Made by a program: the position numbers and the translations under genes. A stretch of 63,654 nucleotides of DNA, filler included, from Lenisia limosa (lineage: Eukaryota > Protista > Breviatea), in the NCBI GenBank assembly GCA_001655205.1. It is 9 parts of 9 records of this genome, joined end to end, with 100 filler letters (N's around TTAATTAATTAA, not from the genome) between each part and the next. Parts side by side here need not be neighbours in the genome. Positions count along the whole stretch, not along the records: positions 38,782 to 54,227 come from LPNZ01007125.1; 8 more parts are not named here. One strand, 5' to 3'. Position 1 is the first letter of the stretch. Each line of letters starts with the position of its first letter. The notes beneath the pieces were generated by a model, which was given only the letters and a program-made list of their open reading frames with translations, searched no databases and had not been told where the DNA came from. This document shows, in pieces, positions 1-63,654 of the stretch.

Positions 1-36
1 CAACGTTGCAGGATCAAACATGCTCTAATTGTTCAG

Positions 37-2730
37 ATACACTGTTGACTATGAGAACGGTCGGCTTGATATTGTGTCATACTCTGGCAGTTTAACAGGT
101 ACTGGGAACATGTCTTCCAATACCTCAATCTTATATTATATTTTGGTGGGGTTTTTTTTTGGGTGAACATATCATATATTTTCTTAATTTAATGTCTTTT
201 TTTGTATAATCTATGATCCTTCTTTTCCTTTTGTATGATTAAGGTTCACTTTTCACATTATCTAGGCAAATCATGTGCCTTCAGCTCTTCTTCTTATAAA
301 CCCGAAAAAGGGATAACTACAAGTGATGGAGTTACTGGGTATTGTACCCATTATTTCTCAGGAACCACTACCAATGTAAGCAATCCGCTTGGGAATAGCA
401 ATATTTATAATGTGCTGTTCACATACTTGTTTCAAATTTCACCATGCCTTGTTTTCAAGTTCTGACTTGATTTAGTTTATTGCATCTTATTATATATTGT
501 CTGACTTGCTTTAGTTTATTCAAGCCTATCTTTCAATTGAGGGTGTATTACCCCGTCTACCTTTTGTTACAAGTTGGAAGGGTTTTGGTTGATGTGCTAG
601 ATTATATCCTAATGTTGCATGCTATGTTGTTTTGATGATTCGTTTTTTCAGAGAGAACTCTAATTTTAGGCTAAGAAGAGTTGTCAAAGTTGTTGATTGT
701 TTTCTGATCCATGGGCTATTTTCTTATATCGCGTTCTCTAACCAAGCTTTTGGTATTCGAACTCTTTTATTATTATTGTTTCTTCCCAACATGGCAAACA
801 ACAAAACTCAATAACCTATAGAGTACGGGTTTTCTTGCAAAGCAGCCTTGCCGGTTTCATCAGTCTACAATATGAGAGCGTATTCATGTAAGATGGCCGT
901 AAGTATTGCAATGTACAACTGATAATTAAGGTTTGCTCCTCACAACATAATGACGGTAATTATAAAGTAGTGACAAAAACTCAACTGCATTCTCCTCCCC
1001 GATTCTTGCTTATAGTGATTTATATACATATCATATACTACGTAGTACATATCATATGATATATCATTTTATATATCGTTTACTTCCCCTTCGTTTAGAA
1101 ATTATATGGTTCAGTTATACTACTACAACGCAAAAAGCTGTGTGCGTAGAGTTGCAAGGCAAATAACTGCTGATGAGCGTGATGGTGCACACGGCTTCAA
1201 CCAGATACAACCTTGTTTATTTCTAATTTCTACATATCATATTTATCATGCACCCCTGTTTGAAATGACCAATTTAGACACTACTGACCGCTTTGGAAGA
1301 GCCCAGAAAATCAGCTGCACCCTGGATGGTTGGCTATTTTGGGCTTCCCGGAAAGAAAGAATTTCTCGATAAAACCTTGATAAATTGACAGTTGCACACT
1401 CTGTCTCTTACCGAAGGAAAGAGTGTTCTATCAACAACTTCACCCAGTGTGTTAGTGATCCTCTGCGTTTAAACAGTTCCAGGGAACACTATCTTGATGC
1501 CGATGGCAGCCCTCGAATCTCTTGAAGACGTTGGCTTCTCTACTGGTGTTATGTACAGGGAAAAGACGGTGGGACTCGTGGGTGTTCAGCTAAGCATGGA
1601 AACCGTCAGATGGGCAGCTTCTGATAAGTGCTGCCCATCTGACGGTTCTTAATCATTTCCATGCTCTGTTATTGTATTTCTTTCTCTTCCTCTTCAACTT
1701 ACTTCATCTTCAACTTTCATCTTTCCCTTCATTTTCACAATGATATAAAACCCCAGTGTTCAAGTCTGTTCAATCCCCTTGTTATTAATTCTTCTGCATT
1801 TTGAGTTTAATATTATTGTAAAGCCTTATACTTTATAGGCAATTGCCGACCCTTCGTATGTGAACGTTACCGGCCGAGTACATCGCCACGCTCCTATTGT
1901 CAAGATGACTTTCGAGGTGCGTTAACAATGTCGACTTGTTTTTGGTTCAAAATGACAAAAAAAAAAGGCCAAGTTTCACTGGTTTATATCTAAAATTAAG
2001 CTCAATGGTGATACGTATGTGAGAATAATCTTCGACCGATTGTGGAGTAGCCTAGACCCGCAGTCATTTTTCTTTACCACATGATTGTGACATTACAGCT
2101 GCCGGGTAACGTAAAGAATGTAACAATGACGGGGAGCTTCGGTGTTGCCAACTCAAGAAGTCGTGTCGTTGTTTTTGATGGTAGGATGGGGGTCAATATC
2201 AAAACAACACACTACTTAGCTTTTCTGATAAAGTGGACGTGGACTTGGGGAGGAGTTTGACTCACAGCTCATCACTCTGACATTCCTTTCATCATTATAC
2301 CAATATCTGAGCACTCCTACTACATCACCATTTGACTCATACTTACGCGCCTTTGGGTGCCTCCTGTGGCTTGTCTCACACCTTCAGATGACAGTGACTT
2401 GGAACCCGTTCTTGACGCGGCAGAATACAGCTACGGTTGGTTGGCAGAACTGTTGATGGAAGGACAGCTTCTCAGAACTACATTGCTTCAAATCAGCAAA
2501 TGTGACAAAGAATATTTAAAAATTGGCATTAAACAGTTTTTTAGAATTAAACCACATCATCGTTTAACCCTCCAGTGGAATTCCCCAATCGGGCAGGTGT
2601 GAGCCTTTGGACTCATTCCACACGCACTGCTGTGTTCGACTTCATGGTTGACACCTCCTCCTATAATGAGGTTGGTTGGAGGTTTTTAGAGGAGGGCGTT
2701 CGCATTGTTTTCCTCCCTCACAACTCAGGT
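37..2730 (+). CDS. Hypothetical multi-exon gene (possibly two); partly Cache-like/extracellular
   Basis: GT-AG-bounded exons read YTVDYENGRLDIVSYSGSLT, GKSCAFSSSSYKPEKG, (1477-)VPGNTILMPMAALESLEDVGFSTGVMYREKTVGLVGVQLSMET, (1839-)AIADPSYVNVTGRVHRHAPIVKMTFE, LPGNVKNVTMTGSFG, DDSDLEPVLDAAEYSYGWLAELL and GVSLWTHSTRTAVFDFMVD. Not all phases resolved; no family recognised with certainty. Confidence 0.4.
1601..1647. repeat. Perfect 18-bp inverted repeat with 11-nt loop
   Basis: AACCGTCAGATGGGCAGC (1601-1618) / GCTGCCCATCTGACGGTT (1630-1647). Confidence 0.95.
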
Positions 2731-3140
2731 AAATGTGGAGATCATTTCGAATTCCTGCTGCCATATTGAGGATGTCCCCTCTCTTCTGGAGAAATCTTTC
2801 GTTATTGTTACAATGCTGAGCTTCTACTAGACTACATTACTATATGATATATATATTTATTTATTATTAAACCAACAATTTTCAAACAACATATTATTCT
2901 GTTGTAGTCTATAATCGTCGATGGTGAAGGGGGTTGTGTATTGGAAATCCAGGGCTAGAGAACTAGAATATATATCAAAACCAACACAAAGTAAGAAGGA
3001 GTAATATACAAAAACATTGAAGAAACGGGCCTCTGCCGCCGATAAATAACTTGCGAACCTGTGGAGTGAGAAGACACCAACTGAAATTGCCATGTTGAAG
3101 GACGTACGTATTTGACTATCATATCACATGATGACGAGTC

Positions 3141-3215
3141 CACTTCGTTTCGAAAAAAAACGGTAAAATATTGATAGTTTTCGCGAGAAATTCAGTTTTT
3201 TTTTTTCGAAGCCCT
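3141..3215 (+). mobile_element. MITE family A, degenerate copy
   Basis: ACTTCGTTTCGAAAAAAAACGGTAAAATATTGATAG...TTCGAAGCCCT resembles the copy at 19892-19992. Confidence 0.6.
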
Positions 3216-3235
3216 AATAACGAGAAAGGAGCTCA

Positions 3236-4000
3236 CAATTAGTTCCACTGCCAGGCAAGGGCAGTCGCGCTAGGGTTGGCGTACGAAGGCGGCTTGACAT
3301 CTCGACGGGCTCGAGGACTAGGTCTATTGAGGTCAGTGAGAAACGTAATGCTGGGTAGCTTACTTGGCAAGGCTGTCGACCATTTTGCGCTGTCTTGGGG
3401 TCAGCTGCCCCTCCATCGACTCCAATGTCGGGAACCCGGGGGCATTAGACTGCAAAATGAGATACGGGAGGGGGGTCTGAAGAAAAAAGGAATGTGAGCA
3501 GAGTAACTCACCTTTCCACCTTGCCACCTCGCGTCGTGACTCATGCCCTCGTATCTGAAGAGTCACAAAGAGGCAGAATAACAACAAAAGAAATCTCGCT
3601 AAAGATGCAAAATTACATTGGATGAATAAAGCCGCGTTGAGTAATGAGTTCGACATGACATGAACTACACAGGAACACCCACCTCCTTGTAGTGGGCAGT
3701 TTTGCCGGAGCGGAGCGGTAAGTCCGAAGATCACTATCCTCGCGGCTGAATGCGTAAGATCGAAAATTGTTAGAGTTTGATCAAAAACTCAGAATATCAG
3801 TAATATACAGTGCCCGGGATAAGACTTGCCAGATTTGCCATGTGATTTCCCAAGGAGATAGGTCAAGACCTATCTATCCTGGTCACTGATCAGTCACCTT
3901 CCAAACCCACTTTCTTCCAAGGGGCTGGAGCTTGCGAGGAGTGACAGTGGGCGGTGGCGTCCACGCGGTTTTCAGGTTTTCAATGGCCGCAAGACCAGCT
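3236..4000 (-). CDS. Hypothetical multi-exon gene, 3' part
   Basis: GT-AG-bounded GC-richer blocks, e.g. AGLAAIENLKTAWTPPPTVTPRKLQPLG and SNAPGFPTLESMEGQLTPRQRKMVDSLAK; no family recognised. Confidence 0.3.
3808..3888 (+). mobile_element. MITE family C (Tc1/mariner-like, CAGTG...CACTG ends)
   Basis: TA|CAGTGCCCGGGATAAGACTTG ... GGTCAAGACCTATCTATCCTGGTCACTG; homologous to 21693-21758 and 39327-39408. Confidence 0.7.
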
Positions 4001-4305
4001 AAACAGTTAAGGAGAGATGGGGATACAATGTTTAAAGCAGGTTTCCAATGGGAAAGTTGTCTCAGATAACATATTAATTATCGAAGAATAGTATATTCCA
4101 TTTTGTATTGATAATGACTCTGAAGTCGATTTTGAGAAAGGAATAAAAAAAGAGGCAAAAGTGGCGTGATTCACGTTCAATATGACGCGCAGTAAAGAAT
4201 AGCGTGCTTCGGATATCCGAGACAACTTATTTGAAACCTTGCTTTAGCACCACATCATCANNNNNNNNNNNNNNNNNNNNNNNNNNNNNNNNNNNNNNNN
4301 NNNNT

Positions 4306-4317
4306 TAATTAATTAAN
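4306..4317. other. Artificial scaffold linker TTAATTAATTAA within N runs (also about 8470, 14846, 22633, 24399, 33059, 38726, 54272)
   Basis: Identical 12-mer with stops in all six frames, always flanked by about 45 N on each side. Confidence 0.95.
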
Positions 4318-4369
4318 NNNNNNNNNNNNNNNNNNNNNNNNNNNNNNNNNNNNNNNNNNNGGGGGGGGG

Positions 4370-4413
4370 GGTAAAACGAAGGAAATTTCGGTGAAGAATA
4401 TTGGCGTAAAGGT
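4370..4413 (-). repeat. Dispersed repeat (family G), partial; similar to 36409-36455
   Basis: Reverse complement CCTTTACGCCAATATTCTTCACCGAAATTTCCTTCGTTTTACCCC matches CCTTTACGCAAATTTTTTCATCGAAATTCCTTCGTTTTACTCCCC. Confidence 0.6.
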
Positions 4414-4727
4414 AAAGAACCAGATAATCTGAAACTCCAAACAACAAACAAACAAAAAACAAAAAAAGGACAATATCTGTAAAATACGGCCGAGGAGTAA
4501 AAGGGAGGTTCGGCGTATTGGGAGAGATTCTGTCTTTTTTTAACCCTCTCATTACAGGTAACCTTAACCCCTCCCTCTCATTACAGGCAATCTTGAGAGG
4601 GGAAATTCGAAGCACATCTTCTCCTCAGCCTCGAGTCGAGACATTAACTAGGGGGAGTAACATTGGAAAATTTATAAACAAAAGGGAAAATGGAGAAAAG
4701 TTACCCAAAAATTAATTATGAATTTCT

Positions 4728-4779
4728 TGATAAATCCTCGATAAATATCGATATTTTACCGCTTTTTCGGACCGCAGGG
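4728..4779 (-). mobile_element. MITE family B, partial copy
   Basis: GATAAATCCTCGATAAATATCGATATTTTACCGCTTTTTCGGACCGCAGGG resembles the reverse complement of 20094-20171. Confidence 0.55.
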
Positions 4780-4960
4780 AAGTCCTAGTTATCCTCTAAC
4801 ACCACAACTCNNNNNNNNNNNNNNNNNNNNNNNNNNNNNNNNNNNNNNNNNNNNNNNNNNNNNNNNNNNNNNNNNNNNNNNNNNNNNNNNNNNNNNNNNN
4901 NNNNNNNNNNNNNNNNNNNNNNNNNTTATGCTCCTTGATTCAATTGAATCTCCTTGTTTC

Positions 4961-5137
4961 AATAGAGACTTTACTCTTTATCATCCTAGCTTAAATAGAG
5001 ACTTTACCCTTTATCATCCTAGCTTAAATAGAGACTTTACTCTTTATCATCCTAGCTTAAATAGACTTTACCCTTTATCATCCTAGCTTAAATAGAGACT
5101 TTACTCTTTATCATCCTAGCTTAAATAGAGACTTTAC
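4961..5137 (+). repeat. 33-bp minisatellite, about 5.4 copies
   Basis: Unit AATAGAGACTTTACYCTTTATCATCCTAGCTTA; copy 4 lacks 2 nt; Y alternates T/C. Confidence 0.95.
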
Positions 5138-5179
5138 TGACTTTACCCTTTATGAGGCTTTATTGTCACCCCCCCCCCT

Positions 5180-6360
5180 TTACCTTGAAAACTGGACCAT
5201 TGAACGCAAAGAGGAAGGCGAGGCGGTTGGAGTCGGCACAGGTCTTGACGTTGTAAATCCATCCCGAGCTAAAATATGAGGTTTTGTTTGCTAAAATATG
5301 AGGTGTTGTTGCTGAAATATGAGATTTTATCAACTAAAATATACGGTTTTGTTGCTAAAAGTTTTTGAAGGAAAGTCCATTGAAACTAAGATAACAAAGC
5401 TTAGGCGGTTAAACTTGATAGTAAATCCAACCAAATATAAGGTTGTGTTGCTGTAGGAAGTCATTCCACACCATCATGATTACAGGAAATATTTGGAGCT
5501 TAGTATCCGACTGAAGCCGTTAATACCATCCCGTTTAAAAGTGATTGGATGCTAGTTTAAAACTCTGCGCACACGAGAGAAATAGTAGGAAATAACTTTT
5601 TCCAAGAAATTATTTTACAGAAAAACTACCACTCGGAATTTTCTGCTGAAGAAAACACTCGTTCGCTTCACAAACTCGTGTTTACCAATAAAATAGGAGG
5701 AAATGCGAAATGGTTAGGGAATCTCTAACCGAAGCCGGAGAACAGTAAAAAAAAACAAAAAAAAAAAATCAGTGCACACGACTGGAATNNNNNNNNNNNN
5801 NNNNNNNNNNNNNNNNNNNNNNNNNNNNNNNNNNNNNNNNNNNNNNNNNNNNNNNNNNNNNNNNNNNNNNNNNNNNNNNNNNNNNNNNNNNATCAAGAAT
5901 AAATGGGATAGCTCTTCTATCAGCTGAAATAATATTTATATCTGTAACAACAAAAATATAGAATTAAAAAAATAAAGAATAAAGCATAAAGTATATAGTT
6001 TGCATTGGATCCACATCATAGTCAAATCTGCGTGTATTATACTTATAATTGGCTCTTATTCTGTACATTATAGCCAACACTTATCAACGGTATTGTGTGA
6101 GGCAAAAGGTTGCAACTGTTTCCACATTCAAATGCCCACTTTCGAGATTCTAATCCAAATGAACGGCTAAGAAGCTCAGGGAAGGACGCATGGGCGACTC
6201 GCAGCAATTCTCCTCCAGTTGCGACGGCAGCTTCCAGCGCTTTGATAACCATTGTGCAGTTGTAAGTGACAGTTTGGCCTGGAGAAGCGGCGAGAACGCT
6301 CTGCAGCGTCAACGCTGACCCTGACCAGTCCTGCAAAGACATCGTTAAGTTCTTCTTAAG
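5180..6360 (-). CDS. Hypothetical multi-exon gene (extracellular-like)
   Basis: Open exon 6043-6360 (MSLQDWSGSALTLQSVLAASPGQTVTYNCTMVIKALEAAV...) and GT-AG exon about 5183-5268 (SGWIYNVKTCADSNRLAFLFAFNGPVFK). Confidence 0.35.
5267..5360 (+). repeat. Degenerate ~21-bp tandem repeat, about 4 copies
   Basis: GCTAAAATATGAGGTTTTGTT units. Confidence 0.8.
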
Positions 6361-6554
6361 ATGGATGTGTTAATGGGTTAATATGTTTATCTTCAATTGG
6401 AGAAAAACAAAAGACAGTTTTTTGGTTCACAATCAGATTGTATGGTTATGTAATACCCTAGGTTGCTACAGTATTAATTCAAATTCTGAATTGGAACTGG
6501 ATAGGAATATACATCTTACAGCCTTTAATCATATTAAAATAATATAAAAGTAAG

Positions 6555-8066
6555 ATGCCCCTCTTTGCCATCAAAGGAGAAATCGAAGATGATCTTGAAG
6601 ATATCTGCAACCTGGACTTAGAAGGTGAGCACATCGCTGCGCATCCTTTAATAACAACCATATTTGTAGTTCTTAAAGTGTATGCGGACCTTGCATTCAA
6701 AGGATTGAGAAGAGGTCTCTCCGTAGAGGAGTTCAAAGAGATCATTGGTAGGTAGGGAAGGACACCCTATCTTTTTCAACACCAATAGTCATGTATGCAT
6801 CCTAAGTCTTATGATAGTTGTAAATAACAAAGTTGTATTATTTTAAGCTTCCTCTTAAAAGCAGAAATTGTATTTTAGTATGTGTGTAAAGCTGTGTGCA
6901 CAGAGTTGTCTGGTATCCAATATCGTGTTTTATTTCTCATCTCTCTCTATATCACAAAGCGAATCGGTCAGGGCTCCCGATAATGTATTACAGGTTTAGT
7001 TAAGATCAATTCACGTAGTTTATTATTACAAATACTGTATTATGCGTCTCATAATTTGTTGTTACAAACTCTGTATTTTAAACCTCTCATAATATGTTGT
7101 TGAACACACTATTACAAGTCGCATTTTTTGTGACCTTTAAGGCGAACGCGACGCTGATGAGGTAGAAACTGAGCTGTATTGCGTGACGGAAATTCTCAGG
7201 TTGGTAGCATATAAATTCTGTTAGTCAAATATCCCCCTTAAAGCAGGGATAATTTTTTTAAAAAGAAATTTGGGCTTTTTTTTTTTCTCCTCCATAATAT
7301 TTCCATATTCTTCATCTCAATTTCCTTCGTTTAACGAGTGATTGGGATGCGGTGCTGCAAAAGCGACTGGTCTGGGCTTTGTTTGNNNNNNNNNNNNNNN
7401 NNNNNNNNNNNNNNNNNNNNNNNNNNNNNNNNNNNNNNNNNNNNNNNNNNNNNNNNNNNNNNNNNNNNNNNNNNNNNNNNNNNNNNNNNNNNNNNNNNNN
7501 NNNNNNNNNNNNNNNNNNNNNNNNNNNNNNNNNNNNNNNNNNNNNNNNNNNNNNNNNNNNNATAAATTTTCCCTATTTTCCCCTTTCTTTTTGTTTCATA
7601 ATTTTTCCTCTTTTACCCCTCCCTTCCAGAGAGGCCACGAGGTCGAATGTGACACTGAAGGACTTTGAGCCCTCAATGCAGTCGATCGGCTTCAACGCCG
7701 ATGCCGTGACCATGTTTAAGGAGGTATGATGGGCTTAAAAGGGTATATTGTTTAAAGAGGTATGATGAGTTTATTTAAAAACTAATTTGTAGGAGTCCTT
7801 GCATTAATTGTTTTAAGAATTTATTCACAAAATAAAATTTAATTGTCTGAATTTAGTTTTGGTTAAATCCCACTTCAAATTTGATTATTAATTTATTTTA
7901 TTGCGCGGAGTCCTAATTTGCCTTTACGAGGAATACTCCCTGCATTTATTAGGCAAATTTGCCTTTTACGAAGAATAGTTGTACGAGGAATACTTGGAGA
8001 CGGTTCGTTCGGCCCACAAAGGCAGTGTCATAGAAATGTCACAGTACCACGGCTTCGACTGGGACT
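6555..8066 (+). CDS. COMMD2: COMM domain-containing protein 2 (3' end lost in gap)
   Basis: Five in-phase GT-AG exons give MPLFAIKGEIEDDLEDICNLDLEVLKVYADLAFKGLRRGLSVEEFKEII-GERDADEVETELYCVTEILR-EATRSNVTLKDFEPSMQSIGFNADAVTMFKE-LYEEYLETVRSAHKGSVIEMSQYHGFDWD. This matches the recalled COMMD2 pattern (LRRG...DF..S...GF...LY...R...YH.L.W). Confidence 0.8.
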
Positions 8067-8202
8067 NNNNNNNNNNNNNNNNNNNNNNNNNNNNNNNNNN
8101 NNNNNNNNNNNNNNNNNNNNNNNNNNNNNNNNNNNNNNNNNNNNNNNNNNNNNNNNNNNNNNNNNNNNNNNNNNNNNNNNNNNNNNNNNNNNNNNNNNNN
8201 NN

Positions 8203-8264
8203 TTTTCGATAGTTTTTAGATTTATCGAGAAATTCAGTCATTTGTCGAACCAAAGTGAAGCCCT
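8203..8264 (+). mobile_element. MITE family A, right half (left part in gap)
   Basis: ...GAGAAATTCAGTCATTTGTCGAACCAAAGTGAAGCCCT|AA. Confidence 0.7.
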
Positions 8265-9289
8265 AATTATATATATCATATAGTATGTAATATGAGTGTG
8301 GGAGAGGGTATGAGTGTACATGTATGTGTGTAGATGGGGGTAATAATTATCTTTCTCATGAAATTTTGGCTTTCTCATCTTTTTACCTTGATTTGACTGG
8401 GACTTTAATGTGGGGGGGGGGGCTGNNNNNNNNNNNNNNNNNNNNNNNNNNNNNNNNNNNNNNNNNNNNTTAATTAATTAANNNNNNNNNNNNNNNNNNN
8501 NNNNNNNNNNNNNNNNNNNNNNNNNGGTGACTTCGATCCAGCGACGGGCGTCCATCTCACGCGCTGTATATAGTAGTCCCCTTGTTTTCTTTTTTTTCTA
8601 TATATTATCTTCACTTCTGAGACACTTGCTCCTCTTTTCATTACAACTGTTCTCCTTATCAAATTTTCTGCCTCATTACTTGATTTTTTTTTTTCGTTAC
8701 TCAGGGAAGAATCTGGTGATAACATCAATTATTGATGTCAGGGGGGGGGGGGCTGGGGNNNNNNNNNNNNNNNNNNNNNNNNNNNNNNNNNNNNNNNNNN
8801 NNNNNNNNNNNNNNNNNNNNNNNNNNNNNNNNNNNNNNNNNNNNNNNTGGGCTCTGTTTGTTATGGTTTTTTTAACCTTTGTGTATTTCCCATGCTAGAT
8901 AGACAGCAAAGTTGATTCTGTTTTTTTTTGTTGCATAAATATTCCAATTTCACATACACTAAAGTGATGGAATGCGCTGGGCTTTTTTTTGTTGTACATT
9001 CAGAATAAACACTCTTGCAATTCTGTAAAATCCTGTCATCTGCTCAATTACTTGTGATTATGGGCATCCTATCAATTAATACAATATCATCAGACGTCGC
9101 CAATTCTCACATTTCTTAAAGCGGGAGTCCGATTAAATTTGTGTAACCTAGTTTATACGATTTGAACCTGGAGTGGACAAATGTATAATTTTGAGTTTGA
9201 ATCAAGGTCGGAAAGATCAAATATGACGTGTCATGAGGCGTTCTCTGACCACTTTTTCAGGTGTGCTTCTTCGCTGTTTAGCTGCTGCA

Positions 9290-10760
9290 AAGAATCTTTT
9301 CGTCTATTGTGACTTGTGACATCAAATTTCCTTCTGCTACAACCCCATCCCTTATTCAACTCTATGATTCCTGTTACCTACGAGGACGCCGCCAAATGGA
9401 GCCTATTGAAGTATGACTTATGATTGCAGTTGGGCTTTTAATCTGGTTTCCGTTTTATTGAATTTACCCTACAACCTCTTTCGCTCTTTCTTGTTCTCAG
9501 TTTAAAAATATATTGCATAATTGAATTATTGAAGCAATGCTGAAACTGATGAGTCGTATAAGACACATACCCCTCACTTCGCCGTATTGCCAGCTTCCTG
9601 TTTCCTGTCGATGGAATTGAAGACTCTCCTAAAGTCTCAAGAATCAGAGAAGTCGTGAAGAATGACTACATTAACATTGGAGCAATTCTCAATTTGCAGC
9701 TCACAACCAACTCTGTCGTTTTTCTTTCAGAACTGATTATCAAACTCTCCGCTACATCCTGGATCTGGAATTGGTATGTTCGGTCTAAACTTCTGTTCTT
9801 CACAATGCCACATGTTGTGACAAATATTTACTCACAATAGCGCCTCAACTAATAGGAGAAGATTGAGTCAGAACAGCAACAACAACCATCGTGTCCTCTC
9901 CCACTGCCAAATCTCCTTCGTTCAAAAGAAACGTCTACTACCACAGCAACGAAAACGACACGCCATATGTTGAGAAGTTTGCCGTTGTACATAATTTACA
10001 TGTATAAGTTTTCATTAGATTCTATCATCTGTATTTCGCTTAAAATTAAGTTGTTTTTTTTTTTGTTTTTTGCCTGTTGTCTTGTTTTAAAAAAGTTGCA
10101 TTATTCTTTATTTCTGTCTTTTTTTATGAGAATTTCTCGCAATATTCTCTCTTTTAACTAAAAGAAACATCAAGGATTTATTTATCAATTGTTTGGTCAT
10201 CATTTTTTAGGTCCTTAAATAAAGGAAAGAAAGATCGGTTTATCATGTTGAATTGTGGATATTTATAACAATAAAACTGAATTAAAGGTGAACCCCAACA
10301 TGCAAGTCCTCTTCAGCTTTCTCTTGTCGCAAATATCAAAACTGCACCATGCCAAGGTTCTATATACTATACTTCCAGTACATACTCATTGGAATAGGGA
10401 ATGTTTGTATTATATGAATAATTTCTTGATACTTTTTGTGTACGAGTTGATGATCCTTATACTAAAGCGACCCCTCCTCAAGTCCCACTCCGGCGCAGTC
10501 ATGCCATCCTGCGGTATGCAAATACTCAAGTGGTTTTCAGAAACCCAGTCTCTAATAAAGTGTAAAATCACATGGCAGCATCTTTATTATGAACAAGTTA
10601 CTCGGTATTAATACTACAGCCAACAAGTCATGATAGTGGATTTAGCCTCTCTTCAGGAATCATTCAAAGAGGTCATGAGTAACTGCGAAAAATCCAACAG
10701 CCAAGGGTGCAACATCCACATTTTGGCGAGCGGATCACCAATGATCGAGGGTGAGTGTAG
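9290..10760 (+). CDS. Hypothetical multi-exon coding region(s)
   Basis: Exon-like blocks, e.g. SNAETDESYKTHTPHFAVLPASCFLSMELKTLLKSQ and QQVMIVDLASLQESFKEVMSNCEKSNSQGCNIHILASGSPMIE; structure unresolved. Confidence 0.25.
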
Positions 10761-11539
10761 TAGGCAAAACGGTGATGCCACGAATAGTACGTATTCATAT
10801 TCATAGTACACTTATGTTTGCATTTCAAATGGTATCGGTACCAATTCGCTTCTCAGAGTTGGTCAATAGGTTTCTGTATACCGTATATACTTGACTTTAT
10901 CTTGTGATGACAGTAGAGTTTGTAATATGTTATTGAAAGCTTCTTATGATTGTTAGTTTCATGTTTTAATCACTTTCCACCTGTTAAGTGAACCTATTCA
11001 TCTTGTGCAACTTCAACAACTCTTTACGCAATAGTTGTTGGGGAAAACCCAAAAGTATTGGCTCTCATTACCTTTAGTTTTCTTATTATGTAATAAAACT
11101 ACCAACGCCAAGGCCAACTCTTTGGAAAAGAGACAGTCTAACTTTTGAAATATCTTCTTAGTCAATCTTGTTGCGATAATACGCAGCCATGAAATCTCTG
11201 TCCCTAAGTTATTAGGAAATAACCCAAACAAGGAGCAGTACAAATTCAGTTAACTAAAATAAAACCATACATCAGAATTTTACCGAATATATTTAAAGAC
11301 CCTTCAGAATTTTACCAACCCAACTGAAAACACTGTGCCTCCTGCTGAGAGTCAACCTGTATCTATTATGATAGTAATATTCATAACACAAATATACATA
11401 CTATATCATATCAGAAATATACATATTATTATCATATCTAAATGATATGATATAATTTGTGCAAACATTCAATACCTTGGTCTTATAAGCTTTTTTAACA
11501 TGAGCATTGGTTTGTTTCTTAACATTTGTTGGGGGGAAG

Positions 11540-12815
11540 TACATGCAGCGTGATTGCTCTTGTAGACCAATACATCAACGTCGTAGGGGCTTCCATCTCT
11601 GCCACCCCGACCACCAGCCTGAACGAAATAAAGAAAACCATGTAATATGAAAAAGACTCACATTCAATTCACCAAATTTTTTTGTGAAAACTCCCACCTG
11701 GATGAAGGCATGAACTGGGCTACTAGGGAATACCATCACTGTTACCTTCTTAATGAAGGAAAAGTTCACTCCCTGTTGGGATAGGAGGTTAAACAGTTCA
11801 GGTTAAGAATGTCATTTTTTTCAACATTCACAATATCAAAACACAATCTCCCCCCCCCCCCACATGAGTGAACNNNNNNNNNNNNNNNNNNNNNNNNNNN
11901 NNNNNNNNNNNNNNNNNNNNNNNNNNNNNNNNNNNNNNNNNNNNAGATCACGAAGGTCTTCAAGAACTTTGGTCTTTTCCTCCTTCAAATGCTTTCCATA
12001 ACAATATCTGACCTGAAAGGTTTATGGATTCATAACACTAATTGTCCAACCAAAAACAAAGAAAAAACAAATGAATTGGATGTCAGCGTTTCAATTGTAC
12101 TTATTCAAACAGGAAGTCAATTGTTTATGGGAAGCTTGAGGAGAGCTTCCCCGAAATGAGTACAGAAGAATCGATGATATTATAAGATTATATTGTGTTA
12201 CTTTCCACTAATACCTTAGCCTTATCGCTACCAGCTCGCTGGCGAAGCCTTGTCTGACTTGCTGTATGTGGACCATTTTTTGTACAAGGACAAAGAGACA
12301 AGTGCCTCTTTCAAGCGCAAGGTCAATATCATCAAACATATAGTTGATCTCTAGTATTAGAAAACGGGATGACTTAAGTTTAACCAAAAACAAATGAAAA
12401 GTTTAGAGTTAATAGGGTATCCCCTTTCCCTTATAGTTTGACTTATTAAAGGGATTTTGAAGAAGTAAAAATGCAGTTTGCATTCCAAAAATATCAAACT
12501 TTCAAGTTTGAAGTAATTTTTTTTTGAAAAACTATTCTCATTTAGAAAATTTCACACTATTACTAGACAAGGGCAGCCTATACTTCAATCTTCTGTGAGA
12601 TTAACCTTTATATTTATACCTCTAGGTGAGGTATCTCAAGATGTAACTGATGACCACTCATGATTATGTCAAAGAATAGAAAAGTAGGTAGTATTGACAA
12701 CCAAGAACAATATTACCCCTTTTTACCCCCCCCCCCCACTAACCGACAAGGAGAGCACGGAAGTACTTCTCACCCCAGTTAATCAAAGCAGCCGTGAAGA
12801 TAATGCCTAGTTGAA
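11540..12815 (-). CDS. RecQ-like SF2 helicase (partial, C-terminal helicase motifs)
   Basis: Spliced exons read ...INWGEKYFR (cf. RecQ WGHDFR), GTCLFVLVQK, EEKTKVLEDLRD, FTH-GVNFSFIKKVTVMVFPSSPVHAFIQ-AGGRGGRDGSP (cf. AFGMGIDKPDVRFVIHxxxPxSxExYxQESGRAGRDG). No Walker A seen. Confidence 0.6.
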
Positions 12816-13182
12816 GGCAGTGTACTTGAGGATCTGAACATAATGAATTAATTTGGTTGATTCACAATCCAAAATTAATCAAGTGGTAAGCTTACAACAG
12901 AATTAGCTGACTTGATGTTGTTCGTGTTTAGACCATGCACATAAAGAACGGCAACAACAGCGGTATCCCAAAGCTACATCATAAATACAGTTCCTTATAC
13001 GTGATACAAATGCAAATATAAAACAAACCTTTCAAAACTGCCCAAGGAAAGGGGTATCGTTCCTACCCAAATTCCGATTAAAGACCCTAGAAATAAAAAC
13101 AAACGTGGGTTTGCATTAAAATGCAACTTCACAAGGTGGGGTGGAATCCAGGCCGAAAACGACCGTTTCATCCGAAAAGTGT

Positions 13183-13432
13183 TAATGATCCTTCCGCAGG
13201 TTCACCTATGGAAACCTTGTTACGACTTTTGCTTCCTCTATTGGCTAAGATTTGGTGAACTTCTCGCGGCAAGGTCAAGGGCGAACCCTCGTCATCGCTA
13301 CAATCCAATTACCTCACCGGACCAACAATCGGTAGCAGCGACGGGCGATGTGTACAAAGGGCAGGGACATAATCAGCGCAAGCTGATGACTTGCGATTAC
13401 TAGGTATTCTTCGTTAACGATCGAAAATTCCA
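13183..13432 (-). rRNA. 18S rRNA: 18S rRNA 3'-terminal fragment (~250 nt), probably a pseudogene; putative ITS1 follows (about 13020-13182)
   Basis: Minus strand has GTCCCTGCCCTTTGTACACATCGCCCGTCGCT, GAGGAAGCAAAAGTCGTAACAAGGTTTCCATAGGTGAACCTGCGGAAGGATCATTA. No upstream 18S and no 5.8S seen. Confidence 0.95.
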
Positions 13433-13869
13433 AATATAGGAGTCAAAAAGATGTACAGCGGCTCTAACAAACCTCTCGTATTTGACAGCAGAGTTTATTG
13501 ATCAACTAATACAAGCAATGAAAAGGGAACCAATGTTCTCAAACCGCAACCAGGTTAACTAGATATAGTATATACTATTAAGGGGATTTTTTGGTTCACA
13601 TGAATTGAGGTTAACTGTTTCTGAAATTGATAATGTTTAGTCGGTTTAAACTTGTAGTGTATTCAGCATGATATCCCACTGTTGCATCGCTCGATTTATT
13701 TTAGGTGAAAAATCCGAGCCAGATTACATAGATTTTGGCTGCTTTCGAGGAGGCCCTTTCTTTTGGAGCTGCGGACCTCCTCCTTTTTAACAATTGACGA
13801 CGAAATGCCCAAGTGGAAGAAGGTTAGAATAAAAGAGCTAACATAGCTGTATTTGACATTGCTCATAGA

Positions 13870-14775
13870 GTCAAGTTGAAGGTGCCGAAGACAATGAAGC
13901 AAGAGCTATGTCTTCGGCATGGCTCCCGGAGTTTTGATAAGGCCATCGTTAAAGCTGTTGCATCGGTTTACAAAACGGATATGGTAGGTCTGAGGTTCTT
14001 ATTTACTTGTATTTTCACTATTTCAAGCTCTTTTTTTTTATCATTTTTTTTTTTCTTGATAGTGTTTAGAAACGCATACCAGCGCATGTACAAGCGCAAC
14101 AACTGCAAGGAGAAGATGTGCGATCCAGCCTTCAGTGGTTTCAAGGTGGGCTTGTGGCACCATGTAGAATGGTTTACTATTGAAGGTCAACTTGACAAGA
14201 ATGTCAAGACTGCCCAGGTGGCTGCTTTCAAAGTATGACCAATGTTTGTATCACTACGCTTTGATAACTTCTCGTATGCTTTTTACAAAATATCATTTTT
14301 TTATATTATAGCCATGGACGGCCATTGAAAAGGTCTGGTTTGCCAACGTACGGGATACCAACTTCAATGAATTGCTTAAGTTGGTTCAGTCCTTTTTTTT
14401 GATTTTGGAAAAAATAATAAAAACCCATCTGACCATCACTGCCCTCCCACACTTACAAAAACCGTCATCGCTATCACCAATACTATTAGTGAACCTTCAA
14501 GCAGCCTCCACTGACAAAGTCAAAAACCTCTTCTTCTTGTTACACAGTCACCTTGGAACATGTACTCTGTATTTTTTTACAGGATTAGCCCAAACCTAGA
14601 TTGGCTCTTTGTCACCTCCCAAAAGACAACCTACCTACATCTTCCCCTTGATGCATCTTCGGTAGTCGCTCAGAACGACAACCTCACCCTGAAGACACGG
14701 AGGTCAAAGAGGCAAGTGTCTACCTCAGTGCCTACACCTCGCGACCCGAACAAGGTCATGAAGGAAATTGTTGGT
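13870..14775 (+). CDS. Hypothetical multi-exon gene (truncated by linker)
   Basis: GT-AG exons RVKLKVPKTMKQELCLRHGSRSFDKAIVKAVASVYKTDM, PWTAIEKVWFANVRDTNFNE, ISPNLDWLFVTSQKTTYLHLPLDASSVV. Confidence 0.35.
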
Positions 14776-15109
14776 TCGTTATTTTTTTTTGTTTGTTTCT
14801 TNNNNNNNNNNNNNNNNNNNNNNNNNNNNNNNNNNNNNNNNNNNNTTAATTAATTAANNNNNNNNNNNNNNNNNNNNNNNNNNNNNNNNNNNNNNNNNNN
14901 NAATTCACCCAATCATTTGCCTTACAACTCTGTGCACACAGCTTTCTGCGTGCCTCCCCAGTACAGTATAGCCCTGCGGAGGGTAGGCGAAAGGTTGCCA
15001 GACGGCTAGTAATGAAGGTTTGTAAAGCGGTATTAAATAGCTTTTTCTAAAAAATAAATAGCATTGGCAAAACTGAAAACCCGTTCCTTTTTAGAGTTAA
15101 TAAGTGTAG

Positions 15110-16279
15110 GGGTCGCCTCGTTGCCCCCAATCTTCTCGTATCCGGAACCACAGTCCACTACCCCGTTTGCCACCACCAATACCCTTTCCCCTTTCAACCT
15201 CTTTCCATTCCAGTATCCCTACCATCGTCCATGTTCACACACAGTCGCACCATCCTTCCCATCCTATGTACTCCCATTCCCATTGCCGTAGCTGCGGATG
15301 GTGCCCGTCTTTCTGGCGGACCAGGAACTCTTTATTTACTAAAAGAAATTGAGATAACATGCCGGGAATTGAAGACGGAAGAGTTCATCAGTGACAACTC
15401 CGACGCTGGAGACAATGCACCATACTACACCGCTCCTATCCATCCTTTGACGGAATTGACCTCACTCAGCTTAACGATGAGATCTCCATGGAGCTCACAA
15501 TCACGAGTAGGCTAACGAGATTAGAAGTAATGTTATCAGGCCTCTGCCTGACTATCCCTACACTATTGCCACCATCGTCACCCGGTACACCGCCGATGAT
15601 ATGATCGGGTTTCCGTCTGAGCCTCAGGCCCAAGTGTTTCTCCGCCAGAACCGAGTCCAAGGAACAGTCCAGGCGCTCGAGTGCTATAATCTCCTGTTAG
15701 AGATCGCGCCATTCCTGAGATCATGCCAATGATCCCTAAAGCTATCATTGACGTTTTCCCCAACTGCGAACTCTTCGTGAAGCACGCCAGGCGTTTGGCC
15801 AAATCAATGACAAGATCAATCGCAGAGTCCGCAGTTCAGACTCTAATTGACCTCCAAGGTTGGAACTAATCTACATTTGTATGGTAGGACACCCATAGGG
15901 ATGGTGCCATTGCCCAGGACCCGGCCTTTATTCACGACTTCCCCGCGTACCACTCCGCCCTCTTCGACATCAATTTTGGTTTTGAGACTCAGCCGCTTCC
16001 TCTTGTTTCCCTTCCAGATGAAGGATGGGGCTCTCCGGGCAGAACTTTAAAGCAGTCATATGAAGCCATTAATATCCTGGTCATATGTTGTTTTTTTTAG
16101 GTGGCTGTTTCTTGAACGCACATTTAAGGTTACAAGCTAAAAACCCAGACCGGCTACATACGCTCCGCTCCATCTCAAGTGCCTTCTCCTTCAACTTCGA
16201 TGAGATTGGCATAGGACGTGAGAACCCCGGCCTCAAGCAGCTTAGCCGCTACGCCAATGGGGTATCTTTCACGTTTTAA
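15110..16279 (+). pseudogene. Coding-like region with repeated frame switches (pseudogene or gene with tiny introns)
   Basis: Consecutive protein-like segments in different frames: ELKTEEFISDNSDAGDNAPYYTAPIHP / FDGIDLTQLNDEISMELT / SNVIRPLPDYPYTIATIVTRYTADDMIGF / DRAIPEIMPMIPKAIIDVFPNCELF / DGAIAQDPAFIHDFPAYHSALFD. Confidence 0.4.
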
Positions 16280-16629
16280 TATAAGGCCTCTGTTACAAAA
16301 TTAATTTTGCAATTAGTTTTTTCTTTTGTTTTCCTCTCTGAAAATCATTTCAAACAATTAATTTATTTGCAATTAATTTCTTGGAAATATTAATTGCGTG
16401 GGAGTCCTAATTATTATGATCAACAACTCCCAACATTCCCAACATCCATCACGTCATCTCACTTAGCTGTACCAAGATCGCTATCTAGCCGCATAGTACT
16501 ATCTTTCTTCATAGTCACTTCTTTGACGCATGGTTGAAACGCAATTTCAGAGTTTTCATAATTCCATAATCTCAAGCAATACTCATTTCGCTTTTTTGAA
16601 CCATAGCGAAGCCCTAATAATAACAAACA

Positions 16630-19600
16630 CCAAGCAATTGCTGAACCCACCATGGGCCTCGAAGCAGGTTCCTCCAATTGAGAGCCATGTCAGATCATAT
16701 AATAAGCCAATCAGCAATATGGATGAAAATACCATGTTGTCATCCTTGTTCCTTCAACCTTCGGATGCATAGAATTTCAGTTCAATTCATTGATATTTTA
16801 GAGGAGATATTGGGCTTTAGAGGAGCAAAATCACAAAAAAAATAAAAAAAAAAATAAAAAAATAGCAAAAGACCTTCCAAAAAAGTCAAGGCTGGTCCAC
16901 AGTCTCATACCACTTCATGGTTATCGAGCCTNNNNNNNNNNNNNNNNNNNNNNNNNNNNNNNNNNNNNNNNNNNNNNNNNNNNNNNNNNNNNNNNNCGTC
17001 CACAGAGCTGGGCATTTAGGGAAGCAGTATGTGTTGTTTTGTATCCTTATATTGTATTTAGATAATAATAATGATATGACATGATACGTTCTTGCTTTCT
17101 AAAAAGGGACAGTAATAGTATGTGGAGTGTGGCAGTAATAGGGCTGACCAGTAATGGGTCGGGCAGTCATATCAACGATTGCAAGACATTTTTTTCTCTA
17201 GCAAATGATGGGTGATACGAATTCTCTGAAAACTCCAGAACCCAGCCAACTTTGGGGTTTGGAGCCCTTNNNNNNNNNNNNNNNNNNNNNNNNNNNNNNN
17301 NNNNNNNNNNNNNNNNNNNNNNNNNNNNNNNNNNNNNNNNNNNNNNNNNNNNNNNNNNNNNNNNNNNNNNNNNNNNNNNNNNNNNNNNNNNNNNNNNNNN
17401 NNNNNNNNNNNNNNNNNNNNNNNNNNNNNNNNNNNNNNNNNNNNNNNNNNNNNNNNNNNNNNNNNNNNNNNNNNNNNNNNNNNNNNNNNNNGAAATAAGA
17501 AATAAGAAATAAAGAGTTCATTGAGAGACGGAACAGACTAAGTCATGAGAAAATCCCACTTTTTCTCATGTTGTACCCTGGTGCTACGGATTCTCCGATA
17601 AAGGCGACTGGAGGAACTACAGCATATTCCCTATTGGGGGATGAGAAAATGGATATGAAACAGTAAAACAAAAGGGAGGGGGGGGGGNNNNNNNNNNNNN
17701 NNNNNNNNNNNNNNNNNNNNNNNNNNNNNNNNNNNNNNNNNNNNNNNNNNNNNNNNNNNNNNNNNNNNNNNNNNNCCATGATAGTTCCCAATCGGAAGAG
17801 CACGCTTCTTACCAACGCCACTGAAAAGTCAGTAACAATTACATTGATAGGTCAGTAGCAATTACATATCGATATGGTAATTTGGGGTTTTTTTAGATTC
17901 CATTTTATGAATTATTTTCCATACAAAAAAAATTTCCATACAAAAAATAGCACTTACATTGACGAAATGTCAGTCATATGCAAGTATCATATTATGCCCC
18001 CCCCCCCCNNNNNNNNNNNNNNNNNNNNNNNNNNNNNNNNNNNNNNNNNNNNNNNNNNNNNNNNNNNNNNNNNNNNNNNNNNNNNNNNNNNNNNNNNNNN
18101 NNNNNNNNNNNNNNNNNNNNNNNNNNNNNNNNNNNNNNNNNTATCATTGAATTCTTGTTTGCTTTAAGAGCTGGTAAGAGCTTACGAGGTAGATTTGGCT
18201 CTAAAGTAAAACCTCGTGACTCTTCAGCAGGTTCTAAGCGAGTTAAGCCAAACAGGGTGGATGGTTAAGCCATGTGTGAAGGATGAATAAGCCACGTTTG
18301 AAGGGTGAGTAAGCCACGTGTGAAGGATGAAGTAGTGTGATTGAATGCTCCGATTCTAATATCACCCCAATTTCCTCATCATGACTCCAACCATTATCAT
18401 AACCCCTAATAACTCCAACCATTATCGGATCTCAATTGGTTCATCAGGCTTGTACCAAGCTGACAGAGTTTCAAGATATTGGCCCTGTCAGGATAAGAGA
18501 AAAGCGGATAATAAGGGAATAGGTGGTAATGGGTATGACAGAGGCTATTCAAACACCTAAAAACAAAAGGGAAATAGAAGTGAGGAAACATAACTATGAC
18601 ACCCCCCACTCCTGAGCCAATAAACTGAGTAGAGAGTTAACTCCTAACACGCCAGCTGATATGTAGAGTTCTTCGGCCTTGGCAATGTTTCCTTGGAGAT
18701 AGTGTGAATGCGCCAGTTGCAGCTTTTCAGGTACTTTAGACTGGGGAATTTCCGAGGACGTGTCCTTGATTTGGGGCAGGAGAATGGTGATTAGCGATAC
18801 CTACAACAATTACTGATAAGGTGAAATATTCAGAAGTTGAACGAATAAATGAAAAAAAAAGCAAAAGCTGACGCAATAAAAAGCCCGATTAAAGAATCAA
18901 AGAATCCCTTTTCCATTAAACTCTTATAGTATTGAAACTTACTTGCTACAATTGTTATTTGATGAGTATATAACAATACAATGTGTCTACATAGCCCCCC
19001 CCCCTCACGGTGTCCCTTAAGCTGATGTCTGTTTCCACCCCGGGCTGGGTTTTTAGCAAACTTGCGTGTTGCGTGAGGCCCTGAAGAATCTCCAAGTAGC
19101 TCAGCCGCCAAGCTAGGGAATGTCATCAGAGGGGGGGTAATCTATTGTACAAATGGATTTTTGGCAATAATATTCAAAATATCTCAAAGAGCTATAAAAT
19201 AATCCAGTCGAACAGAGGGAAGGCAAAGTGTCAGGAGCAATGTTGTTTTGAGATGGGCTGTCATGTTCATCTTCGTCCAGACACGGGGCCATAAGGTTGT
19301 TGGTTCTTGAACGTCAGGATAGAACTTCTTTACGAGAAAAGACAAGTGAATTCAAAGAAATTAACTCATTATTGACGGTTCATTATTCTCCTCATCATGG
19401 TATTGATACGTACTTGGAATAATAGGAACACATTTTTGTCCCGAATAATGGGGCTGCATCCACCCACTTTTGTCGGTCTAGGAGTGCACCGATACAGAAC
19501 TCTGCGTGGCGCAAAACTTGAATGCTCGCAACAAAACTATAAGGGGGGGGGGGGGCAATGNNNNNNNNNNNNNNNNNNNNNNNNNNNNNNNNNNNNNNNN

Positions 19601-22260
19601 NNNNNNNNNNNNNNNNNNNNNNNNNNNNNNNNNNNNNNNNNNNNNNNNNNNNNNNNNNNNNNNNNNNNNNNNNNNNNNNNNNNNNNNNNNNNNNNNNNNN
19701 NNNNNNNNNNNNNNNNNNNNNNNNNNNNNNNNNNNNNNNNNNNNNNNNNNNCCCAACGATTACGTAGATTTTTGTATTCCAAGATTTTATTGTATTCTTT
19801 TTTTCAAATGTATTTATAATTCGGTCCTTTACCGCAAACAAATGCGAGCACACATTCTATACGATGGATCGTCTGTGAAAATCATATTGTGAGGGCTTCA
19901 CTTTGGTTCGAAAAAAGACAAGATGTCTCGTCGATAAATCTTCGAAAATTATCGATACTTCCAGGGTTTTTTTCGAACCGAAGTGAAGCCCTACATATTG
20001 CTCAATAAAAGGATTATGTTTACATTTTCTAACAACTCAAAAATATCATATCTTCCCAGATGTGCATGAACAACATTGCAACAAAAGGGGCTTCCCTACG
20101 GTCAGAAAAAGACCGGTCAAATATTTATTGAGGATTTATCGAAAAAGATCAGTCTTTTTGGGACCGTTGGGAATTCCTAGGCAAAATACCCGCAAACATG
20201 AGTCGACGGATTCCATCGGCAATCGAAAGGGACGAACTTGCTTCTGCCTGGATAGTGAAATCTGCTCGTACGTATGTGGTAATAGGTGCATATGGTAAAA
20301 GGATGAAGAAAGGACAGAAATCATGTCAAAAAGGGTGTTGACTTGTCAAGCCCCCCACCATAAATCCCTTGACCAGTGCCCGAGCTGCGAAGAGCATACG
20401 GTCATGTCGCGAACTTGGTGGAGCTGATGGAGGCCTGTGGGGTCACGAATGATATGATACATGAAGACGAAAGGGGGAAAGGGTACAGTCTAAACATTCA
20501 CCAAACAATTTCATATCACGATTTTGAAGGGAGTATATATCAGTAGCAAATGCTATGGGTGACAAATAAAGCAATACTACTGTTGTTCATTTTGTACCAT
20601 AGTGGTGGTTGACTTCCTAATATTCAATTTGTCTCACTTGACGAACGCCTTCCATTATTCTGTTGTTTTGAAATACGACCATCTTTTCCACTTGTAATCG
20701 TTATATTTATTATAATGAGTCCTGAGATCTGGCCTCCTTCATCACGGTACAATACTGATAGTTTTCGAGGAATTGTCGAGATATTCAGTCTTTTTGGAAC
20801 AAAGTGAAACCCCCATCACCCACAGGCTGACTGCTGATTCAAAACAATGCAGTGCGTCAGCAAAGGTCTCAAGTTTGGGGGGCTGGGGAGGGGGAGGGAT
20901 GAATGGAAGCTGATGATATTTTTTATATTATACATAATATTAAATAAGATACAAAAATGCACAAACAATATTTACTCCAAACCAGATTCATAACATAATC
21001 TTAAACAAGCCCCAAATCCATGAATTTTGTTCAAAAGTAGTCAAAAGCGCTACCCAAATCCATGGAAAAATCCTTACACTCCTCCGAGGTTTTATTCTGG
21101 TTTAGCGGCCTTGTGTATACATGTACAATAGAAAACTATCATCTCTATCGATTGGGTGACGAGGTGATGGCAAATTGGTCTTGTGAAAAATAATTCCCCC
21201 ACCATTGTGGTGACTCTCACCGCCGCAACGGCTTGTCCGTCGCCTATCAAAAAGGCGTCTGAAGCGGGATGTGATGTCACCGTCACCCTCTTTCGGTACC
21301 TAAAGAATCGGTAAAATTGAAAGAAATGATATGCTTCACAATGACTATATTTCAGTTCAATCCCTCCCCATCATCATTGAAAACCCCAACATACTTGCCA
21401 GTTTCTCTACCCGGCAAAGCGCGATCATGGATCTGGATAAACGTGGAGTCGGGTCCGTTGGGGTCTGTGCAAGGCCTTGCTGACGTCATCACTGATACAC
21501 CTGGAGAACCTGGGGGAGGGGTGAATCATAGAACATTGGATAAGACCGGCCCGGCCCCACCACATCCCATTAAAAAGAAGAAAAATGATCTTCTCTACTC
21601 CCTCGCTGCCCTATTAGTCAACCTTGGTACATACAATGCCTGTAAATGTCCAGATCTTTTTCACCGATACTGTCAACGGTTTCGGCCAGATACAGTGACC
21701 GAGAAAAGTCTTGACCGAGTTGCTATGTGATTTCCCAAGGTCGGTCAAGACTTATCCACCACCTCGTGTATTTTCCCACTTCTACCAAATATATTCTTGT
21801 GGATTGTATCATTTTTATCATATTCACTTGTGGTTAGATCATTTTTTTATCAGATCACTATTAAACCGACGACACAGGGGTATGCGAAGCCAGCCTCACC
21901 CAGTCGGCCACAGAAAACGACTTCGGCCCTCGATGTTGTGAGTGCCAACGTCGAGCCGTCGGCTGTCCACGCCGCATCCGTAAACTGTGGCGTCTGGGAC
22001 CCTGAAGTATACTCCATATCCCTGGAAGGGGAGTAAAATTAGACAATTTATGAAACAAAAAAAAAACAAAAAAAAAAGCCCAAAATCGTAATATCTGGTT
22101 AAACTCGTCATTTTATACCCCCCCCCCCCACAAATAATGGCAGTANNNNNNNNNNNNNNNNNNNNNNNNNNNNNNNNNNNNNNNNNNNNNNNNNNNNNNN
22201 NNNNNNNNNNNNNNNNNNNNNNNNNNNNNGGCCTTGTCCGGGACGCAGGAACATCTTGGG
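16630..22260 (-). CDS. Multi-exon WD40 + TPR/alpha-solenoid protein (may be more than one gene)
   Basis: WD40-like exon QFTDAAWTADGSTLALTTSRAEVVFC (about 21890-22020); TPR-like exons LETFADALHCFESAVSLW, CIGALLDRQKWVDAAPLF, LQLAHSHYLQGNIAKAEELYISA. Interrupted by several gaps. Confidence 0.45.
18266..18331 (+). repeat. 22-bp tandem repeat x3
   Basis: TAAGCCAYGTKTGAAGGRTGAR units. Confidence 0.85.
19892..19992 (+). mobile_element. MITE family A, best-preserved copy (101 bp, 25-bp TIR)
   Basis: AGGGCTTCACTTTGGTTCGAAAAAA ... TTTTTTCGAACCGAAGTGAAGCCCT (1 mismatch); non-coding interior. Confidence 0.85.
20094..20171 (+). mobile_element. MITE family B (~78 bp, 20-bp TIR)
   Basis: CCCTACGGTCAGAAAAAGAC ... 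GTCTTTTTGGGACCGTTGGG; interior shared with family A. Confidence 0.75.
20745..20813 (+). mobile_element. MITE family A, partial
   Basis: GATAGTTTTCGAGGAATTGTCGAGATATTCAGTCTTTTTGGAACAAAGTGAAACCC. Confidence 0.6.
21693..21758 (+). mobile_element. MITE family C copy
   Basis: TA|CAGTGACCGAGAAAAGTCTTGACCGA...TCGGTCAAGACTTATCC. Confidence 0.7.
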
Positions 22261-22361
22261 AAAGAGTTATTTTGAAAGCAAAAAAAATACAATAACAATA
22301 AATAATATAAAAAATAATAATTAAAAAAATAACAAAAAAATAATAATAAAATAAATAACAA

Positions 22362-22460
22362 AGACTTCACTTCGGTTCGAAAAAGACCGGTAAAACATCG
22401 ATAGTTTTTGAGAATTTACCAAAAAAATTCAGTCTTTGTTTCGAACCAAAGTGAAGCCCT
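22362..22460 (+). mobile_element. MITE family A, full-length copy
   Basis: AGACTTCACTTCGGTTCGAAAAAGACCGG...GTCTTTGTTTCGAACCAAAGTGAAGCCCT. Confidence 0.8.
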
Positions 22461-22689
22461 AAAAAAAACAATAACACAACCTAGGGATACAAAATAATAC
22501 ATAGGGATACAAACAACAAAATTACACCATATAACTGTTTATCACCGCGCTTCTCTGATATCACCCCAGGAAATGGGATAGTGTGTGTNNNNNNNNNNNN
22601 NNNNNNNNNNNNNNNNNNNNNNNNNNNNNNNNTTAATTAATTAANNNNNNNNNNNNNNNNNNNNNNNNNNNNNNNNNNNNNNNNNNNNT

Positions 22690-23412
22690 ATGGTTACCTT
22701 TGGCGGCCTTTCAAAGCAACCTGTCACCATCCCAACCCCGTACTTCATCTTCAAGGTGGGGTGTTAATTAAACTCTTTTTATGGGGGTGTTATTGATCTT
22801 TTTTTTTTTTGTAGCTATGATTGTTTTTCACCCCTCAGCCAAATTTTCTAATGTTTCTCACCCCTCTCCCCAGGATATTCGTCTTGCTGGTTTTTGGAAT
22901 ACCAGGGTGAACAAGGAAGAACCCAAGGAGTCAAGGTGAGGAGCTTTGCATACAATTAAATAATGGGGCAAATATGTTGTCAAAAGAAATAGTCATATTA
23001 CAGGTGAAGCAGCAAAAAAATTGCCAAATAACTGCAGATATTCCTTGTCTAAGAAATTCGGAATAACTAAGAAAACCTGAAAAACTAAGACAATTCTGAA
23101 TAACTGTCGAAGAAAATCTGAATAACTGTCTACGAAATTGCCGAATAACCAGAAATCCTTTGTGCTAATTCTGATTGTTCAGAGACAAAATGCTTGCCGA
23201 AATTGCCAACATGGTCAAAACAGGAAGCCTCAAGGTTGGGGGTGCTATTGACCCCATTCTTTGTTTGGCATATTTCAGTGAGAATAATTAAACCGACCTC
23301 CCAGGTTGACGTCACGGGTATGCCCTTCCACCACGGCGAAGCTATCAACACCATCAATGCTGCCAATGACCCCGTGAAAACCTCGAAAATCGTCTTCGAC
23401 TTTGAACTTTGA
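22690..23412 (+). CDS. MECR: Trans-2-enoyl-CoA/ACP reductase (MECR/Etr1), C-terminal 4 exons
   Basis: MVTFGGLSKQPVTIPTPYFIFK-DIRLAGFWNTRV...-DKMLAEIANMVKTGSLK-...KTSKIVFDFEL*, cf. MECR MVTYGGMAKQPV...IFKDLKLRGFW; all junctions GT-AG and in phase. Confidence 0.85.
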
Positions 23413-24519
23413 GCCCTAGATGCCCTATTTATTTATTTGTTTCCTTTTCGTATCATGTATCTTTAACTCTTTGTTGCCTACTTTCACGTGCATGCAATTG
23501 GACTGGCTTTATACTGTTCTGTATTATGAATATTATTCATGCAGTCATCAGACTAGTTATGCTCAATCATCCATCAATGTGTCAATAATTTTGCTTATGA
23601 GGTTCACATTCACGAAACACTCTCTGCACGGGACATGTTGTTGTGTGGTAATTGGTCGAGAGTTTCTTTCTTTTTCCTTTTTCCTTTTTTGTACTTTTAC
23701 CATTTTCCTCACACATTGTCATGTCAAAACAATTTGAAACACTTTAATTGACAAATTGCACAAAGACCTACTAAATAGGTCTTCCCCAGTTTTAGTTCAA
23801 GCATGCGACCTCCTCTATCTTAGAATAAACAGGTTTTTGAACGCTATTACCATGTTAGACACTCGTATAACAAAGCAAAAAATTCGATAGCACTGTAACG
23901 GAATCCAAATTGAACCCTTAGCCCCGAAATTTACCTATTTAACTCTTGATAGCAATCATTGGAGCCTCACACAGGTTCAATCAAACTGAAGAAACAAAAT
24001 GCAAAAAAAAACAAAAACGGAAAGTGCTAAACACAATTATCTAGTCCAGTATCTCCTCCTCAAGTTTACCATACCACCCAGCAATCCGAAGTATCACGGC
24101 CCGACTTGCGATATTTTCTGTCAGCAGCACTGTGACAAGCAGGATNNNNNNNNNNNNNNNNNNNNNNNNNNNNNNNNNNNNNNNNNNNNNNNNGGCTGAC
24201 CATCCAAGCCACACCGTTATAACTCTCTACATTACATCAAAATAAAAATAAAAAATAATTATAATCAAAAAATAATCCGGATATCTTAAAACAACTAGGT
24301 GACTATACATGAACGCGAACACTCCCATGAACGCGAACGCTTTTTAGAAACACCNNNNNNNNNNNNNNNNNNNNNNNNNNNNNNNNNNNNNNNNNNNNTT
24401 AATTAATTAANNNNNNNNNNNNNNNNNNNNNNNNNNNNNNNNNNNNNNNNNNNNTTTTGAAAAAAAAAAAAAAAAAAAGTGTGGAAAGTCTCATACTACA
24501 TCACAGCGGAGTAGGACAA

Positions 24520-26560
24520 ATGGGGACAGACCTTAATCTCGTGCACAGGGATGATGGGTTTAGGTTCCTCTCCTCCTTGCTGAGAAGTTAGGAATGAAAT
24601 AATGGGCATGTATACATAGTACATGTCATGATATTCCAATCAGTGATTGAAGTTGAATAGACAACATCTTTAAAATAAAGGGGGAAAGAGAATAATTATT
24701 AATACGATAAAGACCAGCATTGAGTATGGAAATAGCCCCCAATACCCCATTTGCCCAGTTCACAAGTGCAAAAGCAGAAGCAACGCTCAGGAATTTGACC
24801 TGGGTAACTTCTTCCTCGGGATCGACTGTAGTGTAAATGGACTGAACCTCATGATAACTAAAGTTATTGACCGTTTAAAAGGCAGTAGTGTTGCTGTCCT
24901 TTCTCAAGAGAGAGTACCTCAAAAGACACCTCAAGACAGCCCTCACCATCCCGTACCGTAAAGTCGAAGCCCATATTCCACCTTCACCTTTATTCATGCC
25001 AGGAAACAGTAAATTAGACGCAGCATTGAGAAGTTTCATTCGAATTGGTTTGTCCAAGTCGATTGTCAGGCCAGGGATCTAGGGTCAGGGTCACATGGAA
25101 ATCCAGAAACCTTTTTCTTATCTTGGGTTTAGTATGTTCTAATATTGTAAGATACACGGGTTAAGGTATCAAACCCTCTACTCATCGTTGTAATATAAAC
25201 AATAAGCATAGGCTTCATTTCCAAAACCAAAATAAATCAAGCCCTTCCCATTGATCCAAAATTCAATTAAACCAGGTGACCGTACCGTAAAAAGGCTTTC
25301 GTTGAAGATATCATTAGTAATCATCTCTACAATGTCAGGTACAGGGTCGGTTCAATTTCACAATAACGCTGTAGCAACAAAGGAAACACTAGTGAATTAG
25401 TATTGAGTTTGAAATATCTTTTTAGACTAATATCCCACACGAAATGAAATTTCGTGGAACTCTGCACCTCTTTTCAGACCACTTTCCACTCTCCCCTGCC
25501 CACCTGGAATGCGGAATACCACCCCATTCGCCAAGATTTCTTGAACATGGATCACATCTTCTATTGCACCTGAAGTATGAGTATAACTTCGAAAATATGG
25601 AATAAAATGATACTGCGGAAAGGAAGGCTAAATGATACTGCGGAAAGGAAGGCCTAATTGGAGTAAAAATGTTAGTATTTATGTTTGAGCAAAGAGTGCT
25701 CAAGCAACTACATTAATGAACAACGTATGATAAAACTTCCACGCTTCCCACCAAGCCAGCCTGCATAGTAGATTGTACTGTCGGACATGATGGTGTTGGT
25801 GTGCAGCTCCTCTAAAAAAAATGTCAAGTTGAGAATACTGTCATCAATACTTCCAATATCACAGGTTGTTGTTAAGCTGCAAACCGTTGAAGCAAGAACA
25901 AGATTGCTATATTCATATTAGATAACAAAGGGGCTCCTATATGGTTCTAATCATAAGACATACATATCTCTCTTCTTCCTGCATCCCACCTTGAGGCAAA
26001 TCAACAAGCCCGCGACCGTCTTTGGGGTCACATCTTAGAGACTTGTGGACCTAATATCGTAAATGATGCGTCATGCCTAATGAGGCGGTTTATTTTTTTA
26101 AAAAAAAGTCAAATCATACTTTACTAATTNNNNNNNNNNNNNNNNNNNNNNNNNNNNNNNNNNNNNNNNNNNNNNNNNNNNNNNNNNNNNNNNNNNNNNN
26201 NNNNNNNNNNNNNNNNNNNNNNNNNNNNNNNNNNNNNNNNNNNNNGGCTAATGACCCTGTATTGTTAATTACACTCAAGCAACCCAATTCTTGTTTCTAC
26301 AATCTTCACAGGTTTTGCTGTGACCACTTTAATGTTGTGAGAATAGTCAATTAAGGAAAATGTGACTACTTTGCAGAAGAAAGATGGAGGATCAACCAAA
26401 AGAAATCGCAGCAGAAAGAAAAATAAGGCGTCAAAATGATATATTTGACGATTGCCTGAAAACGTGACACTCAGTACTGAAGGCCCCAGGCCCACTTTTG
26501 GACCACAACCAGGTCAGTGATAGCCGCCTTTCGCTTCTCCCAAGTTCTGGATTTAGGACA
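24520..26560 (-). CDS. Hypothetical multi-exon gene
   Basis: Exon-like blocks VHKSLRCDPKDGRGLVDLPQ, EELHTNTIMSDSTIYYAGWL, GAIEDVIHVQEILANGVVFRIP, IPGLTIDLDKPIRMKLLNAASNLLFPG, QGGEEPKPIIPVHEIK; phases unresolved. Confidence 0.3.
25605..25654 (+). repeat. 25-bp tandem duplication
   Basis: AAATGATACTGCGGAAAGGAAGGC twice. Confidence 0.9.
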
Positions 26561-27286
26561 CCAGTGGATTAGTCCCGCCATTCCATATGGGAGCTGGGGG
26601 GGGGGGGNNNNNNNNNNNNNNNNNNNNNNNNNNNNNNNNNNNNNNNNNNNNNNNNNNNNNNNNNNNNNNNNNNNNNNNNNNNNNNNNNNNNNNNNNNGAC
26701 AAGTAAAAGCATAGCATACGGCTTGAAAGCAAACAAACACAGCCAATTATTTGAACATTAATCACACCTCACATCCGCCTCACCTCATCTTCTTCAACAT
26801 CTTCATCCTCGTCATTATTGATATCAAGCACACACGCCAATCCGTAGTACGCAATCCAAACAACATCTCCAATACAGAGCTCAGCAACAAGCTGAAGGAA
26901 TCAGGAAGGCAATGTGCTAATTTATTCAAGTGAAAGTAATGCAAATTTATATTGAGTTCGATACCTGCCGTCATATACCGCCTTGGTCATATATTCACAC
27001 ACCATCACTTTCGTGGAAGACTGAAAAAAAAGCAAGTCTCAATATTCTACATCTCCCCAGCCAACAACATACATTTCTTCCGCCTCTTAGCAGCGATTGG
27101 GGGGCTTGAGGGTAAACTGCAGGGTCACTTACCCCCATTCTGAACCGTTTTCCTGTGTTTTTTTATAGCAAACTAGCAAACTACAATCTCTCTCGATGTT
27201 CTCCCGCCACCAATCGTCTCTCGTAGGTCTTTCTTGGGTCTTTCGCGCAAAAATATAAATAAATTTTATTTGGTATAAACCTGGGG

Positions 27287-27846
27287 ATGCCACTCGTTTC
27301 GTTGCTTTATTGGCTGAACCGCTCAAACGAACACCTCTTTTTCGAAATGAGTGGACACTCTATTCTATTTAATCCTTCACGGTCACAATTGTTCGGACTT
27401 TGTGTGGCTTGCGGTGTTCTCATGTACATGAACCACAAGGTAGGCTTCTCCACAAGCCTTCTATCCATTCCATTACCGTAACTAGGGATTATAACGCAAT
27501 TTAGCTTGATAAACAGAAGGAGCAGCTTCTCACGATGGAGGAGCTTGATGAACAAAAATGGGTTCAAGGTAAGCAAGCCATCATTGTTAAAATATTCATC
27601 TCAGGAAATATTTTTCTCGTTTGTTATCTACAAAATGTAATTCTTGGTCTTGAATCCCTTATTTTACGTCATATTGGTTGAATATTTACACTTATTTATT
27701 AATAGCTCAGTTTTGCACCCTAACATCCATCAATCATTTCTGGTCTGATAAGATGTAGAGCGCCAACGTCTTGCTGAGTTACGTAAGGGAAACTCTGAAC
27801 TTGACGCCCAATTCAAGGGACTTGAGAAGCAACATCAAAACTCATG
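27287..27846 (+). CDS. Small hypothetical membrane/coiled-coil protein
   Basis: ...FGLCVACGVLMYMNHK-LDKQKEQLLTMEELDEQKWVQ-ERQRLAELRKGNSELDAQFKGLEKQHQNS*, GT-AG and in phase; start uncertain. Confidence 0.4.
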
Positions 27847-28337
27847 ATTCAATGATGTGTCTCAATCCCCTTCAGTACCACTGCGTACAGGGTATAAGTT
27901 AGGATTTTTTGTTTTAGGTATGATGAAAGTAGATGTTGTTTTGAAGAGGTTTCCCTGGCTTTCCTGAAAAGTGAATTAAAGAGTTTGACATAATCTGGTA
28001 CTTGTGCATCATTTTTGAATTTAGATGTGTTGTTTTGAGGTTATTTTTGTCATTTCACACCCACAATTAACATATTCACATTGAGTTCATTTGCTGCCAT
28101 TTCACACACATATAGCCCCTTGTTTTGGGTATAACATGTTTCATCTAAAATAAATAGGGTGTCAAAATAACATATAAAAAAAAAAAATACCAAACTAAAT
28201 TTTCTGATTCTGTGAAATCACCTCTGCTTCCTTGGGAGTGATCACGTCAAATTGGTGTTCCTGTTTCAATTAGGATGAGAAAGAAGCAAAGTAAGTTTTA
28301 AAGCTGGGTGCATCCTGCTTTCAAGCACCCTCAACCA

Positions 28338-29350
28338 TCAACGACAGGAATATTTTTTCTATCGTGTTAGAGTTTTATAGTGTTACAGTAAGTCAGATTG
28401 ATTTCCAACTCAAAATTCCTCCCACAGCATAATCCTTGGGTGTTGCAGATAGCCTGGCTCTTAGATCTTCAAGATCCTGTTCGTCGTATTCACTGTCACT
28501 TCCTATGCCCAGTGCGGCTCGGTTTTTCTTGTCTTCTTGCTCCTTCTTCCACTCCGAGAGGACATAATCGTACTATAAGATCAGGAATAGTGCAACCTTG
28601 ACCTGCGACTACAGAGATAGCTTTCTTAAATACAGAGAAAAAGCGGCATTTCTTGCAGTCATGAGAAGCATGGAGACTGGACTCAAAAAGATCGCCATTT
28701 ATTCCTCCAGCTTCTTCATACCTTTGAGTCATTGAGGCCGAAAACTCCAGCCACTTTCTCCCCACAATAGTCCAAAACTGAAATATTACTATATTAGCAG
28801 TCGAATTCAAAATTTAGATATGTCGAAAGTGAGAAAATGTAAAATAGGTTCTTCCAAAGCATCCATCAGTCCACCTCCGTATTTATGCTCTGAATAAACG
28901 GAGTTTTTAGGCATTTGATTGGTGGAAGTAATATACACAAGATAGGGGATGGCTTCGCCAGATACTTCAGTTTTATTTTCTACTTCATATTCAAATTCAC
29001 CCCATCAATAGTAATAGAAAGTAGAATATTAGAAAACAATCCATACGTACCTTTCAATACGCCAAATCCAAATGAACGGATTTTCCTTAAAGGAGTGGAC
29101 AAACTTTTCTCGTATTTAGCATCCTGAAGGATGTAAGAAAATAAAACGGAACACAGGAAGGTGACAATGTGGAAACACATCGAAAATCAATATAACTGTC
29201 CATTTCATATTATATCATACATTAGAAAATGTCGAGTCAAAGCAAAATAGAACCGTCATTAGTGTTTCAGATGACCAACAGACCTCTTCGATTTGGTCAA
29301 GAATAGCCTGGTGCTTCTCAACTGGGTCTTTGATGTGATGGAACTAAGGT
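28338..29350 (-). CDS. FAM177: FAM177-family protein (5' end unresolved)
   Basis: Spliced: RKIRSFGFGVLK-VLDYCGEKVAGVFGLNDSK-YDYVLSEWKKEQEDKK, cf. recalled FAM177A1 LSVCDFLGEKIASVLGISTPKYQYAIDEYYRMKKEE. Confidence 0.7.
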
Positions 29351-30287
29351 ATTAGTGTTTTCCTGACCGAAAAGAGTAAGGGGAAAACAGGATACTTAGT
29401 TGGAAAACGATTAAATTCACCATCACGCCCCTCCCTTATAGTCATCCCACCAAAATCTCATCCACCCCCCCNNNNNNNNNNNNNNNNNNNNNNNNNNNNN
29501 NNNNNNNNNNNNNNNNNNNNNNNNNNNNNNNNNNNNNNNNNNTAGGTGCGCTGTGAGCTGGGCTGAAGATAGGTGGATAAGATGAGTCGTAACAGATATC
29601 AGTATTGGCAGGGTTCAAGATGAAGGTTTCAAAACATAAAACTAAAAAAAAAGGCGAAGGAGGTAAGCAATAACCATTATTGTGAAATGATATGTTCAAA
29701 GTAAAATGAAGGAATCTGAAACACACTCAAAAAAAAGGAGTTTTGAGAGATAACAACTGAAATGAGTTGACCGAAAGAGGGTTATCTTCACCTCACCTTC
29801 CCGTTGGACTGCCGGGAACTGCGAAGTGATATCTTTGTCCATTTTAGAGGGTCAAAGGACCAGCTGTAGAGGCAAGCCCAGGTTTGGAGATAAGATTGAG
29901 CGTATTCTTTTTCGCTCAAACAGAGGTAATGGTGGTAACTGTGGCGGGGAGGGCAGGGGAGGGAAGGAAAAAGAAAAAGGCAACAGGGTGCCCGGGTATT
30001 TAAAAATTTCCGCGCACCCTGTACCCTAAGGGGCTCCGAGCCGACGCTTCTTGCGTGCTTGCGGTACGGAGAGCGTGTGTCACATCATCAAGGGGAGATT
30101 TTGGGGGGTCCAGAGTGGATTGCGCGCGCATGAAATGCATGCACAATCGGAGACTGTGTTGTTTCTAGGGTGAACATACCCCCAGATTATTTGATGCATC
30201 AAAGTTAAAAGTTCAAAGTTCAAAGCTGCGCAGCGGCAATCACTCAGAAATCAAGAAAGTAATAAGCCGGGCATTGGTCTGGCTCAA

Positions 30288-32840
30288 ATGAGTTCACTCT
30301 TTGCGTCCCTCTTGTCCTCCCAGCCACCGGAAACAGACAATGACACAATATATGAGGGCTTCAGCAATGACCTGTAAGTATCTATCATGTTTTTAATTTT
30401 TTGCTCCATTTTCTCATCTACTTATATTATCAATCAACAGATATTGGTATTGTGTATGTTGTTCTGAGTGTCTATGAGTGCAAATAATATGATGTTATCA
30501 CCTTAAAACAAATATAGTCTTGTAATTCCCCTTTTAATCAATTATTCCCTTCAGGGACCTTGGACGCGTACTTGCCTCAAACAACATTGTAGATCACCTC
30601 ATGCAATCTGGAGAAGTGGGAGGGGGGGGGGGCTTCTNNNNNNNNNNNNNNNNNNNNNNNNNNNNNNNNNNNNNNNNNNNNNNNNNNNNNNNNNNNNNNN
30701 NNNNNNNNNNNNNNNNNNNNNNNNNNNNNNNNNNNNNNCCCACCCCAGGAATTCGATGAAACACTGGAGAAAGCCACAAACGCAGCTCTCAACATCTCTG
30801 AATCCAGGCATAACTACTTTGTCAACTCCTTGTGCGCCTCAGAGGTTTGGAGGAAACTATGGTGGAACGATGCCGCCACTTTAGGACTGAATAGTTTCAC
30901 AATGCTCCATGTTACGTTTCACCATCAAGGAGTCGTTTGCATACTCTGTCAATAAAAACCCACAAGGACCCCTATTCAATGCTACTGTCAACTCTATCGG
31001 CTCGTCCGCAGAAACGATGAAGTAGGAAGGTGATTGACAATAAAACGTGAAGTACAAACAATGCACACAATCTTTCTACTATCTCGAGACGATTTGATTT
31101 GGTCTTGGCCACCTTTTCTCTGGGTTCTGTGGGTTCTGACAAGTCAGTTCCACAGAAATGAGCGCGAACGCCATTATTGCGCGCGAGGCAGCCCTCCTGA
31201 AACTGGCCAAAAGAGATGCAGACGACTTTGCCGAGTACACAGTCGCCAAAATGAAGACTAAGGTGGGGATGATCAAAATGAAAATACTCACAATGTCATA
31301 TGATAGATATCGATAAATTGTTTGAGCACTGCTGTTTTTGTTTTGCAAAAACTTTGAAAAATATAAACTGGTGGTTCTGCTTCTCTGCTTCAATGTGTCA
31401 TATTTTAGGATGGTGAAGATGAGTGTTTGAAGTTCTTACAATGGAGCGTGTTCATATCTTCATTCAACCTGATGGCAAGAGGTATATCATTTTGGAGGTA
31501 AAGAAATATTAGGATCATATTTTCATCCATGAGTAATTATCATTGGTATTCAACTTAGGGATTCACACCAGCACCAACAATACTGAAATGATAGATGCGT
31601 ATTGCCATCAATTTCACCATTCAGAGAGTGTGTTGCGGTTTGCCCCTGCAGCAGAGTCATCTTCGCACACTCAAACAGCAATATCCGTCCTCAACCCCGG
31701 AGGTGCGCTATGATGAAGCATTATGTTCATAAGAGCCATCCAAACATTATGGAGTTTTGTACCCTTCTAATAGTAGTCGATACTGATTCAACTTGATAAT
31801 AAACGTACTCCATAAAGCTTGCAGTTTTTTTCTGAGATCTTTAATAAAAAACAGTTTTCATATCTTATACTTTTTACATGTATTTTATTTTTAAAGAAGT
31901 AAGTATGCTGTCTCATTTACTAGGATACAAGGTGCAAACACTCTTGCAAGTCACCCCCAAAACAATCAAGTCGCAGAAGGCTGAGTATGTCCCGAGTATA
32001 ATTTGCTATCATATGCTGTTTTTGTTTTCTTTATCATTCAACTCCAAGCGTTTCAACAGAGGTACACTCGGAATTGATTGCTTTAGCACATCCTCCTTTG
32101 TAGACCCCTTTGCATAATCACCACATATATGACCTCTTTTGTAGCATTCGAAGGGGTTCAACCAAATCCGCTGCGACCTCGAAAACTATCCCGTCCGATC
32201 TTCTGCCCTTCCTTATCAAGGCAACTAACACTGGAGGTGGGGGGGTATTCCTTCCGTAGGGTCCGAAGGGATATCTATAGTTTTTGATATTCGGAATTGC
32301 TCCTTTTTTGTAACCTATTTAATATCAAATTATTATGGTGGGATATTAGATTCTACTGATTTTGTTTTTCACCGCTCCCTCATCATTCCATTAGAGTTTT
32401 CCAAAACTGCTCTGCCGGCTTCCACCACACCTTTGCCCGCTTCGACTCTTTCTGTGGTTGGCATGAGTCTAGTCATATTCGAAAATTTGCTTGTATTTAT
32501 TTTGTTGGTGTATATCACTCTAACTCTGATCAAGTCTTACCTTGTTAGGGGCAACCGGGTACCGAAGAGGTCCCGGTGATTGCAATGGTGTCCGGGCCTT
32601 TATCTGTCGGAATGAAAGTGCAGAAGTTCAGCCGCGATGGCGGCATTGTGACTTCCGACCGCGACGGACATAAAGGTGGGTTTAGAAATGGAGTTCATTT
32701 TGGATACTTTTCTTTTAGTACAGAAAGATACTGGTCATGTATTTTGATGAAACAATACTATCTAGTTTTTACCTTACAGTTGAAGGCTTCGAAAGCACAG
32801 TGGCTGACTTATTTGCATTTCTCCATCACCATAATGTGGG
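30288..32840 (+). CDS. Hypothetical multi-exon gene (>=11 exons, truncated by linker)
   Basis: MSSLFASLLSSQPPETDNDTIYEGFSNDL, EFDETLEKATNAALNISESRHNYF, SANAIIAREAALLKLAKRDADDFAEYT, GQPGTEEVPVIAMVSGPLSVGMKVQKFSRDGG; GT-AG exons; family not recognised. Confidence 0.5.
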
Positions 32841-32864
32841 GGGACTGGTACCAGAGAGATTGTA

Positions 32865-32990
32865 CTGATGAATAGTGAGTGACATGTAAGAACTGATGAA
32901 TGGTAAATAGTGACATGGTAAATAGTGACATGTTAAGCACTGGTAAATAGTGACATGTTAAGCACTGGTGAATAGTGACATGAATAGAAC
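32865..32990 (+). repeat. Degenerate ~25-bp tandem repeat
   Basis: GGTAAATAGTGACATGTTAAGCACT units. Confidence 0.8.
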
Positions 32991-33257
32991 CGGTACAAAG
33001 CTGAGAGAATAATTNNNNNNNNNNNNNNNNNNNNNNNNNNNNNNNNNNNNNNNNNNNNTTAATTAATTAANNNNNNNNNNNNNNNNNNNNNNNNNNNNNN
33101 NNNNNNNNNNNNNNGATATAGTATAATAAAACATTATGAAATATATACACATAATATATCGATATCTATATATGTGTGTAGAAATTGAAAATCATATGAT
33201 ATTATGATAATATATAATATTGTAGTATTGTATTATGTGCATTAGTTTACGTTTCAG

Positions 33258-35281
33258 GCTCTTTCGGCCGGACGTTAAGATACCATGCCGGAACCATCGC
33301 GTTCGGATCCCTCATCATCGCCATTGTGCAGTGGCTGCGTGCGTTCATCCAGTTTATTAGGAGTGGGGGGTATTTTATTTATTTATATTTATTAATTTAC
33401 TTTGGGGCTACTTTTTGGATGAGGCGAATTATCTGTCCAAAATACCAGCCACAAGAAATCTTAGCCTAAATCGACTAGTGCTGCGACTTTCGAGAGAAAT
33501 GATGAACAAAGACCACTAATCATTGAGACTGACAATCATCTCATGTCACTCGTGAAAAATAATTGTTCACTTTTGTGAAAATAATCCAAAAACTGTTATT
33601 ATTCTGATGAAGTAATTCACCGCCTAGGACAAGTGGAGGGTGCACAGAACGAATGCATGCAGTTCGTGTTCAAATGCCTCAATTGCCTCTTCAAATGCGT
33701 GGAACGGTTCTTGAAGGTGGGCCAGTTTTTGCTTCAACATGAAAGGCAAATGATTGGGTGAATTTATGTTATCCTTTTCTCATATGATATGATATTTCAT
33801 ATCTTTTTTTCTCGAATAATCCTCCATTCGGACCGAAAGAACCCAAAGTCTTACGTAATCAGTTTGTGACGCGCGTTGCCTATATTGAGGCGTCAATTAG
33901 TGGCAAGTCCTTCTGCAAGTCCGCCCGGCGCGCGTTTGAGGTTATGGTCCAGAACGTCTTGAGAATGGCTGCCGTCAACGTTATTAGTGGGGGGTTGGAT
34001 GTCGTTATTAGTGGGGCTCACTTTGGTTCGAATAATGACTGAATTACTCGATAAATCCACGATCAACATTTTACCAGAAGCTCCAATAATTTGTGATTAG
34101 TGGAGAGGGGGATTGTATGATCATTATATTCGGGGTGGATACATAGTTGAAATTTAACATTTTATTTCCCAACGTCTTGTCGTGTTACCTCGGGTCAGCC
34201 TTTAGTTTTGTTACAGCAAAGTCTGACGATCTAGGTGAATTTCTAATCTTCCTTGGCAAACTGTTCATCGCCATTTGCGTCGGTATCATGTCCATTTACC
34301 TCTGCAAGGTATGTTGGCTATTTCTGTCTTTATATTTCAAAAAGACCGGTAAACTAGCGATAATCATCAAGGATTTATCGGGGGAAAAAACAAAGTCTTT
34401 TTTGGGACCGTAGAGATGCCCAACATTACAGAGTTTTTGTTTAGTCAACAGTCACATACATACTCATTAGCTCTACATACTCATTAGCTCTATACACAAA
34501 GAAAATCGGTCAAGAATTATCCCGGTCACTGTCTTTTATACCACAATACCCCTAATTGCTTATACTTCTATCATATGATGTGTGCCTTGTCCAAATACCC
34601 GTATATCTGGTTTACCCCGATATAGGAGATGGATGACCCTGCGCTCAACTACTACGCCATTCCTGTCATTATTTGCGTGGTTTTCGCGTACTATTTGGCG
34701 AGGTTTGTGGCGTGTACAAATGTCCTGTATCGTATTTTTTTCAAGGAAATTCGGTCAAGACTTATACTTTAACAAGAAACAATGCGAGGTTACAATTAAG
34801 CAAACCCTGACCCTCTAGTGTATTCATGGAAATCTACGNNNNNNNNNNNNNNNNNNNNNNNNNNNNNNNNNNNNNNNNNNNNNNNNNNNNNNNNNNNNNN
34901 NNNNNNNNNNNNNNNNNNNNNNNNNNNNNNNNNNNNNNNNNNNNNNNNNNNNNNNNNNNNNNNNNNNNNNNNNNNNNNNNNNNNNNNNNNNNNNNNNNNN
35001 NNNNNNNNNNNNNNNNNNNNNNNNNNNNNNNNNNNNNNNNNNNNNNNNNNNNNNTGTTTTGTCTATTAATTCACAAAATATGAACGATAACTATAATAAT
35101 AATAGTCATAATTATTAACTTGCCCCCTCCAGCCAATCCCGAGTACGTTCCCTACATGAGCGATGATCTGAAGGAATTTGTTGACGAATCGCAAAGACGC
35201 TCCAACCGCGTGGCCCCTGTGGCTGCCTCTCATAACCCTGACGACCCCAATAATCGCCAACTCAAATCGGTGGAAAACTAG
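33258..35281 (+). CDS. SLC44A: Choline transporter-like (CTL/SLC44) protein, C-terminal half
   Basis: SFGRTLRYHAGTIAFGSLIIAIVQWLR, KCLNCLFKCVERFLKFVTRVAYIEASISGKSFCKSARRAF, FLIFLGKLFI, NYYAIPVII, PYMSDDLKEF; hallmark CTL motifs; GT-AG and in phase. Confidence 0.9.
34013..34075 (+). mobile_element. MITE family A, left part (inside CTL intron)
   Basis: GGGGCTCACTTTGGTTCGAATAATGACTGAATTACTCGATAAATCC. Confidence 0.6.
34337..34413 (+). mobile_element. MITE family B copy (inside CTL intron)
   Basis: CAAAAAGACCGGTAAAC...GGATTTATCG...GTCTTTTTTGGGACCGTAG. Confidence 0.65.
34501..34531 (+). mobile_element. MITE family C, right end (another partial copy about 34740-34770)
   Basis: TCGGTCAAGAATTATCCCGGTCACTG. 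Confidence 0.6.
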
Positions 35282-35804
35282 GGTTTTTTGGTCTCACGAA
35301 TCGTTTTTTATGTTCAGTTTTGTCTCGTTTTTTTGATTATTATGTGGAAGGTGTACTATGAAGTTTATATTGGCTTTGGAATTTGGAACTGCGAATCGAT
35401 GTGTTTTTGATATGAAAATGTGTACTGGTCGTTTATCTGCCTGGAAACCCCAAGATGAAACAATGTTGAAAAATTAAATATTAAGAACAAAGAAAAAAAT
35501 GACGCTATGACAGAATGAATCTCAGGAGCTACTTTTTCGCCGCCTACTCAGTAAAAAAGGGGGAGATTAGGCCCATTCGACTCTGTGGAATTAATGTCAC
35601 AGTTGAAGTTTTATGATAAAATCAAAACTGCCTAAGCTTTTGTCTACAGGAGCCTGAAGCTTACCTAACCATGCACACCAACTACACCCACCCCCAATGA
35701 AAACCCGCCTCATTGTCGGCCATTAATTGTCAAGGTCCACACTCAAGCCTGATAATTAGGACCACCCAGCCTTCTCATCAGAAATCTCCGCTCGCCACCA
35801 GCAT

Positions 35805-35847
35805 TTTCCGAGAAATTCAGTCTTTTTTCGAACCGAAGTGAAGCCCT
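35805..35847 (+). mobile_element. MITE family A, right end
   Basis: GAGAAATTCAGTCTTTTTTCGAACCGAAGTGAAGCCCT|A. Confidence 0.7.
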
Positions 35848-36871
35848 ACTTCTATTACTCGCTCTCCACCCCCGACCTTAGCAGCCGCTTCGTAGATTTG
35901 GTCCCTCACACGAGGGTGGATGGTTGCGGGTTTCGTGAGTTGATCTGCGGCGTGTTATTTGTAGAACTTCAGTTATGGTTCGAAAATATCGATATTTTAC
36001 CGAGGGTATATTAAGAACTTTACTTACTCTCTTAAATACTCCCAAATACTCTACAATAGCCTTCAACAGGCAACACCCTCCAACACTTGAAACACTGGAA
36101 AAGCGCAACACCAAAGACCAGGCCAACTCCAGCTACTGCACCGACTTTCACGATGGGATGGAGCTGATTTATGAACAAAAAACCTAAAATCAACTCGGTT
36201 TAGCTGACAATACACAAGAGTTGATAATAACAAAACAAACAAAACCCAGGCCAGTCAATTCTGCAGCACCGCATCCACTATGAGAGGGGTGGTTGTTGTT
36301 AGGGAAGAGATGGGGATTCTGAAGTGCGGGGGTAATGGGCAGTGCTGCTCTGATCTGTTGATTCTGAGTTGTTTTTAACTAATTCAGAATTCGGTTCGTA
36401 ATTAGTACGCCTTTACGCAAATTTTTTCATCGAAATTCCTTCGTTTTACTCCCCCCCCCCCCAACCGAAGCAAAGCCCTTCTTCGTTTTGACAACATCGT
36501 TTTTGTCAACTTCCGAATTCATACTGCGGAGTAAAATTGGATTTTGGGAGTGGGGAGGGGGGGGGGAATGAATGGAGTAAAATTGGAAAATTAATGAAAC
36601 AAAAAGCCCATAATCAACTTTGTTGGCAAGAATAACAAAACAAATCAAGCCCAGACCAGTCGAGAAATATAAATAAGTTGTATCTGACCAAAGTCGTCCA
36701 CGCCATCACGCTTATAAGGGATAGCCTTTTTTTGGGGCAAACTTGTATAGTATATATAATATACATATAATAGTAGAATAGTAAAACATTAGATATGATG
36801 AAGGTCCCATATAGGGTTATAAAAAAACGCTAATTTTCCCAGATTGACCATTCATTATTTTTGACTTCGCA

Positions 36872-37310
36872 GCTCCCTACCCCGAACCCGGCGCCATCGC
36901 CACACCCCCTCTGACATTCCCGAGACCCCTGAGTCACCCGACGTACGTCCGCGCTCAAGCACTGAACAGTTCCCAAAGACCTGCACTGCTGCTGGCAAGA
37001 CCACACCCAGACGGAAAAGTGTTGATGAGAGAGGGGTTTGTGGGAATATCGAATTGATACTATTTCTATCATTTTTCATTTTCTCGTATATACTGATTCT
37101 TTAGAAGAACAAGCAGGTAGACTTTACGTGTAATGCCATTGTGGATTGATTGTTGGTATCTGCTTCATGTGTATCATAGCAAAATATGATATCAATTCCT
37201 TTTCTGAAGCAGTTTTGTAGATTGAAACGCTGCACCCAACTGGTGAAGTCTACAAATCCGGCATGTTATGGCGACAGAGCCGAATGACTGAGGTAGGCTC
37301 AGGTATATTT
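36872..37310 (+). CDS. Part of a gene with Ser/Pro-rich linker and start of a PH-like domain
   Basis: In-phase exons SLPRTRRHRHTPSDIPETPESPDVRPRSS...RRKSVDERG / KNKQ (12-nt micro-exon) / IETLHPTGEVYKSGMLWRQSRMTE. Confidence 0.45.
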
Positions 37311-37459
37311 CAGACCGCAATGTAGCCAATCAGTTTTTTTGTCTGCACTGTCCCATTTTCCAACTGTGTTCACTGACATTACTAGGAATGGAAGCGAGTG
37401 CCCCCCCCCCCCTATATTTAGGAATGAGTAAATGAAGCAATAATCAATCTCAGGCCGAA

Positions 37460-37641
37460 TAAGGAACCGTTAGGGTACGTTTATGTAAAGTTCAGTACAA
37501 TGTTTGTAAAATAATTTAAGTTGTACCTACTCAAAAGGAGGTACTTAAAAATTCGTAAACCAAAAAAATATCTGAAAATTTTGGAATTTAAAAATTTCAC
37601 GTAAATTTTCGTGAAAATTCGTGTACCCGAACGGTCCCTAA
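37460..37641 (+). mobile_element. MITE-like element E (~180 bp)
   Basis: Left TAAGGAACCGTTAGGGTAC; right GTACCCGAACGGTCCCTA (imperfect TIR); AT-rich interior; TA at both ends. Confidence 0.55.
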
Positions 37642-37703
37642 ATCAACCTTGGAGGTCTTCATATATACGATATACACGCCTCCACCAGTCAACTGTCAAA
37701 ATG

Positions 37704-37800
37704 TTATTACACCATTGTTATTACACCATTGTTATTACGCCATTGTTATTACGCCTTTATATTTCGCCATTATTATTACACCATTATTATTACACCATTC
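37704..37800 (+). repeat. 14-bp minisatellite, about 7 copies
   Basis: TTATTACACCATTG units. Confidence 0.9.
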
Positions 37801-38781
37801 ACATCCACGTCAACCCTCATACTGATGTGGTTTGGTGGGGTCTCCACGAAGCAGCTCAAAAAAGATATCTCAAAGCAAAGAGTTATATAAATTAGTTTGT
37901 TTTCGGATTTTTAAACAGATGACTGGTCCCAAAGTTGCTGTAGGTTGGGCTGGGTTGGGTGGAGGAGATGGAAATGGTGAATGTTTTCTGCAATGTTTGT
38001 ATGTTTGTGACTTTTTTGTGCACCCAAATGGGAATGGCCGGTAAAAACGGAAACTGACTGATAATTGCTTTGTTCCTTTTTTTTCATTCAAGCATTTAAG
38101 CTAATCTCTCATGTTGGAGTTATTTAGTTAGTTCTATTTATTGAACAGAAAGAAAATGAGTAGGAAGAAGAAAGGCACGAGCGCCTATAAGCCTCGTTCT
38201 CTACCTATTGATGTCGTAAGTCACGTCAAATCCCATTTTTTTGACCAAAAATGTAGCCTTTTATGGACTTGGTTACAGAACAAGTGAGAAGTCGTATCGT
38301 TAGCTACATCGCACTGCTCGCTATCCTCTCCACGCTTACCCTCTGTCGGTAAAAACATAGTCATGTGTTTTATTTCCAAAACCGGGATACCAACGGCCTT
38401 CCGATCCCATTGACCCCTCAGCACTCTTGCCAGCCTTTGTCTTCGATCCTGACAGCAAGCGAGGCTCAGACCTCACCAACCATGCTGAAGCCGTCTTTCT
38501 GCCAGCCTCAGGATCGTCAACGTCGGGTGCGCTCAAGGCTGCTGGAGGCCAGGCTGTCACGGTGGGACTCACAGGAGGATAGCGGCGTTAATGGGCCGCT
38601 ATCCGTTGTGAAAGCCCCGTTCTCGTCGCTTTCATTGCGGCGTTGTTTTCGTTGTTGGGGATGGAGAGGCGGTGCTAATGANNNNNNNNNNNNNNNNNNN
38701 NNNNNNNNNNNNNNNNNNNNNNNNNTTAATTAATTAANNNNNNNNNNNNNNNNNNNNNNNNNNNNNNNNNNNNNNNNNNNN

Positions 38782-40720
38782 GGCATGCGAGACTCTGCTT
38801 CGAGTGCTGTGCTTCTGCGGCTGAACTTGGCCAATGAAGCATAGTTAAAGACTTGTGGTTGTTGAGGGGGTTCAGATTGGTTTGGCAATGATGATGGAAC
38901 AACTGTGGGCACTTTATCTTTTAAAAAAAGACTTTTGTGCAGTAGAACAGCTACTACACTGCAGTGAGCCAGGTAAGGCAGAATTGTCGCATGCAGACGA
39001 CTGAGCTGGTTTCTCATCAGAGGGTGGCAATATCTCATGTCCACCTCGATTATGGGTCTTGCTCCAGGAAACATATTTCATTCGTGAGTGGCAGAGACCC
39101 ATGCATGGTGCCACAAGTTTTCCACCTGAGAGAGGAAAGGGGCTGAGTCCAAGCGCACTATCAGGCTCACAAGTTGTCTCGGTGTAGGTGGCAACAACCA
39201 AGCTGCGAGTGATGCCAACGCTCGGGGCTGCCGCACAGACACAGCCAAGTACGCCAGATGGCAAATGAAGAAAGGCTGTAGAATTAAATATTGTAAACAT
39301 GGTATAAAAACAAATATTATCATAGACAGTGACAAGGATAAGTCTTGTCTGATATTCTTGGAAAATTTTATTGCAAATCAGTCAAGACCAATTTTTATCC
39401 TATCACTGTAGAATATCGCACATGTGGCCGTTCAAAATTCTGGGTTTTTTCGCTAATTTTGCGTTTTCTCAAGCGAATCTGCTTTGTTGTCTCTCTTTTT
39501 TTATGATATTCGAGAAAAACAAGACTAAAATAGGTATAAATTGGGTTTATTTCGCCAAATTAGAAGTAAAATGATCTGGACTTTGATTGCCCTTCATTTT
39601 CGGGTTGATTTGTTCTTCTTCATTTCAAAAGTCGGTTTTAAATTCTAGTCAAGATACATAGAGGTCTAAATAATAAACCCAAATTTCAAACTTTGAATCC
39701 CTTTTGAAGCCTGTTTGTTGATCAGTAGGGATTCTGAGAACATATACTTGATAAAAATCACAAAAAATACTATTATTCAAAACATTAAAGAGAAAAAACC
39801 AGAATCAGTGTCAGTGAAAAATCAGAATTTTGAACGGCCGCATATATGTAAATATGCAGGGTCTTCATAATGTTGCCAATTAAAAATGTTGGAAATTATT
39901 AAAAGAGAAAGTCTACAGACCCAGAATCTTTAAAAGTAGTCATCTCATATAACATCACCTTGATAACAACATATCATATCATATCGTTAAAGCAGGGTTC
40001 CAACCCAGAAAATGGTCACAGATATCCGAACGGTGACGTCATTATTTACTACTTTCCCCTCAAATTTAACGAATAGTGTAGTCAACATCTTAGGAAAAAT
40101 CAATAATTGCTTTAATAAAACTAAACAAAATCACTCGGGTCTCTTTCAGTTATGTTTGTGATTAATCCGAGCCAGTTACTGGGTTGGCATTTGTTAGTCA
40201 CAATTTTATAATTAACACATGAGCATTTGATTTGAAATACCCCACCTACCAGACTATTCTAGATTCTGAGGCACACTTGATTGCTTTTTGATAGCCCTGG
40301 CAATTGCGGCCATATCTCCGCCCAAGTCTTTGACTGAAGGAAAAGCTATAGGATAAATTAGTCGCTCTATTGGAATGTCAAGACAAACCTTCGCATTTGC
40401 GAGAAGTGTCGCTTGCAATTATTACAAAGATAACAACCAGTCGTCAGGACCTTGAAAATGATTTCATGGGTTATTGTGAAGCCTCCGACCATTAGATGCA
40501 GCAATTTGCAAAGGTGGCTTGCCTTAGCTTCATTGGAAGCCAGTTGGTTACAGCCCCTATCGAACAAGGTACATTCCTAACAAAATTAATTGCTTGGGCA
40601 TATAAAATGTTCCTTTAAATTGGAAGCTCACTTGGATAGTTGTTCGAATTGCGGAAAGAATGCGCAAGGGCATCAACCAGAGATAGTGAAGGTGGGGGTT
40701 TTGGCATTTGGTCTTGCTGC
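38782..40720 (-). CDS. Hypothetical multi-exon gene, Cys/His-containing
   Basis: Exon-like blocks QQDQMPKPPPSLSLVDALAHSF, VLTTGCYLCNNCKRHFSQMR and long open frame 38914-39300; structure unresolved. Confidence 0.3.
39327..39408 (+). mobile_element. MITE family C copy
   Basis: CAGTGACAAGGATAAGTCTTGTCTGA...TCAGTCAAGACCAATTTTTATCCTATCACTG|TA. Confidence 0.75.
39421..39844 (+). mobile_element. Non-autonomous TIR element F (~425 bp)
   Basis: Left ATGTGGCCGTTCAAAATTCTGGGTTTTTTCGCT; right AGTGAAAAATCAGAATTTTGAACGGCCGCAT; no ORF. Confidence 0.7.
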
Positions 40721-41255
40721 TGTGTAATGAGAGATATTCAGATAGGAGAACCATAAAATGGGGATTTCAATCACACCCAGACTTATATATTAAAGCCGCA
40801 AAAAGTAAATTAATCAATTTTACCAGCTTACAGGAAATGAGCAAACATATATGAACAGCTACTCCCAAAAAACTTAAATACATCTAAACCCCCCATGTCT
40901 ACATTTCTCTCGATTTCGGAGTAACTCCAGGGTCACTCACCCCCCTGCACGTAATCGCGCTGGGGTTCAGAAATTTCAGGAATTCTGACCAAAAAAGATC
41001 GATATTCTGAGGTCCTCCTTGTGTCATTGAGTGATTCGTAGGTAGGGTTTACAACAGCTTGACCAGACCTCGTTAGGACCTTCAGGCGTCTTAATAGGGA
41101 GCTTCAGAAATCTGAAGATGGCTTAGCATCGCAGTTTGTCTTATGGTAATCCTGACAGTTTGACTTGCGAACCCCCCGCGACCGTTCCCAGAAATAAAAA
41201 TGGGAAAGTTTTTTAAAGCGAACATTTTAATTATCAGAGTAGATATATAATGAAC

Positions 41256-44182
41256 TTAGACCATAGGTCGCCCAATCATAAGAGGAGGAGCTGTTGTTGG
41301 TTCACAAATATTTCCCTCCCGATCGGGATACAAAAGATAGCGACCATACTTGAATGCATGTTCATCAGCATATCTACAAACAGCAGGGACCAAATTACAA
41401 TTACAAAAAACTAACCTTCACAGTGCCAGGATAATTCGGGTACATATGACAAGCTTGATAAGTGAGCTCCTGAAGATCTCTTGCAGTAATAACAGGAGGC
41501 AGATTATTGAAAAGAAGATCATAGTGAACGGGACGCGCAGTACCCTGTCCAAGATCACAAGGCTGCATAATAAAGTCAGTTAGGCAACTACTGTGAGGAC
41601 GAGTAATACCACCAGTTACAATAGTACCAGGTGGAGGATTCAAACCTCTATTAGTGAACATTCTGGTTCCTAATCGCTTTTGAACGATCATATATGCCAA
41701 TCTTGTATTGGGATTCAAATCAATAATTGCTTTTTTAACTGCCTCAATTTCGTTACCTTTCACCTCATCATATGACTGATCACCGACACCATCCCTATAA
41801 TAAATAATTGCCATTGGGAAAATCTTCGCCAATGAATGAAATTGCTTAAGAAGAGAAGTGACGGCCTCATGAGTGAATTTAGCTGAAATCTCCTGACGGC
41901 TTGGTAGAAGATATTGTCGAGCAGCAAAGAAAGCTCCATTTAACTTGTTTGGTACCTCACAAGTAAAAGCCATTGTTGACGGCCAAGATTCACCATTGGG
42001 ACCACGATACGATTTATGAGAAATGTCATGGTATACATCACAACCAATCATCATAACAACTCTGCTGTTATCTTTATCAAAAATATTAGCATTGTATCCT
42101 ATTTTCCAAAGAGAAGCACCCATTTTGACTTGCAGCCCAACAAATAAATTGGATGCCAGAACTTTCGGATAAGATCCTCCTTTTTGAACCCGCGGAGCAT
42201 GTTTCGAAGCAACAACAACTTGCTCGACAACATTATTTTCTAAACACCATCTGCAAACATCGGCATACACTTCCTCTTCTTCCCCATGTCTGACAATTAA
42301 ACAAGCAAGCTTCTTATTCATGTTTGTGCGTGCAGATTTTGACCACCTTTCAAGATTTTCCAACCAAAGTTTGCTATTGGTACCACCTGCAGCTGGTACG
42401 GACTGGGCTTGAATTTTAATTGTAATGTTTTGGTTTTTTCGTTGGCGCTGTTTATCACGAACCATTTCCTCAAAATTTTTAGCCATTGTCGAATAAAAGA
42501 TACAAGAAAAACCTGTGCGAAAGAGGAGGCTCTCTCATCAAATAAAACAAGACAAGGATCCATTGGTGACCCTTGGGTGATATCAAGGTCCCTCATTTGG
42601 GGCATCCATTTTGCTAAAACATCAAAGTGTTACAAGACAAACTTGAGTCATTCGAAACAGAGTCTCTAGCCAAATGAATTCGTTGACCAGGAATTTTATG
42701 GAATGGGACAATATCTGGAGACTGAGACACCGCCACTCCCCAGCGTTTTATTTCTTCCCCAGCAGATCGTTCTACTTTACCACCAGAAACAGAATTCATA
42801 ATTTCCATAAACATTTCAATGTACAAAAGTAAAAAATAATTACAAACTCTTATTCTAGAGGCCGGGGGTTCTGAAGTTAATTCATCCTTAATAGTGTCAT
42901 CTTGATCTCTAGGAAACCTCTTCATATTTGGAAATTCTAAGAGTTCAGCAGGAAACCATGCAATTTGCTTTTCACCACGAAATTCATTCTCAATGCCAAC
43001 AAGAGGAAGATCTTTATATACAATGGCGGTTCTCTAAAATTAACCAAGCAAAAAATAAATACTGCATAGCGCTTCTGAAAATATTCTCCAAATGTTCTCT
43101 CTGGTTCATCTGGTTTATCGGGTCTAGGAGGCATTTTTGTATTAATAGTTTTTGAAGGATCAATTTGAACAACCTTGCCAGAACCCTTTCTGTGCCCACA
43201 TTACCATAACACATAAAACCTGAAATCAACTTCCGTTCCAATTAAATTCTGGTAGTTCCCATTGCAAAGTCTGAGTTCATCTCCAAATGTATACCTCCTT
43301 CCCTACAAAATAAAGTAACATGACTATTTTCCATACCTCATTGTGTGTAGTAGGAGCAACTGAAAGCTTCCATCCATCCGCTTTTAGCAAAATGGATGGT
43401 CTCCAAGCTCTATGAACAATAAAGCAACCATCTGGGGTGGGGCATGTCATTGGATTGTTTAAAGAAAGATACTTCCTTCCATTTTTTTCAAGATCAGAAC
43501 ATAAATCAAGAGCATTATGAAGGATTCCATCAAGTAACATTTCACCTCGTTGTCTTTCATTCTCATCAGGGGAAGAAGCAATTTGATCCAACTAGAATAT
43601 AACAGTAAAATCCTTTCAAACCTTAACTTCCTCGGAGAATCTCACAGACATGTTAATTCTTGCCCCAACAGTTCGAGTAGTAGGGTCATATATTTCAACA
43701 GTGGTGGCTTCAAGTGGTGGCTGACGATTCAGAGATACAATCAAACTCCCATTAAAAAACATATCATCTGATTAATTCTGAGCAACAACCCCAAGGGACT
43801 TTGACCTCACCAAATGCCATTCTCATAGTTGATTTATATGCTTTGAGCCTTTCTCTTTGAAGTGTAATTCTTGAATTTGACTTGATTAAAATACAAAAAT
43901 AACAGGATATTCAAGAGTATATATATACAGCGAAGAATTGGGCTTTAATTGTACAGGATAGAAATTTGTGACAAGTTGATTGGCTTGAACATTTAAAGAT
44001 TTGAATTTTTCAGACAGTGCTGCAACAATTAATTAAAAGGATTCAAAAAAATATCACAAAAGCTTACGAACATTTCCTCCACCTCTTCCTCTTCCGCGAC
44101 CAGCTCCCCCACGACCACGGGGGGCTCCTCCTCGACCACGAAGTGCACCAGTTCCTCTAAATCCTCCTCTTCCTCTTTCCAT
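41256..44182 (-). CDS. AGO: Argonaute/PIWI protein, full length (RG-rich N-term, ArgoN, L1, PAZ, L2, MID, PIWI); about 11 short introns
   Basis: MERGRGGFRG...GRGRGRGG; LVTNFYPVQLKPNSSLYIYTLEYP; PAZ TFGEYFQKRY...DLPLV...WFPAELL; PIWI MMIGCDVYH, SRQEI, IYYRDGVG, IVQKR, NPPPGTIV, QGTARPVHY, LQELTYQACHMY, VPAVCRYAD; stop TAA at 41256-41258. Confidence 0.95.
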
Positions 44183-45879
44183 TATTTTAATAAACCAAAA
44201 GGAGAGCATACAAAAAACTTCACTTTAATATTCAGTTTTTTATAATTGTTTTCCTAACTATTAAACAAAATCTGCTGGGCCGTGACTTATCGTATGGCTG
44301 GATCACTGGATCATGGCTGGTATATCTTTCATATAGATATGAGAGGTTATGCAAAACGGTGTCTCGTACAACTCAGGGGAATCGCTCTTCGCCATTCTCC
44401 GCATCCGCCATGAATGTTCCGCCATCTGCCATGGATTTTCCACCATCCACCATCGTCTCCTATCACCCTATCGCATAACGGTATAACAGTCTCTCAACAG
44501 TCCAACCAAGAAGAAAGTGAAGGAAGCTTTTGAAAAAAATCAGGTATTTGTGTCAGTGAAGGCGATGAGCCAACAATTACAATTGACCCTTGGCAATTGA
44601 CAGAAGCTCTCCGAATTCTGATCATGCGTTTAAAGAGCTTCTTTTGAATCCTCCCCACTCTGCTCTCATAAACTGCAGAAGCTTTAAAAACACAGTTTAT
44701 CTGACCGATCTTATGGTATCTTGAAAATGAAGGTAAATTGCCATGTCATGGTAATCCACTGGTCGGAAAGAAAGTTTAAATGGCTATGAAGTTTGTAGAA
44801 AACCACGAAAATTGAAGAAAAGAAAAAAGAAATGTTTGAAAAAAAAAGGTAAATTTTCATTTTTACAACTTATTCAAAAGTTTTGAAGCAAAGAACAGCT
44901 ATGAAGACGAAGACAAAAACAATTCCTCGCTCTCATAAACGCTGGTTTTTGTGTTTTTACCTCTATGTTATGTTTTATATCTGCATGAATATACTTCTAA
45001 TTATTTTTTTGCAAAAAGGTGGGTTTTTTTTGATAATTTCTTTGAGATAAATCGTTGCTAATTCCCCTTTTGGATATTTTATCTAAAAAAAAAGGAAAAA
45101 AGGAAAAAGTGCCCACACTCATGTGCCTCCACTTATAATGTTATTATTATATTTTGCCAGATCAAATCCTCTTTCTCTTCCGTTTTCGAAAAATTATTCT
45201 GTTTTCATTTGGATCATTCTGTTTTCATTTGTATCCATTTTCATGGGTTTATACAACAATAATGTATACATGGCGTGCTCCTCTGGGGCCTTCATTGAAA
45301 GCATCCTGCTGATAAGATGGATATGGTGTTCCGCCATTTTCATCCAACGGGATTGAAATCCTCGCCACCCGTTGAACGCCACCGGACAACTACCGACTTC
45401 AAAGTTGCTGACGGAATAAATGTAAGACCTCTTGTCTTATTTTGTTTTTTTTGATAGTAACAATATTTAGGCTACCCAGAAGGTCACTCAAGGCAATATT
45501 ACAGGCTGCCACGTCGAGTCAATCTCTTTTATTATATCTCAGGTAAATGCGCTGGTGTAACTCCTCCTTGGCTTGGGAGTGTGTGGGACTCAGTCAATAG
45601 TGGAACTGGAAGAGATTGCCTGGAGAAATTAATATAAAAAGGGTAATAATAATATATCATATATACTATATTATACCATATCATAAAATTATTATATCTT
45701 ATTTATCATTAGCGAAATATTAAAACATAGGAAGTGTTTTGAAAATGAGAAGTCTCAAATGCAGAGTTTAGGAGAAATGTAATACTATTCAAGTTGCTCA
45801 AAAGAAAAATCATTGCAGTAACTCTCAACTACTATTCCCCTCAGTTCAACTTGAAGGAAATGCCTCTCTTATCTACTCT

Positions 45880-48800
45880 ATTACGTTTGCAATGACGATA
45901 AATGGAGGTAATGTCTGACCAACGTTTGAACTTGGGGCAATTCTTCAGGAAGAGAGGGTGTGTGTACGCTATAGTATTATTGTGTGAGGTTACGACTCAA
46001 TGGCTATTGAAGAACCAAAAACGAAAGAGAGTGAACTTAGCTTACAATAGGTTCCTGGTAACTAGGGTCATTTGTACTAAAAAAAAGGTAAAGTTTAGAA
46101 AATCTCGCATTCACGCATATTAGATGGTATCGTATGTCATATTATTCATTTCTGTCTGTAGCCGCAGCAAACCTGGGGAAGAAGCGGTTTTGAGAGCAGA
46201 GCTTGGAGTAACAATTTTAAGCACAACCTTCACTGCAGTTTGAAGGATACCGTTCATCCTCGCTCTCAGCCTCCTGTGAACGGACACCGGCGTAGAAGCC
46301 CAGCACGGGCTCGGTCACGTTGGCCTCATAGTCGGCGTTTAGGAGGTACCAAAGAGCAGTTTCTTGGTCCTCTCAGCCGAAGAAACTGAAGAATATTAAG
46401 ATTATTATTTTGAAGCGGATCCCATCCCGAAATAACTGCACATCAATCCCACGCCATAATCTCGTGAAAGAGCATCCGATGGGACTTGCGGTGGCTGAAG
46501 GCGCCTCCTCTGACATGATTAATCACTATCATGGAAATGATTTTAGTTGAGGTCGATTTGTTTTTTGGTCCACGAAGCAAAATAAAAACGAACGTCAGGA
46601 ACAACTTCCGATGATTGTGTATTATCTCATTCCAGCAGACCGAAAGCAATGGGGAGTCAGACGTGAATACTTGAGCTTCACCTTGGCCTCAGTAACAATG
46701 TCCTTGAAATGGCGGGAAAAGGTATCATAATCCAACGCTGATTCTTCAAACCTGTAGAATAATCATTCCGCAGCTTTGGCATATATGTACGTTACAAACA
46801 ATTTAATATGGTTTATTTATATCTATATATATGTGGGTCCTCAAAGCTCCGGACATCATTCAAAATTCCCGGACACATCAAAACTCCCGGACAGCTTGAA
46901 GTTAATGCCTTGTATAGGCTATTGCTAGTGTTTTTTGAAAATCTGTTTCGACAGATACAAAAAGTGGTACTCCTAATGTTCCCTAACTTTTTTTTTCAAT
47001 TTTGAGCAAACGTCAAAAATCCGTGAATTTGGTCTCCCGGGGGTCCCCCTTTTGCCTTTTCACAGGATTTTTTCTGAATCTTACCCTCTTTTAAGTGTTA
47101 AGAAACAAAAATTTGCACCCCTCGGAGTATTTGGTTCCGGGTTCCACTTTACGTTGGCAATGCAATGGTGAATTTTGAGAGAAAATTGCTCAAAATAGCA
47201 CTGTCTACAAGGGTAAACTTTGCGCCATTTATTCCTTGAATGTGGCCTTTTATAACGGTTTTTGCTTGTTTTTGACAGTATTTGGACCATTAACAGAGAG
47301 CTCAGGGACTTAATTTGGTTTTGACCCGACAATATGTTAAATTGGGGTTTCATGCTTTAATTAAGATTGAGATTACTTTCGAAAACAAAAGGGAAATAGG
47401 GTTTTTGGGTGGTTTATGGTGATTTTGTAGGGGAAAACTCAAGCTGTCCGGGAGTTTTGATGTGTCCAGGAATTTTGAATGATGTCCGGAGCTTTGACTA
47501 TACATACATACAATTATATGCATTGCATAAATGAGATAATACACAATGTAATAGTTAGTACTAGATGTGTAATTTGAACTCGTATTTCTGTTACACTCCT
47601 AGCTACTTGAACAGAAAGATAGAAATCTTGTTCTTTAGAGCTTCCAAAACATGAATATTGCAACATCGTACCCTGAGCGCCTCGTCGGCCCCGTCTTCTT
47701 GATGGCAATGAAAAGTGGTGCGGTGGAGGCAGTGGAGATGTGGTTGAGGTCGGCAGTGTTCTTCCAGGCTCGGAGTAGCCGCACGGAACATGTTGCCTCT
47801 TCTTCGTCCTCCCCTTTTACAAATTCGTAGCTTTTGTCTTGAGGGTTACGACTTGTCAGAAGCAGTCAAAATGAACATATTACCCAGTCTGGAGGTGGAC
47901 TTGGAGCACTTGAGATGAGCGCTCATATTTTCACCGTCCCAGGTAATACAGTCCCAAACCTGGCAGGTCATCTTTTTCTGGAATCAATTTTTTTTTGATT
48001 TAATACTGTCACGAGCCCTTTACCATCCGAAGAGAGTCGGTTCCAATTTGAAGACCTAGATGAAACAACCAAGAATAGAGAGCCCACGAAGTTAATTCGG
48101 TTAAAAAAATCAAAATACAATTAGACCACCATCCNNNNNNNNNNNNNNNNNNNNNNNNNNNNNNNNNNNNNNNNNNNNNNNNNNNNNNNNNNNNNNNNNN
48201 NNNNNNNNNNNNNNNNNNNNNNNNNNNNNNNNNNNNNNNNNNNNNNTTTCCTTGGCGTCTAGGTAAGCAATGATCTCAATAAAATCTTCATGGCGAAGAG
48301 CGTCGTACTGGAGAGGCTTTTTTCCATGTCGTCGCTATTATCGGTGAAATAAGCAAGTCTCAGGGAAGAGTATGGAAACTGAAAGAAGAACAAATTACTG
48401 AGAAGTACACATACCATGTTGCATATCAGTTTGGAGTCTACTACAGTTTAAAATCGAAATATACATATAACGCGAGTGTTTTGTGATGTGGAGCTTTTTA
48501 GAAAAAAGAGTATTGTATATCAGTCATATGGTTCATCACTCAAATAGAGCCTATAGCTACTGTTAAGGCCCCAATTACATCAGCACAATGGATGGCACTG
48601 AAGACACGTTGCACAACGGGGTTAGAGCATGGGCTCTTAATACAGAAGTTGTTTTGCTCGAAGTACCAATGGAATGCAGCAATGGTTCCGGAGATGGTGC
48701 TAGCCTTGATTGTAAACCAATGTACCCAAAATGCCGTGAATGAACATGTTCAGCTGCTTGAATATTCAAGAAATGCAATGGCACTAAGTATACCAGACCA

Positions 48801-49600
48801 CCCGTACCTTCAGCGGGTCGGAGTCGTCCTGGGGAACTCGTTTAAGCATGATCAAGTATATCAAAAGACGGACCGCGGACTCATAGTTTCCAAGTAGGTC
48901 TTTGACAGGAGGACGGTTCTCCAGGAACTCGGCTACTTCTTCGTTAGTGTCCAACTGGAGGCAACTGGCCAGCTCCTCGGACACCATAAGAGGCATCTCT
49001 CCAGCCATGGCGGCAAGGCCGTTTTCCACCTTCTTTGAGTAGGCTAGGCCATAAAAATATTGCTGAACACTTCAATCAAATAAGAGCCCCAACAAAAACA
49101 ATATTAAGTCACAAGGATAGAAGCTCACATCAAGAGTGGACTGAGCAAAGGAGTCATTTGTGAATCTACAAGCAAACCCGTTGAATGAGTCTGAGAACTG
49201 AACTGTTGGTTTGCTACTTAAATTAGGAGAATACAACACTTAAATGAACACAACAAGAATTTGGAATTGGGGGGGAACAAAAAATAATTAAAATATTTGT
49301 TCTTCATTAAGTTAAATAAGAACCCACTTCTCCTTTGAAGCTTTCGCCTGAATCCGACGACCAGCCTGGCGAGGGTGCATTGCGTTTTGATCCTGATACC
49401 TGATACGGGAAAAGTGATATGGGAAGGGGAAAGGTAGTAGCAATTCTCTACATCAAAACAGTACTCTACCAGATAAAGAGGGACCGTGTCGAGAGTTCAA
49501 AGTAGAGATGGTTCTCGATCTCTCGCCCGCCGCTCAGTTCACCCCCTTTCGCATCCCTTCTCACCTGCCGCTTGGCGTCTTTGAAAAGCACGTATGTTTT
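45880..49600 (-). CDS. Hypothetical multi-exon gene, possibly with ankyrin-like repeats
   Basis: Exons VLFKDAKRQ, IENHLYFELSTRSLFIW, ENGLAAMAGEMPLMVSEELASCLQL..., RHGKKPLQYDALRHEDFIEIIAYL, DLNHISTASTAPLFIAIKK, FEESALDYDTFSRHFKDIV; family uncertain. Confidence 0.35.
46841..47497 (+). mobile_element. Non-autonomous DNA transposon D (~657 bp) with 59-bp TIRs
   Basis: 46841-46899 TCAAAGCTCCGGACATCATTCAAAATTCCCGGACACATCAAAACTCCCGGACAGCTTGA is the reverse complement of 47439-47497 with 1 mismatch; no transposase ORF; intronic. Confidence 0.9.
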
Positions 49601-49869
49601 TGTTAACAGCAAGCTAGTTCACTTTAATTTTCAATGAATCAAAACCCCTTTCTCCTACCTCCCTGATCTAGTCGATCTGCCCAGGTTCCTACTACACTGG
49701 CTTTACCCAAAATCAACTGGTTAATTAGTTGTTAACCCACTATTATGAGCGAGAAGAAAACGTTGCTGAAGCAACCCAATATTTATTGCTTGCCAAGTCA
49801 ATCTGACTTCTGAAATCAGTAATGTCCAGTTATCTATCACTGTATCATACCCAGGGAATTGGTTTTCTA

Positions 49870-50688
49870 TTTGGACAGTTCAAGCATATGGCTTTATTGT
49901 GAAACTGAAACATTTGTTGATAGATGCTCTCTGGATGGAATATCGTTCCTGATGGTGAAATATCGGTGAGCTTGGAGAATTGGTTATTGTGCTCAGATAG
50001 ATTTCGCACCCCCATTTTCATTCTCTCAAGGATTTTGAACTGGCCACAATCCCATCAGCTTGCCAGGAGGTCTATCTCAAGATGGTGTGCGTTTATTTAA
50101 TGTTCCTCACTATGCAGCATATTGGAAACGTAGTTGCTGTCATAGCTTCTTAAAACTCTTGGGTACTCATCTTTGAAGACCGGCTTTTAAAAATTTACCA
50201 CCGTTAAATGTGAGCGTGGGCTGTATCTTGCTTTTCAATATGCGTGTTCCTCTTTACTTTCAATAATAACATCCAAAGGCAAAGGGCGGTCAAAGGTTGT
50301 TGAGTGATGGTGATGAGCTTACTCTACTTGTTTATTTCTGCTGTATCATTCTTTGACAAAAATAGGCGGAGGAGTTTTACAGTTCCACCTACCATGATCG
50401 TCCTTCGGTGAATTAGGCTTCATTGGACGGAATAAAGAACTGGATCTGACATTTGGGGTTTGTTGTGGGACATTTAGTGTTCCTGAGTCAGAAGCTGCAG
50501 CATTCAAAAGAATCATGGCCAAGCGTTTGAGGAAAGAAGCTGATAGCAACAAGAATCATCGAAAAGAAGCTAAGCAAGCTGAAGAACAAGAACAGATTGA
50601 GGAACCAGCTAATCGTGTCATTGGGGTGATACGACAAGACGACACCACTGGACAAGGCAGAGAAAGGGGTCGAGGAAGAGGAAAGTAA
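49870..50688 (+). CDS. Hypothetical gene, 3' exons
   Basis: Final open segment FGELGFIGRNKELDLTFGVCCGTFSVPESEAAAFKRIMAKRLRKEAD...GRGRGK*; upstream exon ISHPHFHSLKDFELATIPSACQEVYLKM. Confidence 0.35.
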
Positions 50689-52172
50689 TTTGTTTTGAAT
50701 GTTTTGATTTGAGTTACCCTGCCTGCTTTTCACTGTTGCATCTTTATTAACTCATAATATTCTTGAAAAGGGATCTTGAAAAAAGAAAAAGTGTAAATAT
50801 GATCGGATTCAGGTATATGATCGGGTTCAGGTGTACCAACTTATTATCATAGTCTGTACACTGATTATATGAATATATATTGTAATTATATACATAAGTC
50901 GTACCCCCTGAGTGCAAACACCAACCTGAGTGCGAAGAGAAACACCAAAAATGTCCCAATTTTAAGATTTACCAAAATGTACGCCTTGATCTCCTCTTTA
51001 AGAGTGAAGCATTGAAATAATATCGTATATTTTTGAACTGATATTTATATTTCCAATTTTTTGAGCAAGATTATGATCTTTTTTTTTTTTTCTTTTTTTT
51101 CTGTTTTTTAATTTAATAATTTCTGTTGCAATGACGCGTTGACTCTTTGTTGTTTTTTTTAAAATAACCCATCAAAAGTGGGCCACCGTCGAAACCGTGC
51201 GCAAGTACAAAGCCGGTCAGACTTTAAAAACACTGAGTATGGGCCTAAAATCGTCCTTGTGATAAAGCGAAGACGTTCTTGCCTCTTGAGCAACCTAGAG
51301 GCAAATAAGTAGAGTAAACGAGCAAAATATATGCCTCATGAGCCTGCGGAGGGGGTTTAACTTGTCTTGGTAGACCACTTCAAGAACATTTACGATGTGG
51401 TTTTTTGGCCTTCTTCTTTGTAGTTGAAAAATTATGGACCAGGAATGCAGTTTTTGTTTTCATACCCTCGTCGTTTCTTCCCGCTCACACTGACATCTTT
51501 ATGTTTCAGGTAGCTCACCACCTCCTTGGCTACCTCCCCAGCCTCACCAAGGGGAACAGGACTCACAACCAATTTTCTCCACGCCATGTACTTTTGGTAC
51601 TCTTTACACGCAGACTAAAAAGTAACAAGAATTTCTAATAGACTATGTTTACATGAAATTCTTTTTGGCCAAGGAGCTCTTCAATAGCATTTTGCCTCTG
51701 TTCCTCCCTATTTAGTTAGATTTTCGGTGGATAATTGAACAGTTCCATACCACATCAATGGGTTTATTATTATCAATCATTTGTGTGACTTGCCACTATT
51801 AAACTTAACTTGAACTTGAACTTAAATATAACCCTACAACCAGAAAGAAAAAACCCGTAGTTGTAGCTGAGAGATCAGAGATCTTGTTGCTTATATCGTA
51901 ATTGCGGTCATATTCTATGATGACTTTTATAAAATTTATACTTTTTTTTATATTCTAATCGATCAGGTCCGAAAGCAGCAGATGTGTCCAATTATATTCT
52001 TTGTTTCTGTGTATGACTCTGACTCTCTGATATCAATTTGTCAATTTGTTGATGAATATTTATGTTATGTTTCAGGCTACATTCAAATAAAGACCAGTAA
52101 ATATCAATATGTACCGGGTTTATTGAAATCTACATAATCAGTCTTGGGAAGTGGTGGTAAATACACTACATC

Positions 52173-53640
52173 TTAAAGAACTTGCACATGGGTACCACTT
52201 GGAGAATGAGCTTGAAGAAGTTTGATGACTTTCTTGAAGTCACTGAATCTGATAGAAGTAAATATAAGAATTTGGAAATGACAAAGCAGAAGAAGAAGAA
52301 ATGCAATACCAATACATAAGATGGCCAAAAAATCTAATTGAAAACTCCCATGCGATTTGTAAGAAGAATAACAATTTCTCAGAATACTCCTGTTCTTATT
52401 TTTGCAACAGTGCATAAAAAACATGACCTCAAAAAATCGTGACAAAGTGCGTGGTACACGCCACCCCACACCCTTGGTGACAAAATATGCGATCGACTTT
52501 GGCAAACACTCTCCATTTCCTCCCCGCTGTTTCGGCAACACCACCAACTAAGACTCGGTTATGCTGATCAATAAACCAGTCATACAGGTTCAGAAAAGGC
52601 GACTGAGTTGGCGAAGACTTTCACTGTCTTAATGGATGCAACAGGTCAGGTCGAACATTAGCACGAGTATCGGCTAAAAAATCATTTCATGATTTTTATT
52701 CCCAAAGCTTGATAAACAAATAGTAAATTCAAAAATCTGAGACAACTCTTTATTAAGTTTAATTTTCATGATGGCGAACAGGACCGCCTAGTTGATGTAT
52801 TTTGTAAATCCGTTTCGGCGGAAGAGGCCATGTCAAGACGCTCCCGCATGTGACAATCCTCGCTTATTGTGACTTTGTATAAGGTTGGTGACCGCGGTGG
52901 CGAATTCTGCCGCGTCAAGCTCCCCATTCTTGTTCAGCTCGGCAACCAGTTTTGCGGAAAAAAATTCCTCAGCCTTGGGGACCGACTGGTGGTCACTCAG
53001 GAAGTAAGCTGTTGTTGTCAGTGGGGTCTTTCCAGCATTCGCAACTGCCTTCCACGCAGGAAAAAAGAACCTCTTCCCTCGAAACCAAAAAACGACATCT
53101 CTTAAATAAGTGGATTACGTCTTGAATTNNNNNNNNNNTACTAATTTGTTGATTTGAATAAAAGGAGACACAAGAACGGGCAGTTGAAACACCTCCTTTT
53201 ATATTTCAAAACTTGTTTTTACCGAAGGGTAGGACGGCACCGTTTTACAATCCGAGCAGGATTCTTGAGGTCCACAATCAAAGTTATCAGAAAGGTCAAC
53301 CTCACTTTGGGTGATAAGGCCATACTTGATCGATAACATAGCCCAATCATTGAATAGACGCGACACTTTGTCAGTCATGAATTCTTTACACCATACCACT
53401 CTAAGAGCTTCTGCTGAGTCCGATGAGTTGCAAAAATGACCAACCACTCTCTCACCATTCAGTTGCGACTTGATTCAGAGCAGACTACTGTCAATCTCGG
53501 AGGGCACTCACAATGTCTTCTTTAATAGGAGGTGATAGCTCGTTTGCCACTTCCGCAAGAGAGCAATTTTTGGTCAGGTCCCATTACCTGTCATCATCTG
53601 TTTGGAGTAGTGACGACGACAGGGTGTAGTACGGGCTGGA
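52173..53640 (-). CDS. Hypothetical multi-exon gene with one EF-hand-like loop
   Basis: KAEEFFSAKLVAELNKNGELDAAEFATAVTNLIQ; EALRVVWCKEFMTDKVSRLFNDWAM; last exon FSDFKKVIKLLQAHSPSGTHVQVL*. Confidence 0.35.
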
Positions 53641-53958
53641 CGTTAGAATCAAACTTGTGGGCTGTCACAATTGGAGGGTAAAAAANNNNNNNNNNNNNNN
53701 NNNNNNNNNNNNNNNNNNNNNNNNNNNNNNNNNNNNNNNNNNNNNNNNNNNNNNNNNNNNNNNNNNNNNNNNNNNNNNNNNNNNNNNNNNNNNNNNNNNN
53801 NNNNNNNNNNNNNNNNNNNNNNNNNNNNNNNNNNNNNNNNNNNNNNNNNNNNNNNNNNNNNNNNNNNNNNNNNNNNNNNNNNNNNNNNNNNNNNNNNNNN
53901 NNNNNNNTTGCTGAGATGCTCTTTGCAAGATACATTAGTACACAATACCAACAACAAA

Positions 53959-54005
53959 TCCTCGAGGAAGGCCCAAGTTTTGTCGTATTCGGCCTTCCTC
54001 GAGGA
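53959..54005. repeat. Perfect 15-bp inverted repeat with 17-nt loop
   Basis: TCCTCGAGGAAGGCC (53959-53973) / GGCCTTCCTCGAGGA (53991-54005). Confidence 0.95.
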
Positions 54006-54517
54006 CTGCTTGGATGAGTTGTGATGTATTATATAATCAATCAAGCAACAAAGATAGGAGGATATGTTCATCAATGAATCAAACATTGTGAAATAAAAAT
54101 AGTAATAATAGTTTTTTTTCAATATTCTTTGTTTTTGTTTTTTTTTTCTCAAACTATTATTACTATTTTGCATTCATTATTTTTTATACATTGGCTATTT
54201 AGATTTTCGAAGCTTAATTTTTACTTTNNNNNNNNNNNNNNNNNNNNNNNNNNNNNNNNNNNNNNNNNNNNTTAATTAATTAANNNNNNNNNNNNNNNNN
54301 NNNNNNNNNNNNNNNNNNNNNNNNNNNAAATAACAACTACAAGCTATATACTACTATGTATATTACAATACTATGTATATTTATGGTATATAATATGGAT
54401 AATGGAAATTCCCAAAAAGGGTACAAAAACCTGGTTCACCACAAAACAGACAACTTTCTTGAAACGTCTTCATAAATTGTGCAAAAAAAAAACCGAAGAT
54501 ACGATTATCCCTCCTAC

Positions 54518-55890
54518 CAACAGGCCATCCTCTGGAAATGGATCGCCATACATTGGCCATGAAATTTGTCGATATCGCCCTAAGAAGTCAAATTGAAGAA
54601 ATATGTTTATTGTATCCTGTAGAATATTACAAGTTGAAAATGGAAATAGCAAATTGTTAAAAAAAGAACTCTCTCGAACATAAGATCACCCCACCTAAAG
54701 TTTACAGCACCGCCCCAATGGGCATGCAGACTCATGCCAGTGAAGGCGCCGACGTAACCAGCCCACGTCATAACTGTACATACCGCCTGTTGACCACGCG
54801 TAAACCGGATCTGCGGGAGAATCAGATGATGGGGGGGGGGAGAGACTTAATCTGTCCAAAATAGAAATGCGGGACCAAGAAACTAATAGTTGGAATGCAC
54901 ACAAATGAGGATAAGCTGCCATGCCATCTATTTCCCAAGAAGTCACCCCATTACCTTTACTGAAAGAGGTTCCAGAATTTCCATAGCCCAATCCATTGTC
55001 CGAACTAAAAGTGGTCCCTCATTTCTATGAGGCGGTGAAACAATCCATGGTTACTACTTCGTCTTTAGACCTGATGCTCGCTGCTTACTCGTTCGGGCCT
55101 GGAACAATGATGCTTGTACATGCCGCCGCAGACTCGTAGACAAACTGAAGCAGGGCAAGCTTGCTAGGAGACACATCTGAAACTTTATGGGCAAGAAGTA
55201 TAACCCCTAAAAAGCACAAATACCATTGAAAGCATTCAGAAGTATGATATTTATCAATTGGGATAGTTTCATTATAAAAACTCATTTATCATAGAACCCC
55301 CCACCAGCAGCATGGGATAGTCCCTTTATCTCCTCTCCGTAATACACCAGGCCCATGCCTGACCCCGCTTTCAGTAGACCCCGGGCCGCCAGTACCGCCG
55401 ACTTGGCCAAAAATCCAGCCTGGGGGTAAACGGATGCCAAAACAACGCACCTTGAAAAAAAAAAAAAAACATAGCCAATCCTACATTATCAATTTCACTG
55501 TTAATGAACGCCTCAGCAGCTTTGATCTCTTCTCTTTAGAATGACATTTTTGGAGAGTTATTTTTACAGTCAAATCCATGCACCTTCGTAATATTTAAAA
55601 GTGAGGAAACGATATTTGCTTCATACTATGAATAGACAATGCTTTCGCATCGAAAATTGCAAAAGCATTGGAAATTCCACATTGAATTCCAATCCACCTT
55701 TGATTCAATCACGATCAATGATCAATATACACTATGGGTCATAATCAAGAAGACCTCCCCCTACTTGAATTCCTTAGCAACATAGAACCACCTGTCATAG
55801 GCGGGAGTGTCCAGGTCAATACTAATCTCTCTAATGGCTGGATCCATGCTTAACTTGCGAAGGTGTTTGTCGAGTTCAGACAACAAGGCT
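54518..55890 (-). CDS. NAAA: NAAA/acid ceramidase-like Ntn cysteine hydrolase (3' end lost at linker)
   Basis: ISIDLDTPAYDRW (DLDxxPxxRW), YYGEEIKGL, VYESAAA-CTSII (catalytic Cys), VRTMDWAMEILEPLSVK, MTWAGYVGAFTGM, VNFR; all junctions GT-AG and in phase. NAAA versus ASAH1 subfamily not resolved. Confidence 0.88.
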
Positions 55891-56492
55891 TAGTATAGGC
55901 AGAGAGAGAGAGAGAGGGGGGGGGGGAGTGTTTCTGCCACTTCTGCTGGTATATATCTAATCAATATATATCTATCAATCTATTCTTTCTATCTGTATTA
56001 CTCACCAGAGACTCACCACTTACTCACACATACTAATACTTGTGAGGAGTGGTGCAATTTGCGGAGGATCTATTAATCAATTATCCCGGTTGCGTTCCGG
56101 GTTTTTCCCAACCTTTTTTTTATTCCAATGCAACATCCTTTCCTTCCCTCCCAGTTCCCCCTTCCCATTCAACCATCTCCTAATAATATATATTAATTTT
56201 TTTAATTTTAAGAATTTGAGTGTGTAAATTGTCTCTACCATTACCAGTACCAGCTCCTCAGTTATAACTTTCTCTGCAGTGTAGGCTGGTAGGGGTGAAA
56301 CTCTTTTATTAAGAACTGTTTTTAATATAGGATTTGGGATATTTCTTCTAATTTCGCTGGAATTTCTAGTCACTGGGGTTGTTCTGTTTGTCTGTAAAAA
56401 CTCCGTCATTTGCAACCCATACCTCCTTTTCCCTCTTTTTCGTTCAATCTTCGATCTTCTTCTGATTGATAACTCACGAATTAGCCCTTCCA

Positions 56493-58946
56493 ATGCCTCC
56501 TTTTGGCCAGGCCCCAATTTGCCCCCGGTGCAAGAAGCGAGTGTATGTTGAATGTGATTCATATGGAAACGGATTGCTAAATAGATTATTTGTGGTTTTT
56601 CCAGCGCAAGAATTACTGCAAACTTCACCCTCCCTACTACCTTTCCCTGAGACCAGTATTAACTTCATTCACTGAATATACAGTGCCAAAATGAGGAAGC
56701 CTAACAAAAGCAGGTACGATGCAGAGAAAGCCAGCGGGTTTCCAAACTATCATTCAACCTGCCTGAAATGCAAACGATGCAAGAAATCTCTCTTCACAGT
56801 TGAATCCGCTGTTGGAGGGGGGCGTTTTTTTTTTTTTTTCATGAATGATAGGCATGATAGGTTTTCCTCCTGAGTTATTCCAATTTCACTCCTTTTTGTG
56901 TCTTTCTTTTACACCCTCATCAACCTTTTTTTTTTACCTATCAGCCTTATGATGATGGGACGGGGGAGGATATCTACTGTCACGTTTGCTTCACTGAAGT
57001 CTCGCACAGATACGTAAGCCTGGTTGAATATGGAATTGGCCTTTTAGTAGACTGAAATGCGAAAAGAATAAGATCCAAGCTAATGATTTGTAGAACTATG
57101 ATCCGAAAGTGAAGGGCAACTGTAAGTCATGTGGGGACAAGATTTGGGACAAGTTCGTCCAAGTCGGCGGAGACAAATGGCATCCTGGTGGGCGGCAGGG
57201 TGCATTGTACTGGTCCGTGTTGGGGTTAGATGTGATAATTAGGAGAGTTGGACTTGGTAATTGCATTCTGTCCGTAATTAGGGGACTGAACATCTACATA
57301 ATTGCTACTTTTTCAACCAGGTCAAATGTATATCATATTATTTTGTCTTCTAACCCTACAAGAACACTTTATCTGTTCAATCTGCTCCAAAGATGTCCAG
57401 ACTAAGTACCATTTACACGAAGGAAAGCTCTTATGGTATGGGGTGCGCTTTGTTAAAGGATGTGCTTGTTGCAAAGATGGAATATTTCTGAGACTGATGG
57501 TGTTATTGTGCTAGTCGTGTATTATTATTCTGAACCAAAGCCTCTGTCGTAGTCATATACTAACCTTCAGTCCGCAACATTTCCAGGCCAAATCTGCATC
57601 AATGTGCCCACAGGTATTGGGTTTGTATTTCATATTGTCATTTCTCTATTTGATATATTATTCTGTCCAATTCCGCTCAAATCAGATCTAGTATTCTTCC
57701 TAACATCGCAGTGTCAAGCTGGAATCCCAGCTGGCACACCCTATGAGCAAAGTGCGGGTGAAAAATACCACCCTGCGTGCCTCCGTGCCGTGGAAAGAGA
57801 AGGAAAATGTGAGTATTCTTCGTTGTTGTCTCTCTCTTTCTCTCTCTTGCAGCCTGATTTTTTTGTCTGGATAACTCTGCGGTCATTTGATGATGTAGTA
57901 CCGGTGGGTGCCCTCAGCGGCGCAGCAGCATGGACTGGAATGCTGGAGAAGCAGGGAGGGTCCAGGCCCGGACTATTCCAGTGGGGAGAGGGGATTAGTG
58001 TTTTGTGCTTCTGCTATCAATCTCTACAAAAGGATAAAACACTCAAATTGAGCAAATGCTCGCTACATATTTGCTTTGAAAAAACCTTCATCATCATTTG
58101 CTACCAGCCTTAACTTTTGCAGTTCTTCGGCGTTCAGACCTCGCCGCTTTGCCCTCCAGGGCAATCAGTTCCACTACTATAAAATAACAGCTGCAGTACG
58201 GGAGGGGGAGTATTGTATTTGAAGAGGTAATAAATAACATGTAGAAATTCGAAATCAAATAAGATGAATGATGTGTTTATTTTGTCAAAATTTCCGTTTA
58301 CTTACCCCACTCAGGACCGAGTAGGGAAAAGGCGAGGTGCAATTAATCTTAAAAATTGTCAAGTCAAAATCTTGGAATCTCCCCCAAACCAACAGTCCTC
58401 AATGTTTCACTATCTTGAAATCACAGAATCTGGAGGTGGGTTGAGTTTGGATATTAAATATACTATATATATGATCTATTCTTTTTATCCCGAAAGTCAC
58501 CTATACAGCCACCCGAAAGAAGGCTGTTCTTCTTAGGTCAAAAACGAAGGCAACAATTATTGAGGTAGCTGCTAAGTTAAAGCAAAACTCAAAATAGATG
58601 TGTTGCAAATGGATTTTTACGGTGTTTCTGAATATTATGTATTTTTTCCCCTAGCTTTATTATTATTATTATAATATTTTTTTGCCACACGTCTATCCCT
58701 CCAGGTCTATACTTCTATTCTTGTTTTTGGGTTTTAATGCAGTGTGTGTTTTTTATTTTGTTGTTGTATCTAGGAGGAATATTTAAATGTATATCTATCT
58801 ACTCCTCCTAGGTTGTATGTTGTAAGGTTGTAAGCGTCAATGCGTCAAAGTGTCCAGAGTGTAACAAGAATCCCAGAGTACCAAGCGTGTCAGCTCATCA
58901 GCTCATTATTCCAAATTTGTTCCGCATTCAAAGTTCATGTTTTTAA
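56493..58946 (+). CDS. LIM-LIM-(half LIM)-PH domain protein
   Basis: CPRCKKRVYDAEK...YHSTCLKCKRC...IYCHVC; CKSCGDKI...KWHPEHFICSIC...LLCPQH; CPQC...YHPACL; then GMLEKQGG...FRPRRFALQGNQFHYYK...RGAINLKNCQVK. Final exon uncertain. Confidence 0.85.
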
Positions 58947-59054
58947 AAAATCACTGTAATCGATAAAAAAAATATCGAAAAATTTCGGATTTTTATGTCT
59001 TTTTTGTTTGAAAATTACAAAATTTGCGGAAATTATCATTAAAGCGGTTATATA

Positions 59055-59294
59055 ATGAGTGACGAAGTTAAACCAGTGAAAACTGAGGAAGCCCCTAAGG
59101 CTGTTCCTCAGCAGCCAGCCACCCTTCCTGCCAAACCTGACCTTAAAGCTAGGATGTACGCCAACTTAAAGCCCAAGCCCAAGCTTATGGACCAAAACCG
59201 TCAATTCTTTGATTCAGCGGACTATTTTGCTGGCAAAAAGACTGGAGATAAGCCCGTGAAGAAATTCTGTTTGTTTTTTTTTGAGTTAACTTAG
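59055..59294 (+). CDS. ENSA: Endosulfine/ARPP19/Igo family protein
   Basis: LKARMYANLKPKPKLMDQNRQFFDSADYF contains the FDS(A/G)DY Greatwall/Rim15 phospho-site motif. Confidence 0.8.
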   Translation: MSDEVKPVKTEEAPKAVPQQPATLPAKPDLKARMYANLKPKPKLMDQNRQFFDSADYFAGKKTGDKPVKKFCLFFFELT

Positions 59295-61245
59295 AAATTC
59301 TATTCATATAATCCTCATTGGAGACAAGCTTCCAAAATAAGAACCATCTCTCAATCTTACGGCCCCCCTTCTGAGCCATTTAGCGTTTCTGTGTTGGAAA
59401 TGGATTTATTTCATGAAAAGAAAGGTTTTGGAGGGTTTCTTTGTTGCATCTCTAACCACTCTTTCTCAATCCAAGGCCGAACCTTTTGAAACTGGTATCT
59501 TTTGTTGCCTATGAGCTGTGCTTTTTAATTATGGGATCCATCATTCTATTTTTGGTTTAAGGTTCTTCTTGCTATAGTGAATACTTTTTATTCATTTCCA
59601 GTATTTATTCTGCTTGTTGATGATTGAATCATGGCTCTTTCTGAAACCTGGCCGACTTGCCCACTCTGTCACCACCTGTTCATCTTTTTTATTAGTAAAA
59701 CTTGTCAGTATAACAGTGGTAAGATATTTTCTATCCTTACATTGTGCTGTCCTTTCTCTTTTCTCAATAAATGTGTTTTAATCACCCAACATTCCAACAT
59801 CATAATTTTCTCATTTCAACATAATTTTCTTCACTATGATATCAGACAAGTTCATGCTGTAGCTGGGGACGTGTGTATTTGTTGGTAGAAAGTCCTCGCA
59901 GCATTATGTTGAATGTGTGTTTGCAGGTTTGCGTATTTCTCCTAAATACTCTCTCTACCTTGCAACTCAGTATAACCATGGCATAATGGACCAGCCCCCC
60001 CCTCTCCCCTTGTACCTCGTAGAACCTCACCCACAAGCACCTTGCAAGCACCCAAACCACACCACCCAAAAACTGTCCAGAGTCGCGCAAGGTTGTGTGG
60101 CGTGGCGCGCGTTTTTAGTGACTCCCGACAAATCCATTTTTTTGGTTTTGGGATTAGATGATTATAGTTATAATATAGTTTGTTATTCATTAATAAAAGG
60201 ATAGAAAGGAAGGAAACTCTTTCCCTTTATCGGAGTGTTTATCTCTAACTGTTTTCACCTTCCGGATACCATGAGTGCGGTTCCATTAAGCAAATTAAAG
60301 AATGACCTGAGGAGCATTAAGTTCAAAATCAAAATATATGAAAGAGGTAGGGCGATTCCTATCTATAGGCAACATTCCAAGGTTTCTACACTTTCTTATC
60401 AGCCCTCTAATATCCAAATAACACTGAATGGACTGAAGTCCCTGAAAGAATCACCCATTTAGAGTTTCTATCCTCAAACGGGTTGAAGCCCACGGCCAAT
60501 GATATTCGGTCAGCACCAGCCGAGACCAGAAAGCTTTACAAGGAACATGTGGGTAGTATGGGGACTATGGTGGACAACAGAAAAAGTGGTGTATCTTGGA
60601 TACTTCAGGAGGAATATCAAATAGGGGAATCTACCCAAATGCTTTGGTTAACTGGTGTGGTATTAGATAGTTAAGTATATTCCATGGTTGTGGCAAATTC
60701 ATATTCATATTCAATATATTTCTTCCCGTNNNNNNNNNNNNNNNNNNNNNNNNNNNNNNNNNNNNNNNNNNNNNNNNNNNNNNNNNNNNNNNNNNNNNNN
60801 NNNNNNNNNNNNNNNNNNNNNNNNNNNNNNNNNNNNNNNNNNNNNNNNNNNNNNNNNNNNNNNNNNNNNNNNNNNNNNNNNNNNNNNNNNNNNNNNNNNN
60901 NNNNNNNNNNNNNNNNNNNTGATGCTTCAAATGACCAAGATGGTGAGTCTACTGATAAATATATGTACATATCGATATAAATAATATATTATATGATATC
61001 ATATCTCTGATCTTTGGTCTTGCTTCAAGATAAAGCAGCCATTTGTAAACCCAAAGAATTTCTTCCTTTTTTTGAAAATTAATGACGATATTATTATTTT
61101 ACCCTTCCTCTCACAGTTTTAGTTATCATTCAAGTAGAATCAACGTAAGGTGGTATAGGAGGGAAGCTGTAAATCATAATAAATTGGCGCCATGGTATGG
61201 GTCTGAAATACTATCAAGGCAATATTTGTTGTCGTTTACCACATC

Positions 61246-63654
61246 AGACCGTCGACACCTGCTTCGAAAAGGGCCGGAAGCAGTGCTCTTGACTTGGGCA
61301 CTGTTGCAAAAAACGTGGGTATTTAAGGGTGGTTCTTCTCTTCCTTGTTTTGTATTGATAATGACTCTTAAATCAATTTTTGATAAAGGATGAAAGAGGC
61401 AATAGTGGCCTGAATGGCATTCTATATGACTTGCAGAAATACTTCGGGTATCTTAGACAGCTTTCCCATTTGAAACTTTGAATAGCTGTGAGTATTTTCG
61501 TGGCACAATGAATAATATCATTGGAAAGACCTTCCGGATATATGATGTTCGAGGTTTTGGAGACTTCTTCCTCTTTTTTTTAGACTTTATCACCAACCAA
61601 TTTTGTTTCAGTTCTTTTTACGAAATTAGACACCCTCCAAGGCTGCGGCCCGAACCCCCACGAATACTCGGACCACTCCAAACCGCCCTGCCACCACAAC
61701 CACCCGTGGGGGGGGGGGGGNNNNNNNNNNNNNNNNNNNNNNNNNNNNNNNNNNNNNNNNNNNNNNNNNNNNNNNNNNNNNNNNNNNNNNNNNNNNNNNN
61801 NNNNNNNNNAATATCATCAATAATGAATGTGGTGAAGATAGGGTACTCTTTGAATTTTGAATCAAATAGACAAAGGGCGGAGGGTAAAACTGCTGGACTC
61901 CCCCACCCCATATTAATTGCACTCAGGGCCATCCCAACCAATCGCAGCCTCCTCACGCCCAGCAACAACATCGTCATCACGGGCCGGGCCGGCTACAAGA
62001 AGCCAGCTGGGAACGACTGGTGGCAACTCCCCTGCCCAGCGCACTGCCACCAAGCCTGGCGCCAAAATCATGCGCAAATCTAAGAGCCAAACAGGGATCA
62101 ACCAAAAGCCGGGTAGGCTTGTTGGCTGATATGGGAACTTCTTTTTTTGAAGATGTTGTCAGGCAAATAAAGCTTTGTTTCTTGTTTTTGACAATCTCAT
62201 ATGGACACTTTAAAGTGAACACCTGTAGACTCTTTTTGTTTAATTTTATTTAATGATTGGATATTTGATCTCGGATTATGATCACGTAATTGTTATACAG
62301 TGTCCGAGAAGAGCGAATTGGAGGAACTGAGGAAACAGCTGGCGGCCAAGGATCAAGAAGGTACAAGGGGAATGAGTCATTGAGGTGGAAATTGTACTAA
62401 AATAAAAAGGCCATGAAAACCTTCACCGAATAAATATTCATCATCCATATCGCTTATGTCTTGTAGTGTCTCTTCTTCGTATTGCTTTGGATGCAAAAGA
62501 TCAGGAAATCAAATCACTGCGAGAGGTTTGGAGGACTGGTTTTGTTGTTAATATTCTATCTCTGATATTTCCATAAAACACAAAAAAACAACTTCCTCAG
62601 GAAAACTCATTCCTTCAAACCGAAGTCAAGTCCATGATGCCTTCCCCGCAATCCAGTTTAACATCCCCTTACAAGACCCCCGCCGAGGTGGGTGGGGGCA
62701 AGCTTGGAGAGGCACATATGCATTGGGCTCTTCTGGCTAAACGTTGTGTGGAAGCAATTAAAGTGTACATCATATCGTGTAATGAATATTATAACAAGAT
62801 ATAAGTATCAGAGTTTTTATTATTACTTTTTAGGTTAGACAAATGGCCAAGCAGAAGTCGCAGGAGAAGTTAACAGCTTCTAGATCCCAGGAGAAATTGA
62901 CCCCTTCAAAAGTGGGTTGGGATTCGTGCAACAATCATGTATGGTGTATCCTTCAACTTGCAAATTTTACCGATATTTAGCCTGGCTACAGTCAACAGCA
63001 TCAGAACCGCCTGGTGGAAGAGAGAAAAAAAGAGGACGATAAGAGAATTGAAGAGAGGAGGAGAGAGGAGGAAAAGAAAAGGACAGAAGAGAAGAAAAGG
63101 GAAGAGGAAAAGAAGAAACTGGAAGAAAGGAGAAAAATGGAAGAGAAGAGGAGGGAAGAGGAAAAGAAGAAATTAGAAGAGAAGAAGAAGCAGGAAGAAG
63201 AAAAGAAGAAACTTGAAGAGAGAAGAAGAGAGGAGGAAAGGAGAAGGATGGAAGAGAGGAGAAGGGAGGAGAACAAACTGGAAGAAAAGAAAAAAATGGA
63301 AGAAGAAAAAAAGCTTGCAGAGAAAAAGAAGCAGGAAGAAGAAAAGAAGAAACTTGAAGAGAAGAAGAATGAAGAAGACAGGAAGAAGAGAGAAGAGGAA
63401 CAGAAATCTTCAGTAAAGCCTGCCGAAAAGGGAAAATTGAAAGGTGGACTACTGGCCCAATGGGAGGCTCACACTACCGAGTCAAGTACCCAGGTAGGTG
63501 GAATTCTTTTTTTCTGGTGGAACGCTATTAACGTATCATGGATCTTTATCATGGATTGCGTGTTTTGTATTTCAATAACACCATTACCCTCCCCCCCCAG
63601 AAATCCAGCGCAGTGCCGGCGGATCAAAGATCTAGATCGGGCACAGTGAGAGCA
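61246..63654 (+). CDS. Multi-exon Ser/Thr/Pro-rich and E/K/R coiled-coil protein (continues past window; may start near 60270)
   Basis: In-phase exons ...SEKSELEELRKQLAAKDQE-VSLLRIALDAKDQEIKSLRE-ENSFLQTEVKS...; exon about 62985-63492 has EEEKKKLEE repeats ending GGLLAQWEAHTTESSTQ. Confidence 0.7.

Follow-up and report, generated by a model that had tools for sequence, protein, structure and literature searches.

A remodelled guide 5'-end pocket in a PIWI-like Argonaute from Lenisia limosa, a breviate

Introduction

The YKQK quartet by which Argonautes hold the 5' end of their guide is treated as near-universal, from archaeal Piwi to human AGO2 (hAGO2), and in hAGO2 the phosphate site consists of K533, K566, K570 and R812 together with the C-terminal carboxylate (PMC5389677). 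PIWI proteins have a Gln at the position of K566 that coordinates a metal ion, this residue being Q645 in Siwi and Q589 in Drosophila Piwi (PMC7015924). The only well-known lineage-wide exception to the signature is the HKQK of the nematode WAGOs, the 5'-end selectivity of which is still an open question (PMC12908457). Those proteins belong to a different clade, many members of which have no catalytic residues. A further case, prokaryotic and CRISPR-associated, is the Argonaute of Marinitoga piezophila (MpAgo), which reportedly has neither the charged quartet as a whole nor the metal.

Here we describe a PIWI-like Argonaute from Lenisia limosa that provides a second natural exception, in which a Lys and not the Tyr is replaced and in which the metal ligand, the residue at the R812 site and the C-terminal plug have changed too. 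This also documents the PIWI-like kind of Argonaute for Breviatea, the group that branches deepest in Obazoa, and bears on the history of the PIWI clade before animals. Our literature search turned up no paper that dealt with Argonaute in Pygsuia, Lenisia or Breviatea, and none of relevance on Dicer in Pygsuia or Lenisia. The protein amounts to a natural experiment in the rebuilding of the pocket and in the interchangeability of its charges; if its guides carry an ordinary 5'-monophosphate, it would do little more than illustrate compensatory evolution neatly.

Gene structure and expression

The window analysed here is a stretch of 63,654 nucleotides, joined from nine parts of the L. limosa genome, and the whole Argonaute gene lies on its minus strand at 41256..44182, with 12 exons and a predicted product of about 871 residues. 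The Trinity proteins of L. limosa in EukProt matched the genomic sequence exactly, and our exon model from 43826 to 41256 reproduced one of them, P0008, without deviation, thereby confirming 10 exons with the ORF intact throughout. One large exon (41416..42489, minus strand; residues 375-733 of P0008) encodes the last part of MID and the bulk of PIWI. The last intron (41391..41415, minus strand) is only 25 nt long and could be placed only as GT..TG, being one of four introns in the gene without AG; the literature search found no paper on breviate intron rules.

Likeness to the N-terminus of the Pygsuia orthologue, GT..AG introns and an ORF in the right frame are the basis for predicting a 5' extension (44182-43827). 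Its putative exon 1 (44068..44182, minus strand; 38 codons), outside the coverage of the Trinity ORF, would encode the initiator Met and an RGG/RG-rich N-terminus, and an RGG run of like kind opens the Pygsuia protein, P0010. In the PIWI clade such N-terminal RG/RGG repeats serve as methyl-arginine sites to which Tudor proteins bind, but some AGO-clade proteins also carry RGG tails. Predicted exons 2 (44019-43904) and 3 (from 43880), which span 43880..44019 on the minus strand and begin the N domain, have a 23-nt intron between them and lead in frame into the Trinity ORF starting at 43826.

The Argonaute locus was present in just two public sequencing runs, one of polyA RNA and one of DNA. The RNA run, X1, contained 0.77 of the words sampled from the gene, which together with the spliced Trinity proteins is what the expression call rests on; contigs placed against the gene came from the DNA run and none from X1, the DNA contig showing 0 differences from the stretch. 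The Argonaute gene is intact, and it is both transcribed and spliced. Within the examined piece there were no tRNAs, no Rfam matches and, for 10 further ORFs, no Pfam matches above threshold.

Domains, fold and placement among Argonautes

Pfam assigned the Piwi domain (PF02171) to residues 439-749 of P0008 with an E value of 6.4e-47, and to the ORF 41401-42486 of the large exon with 4.6e-41. The PAZ domain (PF02170) barely passed, its score of 30.0 bits lying just above the cut-off of 28.8, with 8 of the 12 highly conserved columns in its region altered, and ArgoN, ArgoL1 and ArgoMid gave no Pfam match in the protein. An AF2 model (pLDDT 87.5, pTM 0.86) predicts the bilobed Argonaute fold. Foldseek aligned it over the full length with PIWI and AGO structures at E values of 1e-43 to 1e-37, the top matches being, in order, MILI, EfPiwi, HILI, Siwi and then hAGO2. 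Alignment identified the catalytic residues as Asp525 (42037..42039), E574 (41892-41890), D607 (41793-41791) and D741 (41366-41364), all encoded on the minus strand, i.e. a DEDD tetrad that agrees with the DEDX pattern, and most invariant RNA-backbone and PIWI residues were also retained.

In our tree the split between AGO and PIWI proteins had an SH-aLRT of 100 and the protein fell on the PIWI side, this being a quick tree with long branches in which placement within the PIWI side is uncertain. HMMER, the tree and Foldseek all show that the protein is PIWI-like and not AGO-like. Its best matches in both sequence and fold are the animal PIWIs (Siwi 5guh, Drosophila Piwi 6kr6, EfPiwi 7kx7 and MILI/HILI), with which it shares the PAZ-MID-PIWI arrangement, a Cys at position 456 and the pocket Tyr, Gln and second Lys, and by prediction also an RG/RGG N-terminus. 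Unlike them, it has Cys for the pocket Lys, Gly for the metal-ligand Gln, a basic residue where hAGO2 has R812, a tail other than L-[FY]-[YF]-L, a very divergent PAZ and, as fourth catalytic residue, Asp instead of His. PIWI-clade proteins are characterised by binding piRNAs that are Dicer-independent and 3'-2'-O-methylated, but in a host that is a unicellular protist the placement does not imply a piRNA pathway of the germline. The likeness to hAGO2 consists of the same fold (TM about 0.6), the basic residue that occupies the R812 site in the PIWI helix and, probably, a metal-independent pocket, but the two proteins stand on opposite sides of the AGO/PIWI split and the K533 and K566 of hAGO2 are absent here.

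Residues of the 5'-end pocket

A preliminary description of this DNA had proposed an Argonaute MID pocket at 42118-42267, and the minus-strand translation of 41401-42486 indeed contained the strings that it quoted. As read from translation and alignments, the 5'-end pocket segment (42118..42267, minus strand) runs from Y449 to about residue 498. For residue mapping we used a HMMER alignment against EfPiwi and two MAFFT alignments; the longer EfPiwi alignment was needed because the MID segment alone (P0008:400-560) had given only a single chance match among PDB sequences, to a PHD finger, which was discarded.

All codons given in this section come from the exon model reproducing P0008 and lie on the minus strand. 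Cys453 (TGC, 42253..42255) aligned with the Lys of the Y-x-x-x-K helix, the YKQK Lys that is K533 in hAGO2, and Gly492 (GGG, 42136..42138) stood four residues before the invariant Lys, at the site of hAGO2 K566 and of the metal ligand Q645 in Siwi (PMC7015924), where a Gln would be expected. The alignment was gap-free, and the i/i+4 spacing equalled that of Y529/K533 and K566/K570 in hAGO2. Retained were Y449 (TAT, 42267-42265), Gln464 (CAA, 42220..42222), which is the Gln of YKQK and Q545 in hAGO2, and Lys496 (AAA, 42124..42126), the second Lys of YKQK and K570 in hAGO2. The replacement of K533 by Cys and of K566 by Gly with Y, Q and K570 kept, as had been claimed, was thereby borne out by both HMMER and MAFFT. 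Because the protein is PIWI-like, what had been taken for a loss of K566 is really the loss of a metal-ligand Gln. With a quartet of Y449-C453-Q464-K496 the YKQK signature is broken, and by homology the protein nonetheless remains a member of the Argonaute family.

Cys453 forms a C-R-W-C motif with Cys456 (42244..42246) on one helix, modelled by AF2 as residues 445-458. Between Gln464 and the pocket helix, alignments revealed a breviate-specific insertion of 4-5 residues (about residues 469-483; 42163..42207), predicted to form a helix at 468-476, of which His471 and Arg474 are retained in Pygsuia.

Two further sites set the pocket apart. The MAFFT column for hAGO2 R812 had to be discarded owing to a one-residue gap shift in the AGO-clade rows, and the site was instead read by ungapped helix offset from the conserved Ala740, which gave Lys746 (AAG, 41349..41351) as a candidate compensating charge. 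The C-terminal tail, R773-P-M-V776 (41259..41270), when compared from the protein end, takes the place of the hydrophobic plug L-[FY]-[YF]-L of the family, the carboxylate of which closes the pocket in PIWI proteins, the corresponding residues in Pygsuia being R-G-M-L; residues 768-776 had a pLDDT below 50 in the AF2 model.

Conservation among relatives

In a comparison set of 194 full-length relatives, the pocket Tyr and the Lys of the 496 column were each found in 194/194 and the Gln of the 464 column in 193. Position 453 was Lys in 189 of the proteins, Cys in two, Arg in two and Glu in one, and position 492 was occupied by Gln (175), Lys (13), Ala (3) or Gly (2). Cys453 and Gly492 occurred only in the Lenisia protein and its orthologue from Pygsuia biforma. 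These two orthologues are 42% identical overall and 63% over residues 449-502, the best conserved window of the protein being 721-750 with 77% identity, and the motifs Y..VCRWC, FVGLQ.K and HAFKYGR are the same in both.

Taking positions 453, 492 and 746 together, the PIWI-type pattern was K-Q-nonbasic (n = 173) and the AGO-type pattern K-K-R (n = 12, i.e. all AGO-clade proteins of the set), with the breviates having C-G-K. A basic residue at 746 was seen among PIWI-like proteins only where Lys453 had been lost, which had occurred in two independent lineages. The other is represented by P0233 (run SRR23086387), an unrelated protein only 22% identical that has E-Q-K at the three positions and likewise a non-canonical tail; it differs from the Lenisia protein in retaining Gln492 and His741. 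In the end-anchored comparison of all 194 tails, L-[FY]-[YF]-L had become R-[PG]-M-[VL] in the breviates.

Both breviates deviated at 16 of 67 highly conserved columns, with 7 of 49 in MID-PIWI, and because the lineage is divergent throughout, the two changed columns among the five of the pocket were not significantly enriched over lineage divergence (hypergeometric P about 0.14). What gives the finding its weight is that the two genera have the same residues and that position 746 and the tail have changed in correlation with them. The changes at 453, 492, 746 and the C-terminal tail look concerted, and as judged by these comparisons the remodelled pocket is a real lineage-specific variant shared by Lenisia and Pygsuia.

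Possible functions of the remodelled pocket

The reading that we consider most likely, giving it about an even chance of being correct, is that of a compensated pocket still anchoring a 5'-phosphorylated guide. The pocket was apparently rebuilt as a set in the lineage ancestral to Lenisia and Pygsuia, with the universal Lys of YKQK going to Cys, the PIWI-type metal-ligand Gln to Gly and the hydrophobic C-terminal plug to R-[PG]-M-[VL], and with a new Lys arising in the PIWI-domain helix, in the place of the phosphate-binding Arg of the AGO clade (hAGO2 R812). In such a protein Tyr449 would stack the first base of the guide, and its phosphate would be gripped by Gln464, Lys496 and the relocated Lys746, perhaps together with Arg454 or Arg773, the Gln-bound metal ion of animal PIWIs probably being absent. 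The enzyme would act as a slicer loaded with a small guide RNA having a phosphorylated 5' end. While gene identity, residue states, conservation and covariation were shown here, we infer a reach of Lys746 to the phosphate, a loss of the metal and a guide that is 5'-monophosphorylated. Against such compensation, the covariation spans two lineages only, the pocket has less net positive charge than that of the AGO clade with its four basic groups or that of PIWIs with two Lys and a divalent ion, and YKQK mutations abolish loading in canonical Argonautes, according to a review (PMC12908457). The preliminary description had itself raised the prospect of nearby basic residues taking over, and at sequence level a candidate did emerge in Lys746, which it had not listed; of those that it had, R79 (R454 in P0008) is conserved in Pygsuia but K95 (K470) and K108 (K483) are not.

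The pocket might instead have altered its 5'-end chemistry, as was first suggested, so that, enlarged and partly neutralised by the removal of the Lys453 and Gln492 side chains, it could take a 5'-triphosphate from unprocessed RdRP products, a cap-like group or a 5'-OH, within a non-standard small-RNA pathway of breviates. That suggestion was a fair inference from a non-canonical pocket kept in a second genus within an otherwise functional-looking protein, but its hAGO2 frame proved only half apt for a PIWI-like protein. Both genera share the changes at two of the five classical pocket positions and in the C-terminal plug, and going from Lys to Cys takes about three nucleotide changes, hence is no trivial slip. 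There is also precedent for pocket variants that follow 5' chemistry, in that WAGOs with HKQK bind 5'-ppp 22G RNAs (PMC12908457) and that in Entamoeba a Piwi-related protein is the partner of 5'-polyphosphate RNAs (PMC2582682). An Entamoeba Ago paper gave no information on MID pocket residues. The WAGOs resemble the present case in that an otherwise intact Argonaute departs from YKQK throughout a lineage and in a conserved way, which for them has been proposed to reflect the 5' chemistry of the guide (PMC12908457), but they retain every Lys and change the Tyr alone, so that the HKQK pattern is not found here (Tyr449 is present and Lys453 absent) and a loss of Lys is not what the precedent predicts. 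A triphosphate would moreover demand more positive charge and not less, and the gain of Lys746 resembles compensation. The analogy drawn earlier to the 5'-OH pocket of MpAgo turned out weak: both pockets are less charged than the canonical one, but Tyr, Gln and Lys496 are present here while MpAgo is said to lack the whole quartet. Altered chemistry is the chief rival to compensation, though less likely than not. Somewhat bolder is the notion of a third eukaryotic pocket design, distinct from both the Lys-rich AGO type and the Gln-plus-metal PIWI type, in which Y-C-Q-G-K with a relocated Lys and an Arg-containing tail would select non-monophosphate 5' ends, e.g. triphosphate or capped, or would be loaded depending on a thiol-bound metal or redox state; this we put forward tentatively and regard as rather unlikely.

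That the thiols themselves are at work, with Cys453 and Cys456, and possibly the breviate-specific His743 or His471, binding a soft metal or acting as a redox switch that gates guide binding in strict anaerobes, would suit the anoxic habitats of breviates (preprint 10.64898/2026.01.29.702055), the C-x-x-C and both His residues being conserved in the two genera, as well as the metal dependence of PIWI pockets, a site that in crystallised Drosophila Piwi can be taken by Zn (PMC7015924). Cys456 is, however, a common Cys of the PIWI family, found in 127/194 relatives, which leaves a single new Cys, and with no known precedent among Argonautes the proposal is speculative, drawn from sequence alone and in our view quite improbable. 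Less probable still would be a decayed pocket that anchors no guide 5' end, in a guide-independent or degenerate Argonaute or a gene heading for loss. The divergence of the lineage, the marginal PAZ domain and the lack of statistical enrichment of pocket changes over background agree with decay, but it is at variance with an expressed ORF intact over 10 confirmed exons, with the retained DEDD tetrad and most invariant PIWI residues, and with a pocket segment that is better conserved between the genera (63%) than the protein average (42%) and has the same Cys and Gly in both. An artefact of sequencing, assembly, contamination or misalignment is effectively refuted, since the genome and an independent Trinity transcript protein share the Cys, the DNA-run contig is free of differences, Pygsuia has the same residues in an independent data set, and the alignment is ungapped over both helices and anchored by the invariant Tyr and Lys.

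Nearest relatives outside the breviates

After Pygsuia, the nearest relative of the Lenisia protein was P0101 from 'Eukaryota sp. TZLM1-RC' (E 2e-52, 31% identical), which together with P0105 from the same source clustered with the breviate pair in the tree. Both proteins retain Lys453, and at position 492 there is Gln in P0101 and Ala in P0105.

The Argonaute gene and its products

The open frame of 361 codons at 41401-42486 on the minus strand, in the translation of which the strings quoted in the preliminary description were found, matched the Pfam Piwi domain (E 4.6e-41) and proved to be a single exon within a larger gene. A word search gave exact matches to two Trinity-derived proteins of EukProt EP01086 (the breviate protist Lenisia limosa), P0008, of 776 aa, whose numbering is used here, and P0001, a truncated isoform of 563 aa. 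Mapped onto the window, P0008 comprised ten exons from 43826 to 41256 on the minus strand with nine introns of 22-34 nt, and scripted joining of these exons reproduced P0008 with every residue identical. A contig from the DNA run had no differences from the stretch, and a fraction of 0.77 of the sampled locus words was present in a polyA RNA-seq run of the same study.

The database ORF of P0008 begins at an internal Met and the genome supports about 95 extra N-terminal residues (44182-43827, minus strand), with an RGG/RG-rich first exon as in Pygsuia biforma, so that the 5' end is probably missing from the public protein model. Because the predicted RGG-rich exon (44182-44068, minus strand, in-frame ATG at 44182) and two further predicted exons are in frame with the Trinity ORF and similar to the N-terminal part of the Pygsuia protein, the full product would probably have about 871 aa. 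P0001 departs from P0008 after residue 556 (about 41945, minus strand), within the large exon past ...CEVPNK, and stops seven residues on; it would be without most of the PIWI domain and could stem from alternative splicing or an assembly artefact.

Placement among PIWI-like Argonautes

In Pfam searches the PAZ domain of P0008 barely passed (30.0 bits versus a cut-off of 28.8) and the Piwi domain gave an E of 6.4e-47. The top PDB sequence matches were of the PIWI clade, with EfPiwi (2e-21) followed by MILI and Siwi and with hAGO2 behind at 1e-16, and database relatives other than the Pygsuia orthologue (P0010, EukProt EP00033) were overwhelmingly animal Piwi, Aub and Ago3 proteins of about 30% identity. 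Using a confident AlphaFold2 model (81 sequences, pLDDT 87.5, pTM 0.86), the ten best Foldseek matches were all PIWI structures, with hAGO2 close behind. The catalytic positions D525, E574, D607 and D741 form a DEDD tetrad. When a maximum-likelihood tree was built from the MID-PIWI region, the split between AGO and PIWI proteins (support 100) left the Lenisia-Pygsuia pair (support 100, on a long stem) with the PIWIs, among long-branched protist PIWI-likes including two 'Eukaryota sp. TZLM1-RC' proteins, an inner position that in this quick tree could reflect long-branch attraction.

The PAZ domain (about residues 165-260; 43302-42848, minus strand) was much more divergent than MID-PIWI, both breviates being altered at 8 of 12 highly conserved columns; among these, two Tyr conserved in the family are replaced by His175 and by Gly/Ala180, and a Phe by Met195. 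Given this divergence, the 3'-end pocket may be non-canonical as well.

Residues of the 5'-end pocket

The preliminary description had reported, by comparison with hAGO2, a MID pocket at 42118-42267 lacking two Lys that bind the guide 5' phosphate. An alignment of 194 full-length relatives confirmed both this observation and the residue mapping. Position 449 (hAGO2 Y529) was Tyr and position 496 (K570) Lys in all 194 sequences, and position 464 (Q545) was Gln in 193, the breviates having Tyr, Lys and Gln, respectively. At position 453 (K533) there were 189 Lys, two Arg (both in protist PIWI-likes), one Glu and the two Cys of the breviates, and at position 492 (K566) 175 Gln, 13 Lys (all in AGO-clade proteins), three Ala and the two breviate Gly; only Lenisia and Pygsuia combine Cys453 with Gly492. 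As a reference frame hAGO2 was thus only half apt, since in PIWIs the K566 site is occupied by Gln, which shares the coordination of a divalent metal with phosphates 1 and 3 and with the carboxylate of the C-terminus, the AGO clade having Lys in its place (PMC7015924). The Lys of the Tyr-Lys-Gln-Lys (YKQK) quartet counts as universal (PMC12908457). As judged from the alignment, what the breviates have lost is this universal Lys and the PIWI metal ligand. Cys453 is a derived state, because all outgroups have Lys, and the change takes about three nucleotide substitutions, for example via Arg and Ser.

Just before the stacking Tyr (residues 443-448; 42268-42285, minus strand), Lenisia has a strongly acidic G-E-E-E-E-V and Pygsuia T-Q-E-T-P, in a loop that is mostly basic or neutral in animal PIWIs and that confers nucleotide specificity in other Argonautes.

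Apparently concerted changes around the pocket

The Pygsuia orthologue was 42% identical overall to the Lenisia protein, with 63% identity over residues 449-502, and shared the Y..VCRWC and FVGLQ.K motifs; the highest identity of the protein (77%) was found in the 721-750 window, which holds Lys746. This Lys and the C-terminal tail are two other pocket components in which both genera depart alike from the family norm. In hAGO2, the 5'-phosphate site is made up in part by R812, its other members being K533, K566, K570 and the carboxylate of A859 (PMC5389677). The corresponding residue is Lys746 in both breviates, as counted along the ungapped helix from the conserved Ala740, the MAFFT column having been rejected because the AGO sequences carried a spurious gap there. 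Across positions 453, 492 and 746, the patterns were K-Q-nonbasic (PIWI type) in 173 sequences, K-K-R (AGO clade) in 12, C-G-K in the two breviates, R-Q-T in two and E-Q-K in one, P0233, a PIWI-like protein from the Logan assembly of SRR23086387 that is unrelated (22% identical to the Lenisia protein). Among PIWI-likes a basic residue at 746 thus occurs only where Lys453 is lost, in two independent lineages. Compared from the C-terminus, the family ends in L-x-x-[RK]-L-[FY]-[YF]-L and the breviates in G/S-R-P/G-M-V/L; the pLDDT of this tail (768-776) was below 50. Arg454, Trp455, His471, Arg474 and His743, all near pocket elements, are breviate-specific and conserved in both.

P0233 is encoded by an intronless gene (357-2669 of its Logan contig) adjoining a protein kinase gene. 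Its pocket Lys is replaced by Glu, the site of hAGO2 R812 is occupied by Lys and the C-terminal tail is non-canonical, so that this protein departs from YKQK independently of the breviates.

Possible function of the altered pocket

The whole lineage is divergent: at columns at least 85% conserved among the other 192 sequences, both breviates differed at 16 of 67, and at 7 of 49 within MID-PIWI, so that changes in two of five pocket columns were not a significant excess over this background (P ~0.14). The argument for a meaningful remodelling of the pocket rests on the same derived states in two genera, on better-than-average conservation of the segment, on covariation of position 746 and the tail, and on the parallel in P0233.

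We favour, with about an even chance of its being correct, a compensated pocket, in which the first base would be stacked by Tyr449 and a phosphorylated 5' end held by Gln464, Lys496 and a relocated Lys746, with Arg454 or Arg773 as possible further contacts. As in the AGO clade, the pocket would probably do without the metal that Gln binds in animal PIWIs, and targets would be sliced by the DEDD site. The main rival is the original proposal that an enlarged, less basic pocket picks another 5' chemistry, which we regard as possible but doubtful: nematode WAGOs, with their HKQK pocket and 5'-triphosphate 22G RNAs, are a precedent for pocket variants tracking 5' chemistry, but they keep every pocket Lys whereas the breviates have lost Lys453, and for a triphosphate one would expect extra rather than reduced positive charge. 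The earlier interpretation is supported in part.

Cys453 and Cys456 might form a thiol-based metal or redox site, a speculative and improbable reading given that only Cys453 is new, Cys456 being common in the family (127/194). The gene is intact and expressed and the Pygsuia data are independent, which makes a decayed pocket still less probable and an artefact highly improbable.

Introns and surroundings

The regions flanking the gene (38782-41200 and 44300-54227) held short ORFs only, as expected of a genome rich in tiny introns; ten such ORFs gave no Pfam match above threshold, and neither a tRNA nor an Rfam match was found in these regions. A literature search for breviate splice-site rules found no paper. 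For four of the nine transcript-supported introns, with boundaries deduced from the transcript-derived protein and not from transcript nucleotides, no protein-preserving GT..AG placement was possible; on the minus strand these were 43219-43196 (GT..GG, 24 nt), 42847-42824 (GT..TG, 24 nt), 42512-42490 (GT..CG, 23 nt) and 41415-41391 (GT..TG, 25 nt). The remaining five were GT..AG introns of 22-34 nt, and G was the final nucleotide in all nine.
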